In this document: one piece after another, positions 1 to 64,000 of the stretch
Layout of the letters: every line of letters starts with the position of its first letter
Position numbering within the stretch: position 1 is the stretch's first letter
Origin: an uncultured Gammaproteobacteria bacterium
GTDB lineage: Bacteria > Pseudomonadota > Gammaproteobacteria > GCA-002705445 > GCA-002716945
Reading direction: 5' to 3'
DNA: 64,000 nt
Assembly: GCA_902559355.1 (NCBI GenBank)
Contig: CACEHM010000002.1
Coordinates: 171,246 to 235,245 of the forward strand
Translations under genes and position numbers: made by a program
The notes under the pieces: model-generated
What the model was told of the DNA's origin: nothing
Seen by the model: the letters and a program-made list of their open reading frames with translations, nothing else
The model's database searches: none

Positions 1-366
1 ATTAAAGGCTTTTTAGAAACACTTGCTAAATCAGTTACAGCCAATCCATCGATGCCAATACGTTCAAAAAAAATAAGAAGAGTTTCTGCTGAATCAGTTC
101 ATGAAGAGATAGATCAAGACGATAATATACCTGATGAGACAATCGAAAATGAAAAAATAATACAAAATATTGAAAATGAACCACAAGAGATTAACCAAGA
201 GACATCAGTCTTATCTGATGATAACTTGTCAGGCATTGATCTAGCCAGGGCATTAATTCAAAGTGATGAAAAAGACAAAGCAAAAGAAGTATTGTTAGAT
301 ATCATTAAAAATGGCTCAGCTAACGATGCACATGAGGCGAGAGTACTTAATCTACAAATAAGTTAA
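1..366 (+). CDS. fimV: FimV-like protein, C-terminal domain (5'-truncated by window edge)
   Basis: The ORF is open from nt 1 in frame 1. Its C-terminus (DLARALIQSDEKDKAKEVLLDIIKNGS...HEARVLNLQIS) matches the FimV C-terminal motif, and it lies directly upstream of truA as in Pseudomonas-type synteny. Confidence 0.55.
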   Translation: MKGFLETLAKSVTANPSMPIRSKKIRRVSAESVHEEIDQDDNIPDETIENEKIIQNIENEPQEINQETSVLSDDNLSGIDLARALIQSDEKDKAKEVLLDIIKNGSANDAHEARVLNLQIS

Positions 367-1148
367 TGAGGCTTGCCTTATCAATTGAGTATATTGGCAG
401 TAAATATTATGGCTGGCAAAAACAAAATACTAATTCTACTAACACTATCCAGTTTTATGTTGACGCAGCGTTAACGAAAATTGCAAATCATGAAATTAAA
501 ACTGTTTGCTCTGGGAGAACGGATACAGGTGTAAATGCTCTTAATCAAGTAGTTCACTTTGATACAACATCGAGAAGGCTCGATAAAAATTGGATCGATG
601 GTGTGAATTCTAATTTACCAAACGATATAAGAATCAAAAATATTTATCATGTTGATACAGAATTTCATGCTAGATTCCAAGCACTGTCAAGAACATATCA
701 TTATTACATTAATAATAATGCTGATAGTACAATCTTTAATAATTCTTATACATGGATAATAAAAGATAAGCTTTCAATTACTAAAATGAAATCATCATTG
801 AAATATTTAAATGGATTACAAGATTTTACAAGTTTTAGATCTTCAGGTTGTCAGGCTAATACTCCATTAAGACATATTATAAATACATCAATAAAAAAAA
901 ATAAAAATATCATTATATTTTCAATCACTGCAAATGCTTTCTTATATCATATGGTAAGAAATATTATTGGGACTATTGTTGATGTTGGGACTAATAAAAT
1001 AACACCTAGCGATCTACGTAACATTATTAATAAAAAGGATAGAAAATATTGCAGTAAAATGGCACCTGCGAATGGACTTTTCTTATGGAAAGTATCCTAT
1101 CCTCGCAAATATAAAATTAATTATAATAGTGAATCTATCTTGTTGTAA
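366..1148 (+). CDS. truA: tRNA pseudouridine(38-40) synthase TruA
   Basis: The N-terminus MRLALSIEYIGSKYYGWQKQ and the catalytic-Asp motif CSGRTDTGVNAL are characteristic of TruA. The gene is coupled to the fimV stop by a TAATG overlap. Confidence 0.9.
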   Translation: MRLALSIEYIGSKYYGWQKQNTNSTNTIQFYVDAALTKIANHEIKTVCSGRTDTGVNALNQVVHFDTTSRRLDKNWIDGVNSNLPNDIRIKNIYHVDTEFHARFQALSRTYHYYINNNADSTIFNNSYTWIIKDKLSITKMKSSLKYLNGLQDFTSFRSSGCQANTPLRHIINTSIKKNKNIIIFSITANAFLYHMVRNIIGTIVDVGTNKITPSDLRNIINKKDRKYCSKMAPANGLFLWKVSYPRKYKINYNSESILL

Positions 1149-1157
1149 TATAAAGAT

Positions 1158-1784
1158 ATGACAACTCAAATTAAACTTTGTGGATTTAAAAATATTGAAG
1201 ATATTATTTTTGCTTCTTCGCTTGATATTGATTACTTAGGCATGATTTTTGTTCAAGATATGCCGAGAACAATTGATATCAAAACTGCAATTAGAGCTGT
1301 TAGTATTTGTAAAGATAATGATATTAAATCTGTAGGGGTCTTCTTAAATCAGAGCGTGGAAGATATCTCAAGTGTTATAAATAAAGTGGATTTAGATATT
1401 ATTCAACTACATGGCAATGAGAATATAGATGACTATACTATTTTTAATAAAGATATTATTAACACGATACATGCTTCAGAAAATATTCAATCTCAACTAT
1501 CAAAAATAAATTTAAATAAACATATGCATCTTATTGATGCAACTGATAATCAAATGAGAGGCGGTTCAGGCATAACATTTGATTGGAATATTTTAAAAGA
1601 CCTTAACTGTGAGAAGTTATTTATTGCTGGTGGTTTGAAACCTGATAATATATTAGACTTACTCAGAAGATATACTCCAAGATGTGTTGATGTTAGTAGT
1701 GGAATTGAGCGTAAGGTTGGATACAAAGACCATAAAATTATGAGTGATTTTGTAGAAACCATAAGAACATATTATGAAAAATAA
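1158..1784 (+). CDS. trpF: phosphoribosylanthranilate isomerase
   Basis: The N-terminus [12 protein letters not shown] and the C-terminal GGL...DV..SGIE pattern fit TrpF, and the gene directly precedes trpBA. Confidence 0.8.
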
Positions 1785-2979
1785 AATCAACTTAAAAGAC
1801 TATCCCGATAGATCAGGTCATTTTGACATTTTTGGAGGTGTCTATGTATCTGAGACATTAATTCATCCACTAAAAGAGTTATTCAGCGCATATAAGTCTA
1901 TTGCAACATCTGCAAGTTTTAGAAAAATACTTAAAGCTGAACTTAAAGATTATGTTGGGAGGCCAACTCCAATTTACTATGCTGAAGCTCTGAGCAAATA
2001 TCTTGGTAAATCTCACATATACCTCAAAAGAGAGGATTTAAATCATACCGGTGCACACAAAATCAATAACGCTCTAGGACAAGCATTACTTGCAAAGAAA
2101 ATGGGCAAAACAAGAATTATTGCAGAAACTGGTGCTGGACAGCATGGAGTAGCAACAGCAACAGCATGCGCAAGGCTAAATTTGAAATGCGTTGTTTATA
2201 TGGGAGAACAAGATATTCAAAGACAGTCAGTGAATGTTTACAGAATGAAACTTTTAGGTGCTGAAGTTGTGTCAGTAAATTCTGGCACCAAAACACTCAA
2301 AGATGCACTTAATGAAGCACTGAGAGATTGGGTTACTAATGTTGATGATACACATTATATAATTGGTTCAGTTGCTGGGCCTCACCCTTATCCAATGATA
2401 GTACGTGACTTTCAGTCAGTAATTGGTCACGAGGCAAGAGCTCAATTTAAGCGGGACTATAAATGTCTGCCTGATTACTTAATAGCTTGTGTGGGAGGCG
2501 GATCTAATGCTATAGGGTTGTTCCATCCTTTTTTGAACGACGATGTAAAAATTATTGGAGTAGAAGCTGGTGGTTCCGGTATTAAAACAGGTAAACATGC
2601 AGCACCCTTAAGCGCGGGAACTCCTGGAGTGCTTCATGGCAACAAGACATATATTATGGAAGATAAGAATGGTCAAATTAAAAATACACATTCTATTTCA
2701 GCTGGCTTGGATTACCCAGGAGTTGGTCCTGAACATTCCTGGCTTAAAGATTTAAATAGAGTGGAATATACATCTGTAACAGACAAAGAAGCTTTAAATG
2801 CATTTTTTACATTAACTCAAAAAGAAGGAATTATCCCTGCTCTTGAAACAGCCCATGCGCTTGCATATGCATTTAAACTTGCAAAAAATTCTAAACATAA
2901 AAAGTTATTAATTAATTTATCTGGAAGAGGAGATAAAGATATTGATACGATTGCCAAATTAAAAAATATTAAATTATGA
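1774..2979 (+). CDS. trpB: tryptophan synthase beta chain
   Basis: Contains [39 protein letters not shown], the PLP-lysine region of TrpB. Confidence 0.95.
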
Positions 2980-3782
2980 CTTCAAGAATCCCGTTTATAT
3001 TTAGAGAAAACGCCAAGAAAAATAAAAAAACATTTATTAGTTATTTAGTATGTGGGGATCCATCTAAAAATGACACTCTGATAGCTATGAAAATAATGGC
3101 TGATTCCGGAGTTGATGTAATTGAGCTAGGTATACCTTTTACTGATCCTATTGCAGATGGCCCAGTAATACAAAAAAGCATTGATAGAGCTTTAAAAAAT
3201 AATGTCTCACTAAAAGATGTTATATCTGTTGTTGAAAAGTTTAGAAAAACTAATAAAAAAACTGCAGTTGTACTCATGGGTTATATGAACCCGGTACATA
3301 AGATGGGTGTTGAAAAATTTACTAAATCAATTAATAAGAATGATATCGATGGAGTTCTGATTGTAGATTCACCACCTGAGGAATCAATAGACTTAAATTC
3401 ATCTCTTAAAAAATATAATAAATCTCATATATATCTTGCTTCACCAACTACGACTGACCAAAGAATGAGAAGTATTACTCAGATGTCATCAGGTTATGTT
3501 TATTATGTCACTGTTAAGGGAATAACTGGTTCAAAGTTGACTGATATATCAACAATTAAGAAAAATGTAGCTAAAATAAAAAAGTATTCTAAAAATAATA
3601 TTCCTGTTGCTGTTGGTTTTGGAATAAAAGACAGTAAATCAGCCAAACAGATGTCTAAGTTTTCAGATGGTATAATAATAGGGAGTTCTATAGTAGAATT
3701 AATCCATAAGCATTCGAATAATAAAAATGTTATGAAAAAAAATCTTACAAGCTACCTTTCATCAATCTCTAGAGCTATATAA
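2976..3782 (+). CDS. trpA: tryptophan synthase alpha chain
   Basis: Overlaps trpB by 4 nt. Contains TrpA-type motifs ([21 protein letters not shown]). Confidence 0.9.
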
Positions 3783-4648
3783 TGAGCTGGTTAGATAAAA
3801 TATTGCCTTCAAGAATTCGTGCCACTAAAGATGATAAAGGTTCAGTCCCTGAAGGACTATGGCATAAATGCAGTAATTGCGGTGCTGTACTATATACTGC
3901 TGAATTTGATAAAAATTCCCATGTTTGTCCAAAATGTAATCATCATGAAAGAATATCTGCGAGAAAAAGAGTAAACATTTTTCTTGATAAGGGTGATCAT
4001 GAAGAAATGTTTAATAATCTCTCTCCAAGAGATATGCTCAAATTTAAAGACAAACAAAAGTATCAAGATAAATTCCAACAGTCTCAAGAGAAAACAGGTG
4101 AAAAAGATGCGCTTTTAGTGTTTAAAGGAAACCTAAAAAACATACCTGTGATAGTTTGTGCCTTTGAATACTCTTTTTTTGGAGGATCAATGGGGTCTGT
4201 TGTCGGAGAAAAGTTTATTAGAGCAGTAAAGCTGTCTATCGAATTAAATAGACCATTAATATGTTTCTCTGCAAGTGGTGGAGCAAGAATGCAAGAATCA
4301 TTGTTCTCATTATTTCAAATGTCTAAAACAAGTGCTGCATTAGCAGAATTATCTGATCATGCGATACCATACATATCTGTATTGACAGATCCAACCATGG
4401 GTGGTGTGTCAGCAAGCCTGGCAGTATTAGGTGATATAAATATTGCTGAACCTAATGCTCTCATCGGATTTGCTGGGCCAAGAGTTATAGAGCAAACTGT
4501 TAGAGAAAAACTACCAGAGGGTTTTCAGCGTAGTGAGTTTCTTCAAGAACATGGAGCTATTGACATGATTGTAGAAAGGAAGGACCAGCCAGATAAGATT
4601 GCTAATATATTAAGTATTCTTGGTTTCCCTTATGAAAAGAAGATTTGA
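3782..4648 (+). CDS. accD: acetyl-CoA carboxylase carboxyltransferase subunit beta
   Basis: Has the N-terminal C4 zinc ribbon CSNCGAVLY...CPKCNHH followed by a carboxyltransferase domain. Confidence 0.9.
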
Positions 4649-5927
4649 TACAGTTAATGAATGGTTAGAATGGCAACAAACTGTCCATCCTTTAAACATT
4701 GATTTTAAACTTGAAAGAATACTTAGCGTTTATGAAAAACTTGATGTAGCTAAGGTTGCTAAGAAAGTAATTACAGTTGCCGGCACTAATGGAAAAGGGT
4801 CAACTGTTTCTTTTTTAGAGTCTATACTCTGTAAGAATAATATCAATGTTGGCACTTTCACTTCTCCTCATATATTAAAATACAATGAACGAATAAAGAT
4901 TAACGGAAAGGAAGTAGATGATGAATCGTTGTTAAATGTTTTTGAATTAATCGATCAAAGAAGAGGTAACACAACCTTAACGTATTTTGAATTTGCGACG
5001 TTAAGTGCTTTTTATTTATTTAGTAAAGCAGACCTAGATGTCGTGGTATTAGAGGTTGGTTTAGGTGGACGATTAGATGCAACTAACATTATCGATTCAG
5101 ATGTCTCTATTATTACATCCATTGGAATTGATCATACTGAATTTCTTGGAGATACCATTGACAGTATCGCTCTTGAAAAAGCAGGAGTTATGAGATCATT
5201 TAAAAAATGTATTTTTGCGCAAGAAAATCCTCCTTCTGTACTATATAAATATTCTAAAAATAGATCTGTAAATCTGCTAACCCATAACAATGATTATACT
5301 GTTAATAGATACTCAGATTCCTGGTCCATAGTTTCGAAAGCTATGGAAATACACGATATTCCGAACTTAAAAATGATCGGAGATTACCAATATAATTATG
5401 CTACAGCATCTGTAATAGCTCTAAATGATATTTTACCCGAAGCATTATCTGATCAAGAGCTCCTTAAAAATGCACTTTGTGATACTTTGATACCAGGAAG
5501 GTTTCAGTATCTTCAGCATTCACCAGATATTATTCTTGACGTAGCTCACAACGAAGATGCAGCAAGAAGTCTTGCCACGAATATAAAACGACTAGGCTAT
5601 AATAACATCCATGTTGTTTTGGGAATACTCGCAGATAAGGATGTCTATAGCATTGTAAAGCCATTTTCACATCTTGTTGATCATTGGCATATTGGGACTA
5701 TTAGTAGTGAGAGAGGTATGAATGCTGAAGAAATCAAATTTCGGATAAAGTCGTTATTCAAAAACAAATTCTCAATAGAAACATATAATTCTATTTCTGC
5801 AGCTTACCATGAAGCAGTAAAACAACAAGATGATAACACCCTAATACTAGTCTATGGTTCCTTTTATACCGTATCTGAAGCATTGCAATCAAATAGCTAT
5901 ATATTAAAAAAAGAAGATGCGATTTAG
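4620..5927 (+). CDS. folC: dihydrofolate synthase / folylpolyglutamate synthase
   Basis: Contains the P-loop [13 protein letters not shown] of the Mur ligase family. The accD-folC order is conserved. The start may instead be the Met at 4632. Confidence 0.85.
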
Positions 5928-6321
5928 ACTAATTCTATTTATTTTTTTAATAACATATATATTTTCAGGCGTACTCTTAGGCTACTTTCAATCTACGGAG
6001 TCTATATCTTTTAAAGACATACAAGAACAAATTATTCTTGATGAAAATGAATTGAATGTTTTTGAAAAAAAATCATTAGATGATATTAATGTTACTGAAA
6101 AGAGAGTAAAAGCATGGCTCATACTAATTAACTATAATGAATCTAATGAGGTCGGCATTAAATCTATATTAGATAAAAGTGGTTATAAAACTAATCATAA
6201 TGAAAAAAAAATGTATTTCTCTTTAGGACCTTTTGCTGATATCTCTCATGCAAATAATGAGGCAAAGAAGTTAAAAAAAATATACAGCATTGATAGTAAA
6301 GTTGTAGACTTTATTTTCTAA
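5917..6321 (+). CDS. SPOR-domain cell-division protein (DedD-like)
   Basis: Has an N-terminal TM helix and a C-terminal SPOR-like segment (YFSLGPFADISHANNEAKKLKK). It sits between folC and cvpA as dedD does in enterics. Confidence 0.5.
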   Translation: MRFRLILFIFLITYIFSGVLLGYFQSTESISFKDIQEQIILDENELNVFEKKSLDDINVTEKRVKAWLILINYNESNEVGIKSILDKSGYKTNHNEKKMYFSLGPFADISHANNEAKKLKKIYSIDSKVVDFIF

Positions 6322-6806
6322 TGGCCATAGTCGATTATATATTTATTCTAATTACCATCATCTATTCGATTATTGGTCTTACCCGTGGTTTTTCTAAACA
6401 ACTTATTTCATTTATAGTGTGGGTTATTTTTCTTTTTATCGTCTTTAATTATCTATCAGAACTTACAGATATAATCTCGAGCTACACTGCTCTTAGTTTG
6501 CAATATAATAGAATTATTGGCATCACCACACTTATATTATTGAGTCTGTTTAGCATATTTATATTAAATTTAACACTAGCAAAAATTATAGCTTCTGTAG
6601 TTTTTGAAAATTCTAACAGGATCCTTGGTCTACTCATGTCATTTGTGAAGGCACAAATTTATATATTGGTATTTATTCTTATTATAGTAGATACATCTTT
6701 TGCTGATGATATTCTAGATGAGTCATATATAACGCCATATTACCTTTATTTTATTGAATATATTTCTAATTATGATGATTCACTCTTTAATACTTTTAAA
6801 ATATAA
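6321..6806 (+). CDS. cvpA: colicin V production protein CvpA (membrane)
   Basis: Four predicted TM helices, placed immediately upstream of purF. Confidence 0.7.
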   Translation: MAIVDYIFILITIIYSIIGLTRGFSKQLISFIVWVIFLFIVFNYLSELTDIISSYTALSLQYNRIIGITTLILLSLFSIFILNLTLAKIIASVVFENSNRILGLLMSFVKAQIYILVFILIIVDTSFADDILDESYITPYYLYFIEYISNYDDSLFNTFKI

Positions 6807-6821
6807 ATATAATGTGCATAT

Positions 6822-8333
6822 ATGTGTGGCATTGTAGCTGTATCTGGAAGTAAAGATGTGATTCATGACATCTACGAGTCCCTGACTGTGTTACAGCATA
6901 GAGGTCAAGATGCTTCCGGAATACTTACCAATCACAAAGGTAAAATTACACTACGAAAATCATTAGGATTAGTTAGAGACGGTTTCTCTAAAAAACACAT
7001 TGATAGATTACGTGGATCTATAGGTATAGGACATGTACGTTATCCAACTGCAGGACACGCAGACAATTCTTCAGAAGCCCAACCTTTTTATGTAAATTCA
7101 CCCTATGGTATAGCATTAGCGCATAATGGAAATTTAATAAATTCTGATAAATTAAAATCTGATTTATTTAAAGAAGATCTGAGACATATTAATACGAAAT
7201 CAGATTCTGAAATTTTGCTTAATATCTTTGCTCATGAGTTATATCTTCACAGTAAAGTGGCATTTACGCCAGATAGCGTATTCTATGCTGTAGCTGGTGT
7301 ACACAGAAGAGTAAAAGGAGCTTATGCTGTCGTATCTTTGATTACTGATAAAGGTGTAGTAGCTTTTAGAGACCCTCATGGTATACGCCCCTTATGCTAT
7401 GGCCACAGAATTGTTGATGGTAAAACTGAAACAATGATTGCTTCAGAATCAGTGGCACTTGATTCAGCTGGTTACACATTAGAGAGGGATGTTAAACCTG
7501 GTGAGGCAATATTTATTGATATGGATGGTAATGTTCACACAAGATTATGTGCAAAAACAAATAGCTTCAACCCTTGTATATTCGAATACGTTTATTTTGC
7601 AAGGCCTGATTCTATAATTGATGGAATCTCAGTTTACAAAGCTAGAATGAATATGGGAACAGCACTTGCGAATAATATCAAAAATGCATTCCCAAATAAT
7701 GATATAGATGTTGTTATACCTATTCCTGATACAAGCAGAATATCAGCATTAGAATTATCTGCTAAACTTAAAATTCCATTTAGAGAAGGCTTTATAAAAA
7801 ATAGATATATTGGAAGAACGTTTATCATGTCTGAACAAAATGAAAGATCTAAATCTGTAAAAAGAAAATTAAATGCCATTAAATCGGAATTTAAAGACAA
7901 AACAGTTTTACTGGTAGATGATTCGATAGTTAGAGGCACTACATCAAAACAAATTGTTGAAATGGCTAGAGAAGCTGGAGCAAAGAAAGTTTATATGGCA
8001 TCCGCTGCACCTCCAGTCAAATTTCCTAATGTTTATGGTATTGATATGCCTGCTAGTAAAGAATTCATAGCAGATAATCGAACCATCGATGAAATAGCTC
8101 AATTTATTGGTTGTGATAAAATATTTTATCAAGATATTAATGATCTTATTGAATCTGTAAAATCTGAAAGCAAAGAAATATCAAGTTTTGACTCATCATG
8201 TTTTAGTGGCAAATATATTACTGGAAATGTGGATAAAGAGTACTTAACTGCTCTTGATAAATTAAGAAATGATGCTGAGAAAATAAAGAATAGTCAAAAA
8301 GAACAAACTTTTGATGAAGTAGTTGTTTACTAA
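6822..8333 (+). CDS. purF: amidophosphoribosyltransferase
   Basis: MCGIVAV Ntn nucleophile start plus a PRPP-binding motif (VLLVDDSIVRGTT). Confidence 0.95.
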   Translation: MCGIVAVSGSKDVIHDIYESLTVLQHRGQDASGILTNHKGKITLRKSLGLVRDGFSKKHIDRLRGSIGIGHVRYPTAGHADNSSEAQPFYVNSPYGIALAHNGNLINSDKLKSDLFKEDLRHINTKSDSEILLNIFAHELYLHSKVAFTPDSVFYAVAGVHRRVKGAYAVVSLITDKGVVAFRDPHGIRPLCYGHRIVDGKTETMIASESVALDSAGYTLERDVKPGEAIFIDMDGNVHTRLCAKTNSFNPCIFEYVYFARPDSIIDGISVYKARMNMGTALANNIKNAFPNNDIDVVIPIPDTSRISALELSAKLKIPFREGFIKNRYIGRTFIMSEQNERSKSVKRKLNAIKSEFKDKTVLLVDDSIVRGTTSKQIVEMAREAGAKKVYMASAAPPVKFPNVYGIDMPASKEFIADNRTIDEIAQFIGCDKIFYQDINDLIESVKSESKEISSFDSSCFSGKYITGNVDKEYLTALDKLRNDAEKIKNSQKEQTFDEVVVY

Positions 8334-8355
8334 TTTTTATTATTTTAATTATTGA

Positions 8356-8817
8356 ATGATATTTATTAATACAGCCAGACAAAAACTTTATCTCTTAGAT
8401 GATAATAAAATTAAATATGAATTTCCTGTATCAACTTCTTTCAATGGAACAGGTTGTCAAGAAGATTCATATAAAACTCCTATTGGTCTTCATACTGTAA
8501 TATCTAAAATTGGCGCCGGCTTACCACCAGGAACATTATTTAAAAATCGTAGGCCAACAAAAAGAATAGTAAATCTTTTACCACAAGATCAATATGATTA
8601 TATTACATCAAGAATAATTAGGCTGAGTGGATTAGAAGATGACATTAATAAAGGAGGAAATGTAGATACGTACAATAGATATATATATATTCATGGTACG
8701 CCACATATTGATAGACTAGGGGAGCCGGAATCACATGGGTGCATTAGAATGTCTGATGATGATGTGATTACTCTCTTTAATGCTATAGATTATAAGACCC
8801 TTGTCCTGATTGATTAA
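8356..8817 (+). CDS. L,D-transpeptidase (YkuD) catalytic-domain protein
   Basis: Contains the YkuD His/Cys catalytic signature HGT...SHGCIRMSDDDV. Confidence 0.6.
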   Translation: MIFINTARQKLYLLDDNKIKYEFPVSTSFNGTGCQEDSYKTPIGLHTVISKIGAGLPPGTLFKNRRPTKRIVNLLPQDQYDYITSRIIRLSGLEDDINKGGNVDTYNRYIYIHGTPHIDRLGEPESHGCIRMSDDDVITLFNAIDYKTLVLID

Positions 8818-9473
8818 ATATAATCTTTTAATTCTAATGCATTATAAATTATTAAGTCTGAGTTCCAAGATCTCACATTAATATCGTTACTAATGAAACC
8901 AAAATCTGCTGCTACAGTATTCATTCCTGCATCTCTACCAGCAATAATATCTCTTTCATCATCACCCACATAGATAATCTCATCAACGTTGCATTGAATC
9001 TCTTCAGCTGCCTTAATTAAACCATCAATTGCTGGTTTAGCATTAAGAACCATATCGCCAGTTATTACGCAATTTAATTTTTTGGTTAAGCCTAGACCAT
9101 CAATTATTTTTTTAACATATCTAGAATGTTTATTCGTTACTATACCAATCATTATATTTTTTTTTATCAGATAATTTAGTAGCTTATCCATATCTTTATT
9201 TAATTTTGTTTCAACAAAAGGATGATGTTTATAGTCATCTAAAAACTCTGATCGCAATAGTGATGAGTCAATATCTCTCCCATTAATATGTGATGCATAT
9301 TCAATAACACCGACAGCCCCTCTAGATATATGCTTTTTTAAATTCATACAGTCTACAGTTTTTAATTTATGAGAAACTAATACTCTATTAAGAGATGAAC
9401 ACATATCTGGAGAGGTATCTGCAAGAGTACCATCTAGATCGAATAAGACAGCTTTAATTTTATTTTTCTGCAT
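8814..9473 (-). CDS. HAD-superfamily phosphatase (Gph/MupP-like)
   Basis: Has HAD motif I (KIKAVLFDLDGTLADT) and motif IV (VGDDERDIIAGRDAG). It lies downstream of ubiG as in Pseudomonas. I preferred the Met at 9473 because it puts motif I near the N-terminus, although the ORF is open back to 9521. Confidence 0.65.
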   Translation of the reverse strand: MQKNKIKAVLFDLDGTLADTSPDMCSSLNRVLVSHKLKTVDCMNLKKHISRGAVGVIEYASHINGRDIDSSLLRSEFLDDYKHHPFVETKLNKDMDKLLNYLIKKNIMIGIVTNKHSRYVKKIIDGLGLTKKLNCVITGDMVLNAKPAIDGLIKAAEEIQCNVDEIIYVGDDERDIIAGRDAGMNTVAADFGFISNDINVRSWNSDLIIYNALELKDYI

Positions 9474-10146
9474 ATAGAAAATAATTAATATCAGTATTGT
9501 TTGATAAAACAAACGATTCATCTATAGGGTTAAAATTTAATCCACTTATATCACTTAAATTATAATTATTATTTTCTACCATTTTTGATAGTTCATATGG
9601 CGTTATGAATTTTGCATATTGATGAGTTCCTTTTGGTACATAATTTAGGATATATTCAGCCATTATTTTAGCTAATATAAATGATTTCAGATTCCTGTTA
9701 ATTGTAGATAAAAACAATCCAGATTTTTTTGCGCTTAGCTCATTAATTTTTTTGATTAATTTATTTGGTTTGTCTATGTGCTCAATCATTTCAAAACAAA
9801 CAATAAAATCAAAATTGTCACTACCAGTAATGTCAAAAATAGATTTGTTAATATATTTTATATCATAATTTTTCTCTTCAGCATGTTGTCTAGCGATTGT
9901 GATTGATTTACTTGATGAGTCTATACCCGTTACTATAGCTCCTTGTTTATGTAATTGTTCAGAAAGAATCCCACCTCCACATCCAATATCTAAGACTCTT
10001 TTACCATGGATGTTACATTTTGATAATATATATTCTAGTCTTACGGGGTTTAATCTATGAAGAAGCTTATAGTGACCAGACTTATTCCACCAATCATAAG
10101 CGAATTCATCAAAATGGGATTCTTGATAAGACTCTTTTTTATTCAT
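9460..10146 (-). CDS. ubiG: ubiquinone biosynthesis O-methyltransferase
   Basis: Contains the SAM-binding motif VLDIGCGGGILSE. It is divergent from gyrA, as in enteric and pseudomonad synteny. Confidence 0.85.
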   Translation of the reverse strand: MNKKESYQESHFDEFAYDWWNKSGHYKLLHRLNPVRLEYILSKCNIHGKRVLDIGCGGGILSEQLHKQGAIVTGIDSSSKSITIARQHAEEKNYDIKYINKSIFDITGSDNFDFIVCFEMIEHIDKPNKLIKKINELSAKKSGLFLSTINRNLKSFILAKIMAEYILNYVPKGTHQYAKFITPYELSKMVENNNYNLSDISGLNFNPIDESFVLSNNTDINYFLYAEK

Positions 10147-11222
10147 TACATTTTATATTGTTCACCTGCTGACCATACATGAGTTAAGCTTTGCTTGTCA
10201 AGAATGCTTAGTTTGGGATTACAATTCTTATTTTTAAGAAGTTGATTTGATGTAAAGTCAAATAAGTTAAAAGATGCCTTATTACCTCTCTTTATAGATC
10301 CTGCAGATATGAAATTAGAAAAAAGGTTTGATGCATTTTCTGTAACACAGTTGATAATTTTATTTTTATCAAAAATATTATTTGGGTTAGTATCTAGTTT
10401 CTCAATTATTTTAATAATTTGGTATAAATCATATGAATTAAATGTTTCAGTTATCAAAACACATTTAGTTTTCTTTTCAAGTAGATGTAGGTATTTCATT
10501 ATATTATCAATACTTAATAATTCATTATATGAAATTATAGCTGTGATGTTCTTTTTTTTAAAATTAGTTATCCAATAATTATTTAAACTAAGAGCCCCAT
10601 GCAAGTAACTATTATTAATTAGATTTATTTCACTCCAAAAAGTTACTAGATCATTAATTTTTTCCTTGTCTGTTATATTTTGAAGACAATTTCCTTTGAT
10701 ATGTAAATTAATATCAATTTCATTTAAAATGGACGATAATTTTATAATAATATCTTGATCAAAATCTATAATATTATTTAGACTTATACAAAACTGCTTA
10801 CTTGAATCAGATTTATAAAAGTCCAACACATCAGTCATTTCCTTTATGTCTGCCTGCTGAATGGTTTTCCCATCTAGTTCTATTATATGAACTATATCTA
10901 CCTGACTAATATCAATACTCATTATATCTTTATAATTCTTGCCATGTATGCATAATCTGGTGACACCGTTTTTTAATAATGACTTCATTTTTGTTTCAAC
11001 TTCTATTTTATTTAAACAATTATTTGAATTAAGATAGCTTTCTGTAAATGTAGGCATTAATACATGGTTTGGATATTCGATTCTAGATATTCCTTTGTAC
11101 TTTTTTTCAATAGTTTCATTTTTTAAAATTTCTGTAATTATAGGACCATCTATCAGAATAGATTTATCTATTTCTAGTTTAGTATTGTTCAAATAAATCC
11201 ATTTTGGAGATACAATTAACAT
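10146..11222 (-). CDS. amidohydrolase-family protein (TRZ/ATZ, MtaD-like), possibly catalytically degenerate
   Basis: The C-terminal GSIKRGNKASFNLFDF resembles the amidohydrolase G-S-[IL]-E-x-G-K-x-A-D-hhhhD motif. The N-terminal HVLMPTFTESY occupies the position of HVLMPGLIDAHTH, so the HxH metal ligands are not conserved. Its position upstream of ubiG matches mtaD in pseudomonads. Confidence 0.4.
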   Translation of the reverse strand: MLIVSPKWIYLNNTKLEIDKSILIDGPIITEILKNETIEKKYKGISRIEYPNHVLMPTFTESYLNSNNCLNKIEVETKMKSLLKNGVTRLCIHGKNYKDIMSIDISQVDIVHIIELDGKTIQQADIKEMTDVLDFYKSDSSKQFCISLNNIIDFDQDIIIKLSSILNEIDINLHIKGNCLQNITDKEKINDLVTFWSEINLINNSYLHGALSLNNYWITNFKKKNITAIISYNELLSIDNIMKYLHLLEKKTKCVLITETFNSYDLYQIIKIIEKLDTNPNNIFDKNKIINCVTENASNLFSNFISAGSIKRGNKASFNLFDFTSNQLLKNKNCNPKLSILDKQSLTHVWSAGEQYKM

Positions 11223-11320
11223 TATAAAATTCTATCCTGTTCGTGACTCAATTTATATCGTTTATAATCACTATTTATGCTAAAATAATGAGCATAAAAT
11301 GCCTCAAAAATTAACCATTA

Positions 11321-13849
11321 ATGTCTGAATATTCGCAAATTAAACTTGACGATGAAATGCGTCATTCGTATATAGAATATGCGATGTCAGTCATTGTTGG
11401 TAGAGCATTGCCGGACGTGAGAGATGGGCTAAAACCAGTCCACAGAAGAGTACTTTATTCAATGCATGAACTAAACAATGGTTACAACAAGGCATATAAA
11501 AAATCAGCTAGAATTGTAGGCGATGTTATTGGTAAATATCACCCACATGGTGATACTGCAGTATACGACACAATTGTAAGATTAGCTCAGCCCTTCTCAA
11601 TGAGATACCCACTGGTTGATGGACAAGGTAACTTTGGTTCAATAGATGGAGATTCTCCAGCTGCAATGAGGTATACGGAAGTAAGAATGTCTCGTCTATC
11701 TCACGAGCTTTTATCTGATATAGATAAAAATACTGTGGACTTTAATCCAAATTATGATGGGTCGGAAAATGAACCTACAGTTTTACCAACTAGGATACCT
11801 AACTTACTTATAAATGGAGCATCTGGTATTGCAGTAGGCATGGCTACAAATATTCCACCTCATAACTTGAATGAAGTCGTTGATGGAGTCATAGCTATAA
11901 TTAATGATCCGACATTAGGCCAGGATGATTATATAGAACAATTTATAATTCAAACAGGATTTAAAGGTCCAGACTTTCCCACGGGAGCTGAAATCAAAGA
12001 TAACGGAGGGATTAATGATGCTATAAAAACGGGCCGTGGTTCTTTTAAAATTAGAGCCATTCATTCTATCGAAGAAAAAAAAGATAAAAGCTCTATAGTC
12101 ATTAATGAACTGCCATACCAAGTAAATAAAGCAAAGCTAATTGAATCAATAGCTTTATTAGTTAGAGATAAAAAAATCACAGGCATAAGTCATCTTAGAG
12201 ATGAATCTGATCGAGATGGCCTTAGAGTTGTTATTGAACTAAAAAAGGGCGAACAACCTGATGTTATTTTAAGTAGTCTATACAAACAAACCAACTTACA
12301 AACTTCATTTTCAGTGAATATGGTTTGTTTAGTTGATGGCGAACCTTGCACTATAAGTGTACCAAGAGCTCTGCAAGAGTTTATTAAGCATCGTAGGGAA
12401 ATCATTACAAGAAGAACATTATATCTTTTGAATAAGACATACAGCAAAGCTCATGTGCTTGAAGGTCTAAGTATAGCCTTAGATAACATAGATGAAATGA
12501 TTGATTTGATTAAAAAATCAAAATCTACAGATGAAGCTAAGAAAAAAATAATAAATAAAACATGGGGAACAACTAAAAATAAATGGGTTCTATCTAAACT
12601 AATAAATGACTGTAAAGACTTTATGACAGTTGATAATAAAGTTGGATCGAAAGATGAAAAATATAAAATTAGCGAGGAGCAAGCCCAAGCTGTATTAGAT
12701 ATGAAACTTAACAAGTTGACAAACTTGGAGCAAGACACAATTTTAAATGATTATAATTCTGCTATCACATCTATTAGAGAATATTTAAGTATCCTATCTA
12801 ATCCTCAAGAGCTCAATAATTTAATGATTAGTGAATTATTAGAGATTAAGGACATATATGGACAAGAGCGAAAATCACAAATCTCACAAGATGAAGGTCT
12901 ATTAAATAGAGAAGACATGATTAAAAAAGAAGATGTTATAGTTGTACTTACAGATGCAAATTATGTCAAGCGTATGCCAATTACAGAATTTAGAAGTCAA
13001 AAACGTGGTGGAAGAGGCATAAATGCTGCAAATTTTAAAGAAGGAGATAAAGCAAAGCTACTTGTATGTGCTCATACTCATGATACGGTACTATGCTTTT
13101 CTACCAAGGGCAAAGCGTTTTCTATAAGAGTATTTGACATACCAGATACTAGTAGACAGGCTAGAGGAAAATCTATAAACAATATTATCCCCCTTGAATC
13201 TGATGAATCTATATCAGCAATATTAGCGATTAAAAATTTCGATGAGGATAGTTATTTATTCTTAACAACAAGAGATGGCATGGTTAATAGAATGTCATTA
13301 TCATCATTTAAAAAGGTACGTAATAGCGGGCTTAAGGCTATTCTTCTAAAAAGCAATGATTATTTATTTAACGCATTGCATACGACTGGAAATGATAAAA
13401 TTATTTTGTCTTCAACAAGTGGTAAATCAATTATGTTTTCAGAGTCGCAAATTAGAGAAAGATCGAGAGGAACGCAAGGTGTCACAGGCATCAAACTTCC
13501 TAGAGGCTCAAAGATTATTTCATCACTAAATGTACAATGTAGCCAAGTTATATTTGTTACTGAGAATGGCTTTGGTAATAAAATATCTGTTGATTCGTAC
13601 AACGAACAAAATAGAGGCGGGCAAGGGGTCATTTCTATAAAAACCTCAGATCGAAATGGTCAGGTTGTAGGTGCTGCAAATTTAGATAATACAGACCATA
13701 TAATACTAATAACAAATAAAGGAAAAACAATTAAGATATCAGCCTCTGATATGAAAACAATTAATAGAAATACTCAAGGTGTTCGATTGCAAGATATGTC
13801 GGATGATGAGAAAATATCAGCTGTATCATCTGAACGCGCGAATGATTAA
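11321..13849 (+). CDS. gyrA: DNA gyrase subunit A
   Basis: Contains [26 protein letters not shown] with the active-site Tyr region, plus C-terminal beta-pinwheel repeats. Confidence 0.97.
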
Positions 13850-13852
13850 ATA

Positions 13853-14923
13853 ATGCTAAAGAAATTTCGAACTAATATAGATAAAATAGATGAAAAGTTA
13901 CTAGATCTTTTGAATCAAAGAGCAAATATTGCTAAACAAGTTGCTGACTACAAAAAATCATCAAATAATAAAATTATATTTAGACCTGAAAGAGAATCTC
14001 AAATTATTAAAAGTTTAAGAACTCTTAATAAAGGACCTCTTAATGCAGATCACATTCATAATATATACAGGGAAATAATATCGTCTTGTCTATCACTTGA
14101 AACAAATCTTAATGTCTCCTTCTTAGGACCAATAGGAACATATAGTGAGATTGCTATGACCAAATTCTTTGGTAGTAGTATTCAAAAAAATAGCAAAAAT
14201 AATATTCATGAAGTATTTGATTCTGTTAAAAACAACACTTGCGACTATGGAGTTGTTCCTGTTGAAAATTCAAATCAAGGAAGCATCAAAAGCACATTAG
14301 ATTTCCTCATAAAATATAAAGTTAACATTTGTGGAGAGCAAAATATCCCAATTAAACACTGCTTAATGTCACAGAGTAACTCTGTGACTGGTATTAAAAA
14401 AATATATGCACATAACCAGACGTTATCTCAGTGCAGCTCATGGTTATCTAAAAATTATCCAAATGCCGAATATATAGCCTCAGATAGCAATGCACAAGCT
14501 GCCCTTATTGCAAAAAAACACAAGAATTCATCATGCATAGCCAACGAAATTTGCAGCAAACTCTATAAGTTAAAAATCATTGCTAGAAATATACATGATG
14601 TTCATAATAATACGACACGTTTTCTAATAATTGGTAATACTGAAGTCTCTAAATCTAAAAATGATAAAACTACCTTCATTATGTCGTTACAAAATAAAGC
14701 GGGAGCGTTATCAAAAGCGTTAGAAGTTTTAGCAAATAATAAGATATCAATGACTAAAATTGAATCTATACCAACAAAAGAAAAAAACTGGGAATACTTA
14801 TTCTTAATTGATATATCAGGGCACATAAGTGAAAAAAAAGTTTATAACGCACTTACTAAAATTGAGTCGTTCGCTGGATTTTTTCAATGTCTGGGATCAT
14901 ATCCAAAGAGCATAGATCAGTGA
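13853..14923 (+). CDS. pheA: bifunctional chorismate mutase / prephenate dehydratase
   Basis: An N-terminal CM_2 helix (IDKIDEKLLDLLNQRANIAKQV) is followed by PDT and ACT domains. Confidence 0.9.
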   Translation: MLKKFRTNIDKIDEKLLDLLNQRANIAKQVADYKKSSNNKIIFRPERESQIIKSLRTLNKGPLNADHIHNIYREIISSCLSLETNLNVSFLGPIGTYSEIAMTKFFGSSIQKNSKNNIHEVFDSVKNNTCDYGVVPVENSNQGSIKSTLDFLIKYKVNICGEQNIPIKHCLMSQSNSVTGIKKIYAHNQTLSQCSSWLSKNYPNAEYIASDSNAQAALIAKKHKNSSCIANEICSKLYKLKIIARNIHDVHNNTTRFLIIGNTEVSKSKNDKTTFIMSLQNKAGALSKALEVLANNKISMTKIESIPTKEKNWEYLFLIDISGHISEKKVYNALTKIESFAGFFQCLGSYPKSIDQ

Positions 14924-16023
14924 ATCTAAAAAATATAAAAAAATACACTCCTGGATTCAATATTCATGATATCCAAAAAAAATATAAATTAAAAAAAGTT
15001 ATTAAGCTTGCTTCAAATGAAAATCCATTTGTTTCAAATGACGTACTATCTTTCATTAAAAAATCAAATCATAAATTAAATCTTTATCCAGAAAGTAATC
15101 CTGATGAGCTACATAAATTATTAGCTGATACTGTTGGTCACAGGATGACTAGAAATAATATTATTCTAGGCAATGGTAGCAATGAAATTCTAGAATTTAT
15201 TGTCAGAGCAAAAGTAGATAATAAATCTGAAGTTATTATACCAAAGCATTCATTTCTAGTTTATGAAATTATATCAAAACTTCAAAATGCAAAAATTATC
15301 GTAACAAAACCAGATAATGATAAAGCCTCTGAAAACTATTTAGGCATTAATTTGGAATCAGTTATAAAAAAGATTACAAAAAAAACTAAATTAATATTTA
15401 TTGCAAATCCTGCAAATCCAACCGGAACCTACATTGATTTATCAAAAATTGATAACTTTCTTCAGTCGTTACCTAAAAATACTTCTGTAATTATTGATGA
15501 AGCTTATTATGAGTACTTAAATCCAAAGATTAATAAAACTGCAGTCAGTCTAATCAATAAATATAAAAACTTATATGTGACAAGGTCTTTTTCTAAAATT
15601 TATGGCTTAGCATCCCTGAGAGTTGGATACGGGATTTCATCACGAGATAATATATCTATATTAAAAAATTATAAACAACCATTTAACAGTAATCTATTTG
15701 CCCAAAAAGCTGCACTATTAGCCTTAAAAGATTTTAAGTTCACGCGAGTAAGTAAAGAGAATAATGATATTGCTAGGATTAAACTTACTGAACTTTTTAA
15801 TAGGTTATCTATTGATTATTTAGGGACCTATTGTAATTTTATTACTTTCAGAGCGGGTAAAAGATCAAAACAACTATTTGAATATCTGCTTAAAAATGGA
15901 GTGATAGTTCGACCTTTGACTAATTATGGACTCACGGATTACCTTCGTGTTTCACTAGGAACTCCCCATGATAATAATATTTTTATTAAACATATGAAGT
16001 TGTTTTATAGTGATAAAATATAA
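14887..16023 (+). CDS. hisC: histidinol-phosphate aminotransferase
   Basis: Class-II aminotransferase with the PLP-Lys region (YVTRSFSKIYGLASLRVGY). The pheA-hisC-tyrA-aroA order is conserved. Confidence 0.8.
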   Translation: MSGIISKEHRSVNLKNIKKYTPGFNIHDIQKKYKLKKVIKLASNENPFVSNDVLSFIKKSNHKLNLYPESNPDELHKLLADTVGHRMTRNNIILGNGSNEILEFIVRAKVDNKSEVIIPKHSFLVYEIISKLQNAKIIVTKPDNDKASENYLGINLESVIKKITKKTKLIFIANPANPTGTYIDLSKIDNFLQSLPKNTSVIIDEAYYEYLNPKINKTAVSLINKYKNLYVTRSFSKIYGLASLRVGYGISSRDNISILKNYKQPFNSNLFAQKAALLALKDFKFTRVSKENNDIARIKLTELFNRLSIDYLGTYCNFITFRAGKRSKQLFEYLLKNGVIVRPLTNYGLTDYLRVSLGTPHDNNIFIKHMKLFYSDKI

Positions 16024-16858
16024 TAATATACTTATTGTCGGTATTGGCATGATGGGTGCTTCATTATGCAAGTCAATTAAAAAAAATAAAATTTCAAAAA
16101 AAATAACTGGTTTTGATACTAACTCTAAATCCTTAGATTATGCTTTAAAAAATAAAATAATAGATAATGCTATATCTAAAATAAGCGATACTGAGCATCC
16201 TGATTTGATTATATTATGCACACCTGTAAGTTCGTATGAAAGACTTACTTTGAAGTTGAGTAAGGTAGTAACAAAAAAATCTATACTTACAGATATTGGA
16301 AGCTCTAAAGGGAATATGCATAATAATATTTATAAAATATTATTAAAAACAAAAATAAGTTATTTAAGCTCTCATCCAATGGTTGGCTCTGAAAAATCTG
16401 GTGTTCAGAATAATCAATCAAATATGTATAAAGATAAAATTATTTTTTTAATCGACAAACCTAAGTGTAGTAATTCTACCTACAAATCATTAAATAACTT
16501 TTGGAAATCATTAGGTTCATTTACATATAATTTAACAAAGAATCAACATGATACTTTAATGTCACAGACTAGCCATATCGCACATTTAATGTCTTATATT
16601 TTTGTACAGTCATTACCTCAATCAATTATAAATGATAATTTATCATTACTTCTTGGAGGAGGCATAAAAGAGCATATTAGACTTAGTAAAAGTGACCCTA
16701 AGATGTGGACAGATATATTTGTAAATAATAGATCTAATTTAATTAAGTCTATCAACCGCATTGAAAAAAATATTTCAAATCTAAAAAAAATGATATCAGA
16801 ATCAGATGTAAATAAAATAAAACGTCTTTTAAGTAAAATACAAATTAAAACTAAATGA
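16010..16858 (+). CDS. tyrA: prephenate/arogenate dehydrogenase
   Basis: Has an NAD-binding Rossmann motif (ILIVGIGMMGASL) and lies between hisC and aroA. Confidence 0.75.
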   Translation: MIKYNNILIVGIGMMGASLCKSIKKNKISKKITGFDTNSKSLDYALKNKIIDNAISKISDTEHPDLIILCTPVSSYERLTLKLSKVVTKKSILTDIGSSKGNMHNNIYKILLKTKISYLSSHPMVGSEKSGVQNNQSNMYKDKIIFLIDKPKCSNSTYKSLNNFWKSLGSFTYNLTKNQHDTLMSQTSHIAHLMSYIFVQSLPQSIINDNLSLLLGGGIKEHIRLSKSDPKMWTDIFVNNRSNLIKSINRIEKNISNLKKMISESDVNKIKRLLSKIQIKTK

Positions 16859-18159
16859 GCTCTTCGAATAATCTGATTGTTAACAAATCTAAGCCATTCC
16901 TTGGCAAGGTGATTATTCCAGGAGATAAATCAATTTCACATAGAAGTATAATTCTAGGTTCCATGGCTAAGGGTAAAATTATAATAACTAATTTTCTTAA
17001 ATCTGATGACTGTCTTAAAACTATTTCTGCTATGAGAAGTCTAGGGGCTAAAATTACAGCCTTTAATGAACAAATAATGATAGAAGGAATAGGTCTTAAT
17101 AATCTTAAAAAGCCAAATAAGACTATAGATGCTGGGAATTCTGGAACTCTTATTCGGCTATTAACAGGCATTCTCTCTGTCCAGAATTTCAGTTCAACTA
17201 TCACTGGAGATGAATCACTTAATACAAGACCGATGAGGAGAATTATAAATCCTTTAGTCGCGCACGGAGCAATGATAGATTCTAATAATTTTAAGGCACC
17301 TTTAAAAATTACAGGTAATACAAAACTCTTACCTATAAATTATAAACAAGATGTAGCAAGTGCTCAGGTGAAATCGTGCCTGATGTTAGCTGCGTTATTC
17401 ATAGAAGGAGAATCAAAATTTTATGAAGATATTGTTACACGTGATCATACTGAAAACTTACTTGAATATTTAGGCTATGATATGAATAAATCTGAACATG
17501 AGATTAGTTTTAAAGGCTGTCAACCCCTCATAGCAAAAGATATAAATATCGGCTCTGATATTTCATCAGCTGCTTTTTTTATTGTTGCTGCGCTAATATT
17601 AAAAAATTCTGAAATCAAAATTCCTAATATAAATATAAATAAGTATAGAGTTGGTATTATAACTGTTCTAAAAAAAATGGGTGCTAATATATCTATAATC
17701 AATAAACGACTTGATTCAAATGAAGAAATAGGAGATTTAATAATTAAATCAAGTCATCTTAAATCCTTAAATTTAGGTGGAGAAATAATATCAACATTAA
17801 TAGATGAATTACCTATATTATTTATTGCATGTGCTGTTTCATCAGGAGTTTCTAAAATATCTGGTATAGAAGAATTAAGATATAAAGAAAGCGATAGGAT
17901 TAAATCAATGGAAGAGGGATTAAATGCAGTGGGCATTAAATCTACATCAACACTTGATTCAATCGAAATAAATGGCGGAGAAATATTGGGTGGTAAAATA
18001 AATAGTTACGGTGATCATCGAATTGCCATGGCATTTTCGATAGCTGCACTAATCTCAAAAAAATCTATTACTATTACTGATACGAAAAATATCTCTACAT
18101 CATTTCCAAACTTTATTGATCTAATGAGAGAACAAAGAGCTGATATTTATGAACTTTAA
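16855..18159 (+). CDS. aroA: 3-phosphoshikimate 1-carboxyvinyltransferase (EPSP synthase)
   Basis: Contains EPSPS motifs (LGNSGTLIRLLTG, KESDRI). Confidence 0.9.
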   Translation: MSSSNNLIVNKSKPFLGKVIIPGDKSISHRSIILGSMAKGKIIITNFLKSDDCLKTISAMRSLGAKITAFNEQIMIEGIGLNNLKKPNKTIDAGNSGTLIRLLTGILSVQNFSSTITGDESLNTRPMRRIINPLVAHGAMIDSNNFKAPLKITGNTKLLPINYKQDVASAQVKSCLMLAALFIEGESKFYEDIVTRDHTENLLEYLGYDMNKSEHEISFKGCQPLIAKDINIGSDISSAAFFIVAALILKNSEIKIPNININKYRVGIITVLKKMGANISIINKRLDSNEEIGDLIIKSSHLKSLNLGGEIISTLIDELPILFIACAVSSGVSKISGIEELRYKESDRIKSMEEGLNAVGIKSTSTLDSIEINGGEILGGKINSYGDHRIAMAFSIAALISKKSITITDTKNISTSFPNFIDLMREQRADIYEL

Positions 18160-18829
18160 TCCTACTTATATAATTACTATTGATGGTACTAGTAGTTCAG
18201 GAAAATCAACAATATCGAGATTACTTGCAAAAAAGCTAAACTTTAAATTATTAGATAGTGGTAAATTATATAGGTCAGCAGGTTATATTGCATGTGACAT
18301 GTATGATTCACTTGATATGGTCAAAGACTACCCCGGATTAGTATCTAAAATATCATTAAAACCAAATATCAACTCTCATGAATATGAAGTCTATTATAAA
18401 AATAAAATAATTGACTCTCTTCTCTATGACGAAAATATTGGTTTAGCTGCATCGATAGTTTCAAAAGTACCTCAAGTTCGAGAAAGTATGTATAACCTTC
18501 AACATTCTTGCGTTCAAGGCAATGGCTTAATTGCAAATGGTCGAGATATGGGTACAGAAGTATTTAAAGATGCACAATTGAAAATATATATTACTGCGGA
18601 AATTAATATAAGAGCAAGAAGAAGATTTGAAGAACTTATAGATAAAGGCGATGATGTCCACTATCAGGATATATACAATTCTCTCAAGAAAAGAGATGAT
18701 AGTGATATAAATAGAGACATATCACCCCTTAAAATACCTAATAATGCACATATATTAGATACTTCTCACGTAAAACCCGATGCAATTGTTGATAAAATAT
18801 TAAATTTGTATACTATTACAAACAATTAA
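18149..18829 (+). CDS. cmk: cytidylate kinase
   Basis: P-loop ITIDGTSSSGKST, located upstream of rpsA. Confidence 0.9.
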   Translation: MNFNPTYIITIDGTSSSGKSTISRLLAKKLNFKLLDSGKLYRSAGYIACDMYDSLDMVKDYPGLVSKISLKPNINSHEYEVYYKNKIIDSLLYDENIGLAASIVSKVPQVRESMYNLQHSCVQGNGLIANGRDMGTEVFKDAQLKIYITAEINIRARRRFEELIDKGDDVHYQDIYNSLKKRDDSDINRDISPLKIPNNAHILDTSHVKPDAIVDKILNLYTITNN

Positions 18830-18842
18830 TTGAATATAACAT

Positions 18843-20417
18843 ATGACTACAACATCAGAATTTGAACAACTAATAGAATCAAATATTTCACAGCTAAATA
18901 TGAATGTCGGAGAAATTATTCCTGCAACCGTCATAGATATAAAAAATGACTTCGTTATCACAAATGCAGGTCTGAAATCTGAAGGTATAATTCCAAAAAG
19001 TCAGTTTATAAATTCGAATGGAGAGTTAGAAGTTGCTATTGGAGATATAGTCGAAGTTACTCTTGATATAGTTGAGGACGGATATGGAGAAACAATCATG
19101 TCCAGAGATAAGGCTAAACGGAAAAAAGTTTGGTCAACATTAGAAGGATTATTAAAAAACCAAGAAATTGTTCCAGGTAAAGTTTGTGGAAAAGTCAAAG
19201 GTGGGTTTACTGTTGAGCTAATGGATGTAAAAGCATTTCTTCCAGGATCACTTGTTGATGTAAGACCAACCAAAGAAACTGATTATCTGGAAGGTAAAAC
19301 TTTAGACTTTAAAATTATAAAAATGGACAAGATTAGAAATAATATCGTCTTATCAAGAAAGGCAGTATTATTGGATCAAAATTCTAGTTCTGAAGAAATA
19401 AAAGAAAAATACGCAGAAGGAAATGTTACTAAAGGGTTTGTTAAGAATTTAACAGATTACGGTGCTTTTATTGATTTGGGTGGTATGGATGGTTTACTTC
19501 ATATCACAGATATATCTTGGAAACGTATTAATCATCCTCAAGAAATATTAAAAGTTGGTGATGAGATTGATGTTAAGGTACTCAAATTTGATGACGAAAA
19601 AAATAGAGTGAGCCTTGGAATGAAACAACTTACTGATGACCCTTGGGATAAAGTAGAGGGAAATATTGAGCTTGATGCTACATACGAAAGTAAAGTTGTA
19701 AACATCGCTGATTATGGTGTATTCGTTGATCTTGGAGATAGTATTGAAGGATTGATCAGAACGTCTGAGCTTGATTGGACTAATAAAAATATAAGTCCTA
19801 AAAAAGTACTCAACCTCGGAGATAAGATAAATGTTAAGGTCATTGAGATCGATGATGAAAAAAGAAGATTGTCTCTGAGTTACAAACAATGCTTGCCAAA
19901 TCCTTGGTCAGATTTTTCGTCTCGACATAACAAAAACGATGTCATTAAAAGTGAAATTAAATCTATAACAGATTTTGGTATTTTTGTTGGTCTGGAAGGT
20001 GGCATTGATGGATTGGTTCATATATCTGATGTCACAAACCTAGGTAAACCTGAGGATTTTATTCGTACATATAAAAAAGGTGATGTGATAGAGACAATTG
20101 TTCTATCTATTGACGCCGAAAGAGAGAGGATATCTCTAGGGTTAAAGCAATTTATTGAATTAAATTTTAATTCTCTCACGGATAGTATTGAAGTCGGTTC
20201 TGAGATGTCTGCTGATATAGTTAGTATTTCTGATACTGGTGTATATCTGAAATTAAAAAATAATCTCAATGGTACACTTAAGCTTCTTCAAAAAGAACTT
20301 CGTGAAATATTAGAAAGTAATACGTTAGAAGTAGCTCAATCTGTAAAATGCAACATAAAATCAATTGATAAGAAAAACTTTCAAGTAATTTGTACTTTAT
20401 CAAGTGATAGTAAATAA
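18843..20417 (+). CDS. rpsA: 30S ribosomal protein S1
   Basis: Six S1 repeats (GAFIDLGG..GLLHI, GVFVDLG..GLI, and others). Confidence 0.95.
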   Translation: MTTTSEFEQLIESNISQLNMNVGEIIPATVIDIKNDFVITNAGLKSEGIIPKSQFINSNGELEVAIGDIVEVTLDIVEDGYGETIMSRDKAKRKKVWSTLEGLLKNQEIVPGKVCGKVKGGFTVELMDVKAFLPGSLVDVRPTKETDYLEGKTLDFKIIKMDKIRNNIVLSRKAVLLDQNSSSEEIKEKYAEGNVTKGFVKNLTDYGAFIDLGGMDGLLHITDISWKRINHPQEILKVGDEIDVKVLKFDDEKNRVSLGMKQLTDDPWDKVEGNIELDATYESKVVNIADYGVFVDLGDSIEGLIRTSELDWTNKNISPKKVLNLGDKINVKVIEIDDEKRRLSLSYKQCLPNPWSDFSSRHNKNDVIKSEIKSITDFGIFVGLEGGIDGLVHISDVTNLGKPEDFIRTYKKGDVIETIVLSIDAERERISLGLKQFIELNFNSLTDSIEVGSEMSADIVSISDTGVYLKLKNNLNGTLKLLQKELREILESNTLEVAQSVKCNIKSIDKKNFQVICTLSSDSK

Positions 20418-20688
20418 ATCTGACATTATAAATCTTGTATCTGAGAAAAACAGTCTTAGTCTAGCTGATACTGAGTATTCTATAAAAAAGCTCATTGATT
20501 ATATGGGTTCGAACCTATATTCGGGCAATAGAATTGAAATTAGAGGTTTTGGTACATTTTGTCTTCACACACATAAGTCACGCATAGCTAGAAACCCTAA
20601 AACGGGTGAAAAGATTGCGCTAGAAAGAAGGAACACTGTGCATTTCAAACCTAGTAAAGAACTCAAGTCTAGAGTTAATAATATATAA
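20404..20688 (+). CDS. ihfB: integration host factor subunit beta
   Basis: Contains the HU/IHF arm GFGTFCLHTHKSRIARNPKTGEKIALERRNTVHFKPSKEL. Confidence 0.85.
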   Translation: MIVNKSDIINLVSEKNSLSLADTEYSIKKLIDYMGSNLYSGNRIEIRGFGTFCLHTHKSRIARNPKTGEKIALERRNTVHFKPSKELKSRVNNI

Positions 20689-20725
20689 TCTATTCAATTT
20701 CGTTAAATTACATTAGAATATAGAT

Positions 20726-21022
20726 ATGGGTAGACTGTTTTTTCTAATATTCACATCTATATTAATTATAATTTCAGTTGTAATATCAACTTATAACTTT
20801 AAAGTTACAGAGATTAGCTTTTATTTACAAACCTATGAACTACCATTATCTATTATAATTCTATACTCTTTCATAGCGGGTGTAGTAACAACATCTATAT
20901 ATCTTATTGCTACAATCTTCTCATATAAAAAAAAATATCGTGAAATGAAGATCTCACTCCAGAATAACCAAGAGGAACTTGATAATCTTAGAAGAAATCC
21001 ATTAAGAGATGGAACTGAATGA
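20726..21022 (+). CDS. lapA: lipopolysaccharide assembly protein LapA (two-TM)
   Basis: Two TM helices and a coiled C-terminus, immediately upstream of lapB. Confidence 0.5.
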   Translation: MGRLFFLIFTSILIIISVVISTYNFKVTEISFYLQTYELPLSIIILYSFIAGVVTTSIYLIATIFSYKKKYREMKISLQNNQEELDNLRRNPLRDGTE

Positions 21023-22176
21023 TAGAAATTTTTATTATACTTATTGTCATTTTTTTGCTTTTCATTTTTCTAACAACCAGAAAATATCAAAAAGAAAGCT
21101 TATCAAACAATGTTTATAGTGCGGAATACTATCGTGGCCTTAACTACCTTTTAAATGATGAAAATGATAAAGCTCTAAAAATATTTACAGATCTTATAGA
21201 TGTGGATAGCTCTACTATTGAAACCCACTTAGCGTTAGGAGGCGTCTACAGAAGAAGAGGAGAATTTGATAAGGCCATTTTAATACATCAAAATTTACTA
21301 TCAAGACCAAAACTAGATAGAGGAATTAAAAATCAAACTCTTTATGAGCTTGGTAAAGATTTCTTCTCTGCTGGTCTTTATGATAAATCTGAAAAAATCC
21401 TCTATAACTTACAAAAAAATAAATCATATGAAGAATCATGTTCAGAATATCTCTTGTTGATATATGAACTTTCAAAAGATTGGGACAGTGCTATCAAATT
21501 AACTAAAAATATCAATAAGGATCAAATAAGAAATCTTTCAATTAATGATTTAATCTCACAATACTATTGTGAAAAAGCGAGTGAATATCAAAAGGATAAT
21601 CAATTAAATAAAGCTATTACAGTATTAAGAAAAGCAATTAATATTAATGACTCTAGTAGAAGACCATATTCAATGTTATTTAAGTTAAATATTCAATCTA
21701 ACCCAAGTAGTGCTATAGAAAATCTTCTTAATCTCGTCCGTTTAGATTCTTCATTTCTAGTAATATTGGCTAATGAAATAATTGAATTATCCACTATTCA
21801 TCAAGACAAAGATATTGATAAAAGGATTTCAGATATTATTCTTGAATTTTCTAGTGAAGATCGATTTTCACCTCAAATTTATGAATTTATGTTTAATATT
21901 AACGGTTATTGTTCACCAGATGAATATATAAACAGAATAAGAAAAAATGTATTTGCAAATATATTTGATAATTTATACTCAGAGAAGAGCATGAACAGTA
22001 ATGAGTCGAAAACTAATTTAGATATACTAACTCTGATTGGAGAAAACTTCCTCACATATAACTGTAGTAATTGCGGACATTCTGTAAGAAATCATATATG
22101 GCAATGTCCATCATGTAATCATTGGGAAACATTTAAGCCTAATACTATAAGTGATAGGGTAGCAATTAATGATTGA
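21019..22176 (+). CDS. lapB: lipopolysaccharide assembly protein LapB (TPR + rubredoxin-type zinc finger)
   Basis: An N-terminal TM helix and TPR repeats are followed by the C-terminal CSNCGHSVRNHIWQCPSCNHW. The gene lies upstream of pyrF. Confidence 0.75.
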   Translation: MIEIFIILIVIFLLFIFLTTRKYQKESLSNNVYSAEYYRGLNYLLNDENDKALKIFTDLIDVDSSTIETHLALGGVYRRRGEFDKAILIHQNLLSRPKLDRGIKNQTLYELGKDFFSAGLYDKSEKILYNLQKNKSYEESCSEYLLLIYELSKDWDSAIKLTKNINKDQIRNLSINDLISQYYCEKASEYQKDNQLNKAITVLRKAININDSSRRPYSMLFKLNIQSNPSSAIENLLNLVRLDSSFLVILANEIIELSTIHQDKDIDKRISDIILEFSSEDRFSPQIYEFMFNINGYCSPDEYINRIRKNVFANIFDNLYSEKSMNSNESKTNLDILTLIGENFLTYNCSNCGHSVRNHIWQCPSCNHWETFKPNTISDRVAIND

Positions 22177-22846
22177 TTCTAAAAAAATTATTATTGCTTT
22201 AGATTATAATAATAGTCAAGAAGTATCAAAATTGATAAATAACATAGATCCAAATCTTTGCCGTCTTAAAATTGGAAAAGAACTTTTTACAAAATATGGC
22301 CCTAAAACTATACTTGAACTTCATGATAAGGGATTTGAGGTTTTCCTAGATTTAAAATTTCATGATATTCCAACCACAGTCTATAAAGCATGTATATCTG
22401 CTTTTTCACTAAATGTTTGGATGTTAAACATACATTTGTCTGGCGGTTATGATATGGCTATAGCAGCGATGAATGCAAAGAAGGACTGTCAATCTAATTC
22501 AAAACTAATCGGAGTTACTGCGTTAACGAGCTTAACAGATGATGATTGTATAAGAATATATGGCTGCAATAGATCAGATCAACTAAAAAGATTAAAAGAT
22601 ATTGGTCTAGATGCAAATATAGATGGTTTCGTGTGTTCACCATATGATATAGATACTCTTAAAGCAGATAATAAAATATTTGTAACACCTGGTATAAGAA
22701 CTAATAATAATACCAATGATCATCATAAAGTTATTGCCCCACAAGAAGCTCTAAAACTAGGCTCTAATTATTTAGTCATTGGAAGAAGTATCACCGAGAG
22801 TTCAAATCCAAATAAAGAGATAGAGAAAATTGTAAATTCTTTATAA
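22169..22846 (+). CDS. pyrF: orotidine-5'-phosphate decarboxylase
   Basis: Contains the DLKFHDIPTT active-site motif. Confidence 0.9.
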   Translation: MIDSKKIIIALDYNNSQEVSKLINNIDPNLCRLKIGKELFTKYGPKTILELHDKGFEVFLDLKFHDIPTTVYKACISAFSLNVWMLNIHLSGGYDMAIAAMNAKKDCQSNSKLIGVTALTSLTDDDCIRIYGCNRSDQLKRLKDIGLDANIDGFVCSPYDIDTLKADNKIFVTPGIRTNNNTNDHHKVIAPQEALKLGSNYLVIGRSITESSNPNKEIEKIVNSL

Positions 22847-23833
22847 ATCTGAGTAAAGCGCTTTATACTCACTTTCACTATCAAACTTAGGACCATATTC
22901 TTGAATAATTTTTCCAGAACATTTATTTGCAAATTTGATAGATTCAGAAATATTTTTATTTTTAGCTTTTGATGAAAGATATGCAGCTAAGAACATATCT
23001 CCTGCACCTGTTAGATCAACTGGTACAACTTTTTCACAGGATACATGTGTAAGAGCATTGTCATGATACACATATGCGCCATCACTACCTGAAGTAATTA
23101 TTATTTCATCAGAAAACTTATTAAGAAATTCTACAGCAGCATCTATGTTATCTGATGAAGAGATATTATATGCTTCTTGTTTATTACAAAATATAATATC
23201 AAATTTCTTATTAATCAATTCCATCATATTATCTTTAAAAAAATTTACTACATTCGGATCTGATAAAGTAATGATTTTTTTAATATTATTTTCATTTGCT
23301 ATATCTAAGCAATGTTTTGCAACATTATTTGTTTCATCGGAAGTGACTAAATAACCTTCAATCAAGATATACTCCGAGTTCATAATTGCTTCTTTCGAAA
23401 CATCCTTTATAGATAAATCAGATGAAACGCCAAGGTAGGTGTACATTGTTCTCTCATGATCAGGCGTTATAAGTACAATACATTCTCCAGTAATTCCATC
23501 CTTGACTTGTTTAATCGCAGATTGCATTCCAACAAATTTCAAGGATTCTTCAAATGTTGCACCTACATTATCTTTTGCGACTCTTCCAGTGAACGACACG
23601 TTTTCTCCAAATTGCGCAAGTGCATATAATGAATTTGCAACTGATCCTCCAGGCATCATTTTTACAACCCCATATTCTTTTTTAAGTTGATTGCTTAATT
23701 TATTATGATTATCTACATCATTAAGTTCCATGCAGCCTTTTGTTAAATTAAGTTGTAAGAGCTCTTCGTCAGTGATTTTATATTCACTATCCACAAGTGC
23801 GTTTCCAATCCCATATATAAATGTTTTATTCAT
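22841..23833 (-). CDS. PfkB-family sugar/nucleoside kinase (adenosine kinase-like)
   Basis: N-terminal GGSVANSLYALAQFG and the C-terminal anion-hole motif DLTGAGDMFLAAYL. Confidence 0.75.
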   Translation of the reverse strand: MNKTFIYGIGNALVDSEYKITDEELLQLNLTKGCMELNDVDNHNKLSNQLKKEYGVVKMMPGGSVANSLYALAQFGENVSFTGRVAKDNVGATFEESLKFVGMQSAIKQVKDGITGECIVLITPDHERTMYTYLGVSSDLSIKDVSKEAIMNSEYILIEGYLVTSDETNNVAKHCLDIANENNIKKIITLSDPNVVNFFKDNMMELINKKFDIIFCNKQEAYNISSSDNIDAAVEFLNKFSDEIIITSGSDGAYVYHDNALTHVSCEKVVPVDLTGAGDMFLAAYLSSKAKNKNISESIKFANKCSGKIIQEYGPKFDSESEYKALYSDL

Positions 23834-23848
23834 TTTAATCCTCTTGAT

Positions 23849-24870
23849 TTATGTTAAATATTCTAGTGTCTGCATTTCATTAAGTCTACTTTTACATCTT
23901 CTCCAAAGTTCTATAAGTTTATCACCTGTATAAATATGATTATATGAGCAGTTATTAAAAAAAAATTTAATCTTTATTTTGTTTCTATAGCAAATATCTA
24001 TAAAGGATATAAACCTTCTGATAAGATCGGCTGAATCATCATTACAAATAATAAAATCATTTATAAAGATCCACTCTATGTTTTCTGACATCTCAATATA
24101 TTCTTTATCTCCTCCAGGCTCTTTGAAGAAGTCTGAAAAAGAAATCCATAAAAAATCACATGATGTTGCTTTACAACTAAAACTTCTAGAATTGATACAG
24201 TACTTTTTATTAAAAGTTAGATTTTCAAAATTATTTTTTAAAAACTTTACAATATCTTTATCATCATAATTTTGATTTACATTATCATTATACATATTAA
24301 CAATATTTCTTGATCTATAATCTACCAAGCCTTCTACTTTATATAGATTAATTGATTCTTGCATAATCTTCATCTCATTAATAAACACTTCTCTCTGTAG
24401 ACCATTTTTATATAATTCTTCTGGATGTGTATTAGAAGTTAAATACAGAGTAACATTTAATTTAATGAGCTGATTTAGTAGGCTTCCGATAATCATCGCG
24501 TCTGATATATCCTCAACTTGAAATTCATCAATAAATATAACTTTACATTTTTTACTTAAAGATCTAGCTACAATATTCAAAGGATTTTTTTTACCTGACA
24601 AGCCAGATAATTCATCATGTACGATCTGCATGAGCTCCATGTAATGGAATGATGCTTTTCTTTCTGTTAGTAAATTAATAAAAGATTTTGTAATTAAAGT
24701 TTTACCTGTTCCAACATCTCCCCATATATAGAAACCTTTCTTGGAATCTTTATTTTCTAATTTATTTGTTAAATCTTTTTCAGGTTGAATAGATTCAATC
24801 ATTTTGTGAATCAAATCTGATTGTGCTGAATCTAATTTAATCCCTCTTTTTTTTAAACTTTTTTCAATAT
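23849..24870 (-). CDS. zapE: AFG1-family ATPase (cell division protein ZapE)
   Basis: Walker A IWGDVGTGKT and Walker B VIFIDEFQVEDI. I chose the ATG at 24870 (MFEYIEKSL...). The ORF is open upstream to 24982, but only by reading through a tRNA fragment. Confidence 0.7.
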
Positions 24871-24888
24871 ACTCAAACATTTTTTTAA

Positions 24889-24940
24889 TACCACTGATCG
24901 GACTCGAACCGATACTTTCTTGCGAAAAAGGGATCTTGAG
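24889..24940 (-). pseudogene. 3' half of a split tRNA-Leu(CAA) gene: anticodon 3' stem, variable arm, T-arm, acceptor 3' strand
   Basis: The minus strand reads CTCAAGA-TCCCT-TTTTCGCAAGAAAGT-ATCGG-TTCGAGT-CCGAT-CAGTGGT-A. This gives a T-arm with a GGTTCGAGTCC loop, a GNRA-capped variable hairpin, and an acceptor 3' strand complementary to GCCACTG at 29674-29680. Confidence 0.7.
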
Positions 24941-24999
24941 TGCATTGTCTGCACCAACCCAACAGTTACAAGATTTTAACACATTTTTTAATATTTTTT

Positions 25000-25028
25000 T
25001 TACATAAGATATTCATAAGTGCTATAAT
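25000..25028 (+). promoter_or_regulatory. sigma70-like promoter (TTACAT-17 nt-TATAAT)
   Basis: -35 TTACAT at 25000-25005, a 17-nt spacer, and a perfect -10 TATAAT at 25023-25028. An AAGGAGA Shine-Dalgarno sits 7 nt before the ATG at 25097. Confidence 0.4.
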
Positions 25029-25096
25029 AGAGTCTGTCTTGATTTAGAAATTACTCTACTTGCTGGGACATTAAACAAACGCTAAAGGAGAATATA

Positions 25097-25279
25097 ATGA
25101 AATTATCTATTCAGACTATCAAAGACTATTTCAAAAGTAAAAAAGATAAAAATAAAGATCTCATCTTTTTTGAAGAAATAGGAAATCAAAAAACTTCTAA
25201 AGATGACATCATGAAAAATTTGGTCAAGATCTTAGAAAAAAAAGGTTTCAAATATATAGATACAAAATATAAAGACTAA
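25097..25279 (+). CDS. small charged hypothetical protein (60 aa), first gene of the insertion
   Basis: Strong SD (AAAGGAGA), a promoter upstream and a terminator 20 nt downstream. I recognise no homolog. Confidence 0.45.
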   Translation: MKLSIQTIKDYFKSKKDKNKDLIFFEEIGNQKTSKDDIMKNLVKILEKKGFKYIDTKYKD

Positions 25280-25300
25280 ACACATATAATTGTGTAATAC

Positions 25301-25343
25301 AAAAAGAGAGTAACGAGTGCATCTCAACTACTCTCTTTTTTTG
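25301..25343. terminator. rho-independent terminator (bidirectional: A-run / hairpin / T-run)
   Basis: AAAAA-AGAGAGTA-(16-nt loop with inner GAG/CTC pairing)-TACTCTCT-TTTTTTT. Confidence 0.5.
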
Positions 25344-25411
25344 TGATAATCCATTCAATCTGATATCTATCCGATCAACAATCCTACTCTATACAGATTG
25401 TAGTAGAAAAT

Positions 25412-25440
25412 TTGACTTACAAATATCAGTAAACATAATA
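25412..25440 (+). promoter_or_regulatory. candidate sigma70 promoter for the five-gene cassette (TTGACT-17 nt-ATAATA)
   Basis: -35 TTGACT at 25412-25417, a 17-nt spacer, and -10 ATAATA at 25435-25440, about 70 nt upstream of the 25511 ATG. Confidence 0.35.
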
Positions 25441-25510
25441 ATTATTTTTCATAATAAAAAAGTATTTTTTTTTACTTGCTTTTATTATTTATCAGAATAA
25501 AGATACTAAT

Positions 25511-26134
25511 ATGGATAAAGAAAAAATTAAAAATAAAATCTTAGATATTGAAACCAAGTATAATTTTACCGAGGGATACAAATTGCTATATTGTCCATGG
25601 TCAACTATTGAACACTCTTCGATTGCGTTTATATCATTAAACCCTGGCAGTAAAATGCCTGATGAGGCAGATATTAGATTGTTATCTGATGAGAGAGGTA
25701 ATTCATATGAAATAGAAATGCATACTACTAAATCTCCTATTACTCATCAATTTTTAGAACTGTGCAAACTTCTCAATAAGAATCCCTCAGATATTCTTAC
25801 TGGCACAATTTGTCCATTTAGAGGTAAATCATGGACATCATTTTCTCGTGATCAGAGAAATGCAGGTCTAATGCTAGGCAAATATTTCTGGCACAAAACT
25901 CTAGATAAGATTAACTTACTCATTTGCGTTGGTAATGATGTTGCAAAAAATATGACTTCTATTTCTGATTTTAAAAAAGAGAAAATTTTTGATTCAGGTT
26001 GGGGTGATATTAAAATAACAAGATATAAAGACAGCACAGGTAAGATACTTATTCATTTACCACACCTCTCTACTTTTAAACTTTTTTCTCGAAAAGAGTG
26101 CTTACTTGTTCTAAAACAAGTTTTTAAGTTATAG
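25511..26134 (+). CDS. hypothetical protein with UDG-superfamily (uracil-DNA glycosylase fold, family 4/SMUG-like) motif pattern
   Basis: IAFISLNPGSKMPDEAD resembles UDG motif 1 (hhhhG-x-[NA]-PG followed by acidic residues). HQFLELCKLL matches the following helix. TICPFRGKSW...LLICVGNDVA resembles the V-x-C-RP..NR...hhV-LG region. The C-terminal HLPHLS resembles UDG motif 2 (HPSPL). This is a recalled pattern match, not a database hit. Confidence 0.45.
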   Translation: MDKEKIKNKILDIETKYNFTEGYKLLYCPWSTIEHSSIAFISLNPGSKMPDEADIRLLSDERGNSYEIEMHTTKSPITHQFLELCKLLNKNPSDILTGTICPFRGKSWTSFSRDQRNAGLMLGKYFWHKTLDKINLLICVGNDVAKNMTSISDFKKEKIFDSGWGDIKITRYKDSTGKILIHLPHLSTFKLFSRKECLLVLKQVFKL

Positions 26135-26149
26135 ACTATAATTTAAATA

Positions 26150-27226
26150 ATGATTGATATACATGATAAACTGCCCTCTGATCTAATTATTGGCAATGAA
26201 TATACTAAACAAGAATTAGATAAGTTGTTTAAGACATCTGAAATTGAAAACATTTATGGGGGTATTGGAAAGATAAATAATCGTTTAATCTTGCTTATCA
26301 CTCTAGACAAAACCTACACCGCAGAACTTCCTAAAAATGAGTCTGAAATGTCAAGAGAAGAGAAGGAAGAGCATAATTATCGTCATCTTGACTATTTTGA
26401 TATGGAGGAAAATATTTTCTGTTGGGATGGACCTACTAATATGAATCTTGAGAGTCCTTTAATAAAAGACTTTACCTCAAAATTATATCAATGCCTGTTG
26501 TTTGTTAGAGAGTATTATCATAAAGATGAATATGAATTTAAGAATAAAATTACTAATGATAAGTATTTTTACTGTGGGAAGATAAGATATCAAAAACATA
26601 TTGATACTAAAATTAAACATTTTATTTCAAGTTTAGAAGATGAACCTAATAAGAAACTTAATCATTTATATAAATTCATACCGACTGAATTAGATGAAAG
26701 AAAGAAAGAATTTAATATCTTAAAAGAAAAAGAGAAAAATGATTTTATTGAGTTAGTGCATCAAGAAGAATCTCGCACTCATGAAAGGAAAAGCACTTTT
26801 TCTGGAAATCCAGGCATTAAAAAAGAGTATATGGTTGAAAGTAACCTCAAAGCAGTATGCGGTTTTCTTAATGAAAGAGGTGGTAACCTTATGATTGGTA
26901 TCGAAGACGATGGGGAGGTTACTGGTATAGAGAAAGATTATAATTATAAAGACAATGATCAATTTGAGAGACATATTCTTTTTCAAATGAGAAAACTAAT
27001 GGATAAATTTGAAGTAATTGAAAAATATATTAAGTTTCAATTTGAATATGCTTCTTTAAGTGATAAAGACTCATCTAGAAAAATAGTATGTAGAATAAAT
27101 TGTAGACCATTACCTGATGATGAAGTTTCTTATGTTAACGGTAAACTTTATTTAAGAGTAGGACCCCAAACTAATGAATTAAGTGTAAAAGAGGCGTTAT
27201 CATGGTTAAAGAGAAGACAAAAGTAA
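26150..27226 (+). CDS. protein with C-terminal AlbA_2 / Schlafen-like (divergent AAA-4) domain
   Basis: EESRTHERKSTF...AVCGFLNERGGNLMIGIEDDGEVTGIEKD matches the AlbA_2 signature (E-S-x-T-x-E-[FY]-K ... A-F-x-N-x-x-GG-x-L-x-IG-V-x-D-D-G-x-V-x-G-I). I recognise no family for the N-terminal ~190 aa. Confidence 0.5.
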   Translation: MIDIHDKLPSDLIIGNEYTKQELDKLFKTSEIENIYGGIGKINNRLILLITLDKTYTAELPKNESEMSREEKEEHNYRHLDYFDMEENIFCWDGPTNMNLESPLIKDFTSKLYQCLLFVREYYHKDEYEFKNKITNDKYFYCGKIRYQKHIDTKIKHFISSLEDEPNKKLNHLYKFIPTELDERKKEFNILKEKEKNDFIELVHQEESRTHERKSTFSGNPGIKKEYMVESNLKAVCGFLNERGGNLMIGIEDDGEVTGIEKDYNYKDNDQFERHILFQMRKLMDKFEVIEKYIKFQFEYASLSDKDSSRKIVCRINCRPLPDDEVSYVNGKLYLRVGPQTNELSVKEALSWLKRRQK

Positions 27227-27636
27227 AGATATACCAAGGTGGTTCAACAGGTTTAGTTCAACAAAATAAACGCATGATTATGAAGTCTTCTCACACCAAA
27301 GGTGATGTAGGGATTCAAAGACAATTAAAAGATATGTTAAAAGCGAAATTTTCTTTTCATATAGTAATTATGCACTTTGGTGATTTTTTCAGGATAATCG
27401 AAGAGGACGCAGAGTTTTTTAATAAAGAATTTAATTTTAAACTTTCACAACCAGGACGATACACTTTCGTTACAACTGCGTTCCCTCTAAATAGTAGGCA
27501 AAAATATATAGATAAACTTACTGATATGGAAAAACAATTTTGTCTTCTAGATCAATATAAAGTTGACGGTACAGAGGAATTTTATAGGAAGGTAAACATA
27601 TCAACAAATAAAGATGCACTAGGGTTCTGGTACTAA
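27202..27636 (+). CDS. stand-alone MutS domain I (mismatch-recognition domain)-like protein
   Basis: [45 protein letters not shown] parallels E. coli MutS [71 protein letters not shown] parallels [28 protein letters not shown]. The GDF-Y-E Glu is Arg here (GDFFR). The gene overlaps the upstream ORF by 25 nt; an alternative start is the Met at 27274. Confidence 0.5.
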   Translation: [144 protein letters not shown]

Positions 27637-27656
27637 ATAAGAGAAGTCTCTAGTTC

Positions 27657-28352
27657 ATGATTGATATAACTTTTGATATGTTCTCGGATACTCCTGAAGG
27701 AAAAGATCCAGATACATGGAGTCCAACGTTAAGAAAGTACCATCAAATTTTATGGAATAAACGATTACCCAATGGAACTATGTTTAGTCTTGATCTTGAG
27801 ACAAGACAGTTATTACATCACAGATCTCAATTAGGAGAATTTTATTTATCAAGTGATTGTATAGGTCATACATACAGTCGTACTAAAAGTATTTCTGATA
27901 TAGTCAATCAGATTCCCTTAAGTGAAATAGATTCGTTTTATAAACTATGTAGCACAATAGGTTCTTATATCATATATCCTTGCAAAAGAATTGATAATAA
28001 GATGACATTTAATGGTGCTCGAGGTACTAATCGCAAGATAAAAGATAGATTCGACCTAACATTAGAATGTATTCGATTGTTTTATCAAAATGAAAAAAGT
28101 CCACTTAGTGAGACTATAGAAAGATATAAATCATATTTTAAACTATTTGATAACTTTCAAGGTTATGTTGATTTCTTTTTACTTCAAGATTTAGTATCAA
28201 GTGATTATTCGTCTATTAAATATCTTATACCTTTTAAAGATTTCGATAGTCCAGCACTACCATGCAACGTAGAAGAATATATTACTTATAAAGATAATAC
28301 GACAAAATTTATTTCACAAAGAAATGAAAGAATATTAAAATCAATACAATGA
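27657..28352 (+). CDS. hypothetical protein (orphan, 231 aa)
   Basis: Tightly linked to its neighbours (ATGA overlap with the next gene). I recognise no motif. Conserved-looking stretch: DPDTWSPTLRKYHQILWNKRLPNG. Confidence 0.5.
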   Translation: MIDITFDMFSDTPEGKDPDTWSPTLRKYHQILWNKRLPNGTMFSLDLETRQLLHHRSQLGEFYLSSDCIGHTYSRTKSISDIVNQIPLSEIDSFYKLCSTIGSYIIYPCKRIDNKMTFNGARGTNRKIKDRFDLTLECIRLFYQNEKSPLSETIERYKSYFKLFDNFQGYVDFFLLQDLVSSDYSSIKYLIPFKDFDSPALPCNVEEYITYKDNTTKFISQRNERILKSIQ

Positions 28353-29419
28353 GTAAATTTAAACCTATCTTATACGACGAACTATTTAAATTAATAACAC
28401 TTGGTGATGATGAAGAATGGGAAAAATTTTCTTCAGAGTACGAACATGTCTTTACACCAGGGTTTTTCTCACAACTTTCTGACACCGAAATTTATGAACT
28501 ATTTAATCATTATCAATTTTTATCCATTGAATATTGGAATATTTATTCTTCTTCATTAATTAACTCAGAGAATAATAAAATTAGATCCAATCAACTTCTA
28601 AAAAAATATCGTGAAATATGGGAAGGAAAAACACATAATAAAAATAGCACAGTCACTCCTGGAATTAACGAAAGAAAAATTAAAGAAATTGATGATTTTG
28701 AATTTGCAATTAATTATCCAGTCGAGGAAATATTAGATCCATCATTAAGCGCCGCAGGACCACATTTCTCAGAGATTGTATTTTGTTCAATACTTTATAG
28801 TTTTTTTGAGGAAATACTAACAACCTTCGTATTTAATGTATCTGGAAGTAAGTGTTTTTTTAATAATATAAAATATAAAGATCATTACTTCTATAAAACA
28901 AATAGATATACAGACTTGTATAAAGATTATATGAAACATTCAATCAAAGAACCAAAGAGAAAAGACTATAAGAATTTAGATGATTTTTATTCGGAAAGAT
29001 TAAGATATAGAAACATTACTAAAAAAAGTCTTCCTGAAATTAAAAACAATGAATGGTTAGAGTTTTATAGAAATAATAAGGGTATTGATGGTCGAGAAGT
29101 CCCTGATTACATTATTAAAGCAAAATATATAGATCAAAGATGTGACAGTACATTATATTCTGACTTAATATCACAGAGTAGATTTAAAGAATTCAAAATT
29201 AAAAGGAACAATGTGATGCATGCAAAATCAAATGAATCTAATATATCAACTCTTGCATGTTTTGATATTATAACTGATTTGCTTAACTTCTTAATTAATG
29301 ATAAGAATATTATCAATCAATATTCTAGTTGTATAAGTCAAAACAGTCTAAGATTTGATATTGATAAATTAGATGACGATGATGCTATTTGGGTATTTCA
29401 ATCTGAGATGACTTATTAA
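28349..29419 (+). CDS. hypothetical protein with C-terminal HEPN/Abi_2-like R-x4-H motif (candidate RNase effector)
   Basis: The C-terminal FKIKRNNVMHAKSNESNISTLACFDII contains an R-N-x-x-x-H motif typical of HEPN abortive-infection proteins. Size and composition are compatible with AbiD/AbiF-like proteins. Weak. Confidence 0.35.
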   Translation: MSKFKPILYDELFKLITLGDDEEWEKFSSEYEHVFTPGFFSQLSDTEIYELFNHYQFLSIEYWNIYSSSLINSENNKIRSNQLLKKYREIWEGKTHNKNSTVTPGINERKIKEIDDFEFAINYPVEEILDPSLSAAGPHFSEIVFCSILYSFFEEILTTFVFNVSGSKCFFNNIKYKDHYFYKTNRYTDLYKDYMKHSIKEPKRKDYKNLDDFYSERLRYRNITKKSLPEIKNNEWLEFYRNNKGIDGREVPDYIIKAKYIDQRCDSTLYSDLISQSRFKEFKIKRNNVMHAKSNESNISTLACFDIITDLLNFLINDKNIINQYSSCISQNSLRFDIDKLDDDDAIWVFQSEMTY

Positions 29420-29425
29420 TATTTA

Positions 29426-29509
29426 TAGCGATAGACAGACTCGAACTGTCACTCTGTTGCCAGAATCGGATTTTGAGTCCGACGCGTCTACCAATTCCGC
29501 CATATCGCC
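29426..29509 (-). tRNA. tRNA-Leu (anticodon CAA), class II with long variable arm
   Basis: Cloverleaf read manually on the minus strand: acceptor GGCGATA/TATCGCT (G1-U72), D-arm GCG-GAATTGGTAGA-CGC, anticodon arm TCGGA-CTCAAAA-TCCGA, variable hairpin TCTG-GCAA-CAGA, T-arm GACAG-TTCGAGT-CTGTC, discriminator A, and no encoded CCA. Confidence 0.85.
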
Positions 29510-29640
29510 ATGAGTAATTTATTCTATCAAAAACACAAACACTTTGGAAAGGTGTATGTACGGATAAATGTTTGTGCAATGTTTGTGACTAAAATTTACA
29601 AATTATAAGCATTACCAAGGCATCTGATGCATCCGTCTTC

Positions 29641-29680
29641 GTTTTGAGTCCCTCGTGTCTACCAATTCCACCACAGTGGC
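29641..29680 (-). pseudogene. 5' half of the split tRNA-Leu(CAA): acceptor 5' strand, D-arm, anticodon 5' stem and loop
   Basis: The minus strand reads GCCACTG-TG-GTG-GAATTGGTAGA-CAC-G-AGGGA-CTCAAAA, then diverges into GAAGACGG... with no anticodon 3' stem or T-arm. AGGGA pairs with TCCCT in the fragment at 24929-24933. Confidence 0.65.
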
Positions 29681-29717
29681 ATAATATTATTTATTTATGT
29701 GTTATCATTACAGAATA

Positions 29718-29915
29718 ATGGATTATATCACATATATTGTTCTCATTGTTCTCGTAATATTCGGTGTCATATATTTTAAAAAACAGTTTTTACTCTCTAG
29801 AGATATTCGTTTAGAAGATACAACACTAGAAGAACTAGATGAAAAATTAAAAAAGCATAAATTAATTGGCGGACGCCATAAAAGAACTAATAAAAAGAAC
29901 CCGCCAATAGTTTAG
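29718..29915 (+). CDS. small single-TM hypothetical protein
   Basis: MDYITYIVLIVLVIFGVIYF gives a TM helix followed by a charged tail. The ORF track starts 21 nt earlier, at 29697. Confidence 0.3.
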   Translation: MDYITYIVLIVLVIFGVIYFKKQFLLSRDIRLEDTTLEELDEKLKKHKLIGGRHKRTNKKNPPIV

Positions 29916-30355
29916 CTGTTTTCTTCTTTTGCAGACTGAGCCATTTTAGCCATCTCAGGCGTATATGCCTCACCTTGCCAGAGCATATCATAGACTATTT
30001 CTTCATTTCCATTTTCACAAAGATCTATTACTTTTTGGAATAAAGGTTGGAACTTATCACTTTTATGAGAGTTTTCATGTTCTTCATATGATTTCCAATA
30101 AGTTATTATAAGAGCTTCCTTGTCCTTTAGATCACTTTCTAGAGCTTTACCTAAATTACTTCCTTCATTAGATATTTGTCCACTATTCAAAACAACCATA
30201 CCCCCTATAAAACCAGTTTCTGAGTGATATGTTTTTACATTTTCGCACATTAAAGCCACTCTTTCTTGCAGTTCGTCTAAAGTACGGCCTTTTTTAAGAA
30301 TTACACGATTGATGGTAACGATACCATCATGAGGGAAACCTTTTATTAATGCCAT
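29912..30355 (-). CDS. ABM-domain (antibiotic biosynthesis monooxygenase-like) protein
   Basis: ITYWKSYEEHENSHKSDKFQ fits the ABM W-x-S-x-E-x-H-x-x-S-x-x-F pattern. Weak. Confidence 0.35.
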   Translation of the reverse strand: MALIKGFPHDGIVTINRVILKKGRTLDELQERVALMCENVKTYHSETGFIGGMVVLNSGQISNEGSNLGKALESDLKDKEALIITYWKSYEEHENSHKSDKFQPLFQKVIDLCENGNEEIVYDMLWQGEAYTPEMAKMAQSAKEENS

Positions 30356-30452
30356 GTTACACTCCTTTGTGTATTGATTGAATCTATGAACTACCTATTT
30401 TGTAACAAATTTCTTTTTAATTTGCAATGATGATGATCTATAATTCAGCCCT

Positions 30453-32887
<2,435 letters not shown>

Positions 32888-32888
<1 letters not shown>

Positions 32889-34672
32889 TGCATAAGTATC
32901 CTACCTGGAAATATATTTTAGTACTAATAGTTTTAACTTATGCAGTAATTTATTCATTACCAAATTTTTATAACACATACCCATCTATTAATGTTACAAC
33001 GTTCGAGAACAAAGAAATATCTAAGGAAGAGTTATTAACGCTTTCAAACAAACATAAATTTTCTAATATTGGTATTGATGGAAATAGCATCTTTTTTGAA
33101 TCGATAGATAATCAACTAAAAGCATACAATAAATTATCTCAAGAAAAACTGTATCAGTATACGCTCAGTAATTATAATCAAATTCCTCGATGGTTAAGTG
33201 CTATTAATGCAAACCCTGTTTCATTGGGCCTTGACTTAAAAGGAGGGGTTCATTTCTTACTTCAAATAGACAGTGAAAACGTAAAAAAATCTAGAGTGAA
33301 TCAACTAGAGAGTAATCTTAGGAATTTTTTTATTGATAATGGCATAAGGTATAGCAGCTTTGTAAGTAATGATGAAAAAGTCACTTTCAATTTATCGAAT
33401 AAAACAATTGATCCAGAAGTTATGACTATACTTGAAGATAACTTTTCAGACTATGAAATAATTACTACTGATTCAAATGATGGATTAGATCTAATTGCCA
33501 ACTTATCACAAGAATCATTAGATAATGATATTAAAGCCTCAATGAAAAAGAATATCACTATTCTAAGATCACGAGTGAATGAGCTTGGAGTTTCTCAACC
33601 CATTATTCAACAACAAGGAAAAGAACGTATAATAGTTCAGCTCCCAGGACTTCAAGATTCTACAAGAGCTAAAAATATACTTGGCTCTACGGCAACACTT
33701 GAATTCAGATTAACAAAAGGGACTCCTGATGATTGGAATCAATCACTAGCAGCGGGAACAAATACCATCAGTGAATCACTTCTTTACAGGCACAAAAATG
33801 GTTCACCAATCTTGCTTTCAAGAAATGTAATTGCTTCTGGAAAAGATATTGAAGGAGCAAATTCAGGTTTTGACGGTCAGACCAATCAGCCTGCTGTCTT
33901 TGTAAACTTAAGCTCATTTGGCGCTTCTAATATGTTAGAGACTACTTCGAGAAATATTGGAAATAGGATGGCTGTAGTCTTTGTAGAACAAGATAAAAAT
34001 CAAGTTATTAATGTTGCTACAATTAGAGAGGCATTCAGCAAGCGTTTTCAAATTACTGGCCTTGATCTTCAAGAAGCTAAAGATTTAGCAATACTTTTAA
34101 GGTCAGGTTCATTGAGCGCACCTATGGCTATAGTAGAAGAGAGAACAGTTGGACCTAGCTTGGGTAGTCAAAATATTATCTCAGGACGAGACTCAATGGC
34201 ATTAGGGATGATGTTAGTTATTATATTTATGTTTATTTATTATAAAAAATTTGGCTTTGTAGCAAACATAGCATTAATAGTTAACATCTTAATAATTACT
34301 GCAACATTATCATTATTTCAGGCTACTTTGACTTTATCGGGTATAGCTGGAATTGTACTGACAGTTGGAATGGCCGTAGATGCCAATGTACTCATATATG
34401 AACGAATAAGAGAAGAGCTCCTTAATGGGAATAGCCCAAATGCTAGTATTATTTCTGGGTATAATAAAGCATTCTCAACAATCTCTGATGCAAATATTAC
34501 TACGTTAATAGCTGCTATTGCTCTACTAACCATAGGTACTGGCGTTGTAAAAGGGTTTGCTGTCACTCTTGTCATAGGAATACTATCCTCAATGTTTACA
34601 GCAATCGTTGGGACGAGAGCTATAGTAAGTATCATTTACGAAAATAAAAATAACAAAGGACTGTCTATATAA
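32888..34672 (+). CDS. secD: protein translocase subunit SecD
   Basis: Large periplasmic domain followed by a C-terminal 6-TM bundle; yajC-secD-secF order. Confidence 0.9.
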
Positions 34673-35562
34673 TGTTTAGAATTGTCAAAGATTTAGATAT
34701 TAAATTTATGAATATTAGAAGAGTTCCATTAATCATATCTGCTCTATTAATATTTATTTCTATGTCAAGTATAGCAGTGAAAGGCTTCAATTTCGGTATA
34801 GACTTTTCAAGTGGGTACATTGTACAGCTGAAATTTGACAATCAAGTTACAGTTGCAACTATTCAGGAAAAACTATATGAAAACAACTTAAACGATGTTT
34901 CGGTTCAGTTATATGGCTCTAGTAATGAAATATTAATAAAGCTTAGAGATGAAGAAATATTTAAAAAAATAAATATTAATAATCATATTAATGAAATCTT
35001 TAAAGATGATACTTTTATTATAACAAAACTTGAATATGTTGGAGCACAGGTAGGTAGCGAATTAAGAGATAAAGGAGAATGGGCAATGTTAATTGCACTA
35101 TTTAGTATTCTTATTTATGTTGCTCTAAGATTCGAGCTGATCTATGGATTAGGTGCTATATCAGCACTAGTGCATGATGTGATAATTACTCTTGGAATAT
35201 TTTCGTTTTTCAATCTAACCTTTGACCTTAGTGTCCTAGCTGCAATTTTAGCTGTAATAGGTTACTCACTAAATGATTCGATTGTCGTTTTTGATCGTAT
35301 AAGGGAGAATAATATCATTCTCAGGAAACTTTCAATATTTGACGTTCTTGATAAATCGATAAATCAGACTCTATCTAGAACGCTTGTAACATCACTGACT
35401 ACACTATTGGTCATAATATCGTTGTTAATGTTTGGAGGCAATGCTGTAGAAAACTTCGCTATCGCAATGCTAATAGGCATAATAATTGGGACTTATTCTT
35501 CAATCTTTATAGCGAGTGCAAGCTTATCTTATTTTGGGATAACTAGGCCTGAGGAAAATTAA
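34672..35562 (+). CDS. secF: protein translocase subunit SecF
   Basis: SecF topology and motifs (FGIDFSSG...). Confidence 0.9.
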   Translation: MFRIVKDLDIKFMNIRRVPLIISALLIFISMSSIAVKGFNFGIDFSSGYIVQLKFDNQVTVATIQEKLYENNLNDVSVQLYGSSNEILIKLRDEEIFKKININNHINEIFKDDTFIITKLEYVGAQVGSELRDKGEWAMLIALFSILIYVALRFELIYGLGAISALVHDVIITLGIFSFFNLTFDLSVLAAILAVIGYSLNDSIVVFDRIRENNIILRKLSIFDVLDKSINQTLSRTLVTSLTTLLVIISLLMFGGNAVENFAIAMLIGIIIGTYSSIFIASASLSYFGITRPEEN

Positions 35563-36290
35563 TTTAGTTTTTTCATATTATTTTCATTAGCCAGTATCAA
35601 ATAATCGCCAGATGTTTCTATGATAATTCCAGCTTCTTTCGCAATAAGTATACAATCTTGATTATGATTATATTCATCCATACTTAATAAATAAAAGTCA
35701 ATTAGACCTCTTGAAAGGTAAATTAATTCAACAGATACAGAATTAAGAGATATTTTTTCCATAGTATTAAAATATTCAGGAATAATTATATCTTTAGAAG
35801 TTCCATAAATAAGTCTTTCTGTACTAATATTTGATCTAATCTTCCTCTGATTATTTACAGAACCAGAACCTTTCTCGCTAAATAGCAATATATCTAGAAA
35901 TGGGTTTAATAAGAACGAAGATATAACATTTTTTTTGTGAATAATTGATAATGATAAAGTCCAAAAAGGTAATTTCCTACAAAAGTTATCATAATCATGT
36001 ATAAAGTTAATTGCCCATACATACGACTCCTCTTTATGTTTTGATGCGTTGTAGATAATATTAGGATCTTCTAGACGAAGTCGCTTCTCATCCTCTATAT
36101 ATGTAAAACTAATAAAATCATTTTCACCAAACTTATAATATGTATTAATATGTTCTACAGCTTTACTCGTAAGTATTTCTCTTACAGGCATATTTTTTAG
36201 TGCATCAGTACTTTTATTAATAAAGAATCTTCTGACTTCCTCTTCAATAAGTTCGCCTGCAGATTTTGCTATATTCAGTCTTGGTTGCAT
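35559..36290 (-). CDS. suhB: SuhB/inositol-monophosphatase-family protein with degenerate metal-binding motif
   Basis: The N-terminus MQPRLNIAKSAGELI parallels SuhB MHPMLNIAVRAARKAG. The gene is divergent from trmJ-iscR, as suhB is in enterics. The W-V-I-DPLDGT-TNF region reads W-A-I-NFIHDY-DNF, so both Asp of DPxDGT are lost. Confidence 0.6.
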   Translation of the reverse strand: MQPRLNIAKSAGELIEEEVRRFFINKSTDALKNMPVREILTSKAVEHINTYYKFGENDFISFTYIEDEKRLRLEDPNIIYNASKHKEESYVWAINFIHDYDNFCRKLPFWTLSLSIIHKKNVISSFLLNPFLDILLFSEKGSGSVNNQRKIRSNISTERLIYGTSKDIIIPEYFNTMEKISLNSVSVELIYLSRGLIDFYLLSMDEYNHNQDCILIAKEAGIIIETSGDYLILANENNMKKLN

Positions 36291-37034
36291 AATATAATTT
36301 TGTTAGATAGTGTATATTACATTATGTCTAGTAATATTAATATTGTTTTAGTTAAGACCAGTCACCCAGGAAATATTGGCTCTACAGCAAGGGCTATGAA
36401 AACTATGGGTTTAAAGAATCTCACTCTCGTGCAACCAAAAAACTTTCCATCCGATATTGCAAAAGCACAAGCTGTTGGATGTGTTGACATTTTAAATAAT
36501 GCTAATATTACTACAGTTTTAAAAGAGGCTTTAGGTTCTTCAAAATTAGCAATCGGCTTCTCAGCAAGATCTAGAAAATCAAATATACCATCACTTTCAA
36601 TGAATGAATTGATGGACCTATTGAATGTGTATGATAAAGAAAATGTTTCTATTGTTTTTGGAAATGAGCAATCAGGTTTATCTAATGAAGAACTTCAATT
36701 ATGTAATTATCTAGTATCTATTCCTACAGACAGTGCTTATACCTCTCTAAATTTAGCATCTTCAGTTCAAATATTTTCTTATGAGTACTTTAAATCATGT
36801 GACGCTAAACCAATCTCCAAAAAACTTCAAGATTTAGCAAGTCATTCCAGTAAACTTGTCTTGATAGAGAAATTTTTATCAATAATGTCTGACTTAGATA
36901 TCATTACAGAAAAGAATAAAAAATCACTTGTCCAAAATATTCATATAATTTTTAATAAAACAAATTTTACTGAAAATGAAGTCAATTTATACCTTGGTAT
37001 TCTTACTAAAATAGGAAAAGCCTTAAAAAAATAA
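36285..37034 (+). CDS. trmJ: tRNA (cytidine/uridine-2'-O)-methyltransferase TrmJ (SpoU family)
   Basis: SPOUT motifs (VLVKTSHPGNIGSTARAMKTMG, VFGNEQSGLSNEEL), located upstream of iscR. Confidence 0.8.
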   Translation: MHNIILLDSVYYIMSSNINIVLVKTSHPGNIGSTARAMKTMGLKNLTLVQPKNFPSDIAKAQAVGCVDILNNANITTVLKEALGSSKLAIGFSARSRKSNIPSLSMNELMDLLNVYDKENVSIVFGNEQSGLSNEELQLCNYLVSIPTDSAYTSLNLASSVQIFSYEYFKSCDAKPISKKLQDLASHSSKLVLIEKFLSIMSDLDIITEKNKKSLVQNIHIIFNKTNFTENEVNLYLGILTKIGKALKK

Positions 37035-37072
37035 TTGTTGACTAGATAAGTCAGGTATATGATAATTCACTC

Positions 37073-37519
37073 ATGAAATTAAGTACTAAATCAAGATATG
37101 CTATCACAGCTATAATTGACCTTGCGCAAAATCAAAATGGCGCAGTTTCTCTTAAGGATATCTCTATTAGACAGGGAATATCCCTTTCTTATTTAGAACA
37201 GCTTTTTTGTAAATTGAAAAATAAAAAAGTTGTAACAAGTAGAAGAGGGCCTGGTGGCGGATACACTTTGAATAGAAAAAGCAGTGATATTTCATTGTTT
37301 CAAATTATTACAGCTGTAGATGAAAATATTGATCAAACCCAATGCGCAGGAAGCATGAATTGCTTAAAAGATAAACCATGTACAACGCATCATGTTTGGA
37401 CCGGACTTAATAAAATTATAAAGGACTATATGAAAAGCATAACTATTGAAGATGTAATTACAAATCAAGTTATACATAATTTGCATGATGCAAGGGAGAG
37501 CAAGACTCATGTCAGCTAA
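37073..37519 (+). CDS. iscR: Fe-S cluster assembly transcriptional regulator IscR (Rrf2 family)
   Basis: An Rrf2 helix-turn-helix ([18 protein letters not shown]...[10 protein letters not shown]) and Cys ligands (CAGSMNC...C). Confidence 0.85.
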
Positions 37520-38756
37520 CACTAAAAAAATAAATTCTACTTTAAGTATTCCAATATATTTGGATTACTCATCAACAACACCTGTGGATAAACGTGTTGC
37601 TGATAAAATGTCGGAGTGTCTAACACTAGATGGAGCTTTTGGAAATCCAGCTTCAAGGTCACACTCTTTTGGTTGGGATAGCGACCATCTTATTAAAACA
37701 GCACGAGCAAATGTTGCTAATCTTCTTAAATGTGATAGCAAAGAAATTGTTTGGACTAGTGGTGCAACCGAATCTAACAATCTTGCAATCAAAGGCGCTG
37801 CACATTTTTATAAATCTAAAGGTGATCATTTAATTACACTTACAACTGAACATAAAGCAGTTTTAGATACTATGAGACAGTTAGAGCTTGAAGGGTACAA
37901 TGTAACATACCTTGATCCTGAGCCAAATGGATTAGTAGATCTTAAAAAACTAGAAGATGCCATAACAGAGAAAACTCTTCTTGTATCCATAATGCATGTA
38001 AATAATGAAATAGGCGTCATACAAGATTTGGAAAGTATTGGTAAATTATGTAAAAAGCATAAAATATTATTTCATGTTGATGCTGCTCAAAGCCCAGGGA
38101 AAGTTGATATTGATGTAAATAAATTTAATGTTGATTTAATGTCATTATCTGCTCATAAAGTCTATGGGCCAAAAGGCATAGGAGCTTTATTCATTAGAAG
38201 AAAGCCTAGAGTTAGGTTAGAAGCTCAAATGCATGGAGGAGGCCATGAAAGAGGTTTTAGATCTGGTACTCTACCAACTCATCAAATAGTAGGAATGGGA
38301 GAAGCTTTCAGAATTGCAAATGAAGAAATGGAAGTTGATAACATACGTATAAGAAAACTTAGAGATAAATTTTGGGCTCAACTTAAAGATGTTGAAGAAA
38401 TATATCTAAATGGTGATTTAGACAGCAGAATCCCTGGAAACCTTAACGTTAGTTTCAATTATGTTGAGGGTGAAAGCTTAATCATGGCAATTAAAGATAT
38501 CGCTGTATCATCAGGTTCAGCATGTACCTCTGCCAGTCTAGAGCCTAGTTATGTTCTTCGTGCACTTGGAAGAGATGATGAACTGGCTCATAGTTCAATT
38601 AGAATTACTATCGGAAGATACACAACTGAAGAAGAAGTCGATTATGCAGTGGAATTGTTAAAAAAATCTGTAGCCAAGCTTAGAGATTTATCACCATTAT
38701 GGGATATGTATAAAGATGGTGTGGATATTAAATCTATCAAATGGAATACACATTAA
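37509..38756 (+). CDS. iscS: cysteine desulfurase IscS
   Basis: N-terminus [15 protein letters not shown]-Lys region [15 protein letters not shown], active-site loop SSGSACTS, and a C-terminus ([20 protein letters not shown]) close to E. coli IscS. The ORF is open upstream to 37485. Confidence 0.9.
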
Positions 38757-38759
38757 TTC

Positions 38760-39080
38760 ATGATTAGTATAACTGAAAAAGCAGCAGATCATATTAAGGG
38801 ACAATTAAGCCAACGTGGTAAAGGTCTAGGCATAAGACTTGGTGTGAAAACTACTGGATGCTCAGGATTAGCATATGTTATAGAGTTCGCTGATAGTGAA
38901 AATGACGATGATAATGTATTTTTAGACAAAGGAATTAAGTTAATAGTAAATCCAAAAAGCTATGTTTATTTAAAAGGCACTGAAGTAGATTTTGCAAAAG
39001 AGGGTATCAATGAAGGATTTAAGTTTAAGAATCCAAATGTAAAAGATACTTGTGGTTGCGGCGAAAGCTTCAATGTGTAA
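38760..39080 (+). CDS. iscA: Fe-S cluster A-type carrier IscA
   Basis: HesB-family protein with the C-terminal CGCGESF motif. It starts 4 nt after the iscS stop. Confidence 0.8.
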
Positions 39081-39571
39081 TGTCACCACTAAACCTTACT
39101 TATTTCGAAATATTTGATGTAGAAATTAACATCTCTATAGATCTTAATGATCTAGACTCGAAATATCTAAAACTACAATCAAAGTTCCATCCTGATAAGT
39201 TTGTCAATGCATCTTCAATTGAAAAATCTATGGCAGTGAGAATATCAACTCATATCAATGATGGTTATAAAACACTAAAAGATCTTGTATCAAGAGTAGA
39301 TTATATTTTAAAAATTAATAACTTTATTATTGACGAAAATAAAACCTTTAAAAACAGTAAATTCTTAGTTGAACAAATGGAACTTACAGAGATAATCAAA
39401 GATAGTGAAAAATCTAAATATGACGCTATTAGAATGGATATTAAAAATAAAATATCTTTATTAATTATAGAGATGAAAAATAATCTTTTTAACAAAGATT
39501 TTGATATACTTCACCAAAATAATTCAATGATAAAATTTTACAAAAAAAACATCAATCAACTCAGTATGTAA
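39080..39571 (+). CDS. hscB: co-chaperone HscB (J-domain)
   Basis: J-domain with HPDKF, upstream of hscA. The start is taken at the ATG that overlaps the iscA stop. Confidence 0.7.
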
Positions 39572-39572
39572 T

Positions 39573-41372
39573 ATGGCTTTAATACAGATATCTGATCCAG
39601 AAATTAAAACCGAGATAAAAAGAAAATTCTCTGTTGGTATTGACCTTGGAACCACCCATTCATTGATAGCAGAAAGAGTAAACAATAAGATTACAATCTT
39701 TGAGGAAAATGGCTCTTCTTTAATTCCGTCTATAGTTTCAGAAGTTGAGGGAAACTTAGTTATTGGTCAAAAACATCATAATAATTCAATATCATCCATA
39801 AAAAGACTTATGGGCTTGACTTCAGATGAAACCTTAAAAATTGACTTTGGTAAATTATTAATTGATTCAAGCCTGGATATGCCAACAGTAAAACTCGGAG
39901 AAAAAAAATATAATGCTATAGAGCTATCATCAAAAATTCTCTCCCATTTATGCTCTATTGCACATAATGATAAGTCTGTTGAATCTGCTGTTATAACGGT
40001 ACCAGCATACTTCAATGATATGCAGCGGCAAGCTACAAAATTAGCTGCAGAGATGGCAGATATTGAGGTATTACGCTTAATTAGCGAACCTACAGCGGCT
40101 GCAATTGCTTATGGTATTCAAGATAACCAGAAAGGAAATTTTATTATTTATGATTTAGGTGGTGGCACTTTTGATGTCTCAGTTCTAACAATTGATAAAG
40201 GTATATTTAAGGTTCTCTCTACTAAAGGCGACACACATCTGGGAGGCGATGATATAGATAGATTGTTGGTTGAGTATATATGTACTAGATATGAAAATTT
40301 ATTAAACCTATCTACAATTGATTTGTATAAACTAGCAAGATCGTTAAAACATCAGTTATCACAAAAAAATATTGCTATAGAGAATAGTCATAATGTCTCA
40401 GTTTCTATCGATGATTTTAATAGTATAATTAATCCGCTAATAGAAAAAACTATCAATATTATAACTGAGGCACTCAATGAATCGTCATTAAGTATAGATC
40501 AAATAAATAATATCATTTTAGTTGGAGGATCATCGAGACTTAAGCTTGTTAAAGAAAAGCTTAATAAAAAATATAATATTAATATTTTAGATCATCTTAA
40601 TCCAGATACTGTGGTTGCTGAGGGTGCTGCTATACAAGCAGAGATTTTATCAGGAAATACTAAAGATGATCTACTATTACTAGACGTATTACCTCTATCA
40701 CTTGGCGTTGAAACATATGGTGGGCTCTCAGAAAAAGTTATTACTAGAAATACTCCAATTCCTACATCATCAGAAAAAACATTTACTACATTTAAAGATG
40801 GACAAACTAAAATGATGATTAAAATAGTCCAAGGTGAGAGAGAGGACATATCGGAATGTATATCTTTAGGTGAATTTGTTTTATCTGATATTCCACCTCT
40901 TGTCGCTGGTGCTGCAAGAATACTTGTTAGGTTTCAAGTTGATGCTGACGGCCTATTAACTGTTAGTGCAAAAGAACAAACCATAAATAAGGAAGCATCA
41001 ATAGTAATTAAGCCTTCACATGGTTTAACTCCTGAGAAAATTCAAGAAATGATCACTTCATCTAATAAAAAAGCTGAAACTGATAAAGACTTTAGAGCTC
41101 TAAAAGAGCATATTGTTGAATCTGAAAGAGCAATTTATGCAATAGAGGAGGCCTTGAAGACAGACAGCGATGAATTATTGAATAAAACTGAACTTAAATT
41201 GATCAATGATGCCGTTACAAAGTTAAAAAATACCATCAAAACAAATCATCTAGATGCTATTAAAGACGCAAATAAAAATCTTGAAAATATTTGCGAATTT
41301 TATGTAGAACGAAGAATGAATAATAGCATCAAGTCATTAATTACAGGCAAAGATATTAATGATATAGTGTGA
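39573..41372 (+). CDS. hscA: Fe-S assembly chaperone HscA (Hsp70-type)
   Basis: Hsp70 signatures ([27 protein letters not shown]). Confidence 0.9.
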
Positions 41373-41713
41373 TTATGCCAAAATTAACATTTCTACCAAA
41401 CTCTGAACTCTGTCCCGAAGGAATTACAGTTGATGCTAAAAAGGGTGATTCGATTTGCAAAATTGCCTTGGATAATGGAATAAAAATTGAACACGCATGT
41501 GAAATGTCATGTGCCTGTACAACATGTCATGTTTATATCAATAACGGTTATGATACTTTAGAATCACCAACTGATGATGAAGATGATTACCTTGACAAAG
41601 CATGGGGATTAAGACCGGAGTCACGACTAAGCTGTCAAGCCAAGATCGCAGATGATGATTTGGTTATAGAGATACCAAAATATACGATTAATCATGCTTC
41701 GGAGAATCACTAA
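41369..41713 (+). CDS. fdx: [2Fe-2S] ferredoxin of the ISC system
   Basis: Cys pattern [12 protein letters not shown]...C. Confidence 0.85.
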
Positions 41714-41913
41714 TGCCACTTAAATGGACAGATAGCCTTGATATTGCAATTGATTTAACTGAAAAATACCCTGATATAGATCCAAAGTACATTCGGTTTA
41801 CTGATCTCCATAAGTGGGTTGTTGAGTTAGAAGATTTTGAAGACAATCCTGATAATTCAAATGAGAAAATACTTGAAGCAATTCAAATGAACTGGATAGA
41901 GGAATCACAATAA
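41713..41913 (+). CDS. iscX: Fe-S assembly protein IscX
   Basis: 66 aa, acidic, beginning [15 protein letters not shown], immediately after fdx. Confidence 0.7.
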   Translation: MPLKWTDSLDIAIDLTEKYPDIDPKYIRFTDLHKWVVELEDFEDNPDNSNEKILEAIQMNWIEESQ

Positions 41914-42314
41914 TGGAACAGACCTTGGCGCTAATAAAACCTGATGCTGTTGAAAGAAATATAATTGGAAAAATATTAGCAATGATAGAAAATGATAACT
42001 TCAAAATAAGACATATGAAGTTAACTCAAATGTCTGAACAACTTGCTAAAACATTCTATGCTATTCATGAAGGAAAGTCATTTTATGATAAATTAATAAA
42101 ATATATGACCTCTGGAAGTATTATTGCGTTAGTACTTGAAAAAGAAAATGCTGTTGCAAGTTATAGAAAATTAATTGGAGCAACTGACCCAGCTAAAGCT
42201 GACGATAACACTATAAGAAAGCTTTATGCGCTTGATAAATCATTCAATTCAGTGCATGGCTCTGATTCAGTTGAAAATGCAAAGATAGAGATTTCTATTA
42301 TGTTCGGTGACTAA
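41913..42314 (+). CDS. ndk: nucleoside-diphosphate kinase
   Basis: N-terminus LALIKPDAVERNIIG, active-site His in NSVHGSDS, and the C-terminal EISIMF. Confidence 0.85.
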   Translation: MEQTLALIKPDAVERNIIGKILAMIENDNFKIRHMKLTQMSEQLAKTFYAIHEGKSFYDKLIKYMTSGSIIALVLEKENAVASYRKLIGATDPAKADDNTIRKLYALDKSFNSVHGSDSVENAKIEISIMFGD

Positions 42315-43580
42315 ATGAGTAATCTAATTTCTAAAAAAATACGTGGCTTCCGTGACATTCTTCCTATTGAAAGTAAGAAATTTCTTTATATCGAAAATGT
42401 AATTCATAGAATTGCACCATTATTTAATGTTCAACAAATTAGATTACCTGCTCTTGAGTCAATTGATTTATTTAAAAGATCAATAGGTGAAACATCCGAT
42501 ATAGTTACAAAAGAAATGTATTCCTTTGAGGATAGAAATAATGATATTTTGTGTATGATTCCTGAGGGAACAGCTTCATGCGTTAGACTGGCATTAGAAA
42601 ATAATCTTATCTATGATAGAGGTCCTAAAAAACAACGGTTATACTACATAGCGCCTATGTTCAGACATGAGCGCCCTCAGAAAGGAAGGTATAGACAGTT
42701 TACACAATTTGGCGCAGAGTTCTTTGGTGATACATCATACACAAATGACATAGACCTTATTTTGTTAATAACAAAGATTTTTGAAAAACTTAATTTATTA
42801 GATATTAAGTTATCTATAAATACAATTGGCACTGCTGTTGACAGAAAAAAGTATTCTCAAGAATTAGTTACATATTTTCATTCTTGTAGTGAGGAATTAT
42901 CCGATGCACAACACGATACTTTAAGTAAAAACCCCATGAGATTACTTGACAGTAAGGACCCAAAACTAAAATCTATCATTGCATCTGCCCCGCTTATTAG
43001 TGGTTTTCTTAATGAAGAATCACAAGCTAATTTTGATACTATCAAGGAAAAACTTGATAGATTAAAAATTCCTTTCATACATGATCCTAAATTAGTACGA
43101 GGACTTGATTATTATAATGACCTTGTATTTGAATGGAAAACCAATAAACTTGGTTCCCAAGACGCTGTATGTGCGGGTGGAAGATATGATAATCTATCCG
43201 AAACTATAGGAGGCAAGCCTGTCCCATCTGTAGGTTTTGCGATGGGCTTAGATCGAATTGTAGAGCTTGTAGACTATGAATCAAATGTATTAATTATTGG
43301 TCTAGCTGTCATTAGTAATTCAAATGATGAAAGTTATAAAATTCTGAACTCATTAAGAAAAATTGACTTAACATTTAATCTTATTCATATGGATGATAAT
43401 AAATCACTATCCAAGCAAATAAAGCAAGCTGATAAGTCTAACTGCGATATTTTAATAATTGTAGGCAATGATGAAATAAGTAATAATACGTTTACTGTAA
43501 AACACTTGAAATGTGACAGGAAAGACCAAAATATTCCATTTGGGCAGCTAATTGATTTAATAACAGAGTATAAGAAATGA
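42315..43580 (+). CDS. hisS: histidyl-tRNA synthetase
   Basis: Class II aaRS motifs (MFRHERPQKGRYRQFTQFG, GGRYD). Confidence 0.9.
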   Translation: MSNLISKKIRGFRDILPIESKKFLYIENVIHRIAPLFNVQQIRLPALESIDLFKRSIGETSDIVTKEMYSFEDRNNDILCMIPEGTASCVRLALENNLIYDRGPKKQRLYYIAPMFRHERPQKGRYRQFTQFGAEFFGDTSYTNDIDLILLITKIFEKLNLLDIKLSINTIGTAVDRKKYSQELVTYFHSCSEELSDAQHDTLSKNPMRLLDSKDPKLKSIIASAPLISGFLNEESQANFDTIKEKLDRLKIPFIHDPKLVRGLDYYNDLVFEWKTNKLGSQDAVCAGGRYDNLSETIGGKPVPSVGFAMGLDRIVELVDYESNVLIIGLAVISNSNDESYKILNSLRKIDLTFNLIHMDDNKSLSKQIKQADKSNCDILIIVGNDEISNNTFTVKHLKCDRKDQNIPFGQLIDLITEYKK

Positions 43581-44170
43581 GTGATGAAGAAAAGGTTGTA
43601 AGTTGGCTAGAAGAAAATTATAAAGGTTTGATTGTAGGTGTAATTATAGGATTAAGCATTCTTTATGGTTACAAAGCCTACATATCAAATCAAAATACCA
43701 AACAGTTGAATTTATCTCGTGAGTATGATCTCGCAATAAACGAATATAATAGTGGAAAGATAAATGAAGTTTTAAAATTTTCCAGAAATAATATTTCTCA
43801 AAATCCTGAAAATATATATACAAGCTTAGCAAGCTTGTATTCAGCAAAGGAAATGTATAAGCAAAATAATTTTGAGGAGGCATATGTATTTTTAGAGCAC
43901 ATCATAAAATATTCATCTGATAAAGAAATAAAAAGCCTCGCTAAATACAGAAAAGCTAAATTACTTATTGAAGAGCAAAGATATGAGGAGGCTCACTTAT
44001 TAATAGGAGATGAGCCAGATAATTATCAACATATTGAATTAAAAGGAGATCTATATTTAATTCAAAATCAATACACCAAAGCAATCAATCATTATAATGA
44101 TGTTCTTACTTATAGCATCACACCAAATGAAAGAAAAAATATTATTGCTAAAATAAATTTAATCAAATGA
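43577..44170 (+). CDS. YfgM-like TPR membrane protein (ancillary SecYEG subunit)
   Basis: One N-terminal TM helix plus TPR-like helices, at the conserved hisS-yfgM-bamB-der position. Confidence 0.5.
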   Translation: MSDEEKVVSWLEENYKGLIVGVIIGLSILYGYKAYISNQNTKQLNLSREYDLAINEYNSGKINEVLKFSRNNISQNPENIYTSLASLYSAKEMYKQNNFEEAYVFLEHIIKYSSDKEIKSLAKYRKAKLLIEEQRYEEAHLLIGDEPDNYQHIELKGDLYLIQNQYTKAINHYNDVLTYSITPNERKNIIAKINLIK

Positions 44171-45426
44171 TTACTCTTAAACCCTTTATTATTGTATTTC
44201 TTTTGTTTATTACATCATGTTCTAATTTATTAACTTGGCATCTTGATAAAGGTATCCACAAACAAGCTAAGATTGATGCAAATCAATCACCATCCGCGCA
44301 GGATGATGATAATGAAGTTATAGTCAAGGTCGATATCTCAGCGAATATGGTATGGTCGAAATCTATAAATTCTGGATTAGAGGGCAATAGTGGATATCTG
44401 TATCCAGTAAAAAATAATAACACTATTTACACTGTTGACACTGATGGACTATTATCTGCGATAGATTTGACGAACGGTAATGTAAACTGGGCTATACCTA
44501 CAAATAGAGAGATCAGTTCTGGCTTAAGTGTGCTAAATGATTCGATATGTCTTGGCACAGCGAGAGCTAAATTAATATGTCATAATATTAATCAACTTGC
44601 TTCAAATAAACACACACCTATAATTACCTCATTGTCCAATCTGACAAAATTCTCTGAATATCCAGTGGATACTGAAGTGGATTTGATCACTGAACTAGCA
44701 GCCCCAGTTGTAGGTATTAATAACCTATTTTTACTTAAACTTGATAATGATGATTTATATTTAATAAATCCAGATAACGCAGAAGTCATTTGGAAGTCTG
44801 AAAGTCAAAATATTCCTTTGAGAACGAAAGGTTCCTCTAGACCATTATATCTTGATAATGCTGTCTTTGTTGCTAGAGACAATGGTTCTGTTTCTTCTTA
44901 TAGTGCTATCGATGGAACACTGAACTGGTTTACAATAATCTCCTCAAGATCTGGAAGAAATGATCTAGAGTCACAAAGAGATGCAGAAATGGAGATTCTC
45001 ATAGACAATGATAAATTATATTATGGGCATTTCCAGGGTGAACTCAATGCTCTTGATATTAATACTGGGAACATTATATGGACTAGTCCATTTTCATTTA
45101 TCAATAATATTATTATAAATAATAATTCAATCTACGGGTCTACATCAGATAATATGATTGTTTCTATTGACCAAGCATCAGGCTTTGTAAACTGGAAAAG
45201 TAAGACCTCAAGTGAGCAACTTACGCAGCCATTCATTATTAGTGATGTGGTTATGGCTTTTACTACCAAAGGAACATTAGTAGCATTTAATCAGGATGGT
45301 TACCTTATTTATGAAAAAGCATTTGACTTGGACATACACTCTCAGACACAATTTATGCAAGATGGAAATAAACTATATTTTCAAACCATAGATGGTGATA
45401 TAGTTCATTTTATAATTAATCTATAA
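44167..45426 (+). CDS. bamB: outer-membrane protein assembly factor BamB (PQQ beta-propeller lipoprotein)
   Basis: Lipobox LFITSCS, repeated PQQ-like blades (NW-containing repeats), located upstream of der. Confidence 0.7.
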   Translation: MITLKPFIIVFLLFITSCSNLLTWHLDKGIHKQAKIDANQSPSAQDDDNEVIVKVDISANMVWSKSINSGLEGNSGYLYPVKNNNTIYTVDTDGLLSAIDLTNGNVNWAIPTNREISSGLSVLNDSICLGTARAKLICHNINQLASNKHTPIITSLSNLTKFSEYPVDTEVDLITELAAPVVGINNLFLLKLDNDDLYLINPDNAEVIWKSESQNIPLRTKGSSRPLYLDNAVFVARDNGSVSSYSAIDGTLNWFTIISSRSGRNDLESQRDAEMEILIDNDKLYYGHFQGELNALDINTGNIIWTSPFSFINNIIINNNSIYGSTSDNMIVSIDQASGFVNWKSKTSSEQLTQPFIISDVVMAFTTKGTLVAFNQDGYLIYEKAFDLDIHSQTQFMQDGNKLYFQTIDGDIVHFIINL

Positions 45427-45430
45427 CTCC

Positions 45431-46756
45431 ATGACTGATTCAATCGCCCTTGTTGGCAGAACTAATGTAGGAAAATCTCTATTATTTAATAAATTAGTTC
45501 AGTATAAAAACTCGATAGTTCTAAATAAACATGGCGTTACAAGAGATGTCAATCAAGGCAAACTTTTGTATGAAGATAAATATCTACATTTATATGATAC
45601 AGCAGGTATAACATCTCAAGATGAACAGTTCACCAAACTAGCCTATGAAAAAACACTGCAAGCTATAGATAAATCATCAGTCGTACTATTTGTTACCTCA
45701 TTAGAAGATGGTGTTACATCCAGCGATAAAGAAATATGTTCAATATTGAGAAAACTTAATAAAGAGATTATTTTGGTAATTAATAAATCTGATAAACAGA
45801 AATCTATCCTTAAAAAGTATGAATTTTCAGAATTAGGAATTAATAATTCTTTTGAAGTCTCAGCTAAAACAAACAAAGGACTGCTTGATTTAATAAAAAA
45901 AACTTTTTCTTTAACTAACTCAGGTATTTATTCTGAAATAAAAACCAATCGAATTGCATTCATAGGAAAACCAAATGTAGGAAAATCAACTTTGATTAAT
46001 AGCATTTTAAATGAAAGTAGATCCATAATATCTGATACTCCAGGCACAACTATAGATTCACTTGAAATACCTTTTACATTTAAAGATCAAAACTACTTGA
46101 TTTATGATACTGCTGGTATTATGAAAAAATCCTCTACTAAAGATATTATCAATAAATATTCTATAAATATGTCATTAAAATGCATTAACGATGCAAATGT
46201 ATGCATACTAGTCATATCGGGTACTGAACTTGTATCAAAACAAGATAAAAATATATTTAATATAATTAAAGAAAACAATAAACCATTTATTCTTGTAATA
46301 AATAAAGTTGATTTAATAAATAAAAATGATATGAAAAAACTTAGAAGTAGTATTGATTATTTTTCTAATATTTTATTTGGAACAAAAATTATCTATTTAT
46401 CGGCACTTGAAAATAGAAATATAAGAAAACTTCTTTTTACAATCAAAGGATTGGTTTCTAACTTACATAAAGAATATAGACCATCAAAGCTGACAAAAAT
46501 ATTAAATGACGCGTGTAATAAACATCCAGTAAAAAATAATCGCAACAGATTAATAAAACTTAAATTTGCAAAACAGAACAAAAGTTCTGATTTCTCGATT
46601 TCAATACATGGAAATCAAACTGATAAGATTCCAGATTCATATCGGAAATATTTAGTAAATTATTTTTCAGATCAGTTGGGACTTTCAGGTGTTCCTATAA
46701 GATTAATTTTTAAAAAAGAAAAGAACCCATATGATATGGGTTCTAATTCAAAATAA
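45431..46756 (+). CDS. der: ribosome-biogenesis GTPase Der (EngA)
   Basis: Two G domains (GRTNVGKSLLFN, GKPNVGKSTLIN) and a KH-like C-terminus. Confidence 0.9.
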   Translation: MTDSIALVGRTNVGKSLLFNKLVQYKNSIVLNKHGVTRDVNQGKLLYEDKYLHLYDTAGITSQDEQFTKLAYEKTLQAIDKSSVVLFVTSLEDGVTSSDKEICSILRKLNKEIILVINKSDKQKSILKKYEFSELGINNSFEVSAKTNKGLLDLIKKTFSLTNSGIYSEIKTNRIAFIGKPNVGKSTLINSILNESRSIISDTPGTTIDSLEIPFTFKDQNYLIYDTAGIMKKSSTKDIINKYSINMSLKCINDANVCILVISGTELVSKQDKNIFNIIKENNKPFILVINKVDLINKNDMKKLRSSIDYFSNILFGTKIIYLSALENRNIRKLLFTIKGLVSNLHKEYRPSKLTKILNDACNKHPVKNNRNRLIKLKFAKQNKSSDFSISIHGNQTDKIPDSYRKYLVNYFSDQLGLSGVPIRLIFKKEKNPYDMGSNSK

Positions 46757-46761
46757 TTCAA

Positions 46762-47034
46762 TTAGTCGGCTGTTTTTGGACTAATTATATTTTTTACTTC
46801 TGAGATACTATTTGCAGGAAAACCACCTGTGTTAGCATGCTCTTTGATAAGTTCTGCATTATCAGCATTATAGACACAGTAAACTTTATCTCCTGTTACA
46901 TAACTTTGAACCCATTCGATACCAGTACCCATATCTTTAAGAATTCCACATGATTTTTGTGAAATACCCTTTAGATCATCAGATGTAAGATCTCCAGCAC
47001 CTGCTATCTCTCTTTCTATTACATATTGTGGCAT
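46762..47034 (-). CDS. DUF4242-family small protein
   Basis: MPQYVIEREIAGAGDLTSDDL...GFPANSISEV resembles the DUF4242 consensus (MP.F..ER...GAG.LT..EL...GFPA). Confidence 0.4.
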   Translation of the reverse strand: MPQYVIEREIAGAGDLTSDDLKGISQKSCGILKDMGTGIEWVQSYVTGDKVYCVYNADNAELIKEHANTGGFPANSISEVKNIISPKTAD

Positions 47035-47102
47035 ATTACCCCTCCTTTATTTATATCTTGATATTATCTTATTATATTAATTAATTATCAAGCATACATA
47101 GT

Positions 47103-47918
47103 CTAGTTATTAATCAATTCTAGCGGATCTATGTAACTATTATTGAGCATGACCGACCAATGCAAGTGTGGCCCTGTTGATAGACCCGTTGATCCAATGG
47201 CTCCTATGATTTGACCTTTCTCAATAATGTCATCTTTTTTCACAGCTATTTCATCTAGATGAAGAAATATACTAATAAGATTATTTCCATGGTTTACCAT
47301 TATAAATTTACCATTATAATAGTAGTCTCCAGTGAGAGTCACTATTCCTGATGAAGGTGCATATACTGGAGAACCTAAGTCTGCAGCAATATCATATCCA
47401 TTATGATAATTACCTTTTTTACCATTATAATATCTGACTGTACCATATGTACCTGATGATGGTCCTACCGCTGGCATAGTAAACTTATAATCAGGAAACC
47501 TATCATAGGTTTGTTTTTTTGCTTTAATCATTTCGTCTCTTTCTTTTGCTATACGCTTATATTCATCTTCTGTTTTAGTTTTAAACTTTTTTATTTCAAT
47601 TCTTTGAATAGGATATTTATTTTTTAAAATATTTAAAGTCACTTTCTTAATGATTTTTTCACTCTTGAATATAAACTGATTCTTACCATCTTTTGTATAA
47701 TAAGGGATACCAAATAGTAGATAGGGACTGTTATCTTTTAAGACCTTAGTAGTTAGATTGCTATTATAATAAAAGTTCATCGATCTTTCATTTTCTTCTA
47801 ATGAAATAAAAACAATATCACCAGGACTATAATCTGTATCTGAATATGTATTTACAGAAAAAATAAAAAGTATCGATAATATTAGTAATCTAGATAAGAT
47901 TGGTATTTTTCCATCCAT
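47103..47918 (-). CDS. M23-family metallopeptidase (peptidoglycan DD-endopeptidase)
   Basis: An N-terminal signal/TM segment and M23 motifs (HNGYDIAA...GSPVYA; NHG; TGLSTGPHLHWSV). Confidence 0.8.
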   Translation of the reverse strand: MDGKIPILSRLLILSILFIFSVNTYSDTDYSPGDIVFISLEENERSMNFYYNSNLTTKVLKDNSPYLLFGIPYYTKDGKNQFIFKSEKIIKKVTLNILKNKYPIQRIEIKKFKTKTEDEYKRIAKERDEMIKAKKQTYDRFPDYKFTMPAVGPSSGTYGTVRYYNGKKGNYHNGYDIAADLGSPVYAPSSGIVTLTGDYYYNGKFIMVNHGNNLISIFLHLDEIAVKKDDIIEKGQIIGAIGSTGLSTGPHLHWSVMLNNSYIDPLELINN

Positions 47919-48258
47919 TTTTCTTTTTCTTTATTTCTACGTATGTAGTTATGCCACCTCTAACTTTCCAATGAGCATTAATCTTCATGAATCTGGGTTT
48001 TATGAGCGTAAAAAGGTGGTTAAAGATCTTGTTAGTGATGTCTTCGTGAAAAGCCCCAATATCCCTATACGAACCCATGTATAATTTGAGCGACTTGAGC
48101 TCAACACATAACTTATCAGGAACATATTCAAGATAAAATTCTGCAAAATCTGGTTGCGACGTTAAAGGACAAATACATGTGAATTCAGGTATATCCATTT
48201 TTATAAGATAATCATCTTTCTTTTGTGGATTTTCAAATGTCTCTAAAATATCTTTCAT
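47890..48258 (-). CDS. queF: NADPH-dependent 7-cyano-7-deazaguanine reductase QueF (type I)
   Basis: Catalytic-Cys motif EFTCICPLTSQPDFA and the QueF motif ELKSLKLYM. Confidence 0.75.
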   Translation of the reverse strand: MKDILETFENPQKKDDYLIKMDIPEFTCICPLTSQPDFAEFYLEYVPDKLCVELKSLKLYMGSYRDIGAFHEDITNKIFNHLFTLIKPRFMKINAHWKVRGGITTYVEIKKKKNGWKNTNLI

Positions 48259-48321
48259 ATGAATTATAAAGTCAATCTATAGTATAATACAAAATAACAT
48301 ATTATAATTTAAAATCATCAA

Positions 48322-51102
48322 ATGAGATTATCTAGAATAAAATTATCAGGCTTTAAAACATTTGTTGATTCTACTTCTCTAAACTTACCAAGTAATCTAA
48401 CTGGTATCGTAGGACCAAATGGATGCGGCAAGTCAAATATTATAGATGCAATCAGATGGGTTATGGGAGAATCATCAGCCCGAAATTTACGGGGAGAAAC
48501 AATGGATGATGTCATATTCTCAGGTTCATCATCAAGAAGTGAAGTAAGCCATGCTAGTATCGAACTATTATTTGACAACTCAGACAATAAACTAGATTCA
48601 AAATTTGCAAAATTCAGTGAGATCATGATACGCCGAGAAGCTAATCGTGATGGGACTTCAACGTATTTTTTAAATAATGCTCGTTGTAGAAGAAAAGATA
48701 TTAGAGAGGTTTTTCTTGGAACGGGACTTGGGCCTAGAAGTTATGCAATTATCGAGCAAGGTATGATATCGAAGATTATAGATTCAAAACCTGAGGAACT
48801 AAGAACATACTTAGAAGAAGCAGCTGGAATTAGTAAATATAAAGAAAAAAGAAGAGAAACTGAGTTGCGACTAAAGCATACCTCTGAAAACCTATCTAGA
48901 TTAAATGATATTATGCGTGAAATAAATTCATCTTTGACAAAACTTCAAAAACAAGCCAGAGATGCGGAATTATACAAAGAATTAAAATCTAAAGAAGAAA
49001 GTTTGAAAATAAAAATCACCGCAAAAAAAATCATAAGCTTTGATGGAAAATTAGAAGATTCTAAAAAAGAAAATCACACATACTTAGTTCAAAAAGAAAA
49101 ATATAAATCAGAGTCAACAGGATATGTTAGTAAAGTTGATGAATTAAGATTATCCAGAGATACTGAACAAGACAGATATGCAAAAATTCAATCAGAGTCA
49201 TTTCATATTGCTGCTGAGATTGCTAGAGCAGAAAAAGATATAGAATACACCCAACAAATCGAAACAAGCAAAAAAGATAATATTAATGACATAAATACAG
49301 ATATTGAAAAAATTCAAACCCAAATAGACGATTTAAATAATAAAAAATTATTAAACAATAATTTAATTGATAAAAATGAAATTAATAAAAAAGAATTAGA
49401 AACAAAAATAAAAAATATAGATAAAGCAATTAAAGATTCTTCATTCTCACTTCAGAACTGGCAGTCAAACTTTAATAAATTCCTTGCTGATAAACTTGAG
49501 CTACAAAAGAAAATTGAACTAGAAAAATCTAGAATAGAGTCTTATATTGAAAATATTAAAAATTTGGAAAATAGACTTGATAAATATAATGAATCTGATG
49601 ACTCTACTGAAAATAATATTCAAATAGAACTTCTAGAAAACTCTGAGGTATTCCAAAAAAAGTTAATTAATTTTAAAGTTGACTACGAAAGGTATATAAA
49701 AAAACTTCCATCTGATGCAACTAAATCTCTAAATCAGATGTTAAATAATTTAATTGATGAATTTAAAGGGATTGTTATCAAAATTAAGGAAAATAATAAA
49801 TCTGTTAGACAACAAATTAAAGATACACAAAATAATATCAAAATTTATAAAGATAAAATTATATCAAGCGAAGATCTGCTAATTAAGTTTGCTAATCAAA
49901 ATGATGAATATGAAAAACATAAAAATTATCTTGAAAAACAAAAAATAGACTTAAAACAAGTCCATGATAAATTAAACTGGCAATTTAATGAGTCTTCTGA
50001 AGAGCTTAATGTCAAAAATGTTCAAGTCACAACTTTAAAGACTGAAATCTCATCTTATGCAGATAACCTTGCTAGATCATCAGCTGATATAGATGTACTC
50101 GTCCAAAAAAAACAAGAATTATTGTCTAATTCTGAAAAACCCATTGGATTAAACATTAAAAACAAACTACATAATTTTATAAATCATAAAAAAGAAAAAG
50201 ATATACAACTTACAAAATCTCAAGACAAAATATCTTATATTGATAATGAAATTAGACAATATGAAGATATGATAGGCAAATTATCAATCAAATCACAATC
50301 AGTGGAGAAGCAAATAAATGATTCGAATATTGCTCTAGCTGAAATAAAAACAAATAAACTTGCGTTATTAGAAAATTCAGACTTCGATAAAGATAGAATA
50401 TTACAAACAATTAAAACTATTGATGAAATCGCATTAGATGATAATGAAAAGATGTTGTCTGAGACTAAGAATAAAATTGATAAGTTAGGTGCTATCAACC
50501 TTGCAGCTATAGACGAGCTTAAAGAGCAGGAGGAACGTAAGATATATCTTGATAAGCAATTTGAAGATCTTACAAAATCTGTGGAAATACTTGAAAGCGC
50601 AATAAAGAAAATCGATATTGAAACAAAATCTAAATTTAAAGATACTTTTGATGCTATCAATAAAAATCTTTCTTACTTTTTCCCGAAAATCTTTGGTGGT
50701 GGGAAATCTTATTTGGAGCTTACTGATAACGATTTACTAAATACAGGTGTTAATATTATGGCTAAGCCGCCAGGCAAATTAGTTAAAAATTTAAACTTAC
50801 TATCAGGTGGTGAAAAAGCAGGTACAGGAATTGCATTTGTTTTTTCTATCTTTAGAATCAATCCTGCTCCTTTCTGTTTACTTGATGAGGTAGATGCACC
50901 ACTAGATGAGGCTAATAACGAAAGGTTTTGTAACGTTGTTAAAGAGATGTCTGAAACAGTCCAATTTATATTTATTACTCATAACAAATCAACTATGCAA
51001 ATGGCAGACGTTCTATCAGGTGTCACCATGAGAGAGGCTGGAGTCTCTAAGATGGTATCTGTTAATGTGGAAGATGCTCTTCAAATGACATCAGAAAATT
51101 AA
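48322..51102 (+). CDS. smc: chromosome segregation protein SMC (short, 926 aa)
   Basis: N-terminal Walker A GPNGCGKSNIIDAIRWVMGE, long coiled coils, the C-terminal LSGGEK signature, and Walker B LLDEVDAPLD. It is followed by ligA. Confidence 0.8.
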   Translation: MRLSRIKLSGFKTFVDSTSLNLPSNLTGIVGPNGCGKSNIIDAIRWVMGESSARNLRGETMDDVIFSGSSSRSEVSHASIELLFDNSDNKLDSKFAKFSEIMIRREANRDGTSTYFLNNARCRRKDIREVFLGTGLGPRSYAIIEQGMISKIIDSKPEELRTYLEEAAGISKYKEKRRETELRLKHTSENLSRLNDIMREINSSLTKLQKQARDAELYKELKSKEESLKIKITAKKIISFDGKLEDSKKENHTYLVQKEKYKSESTGYVSKVDELRLSRDTEQDRYAKIQSESFHIAAEIARAEKDIEYTQQIETSKKDNINDINTDIEKIQTQIDDLNNKKLLNNNLIDKNEINKKELETKIKNIDKAIKDSSFSLQNWQSNFNKFLADKLELQKKIELEKSRIESYIENIKNLENRLDKYNESDDSTENNIQIELLENSEVFQKKLINFKVDYERYIKKLPSDATKSLNQMLNNLIDEFKGIVIKIKENNKSVRQQIKDTQNNIKIYKDKIISSEDLLIKFANQNDEYEKHKNYLEKQKIDLKQVHDKLNWQFNESSEELNVKNVQVTTLKTEISSYADNLARSSADIDVLVQKKQELLSNSEKPIGLNIKNKLHNFINHKKEKDIQLTKSQDKISYIDNEIRQYEDMIGKLSIKSQSVEKQINDSNIALAEIKTNKLALLENSDFDKDRILQTIKTIDEIALDDNEKMLSETKNKIDKLGAINLAAIDELKEQEERKIYLDKQFEDLTKSVEILESAIKKIDIETKSKFKDTFDAINKNLSYFFPKIFGGGKSYLELTDNDLLNTGVNIMAKPPGKLVKNLNLLSGGEKAGTGIAFVFSIFRINPAPFCLLDEVDAPLDEANNERFCNVVKEMSETVQFIFITHNKSTMQMADVLSGVTMREAGVSKMVSVNVEDALQMTSEN

Positions 51103-51117
51103 TCTATCTGCCAATAA

Positions 51118-53124
51118 TTGTTTATGACTGATGAAAAAAATATAAAGATGCGTTATCAAGAACTAATCAGTATCATTAATAAACATAATCTGCTGTATCA
51201 CTCGTATGACTCCCCAGAGATATCTGACTCTGAGTATGATAATTTATATAAAGAGTTAAAGATAATTGAAAGTAATAATCCAAAGATCATTAAAATTAAT
51301 TCTCCTACTCAAAGGGTAGGTGCAAGTTTATTGGACCATTTTGATAAAATTAAACATGATATTCCCATGCTTTCCTTATCAAATGCAGCTGATGAATCGG
51401 AATTTAAAGACTATTATGTCAGAATAACAAAGTCATTATCTTCATCTAATGTTGAATTATTTGCTGAGCCTAAATTTGATGGTTTGGCTGTCAGCATTAC
51501 TTATAAAGACGGCAAGTTTGATAAAGCCGTTACAAGAGGTGATGGATATATTGGAGAAGATGTAACACAAAATGTGAAGACGATCAAATCGATACCATTG
51601 TTCATAAAGGATAAGCATCTCCCTAGTAAATTCACACTCAAAGGAGAGGTATTTATAGATAAAAAAGATTTTGAAATAATTAATAAGGAGCTTAATAACA
51701 AAGAGGATAAAAAATATTCAAATCCTAGAAATTTAGCTGCTGGAAGTATACGACAATTAGACCCCTTAGTTGCATCAAATCGTAATTTAAAGTTATTTAT
51801 TCATGGAATATCAGATTATGAAAAATTCAGACATATCAATAAGCATGATATCTTAATAGAACATCTAAAAGATCTTGGTTTCCCAATAAATAAATATTAT
51901 AAGGTATTAAAAAATTTAGACGAGGCTATTCATTATTTCAATGAGATGAAAAAAACTAGAAATTCTATTCCTTATGAGATTGATGGCCTTGTTTATCGCA
52001 TAAATAACTTAACTGATTATAAAACCCTAGGCTCTACTTCAAAAGCGCCTAAATGGGCAATTGCATATAAATTTAAAGCGTTGGAAGCACTAACAAGAAT
52101 ACGTGATGTTACTTTCCAAGTTGGGAGAACAGGTACCATAACGCCTGTTGCTGAACTCGATAAAGTAAATATTGGCGGGGTAAGTGTTTCAAGGGCAACA
52201 CTCCATAATTTTTCAGAAATTAGATCGAAAGATATACATATAAACGATTATGTCTATGTTAAAAGAGCAGGTGATGTAATTCCAGATATTGACAGAGTTG
52301 AATTGAAAAAGAGGAATAATGTAAAAAAAATTAGCACACCAAAAAGATGTCCAAGTTGCAACAGCCTATTATCACAGCTTGAAGGACAAATTGCTTTCAG
52401 ATGTCTAAATTCAAAAAAATGTACTCCTCAGATAGAGCAAACTATAATTCATTTTATCTCACGCAAAGCCATGAATATAGTTGGAATAGGCGATCAAATA
52501 ATAAAAGAGCTTGTTTCTAAAAAAATAATATCTAGATCTGCTGATTTATTTATCCTTGATAAGGCTAGCTTTGAAAAACTTGATCGTGTAGGGGATAAGT
52601 CGATTAATAATTATTTGTCTGCTATAGAGAAATCTAAAACTGTAACATTTGATAAGTTTATTTTTGCACTAGGTATCAAAGAGGTAGGTGAAGCATCATC
52701 TAAATCACTAGCAAGGACCTTTAAAAGTATTAATGAATTTTTAAAATGCAATAAAGATAACCTTATCGAGATCAATGACATTGGCCCAATAGTTGCTGAT
52801 AATATTATTGATTTTATAAAAGACTCTGATAATAAAAAAAATATTACGGACCTCTTAAATTCTGGGATTAATCTTAACTATCCGTCACATACAAGTAACT
52901 ATAAAGTAGTAGTAATAACCGGAAAATTTCTAACTCTCTCTAGAGATGAAATTATTAATGATCTTACGAAGCTTGGATATCATGTTTCCAACACTGTATC
53001 TAAAAAGACTGAATTTTTAATCTGTGGAGAAAAGCCAGGAAGCAAAGAAAAAAAAGCCAATGACCTCGGTATAAAAATTATTTATGAAGATGAGCTCGTC
53101 AAGCTTCTCGCAAAAGCTCATTGA
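51118..53124 (+). CDS. ligA: NAD-dependent DNA ligase
   Basis: Adenylation motif KFDGLAV, an OB fold, a Cys4 zinc finger (CPSCNS...C..KC), HhH motifs and a C-terminal BRCT domain. Confidence 0.95.
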
Positions 53125-53908
53125 TACCGACTTTACTCAAAGTCTTTGCATCAACTTTTTTTACAATTACTGCGCAGTATAAGTTGCATGTACCGTCTTT
53201 TGATGGAAGCGAACCTGAGACTACAACAGAGCCTTCGGGAACTTCACCATATGAAACTGACTTGGTTTCTCTGTCATATATCTTTGTACTTTTTCCTATA
53301 AAGACTCCCATAGAAATTACTGAATTTTTTCTTACAATGACGCCTTCTACAACTTCAGACCTTGCTCCTATAAAGCAATTATCTTCAATTATCGTTGGGG
53401 AGGCTTGTAAAGGTTCCAGAACACCACCTATACCTACACCACCGGATAAGTGTACATTTTCGCCTATCTGAGCACATGACCCTACTGTTGCCCATGTATC
53501 AACCATTGTTCCTTCACCGACGTATGCACCAATATTTACAAATGATGGCATTAAGACTACATTCTTATCTATAAAGGACCCATGACGCGCTATAGCCTGT
53601 GGAACTATTCGAATATTCTTTTCTTTTAGAAACTGTTCTGAAGTGTATAAAAATTTTGAATCAACTTTATCATAAAATTTTGTATAGCCTGTATCAATTG
53701 CTTTATTTTGATTTAATCTAAACGATAGTAAAATAGCCTTTTTAGCCCATTCATTTACAGTCCATTGGCCATCTTTATTTTCAGCAACTCTTAATATACC
53801 CTGATCTAGAGAAGATATAGTTTCCGATACAGCATTTGATACGTGCTTCTTATTATCATCAGTTATACCACTCTCGAATGCTTCATTAATTATATCTGTG
53901 TTATTCAT
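53099..53908 (-). CDS. dapD: 2,3,4,5-tetrahydropyridine-2,6-dicarboxylate N-succinyltransferase
   Basis: Left-handed beta-helix hexapeptide repeats with DapD N- and C-termini. Confidence 0.85.
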
Positions 53909-55215
53909 AATGTATCCGGAACCTCGTCAAGTATTTTATTATCTATCTTATTATCTTTTTGTTCTAAAAATGAGATTATATCATAGTATTGTTTAACATT
54001 TTCTATATATTGAACTGCTTCCCAGCCTCGTGCATATCCATATTTCATTTGTTTATAAAATTGTTTTTTATTTAACTTCAGTAAATATTTTTTAAGCGTA
54101 TCCCAATCCTCAATGCTTTTATTATCTAAAATAGAAAGTTTAATAATATCGCTTATATGACCAGGACCAAGGTTATAGGCACCAAGTGTCATGTTAATTT
54201 GTGTATCTTCATTAAATTCAGTATATTTTCCTCTTAGTTTTTTTAAGTACCTAGATGCTCCAATGATACTCTCATCAGGTATTAGTCTATTAACTCCTAG
54301 CATTTCAGCAGTATTCTTTGTAAGCATCATTAAACCTCTGACCCCTGTTGGTGATATTGCATCATTATTCCATTTTGATTCCTGATACGAAATTGCAGCA
54401 AGTAATTTCCAATCCAGATTATTTAGTGACGCTGCTTGTTTGAACTTACTTTCATAAACAGGAAGCTTTGTAACCATATCTGAAATAAATATTCTGGATC
54501 CTATAAATATATATGATGATATAGAATTCTTTGAATAATACTTATTATTTAAATCAGCAACTAAAGAGGATGTTTCGCTTGATTCTAAAAACTTAAAAAG
54601 ATTATTTTGTAATGAACCATCATCTACTGAAAATTTCCACAATAGATTGATTTTCCCAATAACTTTTTTTATAGATAAGTTTGGATAATATTTTTTATAA
54701 AACAAGTATGAGCTTCTTGTTATAATTGTATGAGAAATAAGGTTTTTACTAAGATTATAAATTAAGTCATCTAAACTGTTATTCACATAGCTCATTTTAT
54801 AATTTTTTAAAATAGCATTATCAATTAAACTTTTTTGAAATGTCTCTATAATTTCAATATCATATTCTTCATTATCATAATCATTAGAAACTAATAATAA
54901 ATCTTGATTGTTGATAACAATACATTTTTCACAAATATCCTTAGAATAAAATATCTTTAAATCAAACTTACTATCATTAAATTTTACTTTTTTCTTATTT
55001 AAACTATCAAGGTACTCTATTAAAATTTCATATTGATAACCAGCATTTTCCTCTTTTGCGGGAAGAATTATTTCAGGTAAGTTCTCAAGACTTACAAAAA
55101 TTATTTCTTTCTTTTTGAATTGTGTAAATGATGTTTGTGTGGTATTTGTGTACAGTAAATAGATTACAGCAATGAGTATCATTGCAGCTAAAAATCTAGC
55201 AAATAACCTTAACAT
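53905..55215 (-). CDS. mltF: membrane-bound lytic murein transglycosylase F-like (PBP-like N-domain + SLT domain)
   Basis: C-terminal SLT motif [26 protein letters not shown] and an N-terminal signal peptide. Confidence 0.65.
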
Positions 55216-57029
55216 TACTCTTCGTTATTTTTTGACCGAGTATTTTTTGTATAGTTCCTTCTATTATTGGATTTATATTTATTATATTTATAATTTTTAT
55301 TATAACGTCTATTCTTATTATAATATCTTCTCGGTTTTGAAGATTTCTTTTCTTCTTCTTTACCAAAGAGCATGTTAAATATTCTCTTAAATATATTCAA
55401 TTTAGATTTTGATATTTTTGCGTTAGTTTTGCGCGGTTTAGGTGGCGCACTCTTTGGTGCAACTGCAGACATAAGAGCAACCTCTTGATCTTGAATAATC
55501 TTTCCATCTACTGCATTATTATTTTTGTTATAACGTTGACTTTTATTTTTATTTTTCAATCTTTCTTTAAAATCAGATTCACTAAGACCCTCATTATCTA
55601 TTTCATATCCAGAGGCATCTAGTTCAGGATCAGGTACAATTTTAATAGCTACATTATGTCTAGACTCAATATTTTGTATTGTTCCTTTCTTTTCATTTAA
55701 CAAAAAAGTTGCCAATCTTACTGGGAGATATACTGTTTGTTTTGTTTCAGCATTCATTGCTTCTTCTTCTATTATTCTTAGAAGGGATATGGCCAGCGAA
55801 GATAGAGATTTAATCTGTCCTGTTCCTCCGCAAGTAGGACAATTTTCATAGTTATTTTGTATTATTGATGATTTTAGTTTTTGCCTAGATAGCTCCATTA
55901 GACCAAATTTTGATATTCTAGCAAATTGTATTTTAGCTTTATCTTTTTTTGCATATTCAGCAACTTTTCTCATTACATTTTTTTGAGAATTAATAGACAT
56001 CATATCAATAAAATCAATTACAATAAGTCCACCTATGTCCCTAAGCCTCAGTTGAGTTAATATTTCTATTGCAGCTTCAATATTTGTATTTTGTGCCGTG
56101 TCTTCTATATCACTTCCTTTAGTAGATCTAGCAGAGTTAACATCAATGCTCACCAGAGCTTCTGTTGAATCAATTACTATATTACCACCAGAAGGTAAGT
56201 TAATATTTCTTTTGTAAACAGTTTGTACTTGCCTTTCAATTTTATGTTTACTGAATATTGGCGTTAGGTCCGAGTGATGCTCAGTCTTAACTTTATGATG
56301 AGGCATAAAAAGTTTCTTTGCACCAATAAAATCATCAAAAAACTTCTTATCATCAATGAAGACTTCATCAATAGTCTCATCACAATAATCTCTAATAAGC
56401 CTAGCCATCATACTACTTTCTTGATAGATAAGAAATGGAGCAGTTTGCTGTATAGATGTCTCCAAAACTGATTCATATATCTGAATTAAATATTCAATGT
56501 CCCATTTAACCGATTCATTTGACGCTTCGAGACTTGATGTTCTGAGTATAACGCTCATTCCTTCAGGAATTTCAAGTGATTCCATAAGTTTTTTTGCCTT
56601 CACTCTGTCTTCACCTTCTATTCTTCTCGAAATTCCTCCTGTAGATGGATTCTTTGGAAGTAATACTAGGTATTTTCCAGCAAGGCTTAGATAAGTAGTT
56701 AATGCGGCACCCTTGTTTCCACGTTCTTCTTTATCAACTTGTACTATTACTTCTTTTCCAGATTGAAGACAATCACGAGATGACTTGTTTGTATGTGAGA
56801 ATATCTCAGGGGAAATCTCTTTAAATGGAAGAAACCCATGTCTGGTTCTTCCAAAGTTAATGAACGCTGCTTCTAAGCTTGGTTCAACCCTTGAGATTGT
56901 GCCTTTGTATATGTTTGATTTGATGTTCCTTGATGGAAAGTCTATATCTAAATCTATCAGCTTGTTGTCTTCTATGACAGCAAGTCTCACCTCTTCCTTC
57001 TGAGAGGCGTTGAGTAATATTTTTTTCAT
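55215..57029 (-). CDS. rne: ribonuclease E (minimal form: catalytic domain + short basic tail)
   Basis: S1 and catalytic-domain motifs (NIYKGTISRVEPSLEAAFINFG, DIDVNSAR), a zinc link (CPTCGGTG), a low-complexity R/K/N/Y-rich C-terminus, and the divergent rluC neighbour as in enterics. Confidence 0.85.
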   Translation of the reverse strand: MKKILLNASQKEEVRLAVIEDNKLIDLDIDFPSRNIKSNIYKGTISRVEPSLEAAFINFGRTRHGFLPFKEISPEIFSHTNKSSRDCLQSGKEVIVQVDKEERGNKGAALTTYLSLAGKYLVLLPKNPSTGGISRRIEGEDRVKAKKLMESLEIPEGMSVILRTSSLEASNESVKWDIEYLIQIYESVLETSIQQTAPFLIYQESSMMARLIRDYCDETIDEVFIDDKKFFDDFIGAKKLFMPHHKVKTEHHSDLTPIFSKHKIERQVQTVYKRNINLPSGGNIVIDSTEALVSIDVNSARSTKGSDIEDTAQNTNIEAAIEILTQLRLRDIGGLIVIDFIDMMSINSQKNVMRKVAEYAKKDKAKIQFARISKFGLMELSRQKLKSSIIQNNYENCPTCGGTGQIKSLSSLAISLLRIIEEEAMNAETKQTVYLPVRLATFLLNEKKGTIQNIESRHNVAIKIVPDPELDASGYEIDNEGLSESDFKERLKNKNKSQRYNKNNNAVDGKIIQDQEVALMSAVAPKSAPPKPRKTNAKISKSKLNIFKRIFNMLFGKEEEKKSSKPRRYYNKNRRYNKNYKYNKYKSNNRRNYTKNTRSKNNEE

Positions 57030-57229
57030 TATGAATCCTGTTTATCATTATATTTATGTATATATTTCTTTATTTATTGCGCATTTTTTAGCTATTTTTT
57101 TGCTCGCGCTTCTATCTAATTTATATATGTTTTTTGTTATATAAAATGTCTATGTTAATACATTTGAACTTTATAAAACACTAATATAGCAATGATTGAT
57201 GCTATCATCAATCTAAAATAGATAATCAG

Positions 57230-58144
57230 ATGATGAAAAAATCTAATATTTTTGAAATAAATCAAGAACTAAGCGGGCAAAGACTTGATAATTTCTTGAT
57301 TAAAAAGCTAAAAGGCTTACCAAAAAGTCTTATTTATAAGCTCGTGAGAAGCGGGCAAGTCAGGGTCAATAAGAAGCGTAGTAAAGTATCCTATAGGATT
57401 TCAGATAATGACCTCATACGAATACCACCATATCTTCTTCAGGAGAATGTAATAGCAGATAAAATCTTACTAAATACCAACGAATATATATATTATGAAA
57501 ATGAAAATTTCTTGGTAATTGATAAACCATATGGCATATCAGTCCATTCTGGGACTAATCAAGAAGTTGATTTCTTATCTTCATTAAGAAAGGCTCAAAA
57601 TAATCTTAATTTATCATTGGTTCATCGTTTAGATAAAAATACCTCCGGGTGCCTCCTAGTATCAAAAAATTATCATGTAGCATCCGACCTAGGTAAAGAA
57701 CTAATGAATAAAAATATTAAGAAAAAATATTATGCTTTATTAGTAGGAGTATTAGACAAGGAAATTATTGAAATAGAATCAAAGATAGAAAAAGATGCTA
57801 AGTATCAAAAAATGATAGTGAATGAAGATGATGGAAGAGAAGCATATACTAAGATAACTCTTCTACAAAAGTATAAATCTTTTTCATTTGTTGAGATCGA
57901 GATCGAAACAGGCAGAACACATCAAATTAGAGTTCATACATCATCTATTGGACATCCTGTAGTGGGCGATAGCAAATATGGTGTATTAAATAGTAAAAAG
58001 ATTAATAAAGAATTAAATTTAAAAAGGTTATTCTTGCATGCGTATTACTTATCTTTTTACTATGATAAAAAATATGAATTTATATTAGATTTACCTGATG
58101 ACTTAAAAGAAGTATTATCAGTATTAGAGAAAGATAATGAGTGA
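57230..58144 (+). CDS. rluC: 23S rRNA pseudouridine synthase RluC
   Basis: An S4 domain and the RluA-family catalytic motif HRLDKNTSGCLL. Confidence 0.8.
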   Translation: MMKKSNIFEINQELSGQRLDNFLIKKLKGLPKSLIYKLVRSGQVRVNKKRSKVSYRISDNDLIRIPPYLLQENVIADKILLNTNEYIYYENENFLVIDKPYGISVHSGTNQEVDFLSSLRKAQNNLNLSLVHRLDKNTSGCLLVSKNYHVASDLGKELMNKNIKKKYYALLVGVLDKEIIEIESKIEKDAKYQKMIVNEDDGREAYTKITLLQKYKSFSFVEIEIETGRTHQIRVHTSSIGHPVVGDSKYGVLNSKKINKELNLKRLFLHAYYLSFYYDKKYEFILDLPDDLKEVLSVLEKDNE

Positions 58145-59033
58145 AAACGATAAAACATTAAATGATATAGTCTCTGCGCTCTTAGCGGAAAGAAAGCGAG
58201 ATTATCGGAATAAGCTTATTTTTAGATCATTATTTGTATTAGTTATTTTTTTTATTGTCTTTTTTGCTCCGATGGCAAAAGATATTAATTTTAATGATCC
58301 ACATGTTGCTATGATTGAAATAAATGGACTAATTTCATCAGAGACTAAATCTAGTGCCGAGAAGATTATTCCTCTCTTGCAAAGAGCAAGTCAAAATATA
58401 AATGCATCAGCTATTATTATTAAAATCAATAGCGGAGGTGGAAGTGCAACTCAATCTAAGATTATTTATGACGAAATCGTTAAAATTAAAAAAACATCGA
58501 ATAAGAAGATCATATCTGTTATAGAGGACGTCGGGGCATCTGGCGGTTATTATATAGCTATGGCAGCTGATCATATTATTGCATCGGAGACGAGCATAGT
58601 TGGTTCTATTGGAGTAAGGTTAGATAGTTATGATATAAGACGTTTATTTAATAATCTGGGTATTAAGTCAAGAACAATTTATTCTGGAGAAAATAAATTA
58701 ATATTAGACCCATTTCATGAATTAACATCAAAACAATATGATCATGTAAAAAGTTTAACAGATGAGATTCACACTCAGTTTATCAATGACCTAAAAAGCA
58801 GCAGAAAAGATAAAATCAATCCTGATGATAAACTTATTTATTCAGGCCTATTTTATACTGGCAATCAGGCCAAAGCACTTGGTTTGGTAGATGATATATC
58901 TTCTATTTATAAGTTAAATAATGAAGAATATGAGAATATGAAAATCCAAAAATATAATAGTGAAAATAATTTAATCAATCAGCTAATACAAACATCTTTT
59001 CATTATTTATTTCAAAGTAAAATAAATTATTAA
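58137..59033 (+). CDS. sppA: signal peptide peptidase SppA (S49, 36K type)
   Basis: S49 motifs (EDVGASGGYYIAMAADHI, GSIGV). Confidence 0.8.
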   Translation: MSENDKTLNDIVSALLAERKRDYRNKLIFRSLFVLVIFFIVFFAPMAKDINFNDPHVAMIEINGLISSETKSSAEKIIPLLQRASQNINASAIIIKINSGGGSATQSKIIYDEIVKIKKTSNKKIISVIEDVGASGGYYIAMAADHIIASETSIVGSIGVRLDSYDIRRLFNNLGIKSRTIYSGENKLILDPFHELTSKQYDHVKSLTDEIHTQFINDLKSSRKDKINPDDKLIYSGLFYTGNQAKALGLVDDISSIYKLNNEEYENMKIQKYNSENNLINQLIQTSFHYLFQSKINY

Positions 59034-60496
59034 TGGCAAATATATATTTTCATCCTGATATTGATTATCAAGGGATAAAAGATATTGAAAATAAATATAC
59101 TTCTATTGATAAAGATTATTTAGTAAATGAAGCTTCAGATTATATCTGTCAAATTCTGAAGAAATTAGTAAAAAAAACAGACAGCATTCTTTTCATTTGT
59201 GGACCTGGTCATAATGGTCTCGATACTTTATTTACTGCACATAAACTCTTAGATCTAAAATACAATATCTCAATTTTTTTGATACAAAAAAACACCCATG
59301 TAGAATATGTTAAAAAATATGACCTAAATAATTTTATTATTAGTGCTTATGATGCATACGATAGTTATGCATATATCATAGATGGCATTTTTGGATACGG
59401 ATTAAATAGAAACCTTGATAACAATTCAATAGATCTAATTAAATCAATCAATCAATCGTCATCGAAAGTAATTTCTGTGGATATGCCAAGTGGACTTAAC
59501 CATACTACTGGACAATCCATGCCTGTAAGCCTTAGATGTGAGCTTCTAATTTCATTATTAACTATGAAAAGAGGCCTTTTTACTAATCGAGGCAGGGACT
59601 CTTGGAAAGAAATCACTATTTGTAAGCTTATAAATGCAGAGATTACATCTAAGAATTATTTAGTAACTGCTAATAATAAATTTGGTAATGATTCAAATAT
59701 TAAATCTAAAGATTATTATCATGAAGAATCTCATTCAACACATAAGAAATCAAATGGAGTAAGTTGTATTGTTGCAGGAGAAAAACCGTATCATGGAGCG
59801 ATGATACTTGCTGCCTCAGCAGCCATTCAAACTGGATCAAAGTATCTACAAATTTATACAGACTCCGAGTATGCCCATACTTTACCAATGATTATGCCTC
59901 AAATCATCGCAAAGCCATTTTCGATATCTGATTTTAAAGATAACATTGGAACAGTCAAACATGTATTAATTGGTCCAGGTGCTAATGATGTTAAGGCATA
60001 TGTCGATGTTGCTCTGGAAAATATTACTTCACTCAGCTCATTGATAATTGATGCAGGAGGATTGAGTCACATTGATAAAAACAAATCATACTCAGATAAA
60101 TTAATTATCACCCCTCATCCAGGTGAAGCAGCTAGAATATTGAATATCTCGGTATCAGAAGTTCAAGCAGATAGATATAAAACAGCTCGTAAGTTATATG
60201 ATTTATTCAATTGTCTTATAATACTTAAAGGTTCAGGATCAATTATATTTGATGGTGATAGATTTTATACCTGCATGGACGGCAATTATAAAATGGGGAC
60301 TGCAGGTATGGGTGATACGCTTAGTGGAATTTTATTAACTGAAACAGCATTATTTAAAAACAATCTAGATGCTTGTATAAAAAGTGTTGTTTTTCACTCT
60401 TATGCGTCTGATGTCTTGTATCAGGAATCAAAAAATAAGAATATTACACCATCAATTTTATCAAATAAATATAGCGAACTGACGGATGGCAAATAA
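59033..60496 (+). CDS. nnr: bifunctional NAD(P)H-hydrate repair enzyme Nnr (epimerase + dehydratase)
   Basis: YjeF-N motif ICGPGHNGLD and C-terminal kinase-like motifs (GMGDTLSGIL). Confidence 0.85.
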   Translation: MANIYFHPDIDYQGIKDIENKYTSIDKDYLVNEASDYICQILKKLVKKTDSILFICGPGHNGLDTLFTAHKLLDLKYNISIFLIQKNTHVEYVKKYDLNNFIISAYDAYDSYAYIIDGIFGYGLNRNLDNNSIDLIKSINQSSSKVISVDMPSGLNHTTGQSMPVSLRCELLISLLTMKRGLFTNRGRDSWKEITICKLINAEITSKNYLVTANNKFGNDSNIKSKDYYHEESHSTHKKSNGVSCIVAGEKPYHGAMILAASAAIQTGSKYLQIYTDSEYAHTLPMIMPQIIAKPFSISDFKDNIGTVKHVLIGPGANDVKAYVDVALENITSLSSLIIDAGGLSHIDKNKSYSDKLIITPHPGEAARILNISVSEVQADRYKTARKLYDLFNCLIILKGSGSIIFDGDRFYTCMDGNYKMGTAGMGDTLSGILLTETALFKNNLDACIKSVVFHSYASDVLYQESKNKNITPSILSNKYSELTDGK

Positions 60497-60908
60497 AAAT
60501 TACCTCATTAAAAATCTTGGTGATTATGTATCACTTTTTAAAAACATCAACCTTTGTGTCAATAGTAGAACGGTAATTTTTTTAAAAGGAGAACTTGGTT
60601 CCGGAAAAACGACTTTTGTTCAAAATTATCTCAAATATAAATATGCTTTTACAAATGCCACTAGTCCAACATTTGGAATAGTGAATACGTATTCAATTAG
60701 TCAAATAATGATATATCATTATGATTTATACAGAATCACAAAACCAGAGGAGCTTAATGACATAGGACTTTATGATAATTTAGAGGCAAACGCTCTTCAT
60801 TTTGTCGAGTGGCCTGAAATAATTCCTAAACAAATCTGTAAGCCAAATATTATAATTAATTTTCAATCACTTTCTAAAGAACGAATAATATCTATCAATA
60901 TTATATGA
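60486..60908 (+). CDS. tsaE: tRNA threonylcarbamoyladenosine biosynthesis protein TsaE
   Basis: P-loop GELGSGKTTF and the conserved HFD/YR motifs. Confidence 0.8.
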   Translation: MANKNYLIKNLGDYVSLFKNINLCVNSRTVIFLKGELGSGKTTFVQNYLKYKYAFTNATSPTFGIVNTYSISQIMIYHYDLYRITKPEELNDIGLYDNLEANALHFVEWPEIIPKQICKPNIIINFQSLSKERIISINII

Positions 60909-61822
60909 ATAATATTTTTATCCTCATAGGACCTACTGCTTCTGGGAAATCTAATTTAGCCATGATGTTGATGAGCAAATTCCCTTTTGAAATAATTAAT
61001 GCAGATTTATATTCTACATACAAAGGTTTAAATATAGGAACAGCAAAACCCTTAAAAGAAGAATTAAATAAATATAAGCATCATTTAATTAATATCCTTG
61101 AACCTACAATGGATTATAATGTTTCTCAATATTGTAAAGATGCAAATGAATGTATTAATGAGATATTATCATTAAATAAAGTTCCACTAATTGTTGGCGG
61201 CACCATGATGTATATATATCAATTATTAAACGGACTTTCTCATGAGTATGATCTGTCTGATACTGACTCAAAACTTATCAAATTTATACAAAACCAATAT
61301 ACTAATGAACAAATAGTTAAGGCTATTTCTAGTTTTAGTCCTGCTTTGACTGACAAAATTAATATTAACGATTCGTATCGTATAGAAAAACTCTTAGAGC
61401 GTTTAATATCAAATAAGAATAAAAAAAATAATTTTAAAGGTTTATATAAAGAAAAAAATCTAAAAATTCATATTATTTTTATTACTATCGATGATAGAGA
61501 ACTTTTGAGGGAAAACATAATGAAAAGAACTTCTAATATGTTGCAAGATGGACTGATTGATGAAGTTAAAAATCTATTATGTAAATTTAATTTAAATTAT
61601 AAGACCCAATGTATGAAAGCAATTGGATACAAGGAAACTTTACAGTTTCTTAATAAAGACATTAGTCTTGAGGAGCTTCATTCGTCAATAACAATTGCCA
61701 CTCAGCAACTTGCTAAACGTCAAGTAACTTGGATGAATAAATTCAAGATTGATTATCGATTTTCATATCCTGAGAATAATTACCATAGTCTTTTTAATTA
61801 TATTAAAAAAATATTAAATTAA
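60905..61822 (+). CDS. miaA: tRNA dimethylallyltransferase
   Basis: P-loop GPTASGKS plus the MiaA body. Confidence 0.9.
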   Translation: MNNIFILIGPTASGKSNLAMMLMSKFPFEIINADLYSTYKGLNIGTAKPLKEELNKYKHHLINILEPTMDYNVSQYCKDANECINEILSLNKVPLIVGGTMMYIYQLLNGLSHEYDLSDTDSKLIKFIQNQYTNEQIVKAISSFSPALTDKININDSYRIEKLLERLISNKNKKNNFKGLYKEKNLKIHIIFITIDDRELLRENIMKRTSNMLQDGLIDEVKNLLCKFNLNYKTQCMKAIGYKETLQFLNKDISLEELHSSITIATQQLAKRQVTWMNKFKIDYRFSYPENNYHSLFNYIKKILN

Positions 61823-61882
61823 ACTAATATAAAATTGATGAGCTGATATCTATGGTATATTATCTAACTGGAGATAATTTAT

Positions 61883-63001
61883 ATGGCATGGAATGAACCT
61901 GGTAATAAAGACCCTTGGGGCAGAAACAAGAATAACTCTAGTTTAGATGGAGTTTTCAAAGATTTTAAAAAAACAATAGATGATTTATTAGGAGGTAAAG
62001 CAGGCTCGACTCCACCTTCTTCTCAAAAAAGTGCCGGATTTTTATCTGTAATCATTTTAGTTATTTACCTATTATCTGGGATCTATATTGTAAATGATGG
62101 AGAAAGAGGCGTCGTTCTTCAGTTTGGGGGTTTCAATGAGATAACAATGCCGGGTCCTCATTGGTATCCAAGATTTATACAAGCTGTTGAAATTGTAGAT
62201 GTGAGTAAAATAAGATCTGTTCAACAAAAAGCTGTAATGCTTACAGAGGATGAGAATATTGTAAGCATAAGTTTCGCAATACAGTATGATATTAAAGATG
62301 CTAGTGACTTTATATTTAATCTGCGTGAACCAGATACAACAGTCTCACAAGCTGGAGAAAGTGCTATAAGGGAAGTTATGGGACAAAATACAATGGACTA
62401 CATCATCACGGAAGGTAGGACTGGAGTAGCTGCGGATACAAAAAAATTGCTACAAAGCGTACTTGATAGCTATGGAGCTGGTGTAAATGTTCAAACTCTT
62501 AACATTTTAGAGGCACAGCCACCTGAACAAGTTCAGGATGCATTTTCCGATGCAATTAAAGCAAGAGAAGATGAGCAAAGATATATCAATGAAGCTGAGG
62601 CTTACAGAAATGAAATCATCCCACTTGCAAGAGGTGAAGCTAAACAAATGTTGGAGCAAGCCATAGCTTATAGAGTTAAATTAATCAATGCAGCAGAAGG
62701 TGAGGCATCAAGGTTTACTCAGCTATATAATGAATATAAAAAAGCTCCCGACGTTACTAAAGAAAGATTATATATTGAAGCAGTTCAATCAGTTTTATCT
62801 AATAGCAGCAAAGTAATGATTGATATTGAAGGTGGGAATAACTTAATGTATCTTCCTCTAGATCAACTTATCAATAATAATAAGCAGCCTAGAAATAATA
62901 ATGATCTACAAAAATCAGATAATGAAACCAACATAATGGATCGCATAAATGAAAATAAAAATAATTTTAATCTAAGGAAAAGGGATTTATATAATGAATA
63001 A
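61883..63001 (+). CDS. hflK: FtsH protease modulator HflK
   Basis: Single TM helix followed by an SPFH/band-7 domain, with hflC downstream. Confidence 0.9.
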   Translation: MAWNEPGNKDPWGRNKNNSSLDGVFKDFKKTIDDLLGGKAGSTPPSSQKSAGFLSVIILVIYLLSGIYIVNDGERGVVLQFGGFNEITMPGPHWYPRFIQAVEIVDVSKIRSVQQKAVMLTEDENIVSISFAIQYDIKDASDFIFNLREPDTTVSQAGESAIREVMGQNTMDYIITEGRTGVAADTKKLLQSVLDSYGAGVNVQTLNILEAQPPEQVQDAFSDAIKAREDEQRYINEAEAYRNEIIPLARGEAKQMLEQAIAYRVKLINAAEGEASRFTQLYNEYKKAPDVTKERLYIEAVQSVLSNSSKVMIDIEGGNNLMYLPLDQLINNNKQPRNNNDLQKSDNETNIMDRINENKNNFNLRKRDLYNE

Positions 63002-63863
63002 TAGAAACCTTGTTACAGGATTAGTCGCTTTAGTATTAATTGCAATATCTTCAACTTTTATAGTCGATGAAAGGGAAGTTGTAATAAAGTTCAGATTAGG
63101 CGAGATTGTAACAACTTATAATGAGCCAGGCTTATATTTTATGATTCCTTTTTTGAATAATGTTAAAAAATATGATTCAAGGCTCTTAACAATGGACTCT
63201 AAACCAGAACAGTTTCTTACAAGTGAAAAGAAAAACGTTATAGTTGATTCGTTCGTCAAGTGGAGAATATCCGACCCTAGAAACTTTTACAGATCTTCCA
63301 AGGGTGATGAAAGAATCGGGGTCAATCGTTTATCACAAATAGTCAATGATTTGACAAAAAGTGAGTTCAGTAAACGAACTGTTAATGATGTGGTATCAGG
63401 TGATAGAGTAGAAATAATGGCTAAAGTTACAAAAGAGGCTAACCAATTGTCTCAGACATTAGGAATAACTGTGGTAGATGTAAGACTTAAAAAAGTTGAT
63501 TTACCTAGTGAGGTTAGTAACTCTGTATATGCACGAATGGTAAAAGAAAGAGCTACAGTAGCTAAATCATTTAGGTCTAAAGGTAAAGAAGAAGCAAAGG
63601 GTATTACTTCTCTCGCTGAGCGTGAGTCTGAAACAATTATTGCTGAGGCTTATAGAGAGTCTCAAGAAATAAAAGGACAAGGTGATGCGCAATCTACACA
63701 AATCTATGCAGATGCATTTTCTGTTAGCCCTGATTTCTACTCATTTTATAGAAGTTTAGAAGCATATAAATCAACGTTTAATGATAAAGGAAATATGATA
63801 CTTCTAAAACCAGATTCTGATTTCTTTAAATTTTTTAATGACACTGATGGTGTTACAAAATAA
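62994..63863 (+). CDS. hflC: FtsH protease modulator HflC
   Basis: SPFH domain, 8-nt overlap with hflK. Confidence 0.9.
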   Translation: MNNRNLVTGLVALVLIAISSTFIVDEREVVIKFRLGEIVTTYNEPGLYFMIPFLNNVKKYDSRLLTMDSKPEQFLTSEKKNVIVDSFVKWRISDPRNFYRSSKGDERIGVNRLSQIVNDLTKSEFSKRTVNDVVSGDRVEIMAKVTKEANQLSQTLGITVVDVRLKKVDLPSEVSNSVYARMVKERATVAKSFRSKGKEEAKGITSLAERESETIIAEAYRESQEIKGQGDAQSTQIYADAFSVSPDFYSFYRSLEAYKSTFNDKGNMILLKPDSDFFKFFNDTDGVTK

Positions 63864-63865
63864 CG

Positions 63866-64000
63866 ACTTTAGAAACAGTAGCACTAGTTTTTGCATTTAT
63901 TTTAATAATCGAAGGTATTATTCCACTAATTTACCCCAACAAGTTCAAAAACTTACTTTCCTCAATAATAGATATGGACGATAAATCATTGAGAATGATT
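63866..64000 (+). CDS. possible DUF2065 (YjeT-like) small membrane protein, 3'-truncated, start unclear
   Basis: The frame reads TLETVALVFAFILIIEGIIPLIYPNKFKNLL, which is YjeT-like, and it follows hflC as yjeT does in E. coli. There is no ATG/GTG/TTG between the upstream in-frame stop at 63845 and this region. Confidence 0.25.

What the first reader, a model, noticed from the sequence alone, without database searches (positions are those of the whole stretch)
24889..29680. tRNA-Leu(CAA) gene split in its anticodon loop by a ~4.7 kb insertion that carries a replacement tRNA-Leu
The two halves of one class-II tRNA-Leu lie about 4.7 kb apart on the minus strand. The 5' half at 29680-29641 has the acceptor strand GCCACTG, the D-arm and AGGGA-CTCAAAA. 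The 3' half at 24940-24889 has CTCAAGA-TCCCT, a GNRA-capped variable arm, a T-arm with a GGTTCGAGTCC loop, and the acceptor strand CAGTGGT. The acceptor stems and anticodon stems of the two halves pair with each other, and the 7-10 bp core (G.ACTCAA.A) is directly repeated at both junctions. Neither half can fold alone. Just inside the right junction sits a complete tRNA-Leu(CAA) with different stem sequences, which is a replacement copy. This is the signature of site-specific integration into the tRNA anticodon loop, but no integrase gene remains. It is also unusual that the element supplies a whole tRNA rather than reconstituting the host 3' half.
Basis: seen in the sequence. Interest (0 to 1): 0.85.

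Follow-up and report, generated by a model that had tools for sequence, protein, structure and literature searches.

The report
Split tRNA-Leu with island-borne replacement tRNA
In this marine SAR86-type bacterium a 4.7 kb island of probable defence genes sits in the anticodon loop of the tRNA-Leu(CAA) gene, splits it without repairing it, and carries its own complete tRNA-Leu(CAA); this trick has so far been shown only for some temperate phages, and here it recurs and is even nested in related genomes with no integrase in sight.

Summary
On the minus strand, 29680-29642 and 24940-24889 are the two halves of one tRNA-Leu(CAA), here called A. Joined in silico they give a tRNA-Leu call; neither half does alone. 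Both halves are identical to an uninterrupted gene that lies at the same place, between the small membrane ORF and zapE, in related SAR86-like genomes.

The 4701 bp between them is bounded by two copies of the 7-nt anticodon loop (CTCAAAA and CTCAAGA). It starts with a conserved 132-nt "head" followed by a complete tRNA-Leu(CAA), B (29509-29426). It ends with a conserved pseudo-promoter and pseudo-5'-half.

Related metagenome contigs show the same pattern. Every junction sits at the loop. Ordinary elements that restore the tRNA use the same site. A homologous head carries a third tRNA (C), and in two contigs B itself is split by the C head.

No recombinase was found in any array. The cargo looks defence-related.

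The closest precedent is "tRNA-dependent lysogeny" of actinobacteriophages (Hatfull lab, 2024). This is a new variant: non-phage, integrase-less, serial. The recombinase, and whether B really replaces A in function, remain inferred.

The parts
29649..29680 (-). 5' half of host tRNA-Leu(CAA) 'A': acceptor 5' strand GCCACTG, D arm, anticodon-stem 5' strand AGGGA
   Evidence: Sequence. Identical to the intact gene in L002-L004, L012-L015, L040, L041 and L083. Not called as a tRNA alone.
29681..29708 (-). Promoter-like site upstream of the 5' half of A (ATGATA-16-TATTAT)
   Evidence: Consensus scan only. This flank is shared with empty-site genomes.
29642..29648 (-). Left copy of the crossover core O = anticodon loop CTCAAAA
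   Evidence: This is the junction position in the window, L008, L032 and L034. The homology to the intact tRNA stops exactly after it.
29510..29641 (-). Head spacer 'sp1' (132 nt). It carries direct repeats CACAAACATT at 29587-29578 and 29576-29567, an inverted copy at 29544-29534, and an extended -10 promoter-like site TTTCCA-18-TGnTAGAAT at 29550-29521.
   Evidence: 94-98% identical in L008, L021, L029, L032 and L034. Homologous over its full length to spacer sp2, which precedes tRNA C in L032, L034 and L036. Promoter scan.
29426..29509 (-). Complete island-borne tRNA-Leu(CAA) 'B': acceptor GGCGATA/TATCGCT, A73, long variable arm
   Evidence: ARAGORN. Rfam tRNA 60.1 bits against a gathering score of 29. 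Identical copies in L008, L021 and L029. Its halves are not compatible with those of A: 4/7 acceptor pairs and 3/5 anticodon-stem pairs.
28349..29419 (+). Cargo: 356-aa protein of unknown family with an invariant R286-x4-H291 (HEPN-like motif), predicted all-alpha
   Evidence: No Pfam, PADLOC, PHROGs, NCBIfam or PDB hit. About 10 relatives among 1.8 billion representatives. Alignment. AF2 model of low confidence, pLDDT 48.6.
27657..28352 (+). Cargo: DUF6994 protein (231 aa)
   Evidence: Pfam PF22507, E=3.4e-90. Also in the arrays of L032-L034 and L089.
27202..27636 (+). Cargo: small protein consisting only of MutS domain I (144 aa)
   Evidence: Pfam PF01624, E=1.1e-7. Homologues lie next to type I R-M genes in L029 and L032-L034.
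26150..27226 (+). Cargo: Schlafen/AlbA_2-domain protein (358 aa)
   Evidence: Pfam PF04326, E=5e-14. 96.7% DNA identity to a gene that lies in a different cassette of L032 and L033.
25511..26134 (+). Cargo: 207-aa protein of unknown family
   Evidence: No family hit. An 85% identical gene sits next to an R1 end in L032-L034.
24941..24985 (-). Right end 'R1' of the island: pseudo-promoter TGTTAAAAT plus decayed tRNA 5' half (GTAACTGTTGGGTTGGTGCAGACAATGCA)
   Evidence: Conserved about 45-nt block directly 5' of the loop in the window, L001, L032 (two copies), L033, L036 and L089. Nothing further upstream is conserved.
24934..24940 (-). Right copy of the crossover core O = CTCAAGA (one mismatch to the left copy)
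   Evidence: Sequence. Homology to the intact tRNA resumes here.
24889..24933 (-). Displaced 3' half of tRNA A: anticodon-stem 3' strand, variable arm, T arm, acceptor 3' strand CAGTGGT, A73
   Evidence: Identical to the intact gene in relatives. Followed by the true zapE start at 24856.

Best explanation
Shown by sequence comparison. The ancestral state is an intact, single tRNA-Leu(CAA) gene (A) between a small membrane-protein gene and zapE. In the window's lineage a 4.7 kb cargo island lies inside the 7-nt anticodon loop of that gene. The loop is duplicated at both ends. Neither junction gives a functional tRNA, because the halves of A, B and C pair only with their own partners. The island carries a conserved head module next to its left junction: a roughly 130-nt spacer with its own promoter-like site and repeated CA/TCAAACAT motifs, followed by a complete tRNA-Leu(CAA), B.

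Inferred mechanism. A site-specific recombinase exchanged strands within the loop between the chromosomal gene (attB) and an element site (attP). It is probably a tyrosine integrase, given the 7-bp overlap, the anticodon-loop position and the arm-like repeats. The attP would be [R1 pseudo-5'-half | loop | sp1]. Because this attP lacks a matching 3' half, integration inactivates A. B, transcribed from its own promoter, then decodes UUG in its place. This is the tRNA-dependent integration strategy known from some actinobacteriophages.

No array carries a recombinase gene, so the enzyme must be supplied in trans, by the host, a phage or an integrase-bearing relative. The arrays can then spread between strains by homologous recombination in the flanking core genes.

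All loop copies in an array are direct repeats. Further exchanges between them insert, delete and reshuffle cassettes. That would explain the nesting (A split by the B head, B split by the C head) and the mosaic cargo.

One likely consequence, also inferred: imprecise loss of the island removes the only intact tRNA-Leu(CAA), which would stabilise the island.
For: Empty sites with an intact A at the same locus occur in L002-L004, L012-L015, L040, L041 and L083.

Joining the halves in silico gives tRNA-Leu(caa). Rfam scores are A 57.0, B 60.1 and C 53.5 bits.

Cross-pairing of halves gives only 3-5 of 7 acceptor pairs and 2-4 of 5 anticodon-stem pairs.

Junction table: every junction lies at the loop.
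- Window and L008: [5'A|O|sp1] then B.
- L036: [5'A|O|sp2] then C.
- L032 and L034: [5'A|O|sp1][5'B|O|sp2] then C, followed by [R1|O|3'C], [R1|O|3'A] and, in L032, [X|O|3'A].
- L006, L007, L009, L010 and L082: classical restoring elements at the same core.

Heads sp1 and sp2 align over their whole length, with conserved repeats and a conserved -10. The R1 and X ends are conserved families.

Displaced 3' halves differ from the intact gene at 0-1 positions. The pseudo-5' halves differ at about 30-40% of positions (17-20 of 28 identical by eye). This fits host-derived 3' parts and element-derived 5' parts.

The GC content of the island equals that of its flanks. TTG makes up 9.5% of Leu codons in the core genes of the window.

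Experimental precedent for the strategy exists, including for tRNA-Leu-CAA: PMC10865867.
Against: No recombinase gene was found in the island, in the other window ORFs that were checked, or in any related array, including L032, which spans the site from flank to flank. The catalyst and its family are therefore pure inference.

No excised circle or attP junction [R1|O|sp1] was seen. The nearest thing is [X|O|sp1] in L021.

The window's R1 end lacks the repeated motif that the X ends and the heads carry, so this copy may no longer be mobile.

The island is a mosaic, so single-step integration is not shown.

Only 64 kb of the genome is visible, so a second tRNA-Leu(CAA) elsewhere cannot be excluded. 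tRNA-Leu(UAA) might also read UUG, as it does in E. coli (own knowledge). B may therefore not be strictly needed.

The two loop copies differ at one position (A versus G). Tyrosine recombinases usually disfavour a mismatch in the overlap.
Confidence: 0.7

Rival explanations
1. Two-step origin. The B-headed cassette first integrated into the non-functional attR remnant of a resident classical (restoring) element. That gave a tandem array like L021: intact A, element X, [X-end|loop|sp1], B, cargo, [R1|loop|3'A]. Excision of X between the loop of the intact A and the middle loop then removed the restored 3' half and left A split. On this reading the split is a by-product of array dynamics, not of a direct hit on the live gene.
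For: L021 shows exactly the proposed intermediate, with both A' and B intact and the junction [X|O|sp1]. Classical X elements are the commonest occupants of this site (5 of the 10 contigs shown). The arrays show other deletions between loop copies: there is no 3'B remnant in L032.
Against: L036 has the C head directly in A. L032 and L034 have the C head directly in B. In both, the expected 5' half lies upstream, so direct hits on whole tRNAs do seem to occur repeatedly. The two routes use the same chemistry and the same attP, so this is a variant of the main explanation rather than a contradiction of it.
Confidence: 0.25
2. This lineage never underwent integration. It received the whole finished array from another strain by homologous recombination in the flanking core genes (zapE side and queA side). 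This is the usual route for flexible genomic islands in streamlined marine bacteria.
For: No integrase was found in any array. The island's GC content matches its flanks. The same junctions and modules occur in strains with 81-98% identical flanks. Many assemblies break at this site, as expected for a population-level hypervariable island.
Against: This explains spread, not origin. Loop-exact junctions, conserved ends and nesting still require site-specific recombination somewhere in the history. It is compatible with the main explanation.
Confidence: 0.4
3. A transposon inserted with a 7-8 bp target-site duplication that happens to be the anticodon loop.
For: A short direct repeat flanks the insert.
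Against: There are no terminal inverted repeats: the score equals that of shuffles, with 63% of shuffles at least as high. There is no transposase. The same 7 nt serve as junction in A, B and C, for at least three different end families, and always in one orientation. The ends are a pseudo-tRNA half and a tRNA promoter region, not transposon ends.
Confidence: 0.04
4. A functional split tRNA gene, with the halves transcribed separately and joined as in Nanoarchaeum, or a giant intron in the anticodon loop.
For: The two halves pair perfectly with each other. A's promoter-like site is still present.
Against: The sequences after the 5' half and before the 3' half are no more complementary than shuffles: -16.3 against -13.9 +/- 3.4 kcal/mol, with 23% of shuffles at least as low. 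Rfam finds no intron or other RNA family in 24700-29900 at E<=1. The loop is duplicated rather than interrupted. The insert holds five antisense ORFs. Displaced 3' halves in other arrays carry point mutations that break stems. Related genomes have the uninterrupted gene.
Confidence: 0.01

Closest known systems
tRNA-dependent lysogeny of actinobacteriophages (Guerrero-Bustamante & Hatfull, mBio 2024, PMC10865867). Examples: Fionnbharth in tRNA-Lys-TTT, and Gaia with an 8-bp core in tRNA-Leu-CAA plus its own tRNA-Leu-CAA. Prophage Lj965 of Lactobacillus johnsonii is a further candidate.
   Same: - The common core inside a tRNA gene is short (7-8 bp here, 8-10 bp there).
- No functional tRNA forms at either junction.
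- The element encodes a complete tRNA of the same anticodon.
- Close relatives that use the same site restore the tRNA with a long core (Omega/Boilgate there, X-type elements here).
- Paired repeats flank the core.
   Different: - The element here is not a phage: there are no PHROG or structural genes.
- No integrase is encoded in cis.
- The cargo looks defence-related.
- The tRNA sits about 130 nt from the core in a conserved head module.
- The resident replacement tRNA is itself split by the next element, giving the nested order A, B, C.
- The host is a streamlined marine gammaproteobacterium.
- The requirement for the tRNA is untested here.
Classical tRNA-targeting genomic islands and prophages with anticodon-loop crossover (sublocation class of Williams 2002, from own knowledge; Islander database, PMC4383910 abstract)
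   Same: The crossover is in the 7-nt anticodon loop. A displaced host 3' fragment marks the far end. Successive integrations build tandem arrays. X-type elements at this very site behave classically.
   Different: Classical elements carry the 3' part of the tRNA and regenerate the gene, and they usually encode the integrase next to it. The window's island does neither.
Tycheposon-shaped genomic islands of Prochlorococcus (Hackl et al., bioRxiv 10.1101/2020.12.28.424599)
   Same: These are tRNA-anchored hypervariable islands in a streamlined marine bacterium. Partial tRNAs are scattered through the island. Most islands lack a resident integrase. Newer elements push older ones inward.
   Different: Tycheposons are defined by a specific tyrosine recombinase and replication genes, and they leave the full-length tRNA intact. 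tRNA-Leu is not among the seven target tRNAs listed in the passages read. No tycheposon hallmark gene was seen here.
Integron cassette arrays, and cis-mobilisable elements (CIMEs/IMEs) that borrow an integrase (own knowledge)
   Same: Cassettes without a recombinase are separated by copies of one recombination site. All have one orientation, and they are reshuffled by exchanges between sites.
   Different: No intI/attI platform flanks the array. The sites are tRNA loops with pseudo-tRNA arms, not attC hairpins. Trans-mobilisation here is inferred only.

Membership tests
tRNA-dependent integration (tRNA-dependent lysogeny type) | attB lies inside a tRNA gene, and attP shares only a short core, so no functional tRNA forms at attL or attR | tested here: met
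   The core is the 7-nt loop. ARAGORN and Rfam call no tRNA at either junction. The halves of A do not pair with island sequence.
tRNA-dependent integration (tRNA-dependent lysogeny type) | The element encodes a complete tRNA of the same isotype and anticodon as the disrupted gene | tested here: met
   tRNA-Leu(CAA) B at 29426-29509, 60.1 bits. The same holds for tRNA C in L032, L034 and L036.
tRNA-dependent integration (tRNA-dependent lysogeny type) | The element encodes the tyrosine integrase that carries out the exchange | tested here: not met
   No Phage_integrase or other recombinase hit in Pfam, PHROGs, NCBIfam or PADLOC for the island ORFs. None in the precomputed Pfam hits listed for the called genes of L032-L034, L036, L082 and L089. 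A regex for the catalytic motif was negative.
tRNA-dependent integration (tRNA-dependent lysogeny type) | The element is a temperate phage | tested here: not met
   No PHROG structural or lysis family. The head, tRNA B, tRNA C and the 3' half of A are all absent from IMG/VR. INPHARED phages match only the generic tRNA-Leu part.
tRNA-dependent integration (tRNA-dependent lysogeny type) | The element's tRNA is required for survival of cells that carry the element | not testable with these tools
   This needs genetics or a complete genome. The only indirect evidence is TTG codon use.
Classical tRNA-restoring genomic island | The island carries the 3' part of the target, so an intact tRNA is regenerated at one junction | tested here: not met
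   The left junction is 5'A|loop|CGAAGACGG..., which has no tRNA 3' half. X-type elements at the same site in L006, L007, L009 and L010 do regenerate A.
Tycheposon | Hallmark tyrosine recombinase (with replication or packaging genes) next to a full-length target tRNA | tested here: not met
   No such genes. The target tRNA is split.
Integron | An intI gene and attI site adjacent to the cassette array, with attC sites between cassettes | tested here: not met
   The flanks are a 72-aa ORF, a 147-aa ORF and queA on one side and zapE and pfkB on the other, all also present at empty sites. The inter-cassette sites are tRNA loops.
Split or intron-containing tRNA gene | Complementary leader/trailer sequences or an intron fold that lets the halves be joined at the RNA level | tested here: not met
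   Flank complementarity is not above shuffles. No Rfam intron was found.
Transposon with target-site duplication | Terminal inverted repeats and a transposase | tested here: not met
   The terminal-inverted-repeat score equals that of shuffles. No transposase was found.

The most novel reading that the evidence does not exclude
SAR86 populations may carry an integron-like cassette system whose recombination site is the anticodon loop of tRNA-Leu(CAA). Cassettes of probable defence genes, without a recombinase of their own, would be captured, stacked and shuffled by an unknown enzyme acting in trans. One cassette class overwrites the resident tRNA gene with its own promoter-equipped copy (A, then B, then C). 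Each new arrival would then become the only source of that tRNA, and the island could not be lost imprecisely: a form of tRNA addiction for a chromosomal island.
Probability: 0.25. Interest if true: 0.8.

Novelty: new variant of a known kind. Interest (0 to 1): 0.6.

Why it matters
Disrupting a tRNA gene and replacing it with an element-borne copy has been demonstrated only for a few actinobacteriophages.

- This finding places the same logic in non-phage islands of probable defence genes, in one of the most abundant uncultured marine bacterial groups.
- It shows the logic can iterate. A replacement tRNA becomes the next target, leaving a readable stack of half-genes that records the order of arrivals.
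- It offers a concrete explanation for how a hypervariable island is built and kept in a streamlined genome that shows no mobile-element genes at the site.
- It poses a sharp open question: which enzyme recombines anticodon loops in these cells.
- It matters for annotation. Automatic tRNA finders report one normal tRNA-Leu here and miss that the ancestral gene is dead and the live one is foreign.

Tried and rejected
**Searches for a phage or excised form (IMG/VR, all negative or chance)**
- tRNA B, the sp1 repeat block, the 3' half of A and tRNA C gave no hits.
- The double ACTCAAACAT motif gave three unrelated contigs of about 40% GC.
- A loose R1 pattern gave 37 chance hits.
- INPHARED phages matched only the generic tRNA-Leu part.

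**The single metagenome scan, for tRNA B**
- It returned only two relevant contigs, L021 and L029.
- The other 14 hits were high-GC soil tRNA-Leu genes that share the 24-nt centre.

**Search for a recombinase**
- Pfam, PADLOC, PHROGs and NCBIfam on the island ORFs.
- Pfam on ten window ORFs of Xer-like size; nine are housekeeping and one (10146-11222) has no family hit.
- A catalytic-motif regex over the window and the loci.
- The precomputed Pfam hits listed for the called genes of 12 look-ups around the 72-aa protein, MutS_I, ZapE and 356-aa homologues.
- None of these found a recombinase.

**The 356-aa protein next to tRNA B, the usual place for an integrase**
- It has no PDB or family match and a shallow family.
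- The AF2 model has pLDDT 48.6, too poor for a fold search, so none was run.
- Its invariant Rx4H and all-helical prediction point to a HEPN-like protein, not an integrase. This is not proven.

**Other rejected ideas**
- I first read the pseudo-5' halves as mimics of the particular target tRNA (A-like versus B-like). I dropped this when the R1 ends aligned as one family.
- The weak Rfam hits c-di-GMP-I (24.6 bits) and SAM_alpha (19.6 bits) are below their gathering scores and lie in coding or spacer DNA, so I treat them as chance.
- Literature searches for SAR86 islands or tycheposons at tRNA-Leu found nothing specific. Williams 2002 is not held in the library.

Full report
**1. What is there**

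The window has 30% G+C. Its genes match uncultured SAR86-type gammaproteobacteria. ARAGORN finds a single tRNA in the 64 kb, tRNA-Leu(caa) at 29425-29510 on the minus strand. Rfam places it at 29426-29509 with 60.1 bits. I call it B.

- 29680-29641 is GCCACTG TG GTGG AATTGGTAG ACAC G AGGGA CTCAAAA C.
- 24940-24889 is CTCAAGA TCCCT TTTTCGCAAGAAAGT ATCGG TTCGAGT CCGAT CAGTGGT A.

Neither region is called as a tRNA on its own. Joined at the loop, with either loop copy, ARAGORN calls tRNA-Leu(caa). The acceptor stem has 7 of 7 pairs and the anticodon stem 5 of 5.

**2. It is an insertion into a formerly intact gene**

I used ZapE, the gene just downstream of the 3' half, to fetch related loci.
- Genomes with 75-86% identical ZapE carry an uninterrupted tRNA-Leu(CAA) directly upstream of zapE: L002, L003, L004, L040, L041 and L083. 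Its sequence is exactly the two window halves joined.
- In L002 the upstream flank, with the small membrane ORF, is also the same as in the window.
- Metagenome contigs that encode the identical 72-aa neighbour also include empty sites: L012-L015.

The window differs from these by 4701 bp (29641-24941) plus a second copy of the 7-nt anticodon loop: CTCAAAA at 29648-29642 and CTCAAGA at 24940-24934. The same left junction appears in independent assemblies (L008, L032, L034). The same type of right junction appears in L001, L032, L036 and L089. The structure is therefore real and not a misassembly.

**3. Anatomy of the insert**

Immediately after the left loop copy comes a 132-nt spacer, sp1 (29641-29510). 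It contains:
- two direct CACAAACATT repeats;
- an inverted copy of the repeat;
- an extended -10 promoter-like site, TTTCCA-18-TGnTAGAAT.

Next comes the complete tRNA B. Five ORFs follow, all antisense to the tRNAs:
- a 356-aa protein of unknown family with an invariant Rx4H;
- a DUF6994 protein;
- a 144-aa protein that consists only of MutS domain I;
- a Schlafen/AlbA_2 protein;
- a 207-aa protein of unknown family.

None of them hits a recombinase, a phage family or a PADLOC model.

The insert ends with a conserved block of about 45 nt, which I call R1 (24985-24941). It consists of a pseudo -10 (TGTTAAAAT) and a decayed tRNA 5' half. The second loop copy and the untouched 3' half of A follow.

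The island's G+C (28.6%) equals that of its flanks.

**4. The same pattern recurs elsewhere**

I classified every loop-centred junction in all related loci.

| State | Loci | Structure |
|---|---|---|
| Empty site | L002-L004, L012-L015, L040, L041, L083 | [5'A\|O\|3'A] |
| Classical, restoring occupancy | L006, L007, L009, L010, L082 | intact A, a small cargo, then [X-end\|O\|3'A]; the X-end (in L082 a related end with sp1-type repeats) is a conserved block of about 85 nt with two ACTCAAACAT repeats, a pseudo-promoter and a pseudo-5' half |
| Replacement-type occupancy | window, L008 | [5'A\|O\|sp1] then B |
| Replacement-type occupancy | L036 | [5'A\|O\|sp2] then a third complete tRNA-Leu(CAA), C (53.5 bits), then [R1\|O\|3'A] and [X\|O\|3'A] |
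| Nested | L032, L034 | [5'A\|O\|sp1][5'B\|O\|sp2] then C, cargo, [R1\|O|3'C], type I R-M genes, [R1\|O\|3'A]; in L032 also two more genes and [X\|O\|3'A] before zapE |

In the nested arrays, B itself has been split in its own anticodon loop by a head that carries C.

sp1 and sp2 align over their whole length, with the repeats and the -10 conserved. The head (core, spacer, whole tRNA) is therefore an evolving module and not a chance capture.

A, B and C are 68-73% identical, with compensated stems. Any 5' half combined with a foreign 3' half gives only 3-5 of 7 acceptor pairs and 2-4 of 5 anticodon-stem pairs. A chimera cannot be a working tRNA, which explains why a whole gene has to be supplied.

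Displaced 3' halves carry 0-1 substitutions. The pseudo-5' halves are identical to the real 5' half at only 17-20 of 28 positions by eye. This asymmetry is what site-specific exchange at the loop predicts: 3' parts come from the host and are recent, 5' parts travel with the element and are old. Uniform pseudogene decay would not produce it.

**5. Further signs of exchange between loop copies**

- L021 has an intact A-like tRNA, a small cassette, then [X-end|O|sp1] followed by B. Both tRNAs are whole there. Excision of the first cassette between the two loops would produce the window's structure. This is a plausible alternative route.
- L089 has a non-functional hybrid, 5'D|O|3'B, and an internal [R1|O|3'A] remnant far from any zapE. 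The loop of a head tRNA can therefore itself be a crossover point, and remnants travel.
- L032 lacks a 3'B remnant, which implies a deletion between loop copies.
- The window's island is a mosaic of pieces that sit in different cassettes elsewhere:
  - the 207-aa gene is 85% identical to L032 9134-9749;
  - the SLFN gene is 96.7% identical to L032 248-1343;
  - the MutS-I gene is 84% identical to L032 2607-3032;
  - DUF6994, the 356-aa gene and B together are 93% identical to L089.
- No internal att remnant is left in the window island.

**6. Mechanism**

*Shown:* the position and duplication of the 7-nt loop, the conserved ends, the single orientation, and the co-existence of restoring and replacing elements at one core.

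*Inferred:* a tyrosine-type site-specific recombinase with a 7-bp overlap. The loop is flanked by the inverted anticodon-stem arms. This is the anticodon-loop sublocation known for integrases (Williams 2002, own knowledge; Islander abstract). The CA/TCAAACAT repeats look like arm-type sites.

I found no recombinase:
- in the island;
- among ten other window ORFs of suitable size, nine of them housekeeping and one without a family hit;
- with a catalytic-motif regex over all loci;
- in the called genes of any related array, including the 11.9 kb L032, which spans the site from flank to flank.

The 356-aa protein occupies the place next to the tRNA where an integrase would be expected. It has no family or PDB match, about ten relatives worldwide and an invariant R-x4-H. 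Its AF2 model is all-helical but of low confidence (pLDDT 48.6). It looks HEPN-like rather than integrase-like, but this is not proven.

The enzyme therefore most likely acts in trans. Arrays probably also spread by homologous recombination in the conserved flanks. Many assemblies break exactly at this site.

Whether B is needed is also inferred. TTG is 9.5% of Leu codons in the window's core genes, but only 64 kb of the genome is visible.

**7. Rivals tested**

- *Split-tRNA or intron processing.* The sequences adjoining the halves are no more complementary than shuffles: 23% of shuffles are at least as low. Rfam finds no intron.
- *Transposon with target duplication.* There are no terminal inverted repeats (63% of shuffles score at least as high) and no transposase.
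- *Assembly artefact.* Excluded by the independent assemblies listed above.
- *Phage.* There are no PHROG hits. The heads, B, C and the 3' half of A are absent from IMG/VR. INPHARED phages match only the generic tRNA-Leu part.

**8. Comparison with what is known**

The closest described system is tRNA-dependent lysogeny (Guerrero-Bustamante & Hatfull 2024, PMC10865867).
- Close relatives with a core of about 44 bp rebuild the tRNA.
- One example, Gaia, uses tRNA-Leu-CAA.
- The authors state that the prevalence outside actinobacteriophages is unknown.

The present case shares the defining logic and fails two membership features: an integrase in cis, and being a phage. It adds three new traits:
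- a conserved head module that places the tRNA about 130 nt from the core;
- serial overwriting (A, then B, then C);
- cassette-like arrays without a recombinase, in a streamlined marine bacterium.

It also resembles tycheposon-shaped islands of Prochlorococcus: a tRNA-anchored island with partial tRNAs, mostly without an integrase. Those leave the tRNA intact and are defined by hallmark genes that are absent here.

**9. Verdict**

I file it as a new variant of a known kind, with interest 0.6. The main open points are the identity of the recombinase and the functional status of B.

Noticed in passing
L032 11378-11718 (also L034 9885-10225): Nested replacement: the 5' half of A, spacer sp1, the 5' half of B, spacer sp2, then the complete tRNA-Leu(CAA) C. 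Further in lie a displaced 3' half of C joined to an R1 end (L032 ~9065) and two displaced 3' halves of A. No 3' half of B is left.
   Followed up: yes
L089 9046-9156, 7153-7260 and 1-300: A hybrid pseudo-tRNA made of the 5' half of a fourth tRNA (GCCCGGG...) and the 3' half of B. There is also an internal R1|loop|3'A remnant with 13 nt of the zapE-side flank, far from any zapE. An X-type end is joined through a CTTAAAA (UAA-type) loop to the 3' half of yet another class-II tRNA.
   Followed up: partly
L021 (rc) 60-145 and 820-1051: Two whole tRNA-Leu(CAA) genes lie 0.8 kb apart. A' has loop TTCAAAA and a TGTTATAAT promoter-like site that resembles the R1 pseudo-promoter. B follows, preceded by the un-recombined-looking junction X-end|loop|sp1.
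   Followed up: partly
L033 2813-2898: An R1-type end whose stretch from D stem to anticodon stem is identical to tRNA A (a conversion-like patch). ARAGORN calls it tRNA-Leu although the acceptor 5' strand is missing, so it is a false-positive tRNA call.
   Followed up: no
window 27202-27636; L029 196-612; L032 2610-3026: A family of proteins of about 140 aa that consist only of MutS domain I. There are 34 clusters, all from marine metagenomes, and the genes repeatedly lie next to type I restriction-modification genes in these islands. Function unknown.
   Followed up: partly
window 28349-29419; L088 10001-11068: The 356-aa protein has an invariant R286-x4-H291 (HEPN-like) and only about 10 relatives among 1.8 billion representatives. 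One homologue sits at the edge of a Dnd (DndC/D/E-like) island next to nth in another low-GC genome with no tRNA nearby. A possible link between a putative RNase and the adjacent variant tRNA is speculation.
   Followed up: partly
window 25511-26134: The 207-aa protein has no family hit. By eye it has UDG-superfamily-like motifs (SLNPG ... HLPHLS). An 85% identical copy sits next to an R1 end in L032-L034.
   Followed up: no
window 23849-24982 (-): The longest ORF for zapE starts at a GTG inside the island end and reads through the displaced 3' half of the tRNA. The real start is the ATG at 24856, as in relatives. Several database ZapE entries of 370-372 aa seem to carry the same spurious extension.
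   Followed up: partly
L084-L087 (contig ends 2-250 nt upstream of zapE): Several metagenome contigs stop at or near the loop or 3' half of the tRNA (L084 and L085 right at the loop), which fits a population-level hypervariable site that breaks assemblies.
   Followed up: no
L016-L031 except L021 and L029: The 24-nt centre of tRNA B (anticodon arm plus the start of the variable arm) is identical in tRNA-Leu(CAA) genes of high-GC (58-70%) bacteria, apparently from soil, while the acceptor and T stems differ.
   Followed up: no
window 24999-25028 (+) and 25300-25345: The best sigma-70-like match of the region (TTTACA-18-TGnTATAAT, 11 of 12) lies just inside the R1 end and points into the cargo. 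An inverted repeat followed by a T run that looks like a terminator follows the 60-aa ORF. All cargo genes in every array are antisense to the tRNAs.
   Followed up: no
window 27130-27213 (+) and 25026-25101 (+): Sub-threshold Rfam hits: c-di-GMP-I at 24.6 bits (gathering score 35) and SAM_alpha at 19.6 bits (gathering score 36). I treat both as chance.
   Followed up: no

Follow-up and report, generated by a model that had tools for sequence, protein, structure and literature searches.

Defence glycosylases of the UDG superfamily have been described in Brig1 (PMC11078745), Brig2 (10.1101/2025.10.29.685425) and Brig3 (10.64898/2026.02.25.707755); brig3 shares part of its ORF with the accessory gene bapA, which is described as encoding an ASCH-like double beta-barrel protein in which residue 252 is functional (10.64898/2026.02.25.707755). 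In prokaryotes, Schlafen domains act as tRNA nucleases (PMC13462974), and the MutS-I domain has been found outside MutS only in polyvalent proteins of phages and conjugative elements, where it was predicted to bind ssDNA and to have an anti-restriction role (Iyer et al. 2017, PMC5512222). To DUF6994 the Pfam curators have assigned a beta-beta-alpha-metal core like that of Type IV and HNH enzymes, the catalytic His being replaced by Ala and two invariant Asp being present instead (PMC11701544).

The window, that is, the whole 64-kb stretch of DNA that was analysed, contains a cassette of five plus-strand genes, all found where the original prediction had placed them: O1 (25511-26134, 207 aa), O2 (26150-27226, 358 aa), O3 (27202-27636, 144 aa), O4 (27657-28352, 231 aa) and O5 (28349-29419, 356 aa). 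The cassette is probably a mosaic, put together recently from three small nucleic-acid-acting modules in a tRNA-Leu(CAA) hotspot island, and not one machine; the modules look like a DNA glycosylase (O1), a Schlafen and MutS-fragment pair (O2 and O3) and a DUF6994 and HEPN pair (O4 and O5). We regard them as candidates for new defence modules whose general kinds are known, the biochemical activities and the anti-phage role of each being predicted.

O1 and O2 are separated by 15 nt (16 nt in the original prediction, whose other spacings were right), O2 and O3 overlap by 25 nt, O3 and O4 lie 20 nt apart, and O4 and O5 share an ATGA overlap. Purifying selection acts on O1-O4, with dN/dS of 0.06-0.16 against orthologues in related contigs, a range that covers these four genes only, O5 having no orthologue there. 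The "good" sigma-70 promoter claimed for the cassette does exist as a sequence (TTGACT-16-CATAAT, 25412..25439, plus strand, 10/12 match), but in this AT-rich DNA promoter-like sites are no commoner than in shuffled sequence (27 observed, 32.5 +/- 6.3 expected), and the candidate is statistically inseparable from chance. We are inclined to believe that the mosaic's genes are now co-transcribed. The compact, co-directional layout, with one candidate promoter and no internal terminator-like site, would also suit a single five-protein system in which the UDG-like, AlbA_2 and MutS_I proteins sense modified or damaged DNA and the DUF6994 and HEPN effectors kill the phage or the cell; in view of the history of the locus, set out below, we consider such a system distinctly unlikely.

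The accessory island is ~4.7 kb long (about 24.9-29.7 kb of the window) and interrupts a tRNA-Leu(CAA) gene in its anticodon loop. Its left boundary is the displaced 3' half of this gene, from anticodon loop to acceptor end (24889..24940, minus strand), recognised by alignment with copies in two related loci, L084 and L001, each of which carries the fragment twice; its right boundary is the 5' half, from acceptor to anticodon loop (29642..29680, minus strand), recognised by alignment and by its 80% identity to the 5' part of the intact tRNA. Joined, 29642-29680(-) and 24889-24940(-) are called by ARAGORN as an 86-nt tRNA-Leu(CAA), while neither half gives an ARAGORN call singly. An intact tRNA-Leu(CAA) lies within the island (29425..29510, minus strand; ARAGORN, Rfam tRNA 60.1 bits), beginning 5 nt past the O5 stop, and presumably substitutes for the split gene. 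From the left half, a degenerate tRNA-like stretch runs on to about 24975. The ORF list holds no integrase or recombinase within the island, whose G+C content is the same as that of its flanks. The ORF list also includes a 60-aa ORF, O0 (25097..25279, plus strand), which is a separate unit with its own promoter-like site (24999-25028, 11/12 match, extended -10) and a terminator hairpin with a U-run behind it (25301-25342; -21 kcal/mol, z = -4.97); neither L001 nor L084 matches O0 at the nucleotide level, and this ORF is restricted to the window's island allele.

Both flanks of the island are common to the window and four relatives (L001, L084-L086), and the cargo differs. One alternative gene set is O1-DUF6994, directly overlapping; another is AlbA_2-DUF2130-MutS_I-Type I R-M-O1-DUF6994-EEP nuclease. 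The site is a hypervariable hotspot, and in one relative its cargo includes an entire Type I R-M system. The view of the island as accessory, tRNA-targeted and integrase-less is upheld by the reconstructed tRNA and this exchange of cargo, and the defence-type context by the Type I R-M system, the DUF2130 PD-(D/E)XK-family protein and the EEP nuclease that relatives hold here. In support of the original view that this is no named defence system, PADLOC models gave no match to any of the five proteins, a result that fits novelty and also fits a non-defence role; a near-versus-far PADLOC comparison could not establish defence-gene enrichment.

The history of the cassette argues against a single co-evolved system, as the candidate five-gene module of the original prediction would be. 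The five families were never found together outside the window among the loci examined, and each occurs mostly without the other four. In L001 and L084-86, O1 and O4 are adjacent through an ATGA overlap, the O1 stop codon overlapping the DUF6994 start, and O2-O3 are absent or located elsewhere; L001 has O1 and O4 and lacks O2, O3 and O5. L084 holds four of the five families inside 11 kb, in favour of one system, but there AlbA_2 and MutS_I have a copy of the tRNA fragment between them, and a Type I R-M operon stands between MutS_I and O1+O4. Synonymous divergence from L084 is heterogeneous: dS is 0.13 for O2, 97.5% identical to its orthologue, against 0.79 for O1, 1.07 for O3 and 0.70 for O4, a 6-8-fold gap between neighbouring genes. 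Two scars remain in the window. The O4 ATG is immediately preceded by a relic of the O1 3' end (27640-27656), and O2 and O3 meet at a microhomology site, where the canonical start of O3, ATGGTAAAG, reads AAAGTAAAG. The 25-nt overlap, which had been taken for translational coupling, sits at a recombination junction where the canonical ATG of O3 was destroyed; it resembles a deletion scar, the direction of the event (deletion or insertion) being one that we infer. These scars show that the genes came to lie side by side recently and by accident. Pairwise links nevertheless join all five families into one network (the O1-O4 overlap, an O4-O5 fusion with O3 next to it, and the recurrent O2-O3 pair), which speaks for one system, and functional cross-talk between the modules may occur; the related contigs that carry these associations come mostly from marine metagenomes or single-cell genomes, in which shared ancestry inflates co-occurrence.

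The fold and domain guesses originally made for O1, O2, O3 and O5 are supported. O1 (25511..26134, plus strand) has no Pfam model and adopts the UDG fold, with conserved N-P-G and H-x-S motif positions and 4ZBY as its best Foldseek match; it is a divergent UDG-superfamily protein and a candidate defence DNA glycosylase, which would flip out and excise a non-canonical base of invading DNA, leaving abasic sites. Of the homologues without DUF6994, one has DUF2130 and an NgoFVII R-M system as its neighbours, one is beside HNH and near a PvuRts1I/SRA enzyme, and one is next to an integrase (L092); two others (L090, L134) stand alone among housekeeping genes, as a repair glycosylase might. The conserved motifs and these solitary homologues would suit accessory repair or housekeeping genes landed in a variable region, with O1 as a uracil or mismatch glycosylase, O3 as a repair DNA binder and DUF6994 as a metabolic or repair enzyme; the patchy distribution, the insertion hotspot, the different content of close relatives and the association with R-M systems, Type IV enzymes, HEPN proteins and other nucleases make this very unlikely.

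O2 (26150..27226, plus strand) consists of a ~200-aa N-terminal domain without assignment and a C-terminal Schlafen/AlbA_2 domain (SLFN_AlbA_2, PF04326, E=5e-14), matching SLFN12 and SLFN5 in the PDB (E=7e-4). O3 (27202..27636, plus strand) is a stand-alone MutS domain I protein (PF01624, 32.5 bits, gathering score 20.6), of a family of about 138-aa proteins whose profile matches residues 23-103 of Thermus aquaticus MutS. By the junction alignment, the family's canonical start is residue 7 of O3, the window ORF opening at an ATG inside the O2 3' end; an invariant, family-specific 13-residue N-terminal peptide is retained, dN/dS is 0.06, and the MutS Phe-x-Glu mismatch-reading positions are variable. 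That O3 reads mismatches, as had been proposed, does not follow, and the variability of these residues also tells against a repair binder, a role to which a photolyase adjoining an O3 homologue (L098) would lend support. In L109, L111 and L113 AlbA_2 adjoins a distant MutS_I-only gene (29-33% identity), and in L095 it lies near one, the E-x4-E-x-K and E-D-x-G motifs being common to O2 and the AlbA_2 partners in L109 and L113; across 162 kb of O3 loci the AlbA_2 profile has 4 matches, and across 1,120 kb of DUF6994 loci it has 0. O2 and O3 are hence a recurrent pair, here placed between O1 and O4, in which O3 would be a DNA-binding subunit that kept the MutS-I scaffold and O2 a Schlafen-type nuclease or nucleic-acid binder. 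We found no literature description of this association, and the novelty claimed for a stand-alone MutS_I agrees with Iyer et al. (PMC5512222).

The same paper, with MutS-I outside MutS confined to polyvalent proteins of phages and conjugative elements, would fit a service to mobile elements by some or all of the genes, O3 aiding integration, excision or anti-restriction and O1, as a glycosylase or a protein like one, protecting or processing element DNA. The immediate neighbours of a distant MutS_I-only subfamily are small tyrosine or serine recombinases: in L117 and L131 a 199-aa tyrosine recombinase, which recurs in 7 loci, ends 10 nt before the MutS_I-only gene, and serine recombinases or an integrase lie nearby in L104, L117-119 and L127. 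These neighbours could indicate a mobile-element function rather than defence; O3 lies directly upstream of hsdM in L084, and L092 places an integrase beside an O1 homologue. We think this unlikely, since the window island has no recombinase, viral contigs yielded no relatives of O2 or O3, DUF6994 is nearly absent from phage (1/50,697) and plasmid (4/72,556) records, and the neighbours are nucleases and R-M systems, typical host defence cargo.

O4 (27657..28352, plus strand), originally called an orphan, matches DUF6994 (PF22507) over its full length (E=3e-90). This very widespread, highly conserved, self-contained gene has >4,900 homologues, 48-64% identical across phyla, Archaea and CPR included, and no PDB sequence match; its extreme conservation would suit an enzyme with a universal substrate, in favour of the repair or housekeeping reading. 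Among 83 DUF6994 loci there is no conserved neighbour (O1 homologue in 2/83; O2, O3 and O5 in 0/83), and most DUF6994 genes have neighbours that are unannotatable or housekeeping; the tight partners that can be annotated (GIY-YIG, PD-(D/E)XK, McrB-N+HNH, EEP, HEPN-like, UDG-like) are mostly interchangeable nucleases, and DUF6994 may recognise or process DNA. O5 (28349..29419, plus strand) is an all-alpha, HEPN-like protein with R-N-N-V-M-H, from a near-orphan family. Abi_2, suggested as a check, was rejected on the PF07751 profile, which gave no match. In L100 a MutS_I-only gene is followed directly by an in-frame fusion of an O5-like HEPN protein with DUF6994; O5 would be an RNase-type effector paired with O4 as the third module.

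Within the mosaic, O1 seems rather likely to be a new clade of the UDG superfamily, of the same general kind as Brig1, Brig2 and Brig3, to which it is likened by fold, setting and gene layout: it is likewise highly divergent and in a defence-type island, 4ZBY is also the reported best structural match of Brig1 (PMC11078745), and the O1 ORF of relatives overlaps a second gene, as brig3 overlaps bapA (10.64898/2026.02.25.707755). The partner differs from BapA, DUF6994 being 231 aa long and predicted to be beta-beta-alpha-metal-like. O2 shares a Pfam-significant SLFN_AlbA_2 domain with Cash, SLFN-pAgo and the AlbA_2 genes of R-M loci, its L084 orthologue lying within 2 kb of a Type I R-M operon, and has E-x4-E where Cash carries the catalytic E17/D22 (PMC13462974); unlike Cash and SLFN-pAgo it lacks a Csx15, Argonaute or ATPase partner domain, and to the prokaryotic Schlafen nucleases it adds the N-terminal domain and the recurrent MutS_I-only neighbour. 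O3 is, by its Pfam score and its alignment to Thermus aquaticus MutS, a MutS domain I, and like the polyvalent-protein MutS-I (PMC5512222) it is carried by mobile or accessory DNA; it differs from both in being a stand-alone protein of ~138 aa with variable Phe-x-Glu and its own N-terminal peptide, and without ATPase, clamp or ArdC-N context. DUF6994 has, by published prediction, a core like that of Type IV restriction enzymes with a His-Me finger (GmrSD/BrxU type) (PMC11701544), and in one locus 9 nt separate a McrB-N+HNH enzyme from the DUF6994 gene that follows it; it differs in having no ParB/DUF262-like NTPase domain and in its His to Ala replacement with two invariant Asp. For O5, the closest known kind is that of the HEPN abortive-infection and toxin RNases (HEPN-MNT toxins, Csm6, the AbiA C-terminal domain and HepS).

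The five plus-strand genes O1 to O5, which the original prediction had joined into a single defence system sensing DNA lesions or modified bases, are better accommodated by a history in which three small modules, namely O1 (ancestrally with O4), O2 with O3, and O4 with O5, were joined by recombination at a tRNA hotspot; this is the arrangement that fits the observations described below. The gene models themselves stand, and the ORF map returns exactly the predicted coordinates for the UDG-like O1 (25511-26134, +, 207 aa), the Schlafen/AlbA_2 protein O2 (26150-27226, +, 358 aa), the stand-alone MutS domain I protein O3 (27202-27636, +, 144 aa), the DUF6994 protein O4 (27657-28352, +, 231 aa) and the HEPN-like O5 (28349-29419, +, 356 aa). 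As to their spacing, the 25-nt overlap, the 20-nt gap and the ATGA overlap are all present, while the first gap measures 15 nt rather than 16. O1-O4 are real genes, since their dN/dS against orthologues in related contigs is 0.06-0.16; O5 has no orthologue there. In line with the prediction, none of the five matches a named defence system at E<=1 in PADLOC-DB 2.0.0. A candidate for the sigma70-like promoter ahead of O1 (TTGACT-16-CATAAT, 25412-25439) is indeed there, but promoter-like sites show no enrichment over shuffled sequence in this DNA of 28-30% G+C (27 found versus 32.5 +/- 6.3 expected). Upstream of it lies a self-contained mini-unit (24999-25342), found only in the allele of the window, in which O0, a 60-aa lysine-rich ORF with no family match (25097-25279), stands between a strong promoter-like site whose -10 is of the extended type (24999-25028) and a convincing intrinsic terminator (25301-25342), a hairpin of -21 kcal/mol (z = -4.97) with a U-run behind it.

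These genes occupy a tRNA-targeted island, as had been proposed: the segments 29642-29680 and 24889-24940, both on the minus strand, join into an 86-nt tRNA-Leu(CAA) with a paired acceptor stem, whereas either half by itself goes uncalled as a tRNA, so that the insertion point is the anticodon loop. The island holds its own, different, intact tRNA-Leu(CAA), which starts 5 nt past the O5 stop codon; Rfam models find only tRNA over the region. The expected lack of an integrase was borne out, the non-antisense, non-overlapping ORFs of at least 50 aa between 24.9 and 29.7 kb being O0-O5, none of which is recombinase-like. G+C is the same in island and flanks, with no composition anomaly, and therefore speaks neither for nor against recent acquisition.

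The same site was found in four related contigs (L001 and L084-L086), which have both flanks in common with the window and carry different cargo. In the window the order is O0, O1, O2, O3, O4, O5; in L001 an O1 homologue (84% amino acid identity) and an O4 homologue (88%, with the ATGA overlap) are followed by an unrelated 223-aa gene, and this cargo is bracketed by copies of the tRNA 3'-half fragment; in L084-L086 an AlbA_2 gene (97.5% identical to O2), a DUF2130 gene, a tRNA-fragment repeat, a MutS_I gene (88%), hsdM, hsdS and hsdR are followed by O1 (86%), DUF6994 (85%, ATGA overlap with O1) and an EEP nuclease (again with an ATGA overlap). Since relatives carry different cargo at the same site, the locus is a hypervariable hotspot for defence-type cargo, where the window shows just one among several gene orders, and the set is accessory rather than core, in keeping with the prediction. 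tRNA-Leu fragments lie at 24889-24975 and 29642-29680 in the window, at 1-134 and 2493-2606 in L084 and at 9259-9352 and 11386-11441 in L001; in the last two islands the 3'-half fragment occurs twice and parts the gene blocks, as if, to judge from the repeats, cargo had accreted by successive site-specific insertions. No recombinase was found in the islands of the window, L001 or L084-L086. Some of the fragment copies are called as whole tRNAs by ARAGORN, as tRNA-Ser(cga) in L084 and L086 and as tRNA-Leu(caa) in L085. The region left of the island is variable too, because a gene which, from our reading of its translation, we take to encode a ZapE/AFG1-like ATPase (23849-24880, -) separates pfkB from the island in the window and is missing from the syntenic L001, where pfkB abuts the tRNA fragment directly. 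Just outside the island, a small ORF whose N-terminus is hydrophobic and whose tail is basic (…HKLIGGRHKRTNKKNPPIV) is part of the conserved flank (window 29697-29915, 72 aa; L001 12316-12513, 65 aa).

The mosaic history of the cassette can be read at its junctions. Synonymous divergence from L084 is 0.13 for O2, as against 0.79 for O1, 1.07 for O3 and 0.70 for O4. A relic of the O1 3' end (27640-27656) stands directly 5' of the O4 ATG, which fits an ancestral O1/O4 overlap later interrupted by the O2-O3 segment. At the O2/O3 junction, similarity passes, over a short stretch where the two resemble each other, from the end of the L084 AlbA_2 gene to the start of the L084 MutS_I gene; the canonical start of the O3 family, ATGGTAAAG, has become AAAGTAAAG in the window, and O3 therefore opens from an ATG inside O2, nearly all family members beginning at the position of O3 residue 7. 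Given the altered start and the family start at residue 7, the 25-nt overlap which had been taken for translational coupling would most simply be a deletion scar, from which DUF2130 and the tRNA fragment were lost; that the event ran in this direction is our inference. A single co-evolved system of five proteins is thus not what the dS contrast, the junction relics, the varied cargo and the independent occurrence of the genes describe.

O4 is far from being the orphan it had seemed: it is a full-length DUF6994 protein (PF22507; E=3e-90, 302 bits, profile positions 1-226 of 226), a family with more than 4,900 homologues. In the genome scan, the best 80 loci share 48-64% identity with O4 and come from Proteobacteria, Actinomycetota, Chloroflexota, Bacteroidota, CPR and Archaea; the family is almost missing from phage records (1/50,697) and plasmid records (4/72,556). 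Even from Archaea (Bathyarchaeota, Woesearchaeota) to CPR (Saccharibacteria, Dojkabacteria) and to many bacterial phyla (L004-L083), identity remains at about 50% or above, unusually high for a patchily distributed accessory gene, which implies strong constraint together with frequent horizontal transfer. The DUF6994 profile matched no PDB sequence, and nothing was found in the literature beyond the Pfam paper, which predicts a beta-beta-alpha-metal core like that of Type IV/HNH enzymes, in which, however, the catalytic His is substituted and two Asp are invariant (PMC11701544).

Across 83 DUF6994 loci there is no recurring neighbour family, the largest cluster having three members; O2, O3 and O5 are absent from all of them, and an O1 homologue is near DUF6994 only in L001 and L045 (the latter weak and 2.3 kb off). 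Tight coupling to a neighbour is seen at about a third of the loci, and the coupled neighbours that could be annotated are GIY-YIG (L013), PD-(D/E)XK (L021), McrB-N with HNH (L020), a CBS protein that weakly matches HEPN (L072) and a methyltransferase-like protein (L055), to which EEP (L084), UDG-like proteins (L001, L084) and the HEPN-like protein of the window are to be added. A PADLOC scan of near versus far neighbours returned defence families in both sets, its output being without per-protein counts.

O5 is a near-orphan, with 10 representative clusters among 1.84 billion, and its assignment as HEPN/Abi-like holds in part: the R-x4-6-H motif is present, whereas Abi_2 (PF07751) is not matched. 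The R-N-x3-H residues are invariant in all seven O5-family members covering the region, and the modelled structure is entirely alpha-helical, with a pLDDT of 68.6 over its whole length and of 83-90 near the motif; no Pfam family matches O5 at E<=1, and its eight aligned relatives have no HEPN or Abi_2 model. A sensitive O5-family HMM found nothing in the 83 DUF6994 loci and, among the O3 loci, only L100 (5213-6621). There, 12 nt past a MutS_I-only gene, comes a single ORF that is both O5-like and DUF6994. Its first ~260 aa are O5-like, with the invariant motif (KRNEIVH), and run in frame, with neither stop nor ATG, into a DUF6994 N-terminus 72% identical to O4; this fusion is known from one metagenome contig, which ends inside the gene. 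L100 appears to lie at a second hotspot, after genes sized like ftsK, serS and an MFS transporter, a position at which L002 has a 283-aa gene and DUF6994, and another contig MutS_I alone. In a further O5 relative (P0247, 399 aa), an N-terminal impB/mucB/samB domain (Y-family polymerase) is joined to a C-terminal HEPN region resembling O5; this may be a genuine fusion, or a chimera produced by gene calling or assembly.

The prediction of a stand-alone MutS domain I in O3 was upheld (PF01624, 32.5 bits, the gathering score being 20.6), and the family profile matches T. aquaticus MutS over residues 23-103 (1ewq; E=0.0026); the similarity is to domain I alone, domains II-V, including the ABC ATPase, being missing from O3 and its family. 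This is a small family of 34 clusters, about 138 aa long (135-145 aa) and nearly all from metagenome assemblies. In MutS, mismatches are recognised by a Phe-x-Glu motif within G-D-F-Y-E; O3 has G-D-F-F-R, and among 20 family members the Phe position is F/Y/M/T/N and the Glu position R/K/T/I/N/E/H/S, so that the mismatch reading attributed to O3 is not sustained. Conservation in the family is highest in a peptide near the N-terminus, not part of the MutS-I region (window 27220-27260), which is invariant in the alignment while the rest falls to about 30% identity.

The five genes were found together nowhere outside the window. In the 39 metagenome loci in which the neighbourhoods of the O3 family were compared, the pairing with AlbA_2 recurs: AlbA_2 genes flank distant O3 members (29-33% identity) in L109, L111 and L113 and lie near one in L095, and the AlbA_2 profile has four matches in 162 kb of O3 loci, while the DUF6994 loci, 1,120 kb in all, have no match. 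Type I R-M genes adjoin or are near O3 homologues in L095/L096, L099 and L113, and EEP nucleases adjoin them in L104 and L110. The contigs with O1, O3 and O5 associations are mostly marine and may be phylogenetically close. Its relatives suggest that the genome of the window, too, is marine and probably SAR86-like. No literature was found on a stand-alone MutS-I or on its pairing with AlbA_2, and scans of viral contigs gave no relatives of O3 or of O2.

A genuine rival reading sees in O3 a DNA-binding or anti-restriction factor of mobile elements; indeed, MutS-I outside MutS was previously known only from polyvalent proteins of phages and conjugative elements (PMC5512222), and many O3 relatives adjoin recombinases. 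A 199-aa tyrosine recombinase is present in seven O3-family loci (L111, L117, L120, L126-L128, L131), in two of which, L117 and L131, it lies 10 nt upstream of the MutS_I-only gene (e.g. L131 5392-5991), and serine recombinases are found in four more. The 199-aa protein, seen near a distant MutS_I-only subfamily, is a tyrosine-recombinase catalytic domain alone (Phage_integrase, E about 1e-20), and the two could be a conserved pair of mini-integrase and MutS-I on small integrative elements.

In O2, the predicted AlbA_2/Schlafen domain was recovered (SLFN_AlbA_2, PF04326, aa 207-344, E=5e-14, 53.3 bits against a gathering score of 25.3), and the protein matches SLFN12 and SLFN5 in the PDB; no known domain was assigned to the ~200-aa N-terminal region ahead of it. 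The E-x4-E-x-K (E-SRTH-E-RK) and E-D-x-G (I-E-D-D-G) motifs of O2 are common to the AlbA_2 proteins of L109 and L113.

For O1, no match was obtained in Pfam, NCBIfam, PHROG or PADLOC, and its family profile gave only spurious matches to PDB sequences; the model built from an alignment of 36 homologues is very confident (pLDDT 95.5) and has the alpha/beta UDG fold that had been anticipated. L-N-P-G (N44, P45, G46) and H185-L186-S187 are invariant in the 36 homologues. Motif A of UDGs is, for instance, G-I/M-N-P-G (TDG/MUG/SMUG1) and motif B contains a His, as in H-P-S; by their pattern the two invariant stretches of O1 resemble these motifs and may be their equivalents. Most of the O1 settings are defensive or mobile, with R-M, nuclease or integrase neighbours: Type I R-M, DUF2130 and EEP in L084, DUF2130 and the NgoFVII R-M system in L088, an integrase in L092, and, close by in L133, HNH together with a Type IV enzyme of the PvuRts1I/SRA kind, where the homologue is 3' of glmS; the exceptions are L090 and L134, singletons amid housekeeping genes, and DUF6994 is lacking in L088, L090, L092, L133 and L134. 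The island downstream of glmS (L133 2400-8063) comprises the HNH protein, the O1-like UDG-fold protein, the PvuRts1I-like/SRA enzyme, modified-cytosine-dependent according to its family annotation, and recombinase fragments; O3 relatives also adjoin glmS in L129 and L087. The region downstream of glmS is the classical Tn7 attachment region.

Four lines suggest a role in defence for the island genes: their neighbours, their folds, a locus that is both accessory and variable, and precedents recently established by experiment. It is a tentative, and in our estimate rather improbable, proposal that DUF6994 is the conserved core of a widespread undescribed immune family with swappable cleaving partners, accompanied by AlbA_2 and MutS-I as a second module; DUF6994 would then work with a UDG-like glycosylase here and in relatives, with HEPN (fused to it in L100), or with EEP, GIY-YIG, PD-(D/E)XK or McrB-N+HNH partners, and the MutS-derived DNA binder O3 would direct or regulate the Schlafen nuclease O2. 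Were this so, two or three new defence systems would be combined in the one island and, more generally, if its modules are defensive it offers clonable candidates for three uncharacterised mechanisms. O1 would be of interest because the DNA modifications of phages on such marine bacteria are largely unexplored, DUF6994 for its many homologues, tied here to swappable nucleases and to a HEPN fusion, and O3 as the first stand-alone MutS-I family, recurrently paired with Schlafen/AlbA_2, a pairing of interest since Schlafen proteins are immune nucleases in animals too. The locus also records the shuffling of defence cargo at a tRNA hotspot through short-homology recombination; as such shuffling gives "operons" whose tight spacing is accidental and no sign of a joint mechanism, caution is called for in guilt-by-association predictions.

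Compared with described systems, O1 might, if defensive, represent a new clade of defence-type DNA glycosylase in marine bacteria. Among the UDG-fold defence glycosylases that serve as precedents, Brig1 excises glucosyl-hmC (PMC11078745) and Brig2 acts on phages with thymidine hypermodifications (10.1101/2025.10.29.685425), while the Brig3 ORF overlaps the accessory gene bapA, whose product is described as an ASCH-like double beta-barrel deglucosylase with residues to at least Q252 (10.64898/2026.02.25.707755); no Brig structure was among the matches of O1 in the structure search of the PDB. A glycosylase with an overlapping helper, Brig3-BapA is in design the closest analogue of the O1-O4 pair. 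DUF6994 as the BapA of Brig3 was considered and rejected, its 231 aa and predicted beta-beta-alpha-metal-like core differing from an ASCH-like double beta-barrel with Q252. As for O2, prokaryotic Schlafen domains have recently proved to be tRNA endonucleases with catalytic E/D residues, E17/D22 in Cash (PMC13462974), to which the E-x4-E of O2 corresponds by pattern only. The acidic catalytic residues of Schlafen nucleases follow E-x4-E/D, with a D further downstream. The types of parts, that is, the defence glycosylase, the Schlafen nuclease, the HEPN effector and the tRNA hotspot, are already known; what is new is the specific families and their pairings.

What the first reader, a model, noticed from the sequence alone, without database searches (positions are those of the whole stretch)
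25511..26134. UDG-superfamily-like protein as first gene of the cassette
The ordered motifs hhhhS-L-N-P-G-S (IAFISLNPGSKMPDEAD), a following G/H-Q-h-L-E-h-h-K-L-L helix, a C-P-F-R-G block about 40 aa later, hhICVGNDVA, and a C-terminal H-L-P-H-L-S recapitulate the order and spacing of UDG family 4/SMUG motifs (GxxPG...CRPP.NR...hhxLG...HPSPL). A glycosylase-fold protein next to a MutS_I homolog suggests base flipping or base excision on foreign DNA, as with the Brig1-type anti-phage glycosylases.
Basis: partly seen in the sequence, partly recalled or inferred. Interest (0 to 1): 0.65.

Follow-up and report, generated by a model that had tools for sequence, protein, structure and literature searches.

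The report
Unclassified UDG-fold glycosylase in defence island
The gene encodes a real, well-conserved protein with the uracil-DNA-glycosylase fold, from a family nobody has characterised; it spreads horizontally on its own and may excise odd bases from phage DNA, but it is not an iron-sulfur family-4 enzyme and has no conserved link to the MutS-like gene.

Summary

Three details are wrong:
- The catalytic loop is the Asn type, S-L-N-P-G, as in MUG, SMUG1 and Brig1, not the family-4 Glu type.
- The cysteines are not conserved (17-48 of 98), so there is no Fe-S cluster.
- The usual base-reading Asn after strand β2 is Thr here.

The cassette is a mosaic. No neighbour is conserved across 40 loci. 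The SLFN-MutS_I block looks inserted between this gene and DUF6994, its partner only in this clade.

The gene is compositionally foreign in most genomes (mean -4.7 GC points) and absent from phages. The most likely function is a stand-alone, horizontally mobile base-excision enzyme, plausibly antiviral like Brig1-3. This is untested.

The parts
25511..26134 (+). UDG-fold protein gene (called UDGL here), 207 aa plus stop codon
25634..25648 (+). Motif 1, the water-activating loop S42-L-N44-P-G46, directly after strand β1
   Evidence: N44 is conserved in 95/98 sequences, P45 in 98/98 and G46 in 87/98. Position 42 is S in 48 and G in 35. hhalign places it on GMNPG of human SMUG1.
25697..25717 (+). 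Family-specific block G63-N-S-Y66-E-I-E69 in the long loop after motif 1
   Evidence: G63 is conserved in 95/98, Y66 in 93/98 and E69 in 90/98. A role lining the base pocket is inferred and was not tested.
25799..25825 (+). Motif 3 region, T97-G-T99-I-C-P102-F-R104-G105, at the end of strand β2
   Evidence: P102 is conserved in 98/98, F103 in 92/98 and R104 in 96/98. Position 99, which corresponds to the base-reading Asn of classical UDGs and to E147 of Brig1, is N in 31, V in 25 and T in 17. hhalign aligns this block with ILNFELYPWHS of Brig1.
26060..26071 (+). Motif 2, P184-H185-L-S187, directly after strand β4
   Evidence: H185 is conserved in 96/98, L186 in 94/98 and S187 in 96/98. hhalign places it on LPNPS of E. 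coli Mug.
25412..25439 (+). Promoter-like site (TTGACT, 16-nt spacer, CATAAT) 72 nt upstream of the start codon
   Evidence: Consensus scan. The number of such sites in the region is not above shuffled expectation, so this is suggestive only.
25301..25342 (+). Terminator-like hairpin plus U-run ending the upstream 60-aa ORF's transcription unit
   Evidence: RNA fold gives -16.6 kcal/mol with z -3.25. Sequence.
26150..27636 (+). SLFN_AlbA_2 gene (26150-27226) plus MutS_I-only gene (27202-27636). This block is probably inserted between UDGL and DUF6994.
   Evidence: Pfam matches. The block is absent between UDGL and DUF6994 in L005 and L051. Both the SLFN and DUF6994 ORFs begin with ATGATTGATATA.
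27657..28352 (+). DUF6994 gene, a predicted HNH-like ββα nuclease. It is UDGL's direct neighbour in sister strains.
   Evidence: Pfam E-value 3.4e-90. It overlaps UDGL by 4 nt in L005-7 and L051. The fold prediction comes from PMC11701544.
28349..29419 (+). Last gene of the cassette, 356 aa, a near-orphan with an R-x4-H motif (RNNVMH)
   Evidence: No family matches. Only 3 homologue clusters exist. It also follows DUF6994 in L137 and lies next to dndCDE in L136.
24885..24965 (-). Degenerate tRNA-Ser-like fragment marking the left edge of the island
   Evidence: It aligns with an intact tRNA-Ser(CGA) in L005 and with two copies that flank the UDGL-DUF6994 module in L051.
29425..29510 (-). tRNA-Leu(CAA) marking the right edge of the island
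   Evidence: ARAGORN result. The same tRNA bounds the island in L005 and L051.

Best explanation
[quoted passage not shown] It belongs to an uncharacterised family of about 700 clusters at 50% identity, found mainly in marine and aquatic Alpha- and Gammaproteobacteria.

Shown here:
- It has the UDG fold.
- It has an Asn-type catalytic loop (S/G-L-N-P-G), as in MUG/TDG, SMUG1 and Brig1.
- It has a conserved His after strand β4 (P-H-L-S), as in UNG, SMUG1 and families 4/5.
- It has no conserved Cys set, so no Fe-S cluster.

Inferred mechanism: the enzyme flips a base out of DNA into a pocket. N44 positions the attacking water. H185 stabilises the leaving pyrimidine. The usual uracil-reading Asn after β2 is replaced by Thr/Val in this clade, so the preferred substrate is probably a non-canonical pyrimidine rather than plain uracil.

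Inferred biological role: the gene acts on its own as a horizontally transferred accessory gene. Its most likely role is Brig-like antiviral base excision, which makes abasic sites in modified phage DNA. In this lineage the abasic sites may then be processed by the adjacent DUF6994 nuclease-like protein, and by an EEP-family enzyme in a sister strain.

My confidence by layer: fold and homology about 0.97; active glycosylase about 0.75; antiviral role about 0.5. The single confidence figure given for this explanation (0.55) is for the whole statement, antiviral layer included.
For: Fold:
- AlphaFold2 model, pLDDT 95.6 and pTM 0.92.
- In Foldseek against PDB, ranks 1-18 are all UDG-superfamily structures and almost all have probability 1.00. 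The best is 4zby at E 3.9e-5.
- The viral structure library returns essentially UDG-fold proteins among its significant matches.

Sequence bridge to known UDGs:
- 34 of 64 distant relatives match Pfam PF03167, best E 1.3e-7. These relatives matched the family profile at about E 1e-25 to 1e-39.
- NCBI annotates a 29%-identical Roseibium homologue as 'uracil-DNA glycosylase family protein'.

Catalytic residues:
- They are conserved across 98 sequences.
- They align to the SMUG1 and Mug motifs.

Accessory and mobile status:
- No neighbour is conserved across 40 loci.
- The gene's GC is below its flanks by a mean of 4.7 points. It falls in the lowest 5% of local windows in 12 of 41 loci, where about 2 are expected.
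- In several loci a tRNA or an integrase lies within about 1-2.5 kb.

Defence context:
- Type I R-M sits next to the gene in L005-7.
- NgoFVII R-M and DUF2130 are nearby in L008.
- HNH and PvuRts1I/SRA genes are nearby in L014.
- A NACHT protein is adjacent on the Roseibium plasmid.
- R-M methylases, JetD, DarG, a BrnT toxin and Vsr occur among the +/-2 neighbours.

Precedent:
- UDG-superfamily antiviral glycosylases Brig1, Brig2 and Brig3 are published (PMC11078745; 10.1101/2025.10.29.685425; 10.64898/2026.02.25.707755).
Against: - No activity data exist for any member of the family.
- The window protein matches no Pfam, NCBIfam, PADLOC or PHROG model.
- Its similarity to Brig1 is no better than to MUG or SMUG1 (hhalign E 0.013, probability 3%).
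- Many neighbours in Rhodobacterales and Pseudomonadales loci are housekeeping genes.
- Four Pseudomonadales loci share synteny, which suggests stable residence there.
- I did not count the fraction of loci with defence genes locus by locus, and I ran no background control for it.
- Residue-level pocket assignments are inferred from secondary structure and hhalign. I had no model coordinates to superimpose.
Confidence: 0.55

Rival explanations
1. It is an accessory DNA-repair glycosylase that removes deaminated or oxidised bases (uracil, hydroxymethyluracil, xanthine and the like) from the host chromosome. It was acquired horizontally as a back-up to canonical repair enzymes and has nothing to do with phages.
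For: All classical UDG families are repair enzymes. The catalytic Asn and His are conserved. Many loci have only housekeeping neighbours. Four Pseudomonadales loci share synteny. One genome, Tranquillimonas, carries two copies.
Against: The gene has strongly atypical GC in most hosts. Its location is hypervariable and gene-by-gene shuffled in the window's clade. It is adjacent to R-M, NACHT, integrase and tRNA genes in several loci. The uracil-reading Asn is lost in this clade.
Confidence: 0.28
2. One reading: the protein is the obligate first component of a five-gene system and works together with the MutS_I homologue, the glycosylase flipping or excising bases that MutS_I recognises on foreign DNA.
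For: In this genome the five genes are co-directional with gaps of 20 nt or less or with overlaps. A terminator-like hairpin and a promoter-like site lie upstream of the first gene. A MutS_I-only gene is also present in the sister island L005.
Against: None of 34 genome loci has MutS_I, SLFN or DUF6994 near the homologue. In L005 the MutS_I gene is separated from UDGL by a whole type I R-M system, and in L051 it is absent. The SLFN-MutS_I block carries an insertion signature. Near-identical strains break synteny at about 27231.
Confidence: 0.06
3. It is a family-4-type (thermophile-like) uracil-DNA glycosylase with a 4Fe-4S cluster ligated by the four cysteines the first reader listed.
For: The best structural neighbours are family-4 enzymes. 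This protein has five Cys residues.
Against: No Cys column is conserved above 49% and no set of four co-varies. Motif 1 has Asn where family 4 has Glu. The window protein gave no match at E <= 1 to any NCBIfam model, TIGR00758 and NF040953 included; among 63 distant relatives scanned separately these two models got 1 and 3 weak hits.
Confidence: 0.02
4. It is a catalytically inert UDG-fold DNA-binding module, like the UDG-like domains of phage family-A polymerases or vaccinia D4 acting as a processivity factor. It would act as a sensor or adaptor for neighbouring effectors.
For: UDG-like domains without glycosylase function exist and appear among the structural matches (9qhs, 8q3r; phage PolA proteins). 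The motif-3 Asn is missing.
Against: The residues needed for chemistry (N44, H185) are conserved in 95/98 and 96/98 sequences, as in active families. The protein usually occurs with no conserved partner to sense for.
Confidence: 0.08

Closest known systems
Brig1 / Brig3 (UDG-superfamily anti-phage glycosylases acting on glucosyl-5hmC and 5hmC)
   Different: There is no significant sequence relationship (hhalign probability 3%). The window protein gave no match at E <= 1 to any NCBIfam model, which includes the Brig1 model NF047634; in a separate scan of 63 distant relatives NF047634 got one hit, E 0.0015. The acidic base-reading residue (Brig1 E147, Brig3 D127) is Thr here. This family keeps a motif-2 His, which I did not see in the Brig1 C-terminus. 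The taxa differ: marine Proteobacteria here, mostly Actinobacteria for Brig1.
Brig2 (integron-borne UDG-like glycosylase that defends against phages with modified thymidine)
   Same: It is a UDG-fold, single-gene, horizontally mobile protein found mostly in Pseudomonadota, and it sits in AT-rich regions.
Family 3 SMUG1 and family 2 MUG/TDG
   Different: The profile match is not significant (probability 5-8%). Position 1 of motif 1 is Ser. A roughly 15-residue insertion follows motif 1. The G-N-S-Y..E, Q80, W127 and W164-G165 signatures are specific to this family.
Family 4 / family 5 UDG (UDGa, UDGb) and UdgX
   Different: There is no Glu or Ala in motif 1, no conserved Fe-S cysteines, no motif-3 Asn in this clade, and no NCBIfam or Pfam match.

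Membership tests
UDG superfamily (α/β-fold DNA glycosylases; Pfam PF03167 and clan) | Four-stranded parallel β-sheet flanked by helices (the UDG fold) | tested here: met
UDG superfamily (α/β-fold DNA glycosylases; Pfam PF03167 and clan) | Motif 1 (G-x-x-P-G type water-activating loop) directly after β1 | tested here: met
   S42-L-N-P-G46 follows strand 38-42. N44 is conserved in 95/98 and P45 in 98/98. The first position is S in 48 and G in 35 sequences. It aligns to GMNPG of SMUG1.
UDG superfamily (α/β-fold DNA glycosylases; Pfam PF03167 and clan) | Motif 2 (His or Asn followed by P-S) directly after β4 | tested here: met
   P184-H185-L-S187 follows strand 179-183. H185 and S187 are each conserved in 96/98. 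It aligns to LPNPS of Mug.
UDG superfamily (α/β-fold DNA glycosylases; Pfam PF03167 and clan) | Motif 3 Asn after β2 that reads uracil N3/O4 | tested here: not met
   Position 99 is Thr in the window protein. Across the family it is N in 31, V in 25 and T in 17 of 98. This feature varies among UDG families, so failing it does not exclude superfamily membership.
UDG superfamily (α/β-fold DNA glycosylases; Pfam PF03167 and clan) | Significant match to the Pfam UDG profile | tested here: inconclusive
   The window protein has no hit at E <= 1. However, 34 of 64 distant family members match PF03167, best E 1.3e-7, so the link is transitive.
UDG superfamily (α/β-fold DNA glycosylases; Pfam PF03167 and clan) | N-glycosidic bond hydrolysis on DNA | not testable with these tools
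   This needs a biochemical assay.
Family 4 UDG (UDGa) | Motif 1 G-E-[AG]-P-G with Glu | tested here: not met
   The position is Asn in 95/98 sequences. The Tth UDGa motif GEGP is given in PMC9796141.
Family 4 UDG (UDGa) | Four conserved Cys ligating a 4Fe-4S cluster | tested here: not met
   Cys columns are conserved in 48, 30, 17, 21 and 41 of 98 sequences.
Family 4 UDG (UDGa) | Match to TIGR00758 or NF040953 | tested here: not met
   The window protein gave no match at E <= 1 to any NCBIfam model. In a separate scan of 63 distant relatives, only 1 and 3 reach E 0.0055 and 0.0025.
Brig1 (NCBIfam NF047634 antiviral_Brig1) | Match to the family model or the Brig1 sequence | tested here: not met
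   The window protein gave no match at E <= 1 to any NCBIfam model, NF047634 included. In a separate scan of 63 distant relatives, 1 hits NF047634 at E 0.0015. hhalign to Brig1 gives E 0.013, probability 3%, over 55 columns. BLASTP finds nothing. The Brig1 sequence was read from a machine-read supplement PDF, so small errors are possible.
Brig1 (NCBIfam NF047634 antiviral_Brig1) | Acidic base-contacting residue after β2 (E147) | tested here: not met
   The aligned position is T99.
Brig1 (NCBIfam NF047634 antiviral_Brig1) | Location in defence islands | tested here: met
   This holds for the window's marine low-GC relatives and a plasmid copy. It is mixed in the other loci.
Brig2 / Brig3 | Sequence or structural match to the characterised proteins | not tested
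   The sequences are not in the held supplements. No Brig3 entry appeared among the listed PDB matches.

The most novel reading that the evidence does not exclude
In this marine lineage the glycosylase and the translationally coupled DUF6994 HNH-like protein would form a small mobile restriction module. A third gene differs between strains (an EEP-family enzyme in L005). The module is flanked by tRNA-fragment repeats. The glycosylase would excise a modified phage base, and the partner nucleases would convert the abasic sites into strand breaks. That would be a glycosylase-initiated, modification-dependent restriction system, carried by a tRNA-targeting cassette-shuffling island.
Probability: 0.18. 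Interest if true: 0.7.

Novelty: new variant of a known kind. Interest (0 to 1): 0.5.

Why it matters
UDG-fold glycosylases have only recently been recognised as antiviral effectors (Brig1 in 2024; Brig2 and Brig3 in 2025-26). Each was found by functional screening or by structure, because sequence models miss them.

This is a further sizeable family of about 700 clusters at 50% identity. Current Pfam, NCBIfam and PADLOC models do not detect the window's clade. It has an unusual active-site make-up: Ser-Leu-Asn-Pro-Gly in motif 1, His in motif 2 and no Asn in motif 3. It also shows clear signs of horizontal mobility.

If the family is antiviral, it would add a new specificity class. It would also point to modified-DNA phages as a selective force on abundant, uncultured marine bacteria.

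If it is a repair enzyme, it is a new UDG family with a probably non-uracil substrate.

Either way it is a well-defined, cheap target for biochemistry.

Tried and rejected
Searches and tests that found nothing or could not be completed:
- Direct sequence searches of the protein and of two family profiles against PDB gave no meaningful hits.
- Pfam, NCBIfam, PADLOC and PHROGs scans of the window protein gave nothing.
- The AFDB50 fold library was unavailable.
- A search for a conserved partner gene across 40 loci found nothing. All-against-all BLAST of neighbours found only clade-specific synteny in five loci or fewer. The large upstream ORFs that abut the gene in many loci are unrelated to each other, apart from one group of four.
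- The reverse test found almost no link. Of 80 metagenomic DUF6994 loci, only one has a UDGL gene, about 3 kb away and not adjacent.
- Phage origin is rejected. There were no hits in 50,697 phage records and none in IMG/VR by pattern.
- The Fe-S hypothesis is rejected on Cys conservation.
- Brig1 membership is rejected.
- Brig2 and Brig3 sequences could not be obtained.
- The source genome could not be named. The exact-protein look-ups returned only short metagenome contigs or nothing.
- My first repeat search missed the island's left boundary, because the search region started inside the tRNA-like fragment. The boundary was found later by comparison with sister loci.
- The last cassette gene has too few homologues (3 clusters) for a useful structure prediction, so I did not attempt one.

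Full report
**1. Observation**

The window has an ATG-initiated ORF at 25511-26134 (+) of 207 aa. The gene is real:
- It has 81 homologue clusters in the 90%-identity collection.
- A family profile finds 723 representatives at E <= 1e-3 among 1.84 billion proteins.
- dN/dS against two orthologues of 84-86% identity is 0.08-0.11.

No Pfam, NCBIfam, PADLOC or PHROG model matches the protein. Neither it nor its family profiles match any PDB sequence.

**2. Fold and homology**

An AlphaFold2 model built on a 44-sequence alignment is very confident, with pLDDT 95.6 and pTM 0.92.

Structure searches agree:
- In Foldseek against PDB, ranks 1-18 are all UDG-superfamily enzymes. These are families 4 and 5, TDG and SMUG1, and almost all have probability 1.00. 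UdgX follows further down the list. The best hit is Sulfolobus tokodaii family 4, E 3.9e-5, TM 0.57-0.60.
- The viral structure library returns essentially UDG-fold proteins among its significant matches.

At sequence level the link is transitive:
- 34 of 64 distant members of the same family match Pfam PF03167 UDG, best E 1.3e-7. These members are 24-32% identical to the window protein and matched the family profile at roughly E 1e-25 to 1e-39.
- NCBI names a 29%-identical plasmid homologue 'uracil-DNA glycosylase family protein'.
- JGI names two longer homologues 'uracil-DNA glycosylase'.

**3. Active-site anatomy**

Across 98 homologues the near-invariant positions are N44, P45, G63, Y66, E69, Q80, P102, F103, R104, W127, W164, G165, P184, H185, L186 and S187. 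Their positions in the model are as follows:
- S42-L-N-P-G46 directly follows strand β1.
- T97-G-T-I-C-P-F-R-G105 ends strand β2.
- G141 follows β3.
- P184-H-L-S187 follows β4.

These are the positions of UDG motifs 1, 3 and 2. Their roles are summarised in PMC9796141: the motif-2 His stabilises the departing pyrimidine through O2, and the motif-3 Asn reads N3/O4.

Profile-to-sequence alignments are individually weak (E 0.005-0.007) but geometrically consistent. They put SLNPG on GMNPG of human SMUG1 and LPHLS on LPNPS of E. coli Mug.

The chemistry is therefore of the Asn type (families 2 and 3, and Brig1's GLNPG) combined with a motif-2 His (families 1, 3, 4 and 5).

Two features are unusual:
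- Ser replaces the almost universal first Gly of motif 1. The position is S in 48/98 and G in 35/98.
- The motif-3 position is Thr here. Across the family it is N in 31, V in 25 and T in 17.

The unusual motif-3 residue argues for a substrate other than plain uracil. That is an inference.

**4. Context in this genome**

The upstream 60-aa ORF ends with a hairpin plus U-run (-16.6 kcal/mol, z -3.25). A promoter-like site lies at 25412-25439. Five co-directional genes follow with gaps of 20 nt or less, or with overlaps:
- UDGL
- an SLFN_AlbA_2 protein
- a MutS_I-only protein
- DUF6994 (E 3.4e-90)
- a 356-aa near-orphan

The block ends 6 nt from tRNA-Leu(CAA). Its left edge is a degenerate tRNA-Ser-like fragment at about 24885-24965. 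So 'first gene of the cassette' is a fair description of this genome's layout.

**5. Context elsewhere**

The cassette is a mosaic of individually shuffled genes.

In the sister contigs L005-7 (86% identical UDGL), the layout reads as follows:
- SLFN
- DUF2130
- an intact tRNA-Ser
- MutS_I
- a type I R-M system (hsdM, hsdS, hsdR)
- UDGL
- DUF6994
- an EEP-family enzyme
- tRNA-Leu

There UDGL and DUF6994 overlap by 4 nt.

In L051 the chromosome is syntenic, with flanks 70-74% identical. The island there is just UDGL-DUF6994 plus a 223-aa gene, flanked by two tRNA-Ser-like fragments.

In the window, the SLFN and DUF6994 ORFs both begin with ATGATTGATATA. This suggests that the SLFN-MutS_I block was inserted at the DUF6994 start. 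Contigs 99.3% identical to the window break synteny at about 27231 and continue into different modules.

Beyond this clade:
- 34 genome loci (Rhodobacterales, Pseudomonadales, SAR86 and others; 33-45% identity) contain no SLFN, MutS_I or DUF6994 homologue within 10 kb.
- They share no conserved neighbour at all.
- Conversely, only 1 of 80 metagenomic DUF6994 loci has a UDGL gene nearby.

The link to MutS_I is therefore incidental. The link to DUF6994 is real but confined to this lineage.

**6. Mobility and defence signals**

The gene's GC content is lower than its 8-20 kb surroundings by a mean of 4.7 points (median 4.0), and by up to 19.5 points in Oceanicola granulosus. It lies in the lowest 5% of local windows in 12 of 41 loci, where about 2 are expected.

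Nearby mobile or defence features include:
- tRNA genes or an integrase within about 1-2.5 kb in several loci;
- R-M systems in L005 and L008, and about 1.2 kb away in L001;
- HNH and PvuRts1I/SRA genes in L014;
- a NACHT protein and a recombinase on a Roseibium plasmid;
- methylases, Vsr, EcoRII-C, JetD, DarG and a BrnT toxin among the +/-2 neighbours.

Many ordinary metabolic genes also appear among those neighbours. The family is absent from phage genomes.

**7. Mechanism**

I commit to the following. The protein is a stand-alone monofunctional DNA glycosylase that flips a base into its pocket. N44 positions the water and H185 stabilises the leaving pyrimidine. It is a horizontally mobile accessory gene.

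Its most likely role is Brig-like antiviral excision of a non-canonical pyrimidine from phage DNA. Abasic sites would block replication, and in this lineage they might be cut by DUF6994 and by the EEP enzyme of L005. DUF6994 is predicted to be HNH-like in PMC11701544.

The fold, motif conservation and mobility are shown. Catalysis, substrate and the antiviral role are inferred.

The main rival is an accessory repair glycosylase (about 0.28). The five-gene MutS_I model, the Fe-S family-4 model and an inert DNA-binding module are each unlikely.

**8. Comparison with known families**

Membership in Brig1 fails:
- The window protein matches no NCBIfam model, the Brig1 model NF047634 included, and only one of 63 distant relatives hits that model weakly.
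- hhalign to Brig1 gives probability 3%.
- Thr stands in place of E147.

Membership in family 4 fails on three defining features. Brig2 and Brig3 could not be compared, because their sequences are not held. This is the main uncertainty about novelty.

**9. Verdict**

This is a new, unannotated family within a known superfamily, doing a known kind of job. It has an unusual active-site make-up and clear horizontal mobility. I score interest at 0.5.

Noticed in passing
window 24885-24965 (- strand); L005 1361-1446; L051 6250-6345 and 8378-8470; L054 1-104: A degenerate tRNA-Ser-like fragment sits at the left edge of the island. It overlaps the spurious 5' extension of the AFG1 ORF, whose true start is probably the ATG near 24880. 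The same element is an intact tRNA-Ser(CGA) in L005, and two copies flank the UDGL-DUF6994-223aa module in L051. This is the signature of a tRNA-targeting integrative element or cassette array. It resembles the tRNA-linked islands of marine bacteria, though that comparison is from memory only.
   Followed up: partly
window 26150-26161 and 27657-27668; breakpoint near 27217-27234: The SLFN_AlbA_2 and DUF6994 ORFs start with the same 12 nt, ATGATTGATATA. In L005 an 18-nt stretch at the MutS_I start is duplicated around an inserted DUF2130 + tRNA-Ser block. Contigs 99.3% identical to the window (L134, L135) diverge at about 27231 into different modules. Genes here appear to be swapped one at a time, at gene starts, through very short homologies. 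Some of the metagenome joins could be assembly chimeras.
   Followed up: partly
window 27657-28352; loci L051-L133: DUF6994 is very abundant (at least 4,936 clusters) and unusually well conserved, at 58-91% identity across marine metagenomes. Its upstream and downstream neighbours are almost all different from locus to locus, and many overlap it by 4 nt. The pattern is a conserved core gene with hypervariable, translationally coupled partners.
   Followed up: partly
window 28349-29419: The last cassette gene (356 aa) matches no family and has only 3 homologue clusters. It carries an R-x4-H motif (RNNVMH) reminiscent of HEPN RNases. A 96%-identical copy again follows DUF6994 in L137, after a PLD-SNF2 helicase and an Eco57I-type methylase. 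A 67% copy lies beside dndC, dndD and dndE in L136.
   Followed up: partly
window 27202-27636; L005 1476-1892: This is a stand-alone 144-aa protein consisting only of MutS domain I (Pfam E 1.1e-7). In L005 its orthologue sits directly upstream of a type I R-M operon. I know of no characterised role for such a mini-protein.
   Followed up: no
window 26150-27226: This 358-aa protein has a C-terminal Schlafen AlbA_2 domain (residues 207-344, E 5e-14) and an N-terminal half of about 200 aa that matches nothing. It is found directly after UDGL in two near-identical metagenome contigs.
   Followed up: no
L005 9310-9984 (also L006, L007): An Exo_endo_phos (EEP) family protein (E 8e-6, full-length match) follows UDGL-DUF6994 with 4-nt overlaps in the sister strain. 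The EEP superfamily includes the ExoIII/APE1 AP endonucleases, which would fit processing of glycosylase-made abasic sites. The gene is absent from the window.
   Followed up: no
proteins P0167, P0044/P0050/P0052, P0025, P0079: Some family members are fused to other regions. P0167 has a C-terminal EcsC domain. The forms of about 310 aa have an unassigned C-terminal extension of about 100 aa. P0025 and P0079 have N-terminal extensions of about 100 aa. None of the extensions matched Pfam significantly except EcsC.
   Followed up: partly
window 25097-25279: This 60-aa lysine-rich ORF has its own terminator-like hairpin (25301-25342), just inside the island's left edge. It is weakly similar (41% over 39 aa) to an ORF in the defence island of L008.
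   Followed up: no

What the first reader, a model, noticed from the sequence alone, without database searches (positions are those of the whole stretch)
27202..27636. Stand-alone MutS domain I homolog with the mismatch-contacting Glu replaced
The 144-aa ORF aligns by eye over about 100 residues with the N-terminal mismatch-recognition domain of MutS (Q-x-L-K...hhhh-R/H-x-GDF-[YF]-x-hh..DA and A-G/A-h-P......Y-h-x-KL.......h-x-h-x-[ED]-Q). It stops where the MutS connector domain would begin and has no ATPase domain. In the GDF-Y-E motif that intercalates and hydrogen-bonds the mismatched base, the Glu is Arg (GDFFR). This suggests retargeted specificity, for example to a modified base or another lesion. 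MutS_I-only proteins are rare and uncharacterised.
Basis: partly seen in the sequence, partly recalled or inferred. Interest (0 to 1): 0.75.

Follow-up and report, generated by a model that had tools for sequence, protein, structure and literature searches.

The report
Stand-alone MutS domain I island protein
This small gene really does encode only the DNA-contacting first domain of the mismatch-repair protein MutS, but it belongs to an undescribed family of mobile "island" genes in marine bacteria. What the family conserves is a new N-terminal peptide, not the mismatch-reading residues.

Summary

In the orthologues the "Glu" position is R/K/T/I/E/N/H and the Phe position also varies, so Glu-to-Arg is drift at an unconstrained site. 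The invariant features are an N-terminal peptide [13 protein letters not shown] (predicted disordered), a basic linker, and the structural IEEDA turn.

The family lives in tRNA-, glmS- or integrase-adjacent flexible or defence islands of marine Gamma-, Beta- and Alphaproteobacteria. Its neighbours include restriction-modification systems, DUF6994 plus EEP, and AlbA_2. More distant relatives fuse the domain to PIF1, UvrD or DEAD helicases, Prim-Pol, DarT, sigma-70 region 4 or a PcrA/UvrD-Tudor-like tail.

The 25-nt overlap is a recombination scar. A junction at a GTAAA microhomology removed the native ATG.

Best reading (inferred): a non-catalytic DNA-binding adaptor whose peptide docks a partner enzyme. 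Interest is moderate.

The parts
27202..27636 (+). 144-aa ORF encoding a stand-alone MutS domain I homologue. It uses the only in-frame start codon that is left.
   Evidence: for the ORF, domain match and structure. An AAGAGG Shine-Dalgarno-like sequence ends 7 nt before the ATG (sequence).
27226..27264 (+). Codons for K9-Q21, the peptide [22 protein letters not shown] is invariant in all 35 family members, and the flanking K-I-Y-Q is conserved in at least 90%. The peptide is predicted disordered.
   Evidence: Alignment A1. Its codons differ synonymously between loci, so the constraint acts on the protein. pLDDT is below 50 in both models.
27265..27312 (+). Basic linker (aa 22-37) between the peptide and the folded domain.
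   Evidence: Over 54 family members the mean net charge is +4.4 over the 18 residues after the motif. The core is about neutral and the pI is about 9.4.
27313..27633 (+). MutS domain I fold (aa 38-144): H38-50, E54-59, E62-66, H67-77, E91-95, H96-108, E113-120, E127-134.
27379..27393 (+). G-D-F-F-R, the counterpart of the MutS G-D-F-Y-E mismatch-reading motif. Only the Gly is conserved in the family.
27223..27227 (+). GTAAA microhomology at the recombination junction. Left of it the sequence follows the 3' end of the AlbA_2 gene. Right of it the sequence follows codon 2 onward of the MutS_I gene. The native ATG is replaced by AAA (27220-27222).
   Evidence: Three-way comparison of the window with L001 1290-1370 and L001 2570-2650. 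The blastn blocks 26138-27234 and 27217-27642 overlap.
26150..27226 (+). Upstream gene, 358 aa, with a C-terminal Schlafen/AlbA_2 domain. It is 96.7% identical in DNA to contig L001, while neighbouring genes are about 84-85% identical.
27657..28352 (+). Downstream gene encoding DUF6994, described in the literature as having a predicted HNH / type IV restriction-like fold. It starts 20 nt after the MutS_I stop codon.
   Evidence: Pfam E=3.4e-90. Description from PMC11701544.
25511..26134 (+). 207-aa gene with no family match. In L001 it overlaps the start of the DUF6994 gene, so the two form an operon pair there.
28349..29419 (+). 356-aa gene with no family match. It occupies the position held by an Exo_endo_phos (EEP) gene in related islands and is not homologous to that gene.
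24885..24975 (-). Degenerate tRNA-like remnant at the left border of the island. In relatives this segment lies directly upstream of the MutS_I start codon.
   Evidence: blastn and sequence comparison. ARAGORN calls the homologous segment a tRNA in L001, L003 and L015. It gets no Rfam hit in the window. Repeat D2.
29426..29509 (-). tRNA-Leu(CAA), the right border of the island.
24999..25028 (+). Best sigma-70-like promoter match in the region (11 of 12 positions, with an extended TG). It reads into the six co-directional island genes.
   Evidence: This is a consensus match only.

Best explanation
The ORF encodes a non-catalytic DNA-binding adaptor of about 138 aa from an undescribed family. 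The protein has three parts: a degenerate MutS domain I, a lysine/arginine-rich disordered arm in front of it, and an invariant peptide (phi-[13 protein letters not shown]) at the tip of that arm.

Shown:
- The fold is MutS domain I.
- The gene is under purifying selection.
- The mismatch-reading Phe-x-Glu is not conserved.
- The peptide is conserved at the protein level.
- The gene travels as a cassette or terminal gene of tRNA-, glmS- or integrase-linked flexible and defence islands in marine oligotrophic bacteria.
- More distant relatives have the same domain covalently fused to DNA motors and DNA-modifying enzymes.

Inferred:
- The domain and basic arm hold DNA, probably in a structure-dependent rather than mismatch-specific way, as the Phe-x-Glu-less domain I of MSH2 and MSH3 does.
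- The invariant peptide docks a partner enzyme (a helicase, nuclease, recombinase or RNA polymerase, either host- or island-encoded). It would do in trans what the fusions do in cis.

In this genome the copy has been rearranged. A junction at GTAAA fused the end of the AlbA_2 gene to codon 2 and removed the native ATG and upstream region. Translation, if it occurs, must start at ATG 27202 within the six-gene co-directional island string.
For: Fold and homology.

Family and invariant peptide.

Selection: dN/dS is 0.05-0.2, and the motif codons vary synonymously.

Arm: the peptide and linker are predicted disordered, and the linker is basic.

Fusions of the domain in relatives (Tudor-like hits):
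- PIF1 helicase: P0055, P0140
- UvrD: P0097
- DEAD helicase plus DUF559 endonuclease: P0085
- Prim-Pol: P0074, P0107
- DarT: P0072, P0124
- Sigma70_r4: P0096, P0128, P0138
- PcrA/UvrD-Tudor-like tails: P0045, P0053 (below the Pfam cut-off)

The peptide is present in 52 of 82 stand-alone proteins of 131-200 aa but in only 1 of 28 multidomain proteins of at least 300 aa. This fits a tether that becomes dispensable when the partner is fused.

Island context. The neighbour census finds restriction-modification genes, DNA methyltransferases, HNH, DUF6994, EEP, AlbA_2, and tyrosine and serine recombinases. att-like repeats lie immediately upstream of the gene in four clades.

Rearrangement scar.
Against: - No DNA binding, partner or phenotype has been measured. 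The docking role of the peptide is inference only.
- The one fusion that keeps the peptide (the PIF1 fusion P0055/L007) argues that the peptide may have an intrinsic role, for example contacting DNA, rather than recruiting a helicase.
- The contrast in motif presence between stand-alone and fused forms is confounded by phylogeny.
- No single neighbouring gene is conserved across contexts, so no partner can be named.
- No PADLOC or PHROG family matches.
- The window copy lacks its native start codon and upstream region and may be poorly expressed or not expressed.
Confidence: 0.45

Rival explanations
1. The protein is a stand-alone mismatch or lesion reader, and the Glu-to-Arg change in GDF-F-R retargets it to a modified base or another lesion.
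For: The fold is MutS domain I, and the Phe is kept in this copy. The neighbours are DNA-modification and restriction genes. A modified-base sensor would fit among them.
Against: In orthologues under strong purifying selection the Glu position is R/K/T/I/E/N/H and the Phe position is F/Y/M/S/T/N or a gap. No particular residue is selected at either position. Phe36 and Glu38 are both required for mismatch recognition in MutS (10.1101/2024.07.17.603841).
Confidence: 0.07
2. A transcriptional controller of island cassettes, analogous to the C proteins of restriction-modification systems. The small DNA-binding protein would be encoded first in the operon, bind an operator upstream of its own gene, and time the expression of downstream nucleases.
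For: The gene is usually the first gene, co-oriented with and 10-80 nt upstream of the restriction-modification, HNH or DUF6994 cargo. A palindrome, TAACAT-N5-ATGTTA, lies just upstream of the native start in L001/L015. Relatives are fused to sigma-70 region 4.
Against: The upstream palindrome is not conserved outside the closest clade. In L013 the cargo is convergent, in L008 the cargo is upstream, and in OM43-type arrays the gene is a separate single-gene cassette. There is no HTH, and the MutS domain I fold is not known to read DNA sequence.
Confidence: 0.12
3. An antagonist of mismatch repair, or a helper of recombination. A free domain I would occupy mismatches or heteroduplex (or titrate a MutS partner through the peptide). 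This would relax the mismatch-repair barrier to recombination between diverged flanks and so favour acquisition and swapping of island cassettes.
For: The gene sits at island borders next to att-like repeats and diverged flanks of about 85% identity. The domain derives from the mismatch-repair sensor. UvrD and UvrD-Tudor-like fusions link the module to the mismatch-repair helicase.
Against: The mismatch-reading residues are not conserved, so mismatch occupancy is unlikely. There is no evidence that these hosts have MutS; none is encoded in the window. The idea is purely contextual.
Confidence: 0.1
4. The sensor subunit of a multi-gene defence or repair module together with DUF6994 (HNH-like) and an EEP-type or other nuclease. 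MutS_I would bind foreign or damaged DNA and direct the nucleases to it.
For: DUF6994 and/or EEP lie within two genes of MutS_I in seven lineages that share only 26-87% identity: the window, L001, L008, L011, L050, L030 and L023. DUF6994 directly follows MutS_I in three of these: the window (20-nt gap), L011 (11 nt) and L050.
Against: Most contexts lack DUF6994 and EEP. In L001 a type I restriction-modification system separates them. In OM43-type arrays MutS_I and DUF6994-EEP are separate repeat-bounded cassettes. In the window the adjacency looks secondary, because a remnant of the 207-aa gene's 3' end lies between them.
Confidence: 0.13
5. In this particular genome the copy is an inactive relic. 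The rearrangement removed its start codon and promoter, and it is on the way to decay.
For: The native ATG is replaced by AAA, and the native upstream region is deleted. The 144-aa form with the N-terminal extension is found only on this contig. All 9 other members of its 90%-identity cluster have the 138-aa form.
Against: The reading frame is intact, with no frameshift or stop. The protein is 94-95% identical to P0001. An in-frame ATG with a good Shine-Dalgarno sequence lies 18 nt upstream of the lost start codon, and the gene is embedded in a co-directional operon-like string.
Confidence: 0.13

Closest known systems
Domain I (mismatch-binding domain, PF01624) of bacterial MutS (E. coli, Taq)
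   Different: No connector, core, clamp or ATPase domains. Phe-x-Glu is not conserved in the family. There is an extra N-terminal arm of about 35 residues with an invariant peptide that MutS lacks. The gene is encoded in mobile islands rather than as a core repair gene.
Domain I of MSH2 and MSH3 (eukaryotic MutS homologues)
   Different: MSH2 and MSH3 domain I works only inside a heterodimeric ATPase clamp. The protein here is free-standing.
Multidomain relatives found here: MutS_I fused to PIF1, UvrD or DEAD helicases, Prim-Pol, DarT, or sigma-70 region 4
   Same: Same domain family by profile search (E from 1e-22 to 1e-7; Pfam results). At least the PIF1 fusion (L007) is also in a tRNA-adjacent island next to Dcm methylase genes.
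   Different: They carry an enzymatic or RNAP-binding partner in the same polypeptide, and 27 of 28 lack the N-terminal peptide.
Controller (C) proteins of restriction-modification systems
   Same: A small DNA-binding protein encoded just upstream of, and co-oriented with, restriction-modification genes.
   Different: C proteins are HTH proteins that bind conserved C-boxes. Here the fold is MutS domain I, no conserved operator was found, and the cargo is not always a restriction-modification system.
Additive flexible genomic islands and tycheposon-type island remnants of streamlined marine and freshwater bacteria
   Same: The islands abut tRNA genes or a gene's 3' end, with recurring partial copies of the attachment sequence and variable cargo (PMC10872708; 10.1101/2020.12.28.424599). 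The same architecture is seen here.
   Different: Those papers do not mention a MutS-domain gene. The window's island has no integrase.

Membership tests
MutS domain I (Pfam PF01624) | Sequence match to the family profile above the curated gathering score | tested here: met
   32.5 bits against a cut-off of 20.6, E=1.1e-7, residues 46-131 on profile positions 10-100 of 113. The family profile A1 hits Taq MutS at E=0.0026.
MutS domain I (Pfam PF01624) | The alpha/beta fold of MutS/MSH domain I | tested here: met
Mismatch-recognising MutS domain I (MutS1 / MSH6 type) | Conserved Phe-x-Glu (E. coli Phe36 and Glu38) in the G-D-F-Y-E hairpin | tested here: not met
   The window has F62 but R64. In the orthologues position 62 is F/Y/M/S/T/N or a gap and position 64 is R/K/T/I/E/N/H. 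Only 57 of 185 family representatives keep [FY]-x-E.
MutS protein family (MutS1/MutS2/MSH ATPases) | ABC-type ATPase domain V (PF00488) with core and clamp domains | tested here: not met
   The only significant Pfam hit in the 144-aa protein is MutS_I. Full-length homologues are 135-145 aa. The downstream gene is DUF6994. No reading frame nearby continues into a mutS gene.
Pseudogenised fragment of a longer mutS gene | Adjacent out-of-frame or truncated remains of MutS domains II-V | tested here: not met
   The flanking ORFs are AlbA_2 and DUF6994. The same short architecture recurs in more than 50 loci from several bacterial classes. dN/dS is 0.05-0.2.
Known anti-phage defence system components (PADLOC-DB v2) | Match to a PADLOC protein model | tested here: not met
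   None of the five island proteins matches any model at E up to 1.
Restriction-modification controller (C) protein | HTH fold and a conserved palindromic operator upstream of its own gene | tested here: not met
   The fold is MutS domain I. A palindrome is present only in the closest clade and is absent elsewhere.
Integrase-built tRNA-linked genomic island (tycheposon / additive fGI type), as the context of the gene | The island abuts a tRNA gene and is bounded by a partial tRNA copy | tested here: met
   tRNA-Leu(CAA) lies at 29426-29509. A degenerate tRNA-like copy lies at 24885-24975, and a 5'-half-like copy at 29642-29682.
Integrase-built tRNA-linked genomic island (tycheposon / additive fGI type), as the context of the gene | A site-specific integrase inside the element | tested here: not met
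   No recombinase domain is found in the five larger ORFs between 24976 and 29425. The 60-aa ORF has no Pfam match. Tyrosine or serine recombinases do flank the gene in other lineages.

The most novel reading that the evidence does not exclude
The MutS-domain-I protein is the DNA-sensing subunit of a new kind of island-borne defence or DNA-surveillance module. Its basic arm and degenerate domain I would recognise an abnormal DNA structure, such as phage replication or recombination intermediates or modified DNA. Its invariant [10 protein letters not shown] peptide would be a previously unknown docking motif that hands this DNA to a nuclease or helicase. Candidates are the HNH-like DUF6994 and its partner encoded next to it here and in several other lineages, or a host helicase such as UvrD. 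That would make it a minimal, modular 'sensor cassette' that can arm different effectors.
Probability: 0.15. Interest if true: 0.8.

Novelty: new variant of a known kind. Interest (0 to 1): 0.55.

Why it matters
MutS domain I has been studied almost only as the mismatch reader inside the MutS/MSH ATPase clamp. This locus shows the domain also circulates on its own. It is a strongly conserved cassette gene of about 138 aa in the flexible and defence islands of abundant marine bacteria (an uncultured gammaproteobacterium here, OM43 Methylophilaceae, OCS116). In relatives it appears as a plug-in module on helicases, primase-polymerases, the DarT toxin and RNAP-binding domains.

If the invariant N-terminal peptide is a docking motif, it gives a handle to find what these islands recruit. 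If the protein turns out to sense DNA structures for neighbouring nucleases, it would add a new sensor type to bacterial immunity.

The case also cautions against reading a single substitution in one sequence as a specificity switch when orthologues are available.

Tried and rejected
1. Frameshift fusion with the upstream ORF. Rejected. The overlap is a recombination junction at GTAAA, homologues are separate genes with their own ATG, and the overlap contains no canonical slippery heptamer.

2. Fragment of a decayed mutS gene. Rejected.

3. A DNA- or RNA-level element causing the invariant N-terminal motif. Rejected, because third codon positions vary freely.

4. A phage or plasmid gene. There is no relative in IMG/VR, no PHROG match, and no tblastn hit in INPHARED phages or PLSDB plasmids.

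5. The motif as a module shared with other proteins. The only other exact GGSTGLVQQ found was in one family of phage tape-measure-like proteins, embedded in a helical region, and is judged a chance match.

6. A deeper alignment to order the N-terminus in AlphaFold. It stayed disordered.

7. The 207-aa protein as the N-terminal part of the 494-aa DUF6994 protein of L011, and the 356-aa protein as a diverged EEP. Neither pair shows similarity.

8. A search for the Prim-Pol fusion in phages and plasmids hit only the Prim-Pol part.

9. The AFDB Foldseek library was not available. The profile of the wide alignment A4 gave no PDB hit, while A1 did.

10. Literature searches for DUF6994, MutS_I with defence, MutS-I with DarT, stand-alone MutS domain I, and glmS cassette arrays found nothing on this family.
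Full report
1. THE OBSERVATION

The ORF 27202-27636 (+) encodes 144 aa.
- Pfam gives MutS_I (PF01624) at E=1.1e-7, 32.5 bits against a gathering score of 20.6. Residues 46-131 lie on profile positions 10-100 of 113.
- The NCBIfam MutS equivalogs match only through their first ~90 positions.
- A single-sequence search of PDB sequences finds Taq MutS only weakly (E=0.31). The family profile raises this to E=0.0026.
- Two AlphaFold2 models, from alignments of 35 and 49 sequences, agree on a well-defined core (aa 38-144, pLDDT above 90) and a disordered N-terminus.
- The 50 best Foldseek PDB matches are all domain I of MutS, MSH2, MSH3 or MSH6.
- G-D-F-F-R (aa 60-64, nt 27379-27393) aligns with G-D-F-Y-E of Taq MutS.

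The protein stops 13 residues after the domain. The next gene is DUF6994. No MutS domain II-V is found in any neighbouring frame.

2. A GENE FAMILY, NOT A FRAGMENT

A search of 5.8 billion proteins found 34 homologues. The full-length ones are 135-145 aa, 32-95% identical to the window protein, and all come from marine metagenomes or MAGs.

A profile search of 1.84 billion cluster representatives found 221 clusters at E up to 1e-3, most of them 100-400 aa. A full-length MutS appears only at about 1e-5.

Pairwise dN/dS between the window copy and six homologues is 0.05-0.2, with synonymous sites near saturation.

In species-representative genomes the family was found in a Methylophilaceae (OM43-type) genome and, as a fusion, in an OCS116-cluster alphaproteobacterium. 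The window itself comes from a 268,632-bp NCBI contig. Its Tgt protein falls in a cluster named 'Gammaproteobacteria bacterium'. The surrounding genes (LapB-like, PyrF, PfkB, ZapE, QueA, Tgt, SecD) are ordinary chromosomal genes.

3. WHAT IS AND IS NOT CONSERVED

- Only the Gly of G-D-F-F-R is invariant.
- The position equivalent to MutS Phe36 is F/Y/M/S/T/N or a gap.
- The position equivalent to Glu38 is R or K in the six closest sequences, then T, I, E, N or H.
- Over 185 representatives of the wider family, 57 keep [FY]-x-E.

Both residues are required for mismatch recognition by MutS (background from 10.1101/2024.07.17.603841). The family is under strong purifying selection overall. The free variation at these two sites therefore means they are not functional determinants here. 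Glu-to-Arg is one of many tolerated states, not a retargeting event.

The constrained features are three:
(i) The structural I-E-E-D-A turn, the counterpart of [DE]-D-A in MutS.
(ii) A nine-residue stretch, G-G-S-T-G-L-V-Q-Q (aa 13-21), identical in all 35 sequences. It is preceded by K-I-Y-Q, conserved in at least 90% of them. It is recognisable as GG-[SAQT]-[TP]-G-[LM]-x-Q-Q in more distant members.
(iii) A basic linker behind the peptide. Its mean net charge is +4.4 over 18 residues, the core is about neutral, and the pI is about 9.4.

The peptide's codons differ at synonymous positions between loci, so the constraint acts on the protein. Both models leave the peptide and linker disordered. 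MutS itself begins roughly where the folded part of this protein begins. The arm is therefore an addition specific to this family.

4. THE 25-NT OVERLAP IS A RECOMBINATION SCAR

A related contig, L001, has the AlbA_2 gene, a DUF2130 gene, a tRNA-like segment, and then the MutS_I gene with its own ATG (its MutS_I protein is 87% identical).
- The AlbA_2 gene in L001 ends ...GACAAAAGTAAAATATAC.
- The MutS_I gene in L001 begins ...TTTTTACAATGGTAAAGATTTATCAAGG.
- The window reads GACAAAAGTAAAGATATACCAAGG.

Left of GTAAA (27223-27227) the window follows the AlbA_2 parent. Right of it the window follows the MutS_I parent. The native ATG has become AAA (27220-27222), and the native upstream region is gone. 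The only remaining in-frame start is ATG 27202, inside the end of the AlbA_2 gene. By coincidence it has an AAGAGG sequence ending 7 nt upstream.

The 144-aa form is seen only on this contig. The other nine members of its 90% cluster are 138 aa. A programmed frameshift is therefore neither needed nor supported.

The region is a mosaic.
- AlbA_2 is 96.7% identical in DNA to L001, while the other shared genes are 84-85% identical.
- The AlbA_2-MutS_I block (26126-27656) lies between the 207-aa gene and the DUF6994 gene, which overlap each other in L001.
- A remnant of about 14 nt of the 207-aa gene's 3' end sits just before the DUF6994 start.
- Both the AlbA_2 and DUF6994 genes begin with ATGATTGATATA.

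5. WHERE THE FAMILY LIVES

In the window the gene is the fourth of six co-directional genes. They lie between a degenerate tRNA-like remnant (24885-24975, minus strand) and tRNA-Leu(CAA) (29426-29509, minus strand). The best promoter-like site is at 24999-25028.

Contexts of homologues:
- L001-L003, L015: tRNA-like segment, MutS_I, type I restriction-modification system, 207-aa gene, DUF6994, EEP, tRNA-Leu.
- L005: tRNA-like segment, MutS_I, two N4/N6 methylases.
- L010: MutS_I, then an 875-aa HNH protein.
- L011: MutS_I, DUF6994, EEP.
- L013: MutS_I, with a convergent Dam methylase and PD-(D/E)xK gene, then tRNA-Arg.
- L019: HsdR-like gene, a 230-aa gene, MutS_I, tRNA-Leu.
- L008, L009: glmS, optionally DUF6994-EEP, then MutS_I.

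A Pfam census of 113 flanking proteins gave the following counts:
- Serine recombinases: Recombinase 5, Resolvase 4.
- Tyrosine recombinases: 9, including a conserved 199-aa catalytic-domain-only form directly upstream in one clade.
- DNA methylases: at least 8.
- DUF6994: 4. EEP: 6. AlbA_2: 5. MORN: 8.
- Also BglII, HNH, DarT and Metallophos.

In four clades the gene starts 12-54 nt downstream of a copy of an attachment-type sequence. These are a tRNA or tRNA-like 3' part, the 3' end of glmS, or the 3' end of the 199-aa recombinase gene. That copy is retained when other cargo is inserted between it and the original.

In OM43-type contigs every gene of the array downstream of glmS is bounded by a repeat of the glmS 3' end. 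The MutS_I gene is a single-gene cassette of about 500 bp there.

This architecture matches published 'additive' flexible genomic islands and tycheposon-type island remnants (PMC10872708; 10.1101/2020.12.28.424599). Neither paper mentions a MutS-like gene.

The family has no relative in IMG/VR, PHROGs, INPHARED phages, PLSDB plasmids or PADLOC.

6. WHAT THE DISTANT RELATIVES SAY

The same domain family occurs fused to these partners:
- PIF1-type helicases: P0055 (the OCS116 locus L007, next to a tRNA-Ser and two Dcm genes) and P0140.
- UvrD: P0097.
- A DEAD helicase with a DUF559-type endonuclease: P0085.
- Prim-Pol, with two MutS_I copies: P0074, P0107.
- The ssDNA ADP-ribosyltransferase DarT: P0072, P0124.
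- Sigma-70 region 4: P0096, P0128, P0138.
- A topoisomerase-type zinc ribbon with DUF3553: P0130.

The 224-aa forms carry a C-terminal tail that hits the PcrA/UvrD Tudor (RNAP-binding) domain just below threshold in three independent sequences.

The N-terminal peptide is present in 52 of 82 proteins of 131-200 aa but in only 1 of 28 proteins of 300 aa or more.

7. MECHANISM

Shown: the fold, the selection, the degenerate mismatch motif, the invariant peptide on a disordered basic arm, the island and cassette life style, and the fusion partners.

Inferred: the protein is a non-enzymatic DNA-binding adaptor. The domain and basic arm hold DNA without mismatch specificity, as in the Phe-x-Glu-less domain I of MSH2 and MSH3 (established knowledge). 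The peptide docks a DNA motor or nuclease, replacing the covalent link seen in relatives. I put this at about 0.45.

Weak points of this reading:
- There is no biochemical evidence.
- One PIF1 fusion keeps the peptide, which could mean the peptide contacts DNA itself.
- No neighbour is universally conserved.

Rivals:
- A C-protein-like regulator (0.12).
- A sensor for the DUF6994/EEP nucleases (0.13). This pair is the most recurrent neighbour, seen in seven lineages, but it is a separate cassette in OM43-type arrays.
- A mismatch-repair antagonist that eases cassette exchange (0.10).
- For this copy only, an inactive relic (0.13).

8. COMPARISON AND NOVELTY

By sequence and fold the protein is a member of the MutS domain I family. 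It is not a MutS protein, because it has no ATPase, core or clamp domains. It fails the defining Phe-x-Glu feature of mismatch-recognising domain I.

The stand-alone architecture with the new arm and peptide, and its life as an island cassette, were not found described. I rate it a new variant of a known kind.

Interest is 0.55. The specific hook of the finding (Glu to Arg) does not hold. The family behind it is real, widespread in important marine lineages, uncharacterised, and experimentally tractable.

Noticed in passing
L035 1-4518; L008 7371-11920; L034 229-2171; L009 7951: In OM43-type (Methylophilaceae) contigs the genes downstream of glmS form an array. Every gene is bounded by a direct repeat of 23-40 nt that copies the glmS 3' end (AAATCAGTCACAGTGGARTAG, encoding ..KSVTVE*, followed by TTAACTTTGGAAAGGAT). 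L035 has eight copies in 4.5 kb and L008 has six. This looks like an integron-like or 'additive island' cassette array anchored on glmS. I found no description of it.
   Followed up: partly
window 24885-24975 (-), 29642-29682, 29426-29509: The island is framed by tRNA-Leu(CAA), a degenerate tRNA-like copy next to zapE, and a further 5'-half-like fragment right of the tRNA (repeats D1 and D2). In L001/L002 the AlbA_2-DUF2130 pair is inserted inside the tRNA-like segment, with its 3' half duplicated. This is the signature of site-specific integration, yet the island has no integrase.
   Followed up: partly
window 23849-24982 (-): The mechanical zapE ORF (377 aa, GTG start) runs into the tRNA-like remnant. 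Cluster members are 343 aa, so the true start is probably near 24880.
   Followed up: no
window 25511-26134 and 27657-29419; L001 9135-11118; L008 8558-9914; L011 1062-3217; L050 2790-4138: DUF6994 (predicted HNH-like, PMC11701544) recurs with an Exo_endo_phos gene directly downstream in four lineages, and with a 207-aa gene of unknown family overlapping its start in L001. In the window the EEP position is taken by an unrelated 356-aa protein with no family match. The set is a candidate small defence or nuclease module that is absent from PADLOC.
   Followed up: partly
window 26138-27234: The AlbA_2 gene is 96.7% identical in DNA to a Tara/JGI contig (L001/L002), while flanking shared genes are 84-85% identical. 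This points to recent horizontal replacement of this one gene. AlbA_2 proteins also flank MutS_I in distant lineages (L029, L031, L033).
   Followed up: partly
L037 116-712; L057 5392-5988; L053 4332-4928; L031 4705-5301; L040 1010-1606: A 199-aa tyrosine recombinase consisting of the catalytic domain only is conserved (75-100% identity) directly upstream of the MutS_I gene in one clade. Variable genes (MORN-repeat, AlbA_2) are inserted between the two, and a copy of the recombinase gene's 3' end is kept in front of MutS_I. A large serine recombinase, sometimes with a Metallophos gene, follows.
   Followed up: partly
L007 8663-10798: In an OCS116-cluster alphaproteobacterial genome the peptide plus MutS_I module is embedded in a 711-aa PIF1-type helicase. 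It is flanked by a duplicated SKIEKKYIDEIIKNNN segment. The gene lies next to tRNA-Ser and a Dcm / 468-aa / Dcm gene set.
   Followed up: no
P0043, P0045, P0053 (224 aa): A subfamily adds a C-terminal tail of about 45 residues that hits the PcrA/UvrD Tudor domain and the CarD/TRCF RNAP-interacting domain just below the Pfam cut-offs. This suggests tethering to RNA polymerase.
   Followed up: partly
L060-L068 (IMG/VR contigs): One family of phage proteins of about 542 aa, tape-measure-like by eye, contains an exact GGSTGLVQQ inside a helical, hydrophobic region. I judged it a coincidence.
   Followed up: yes
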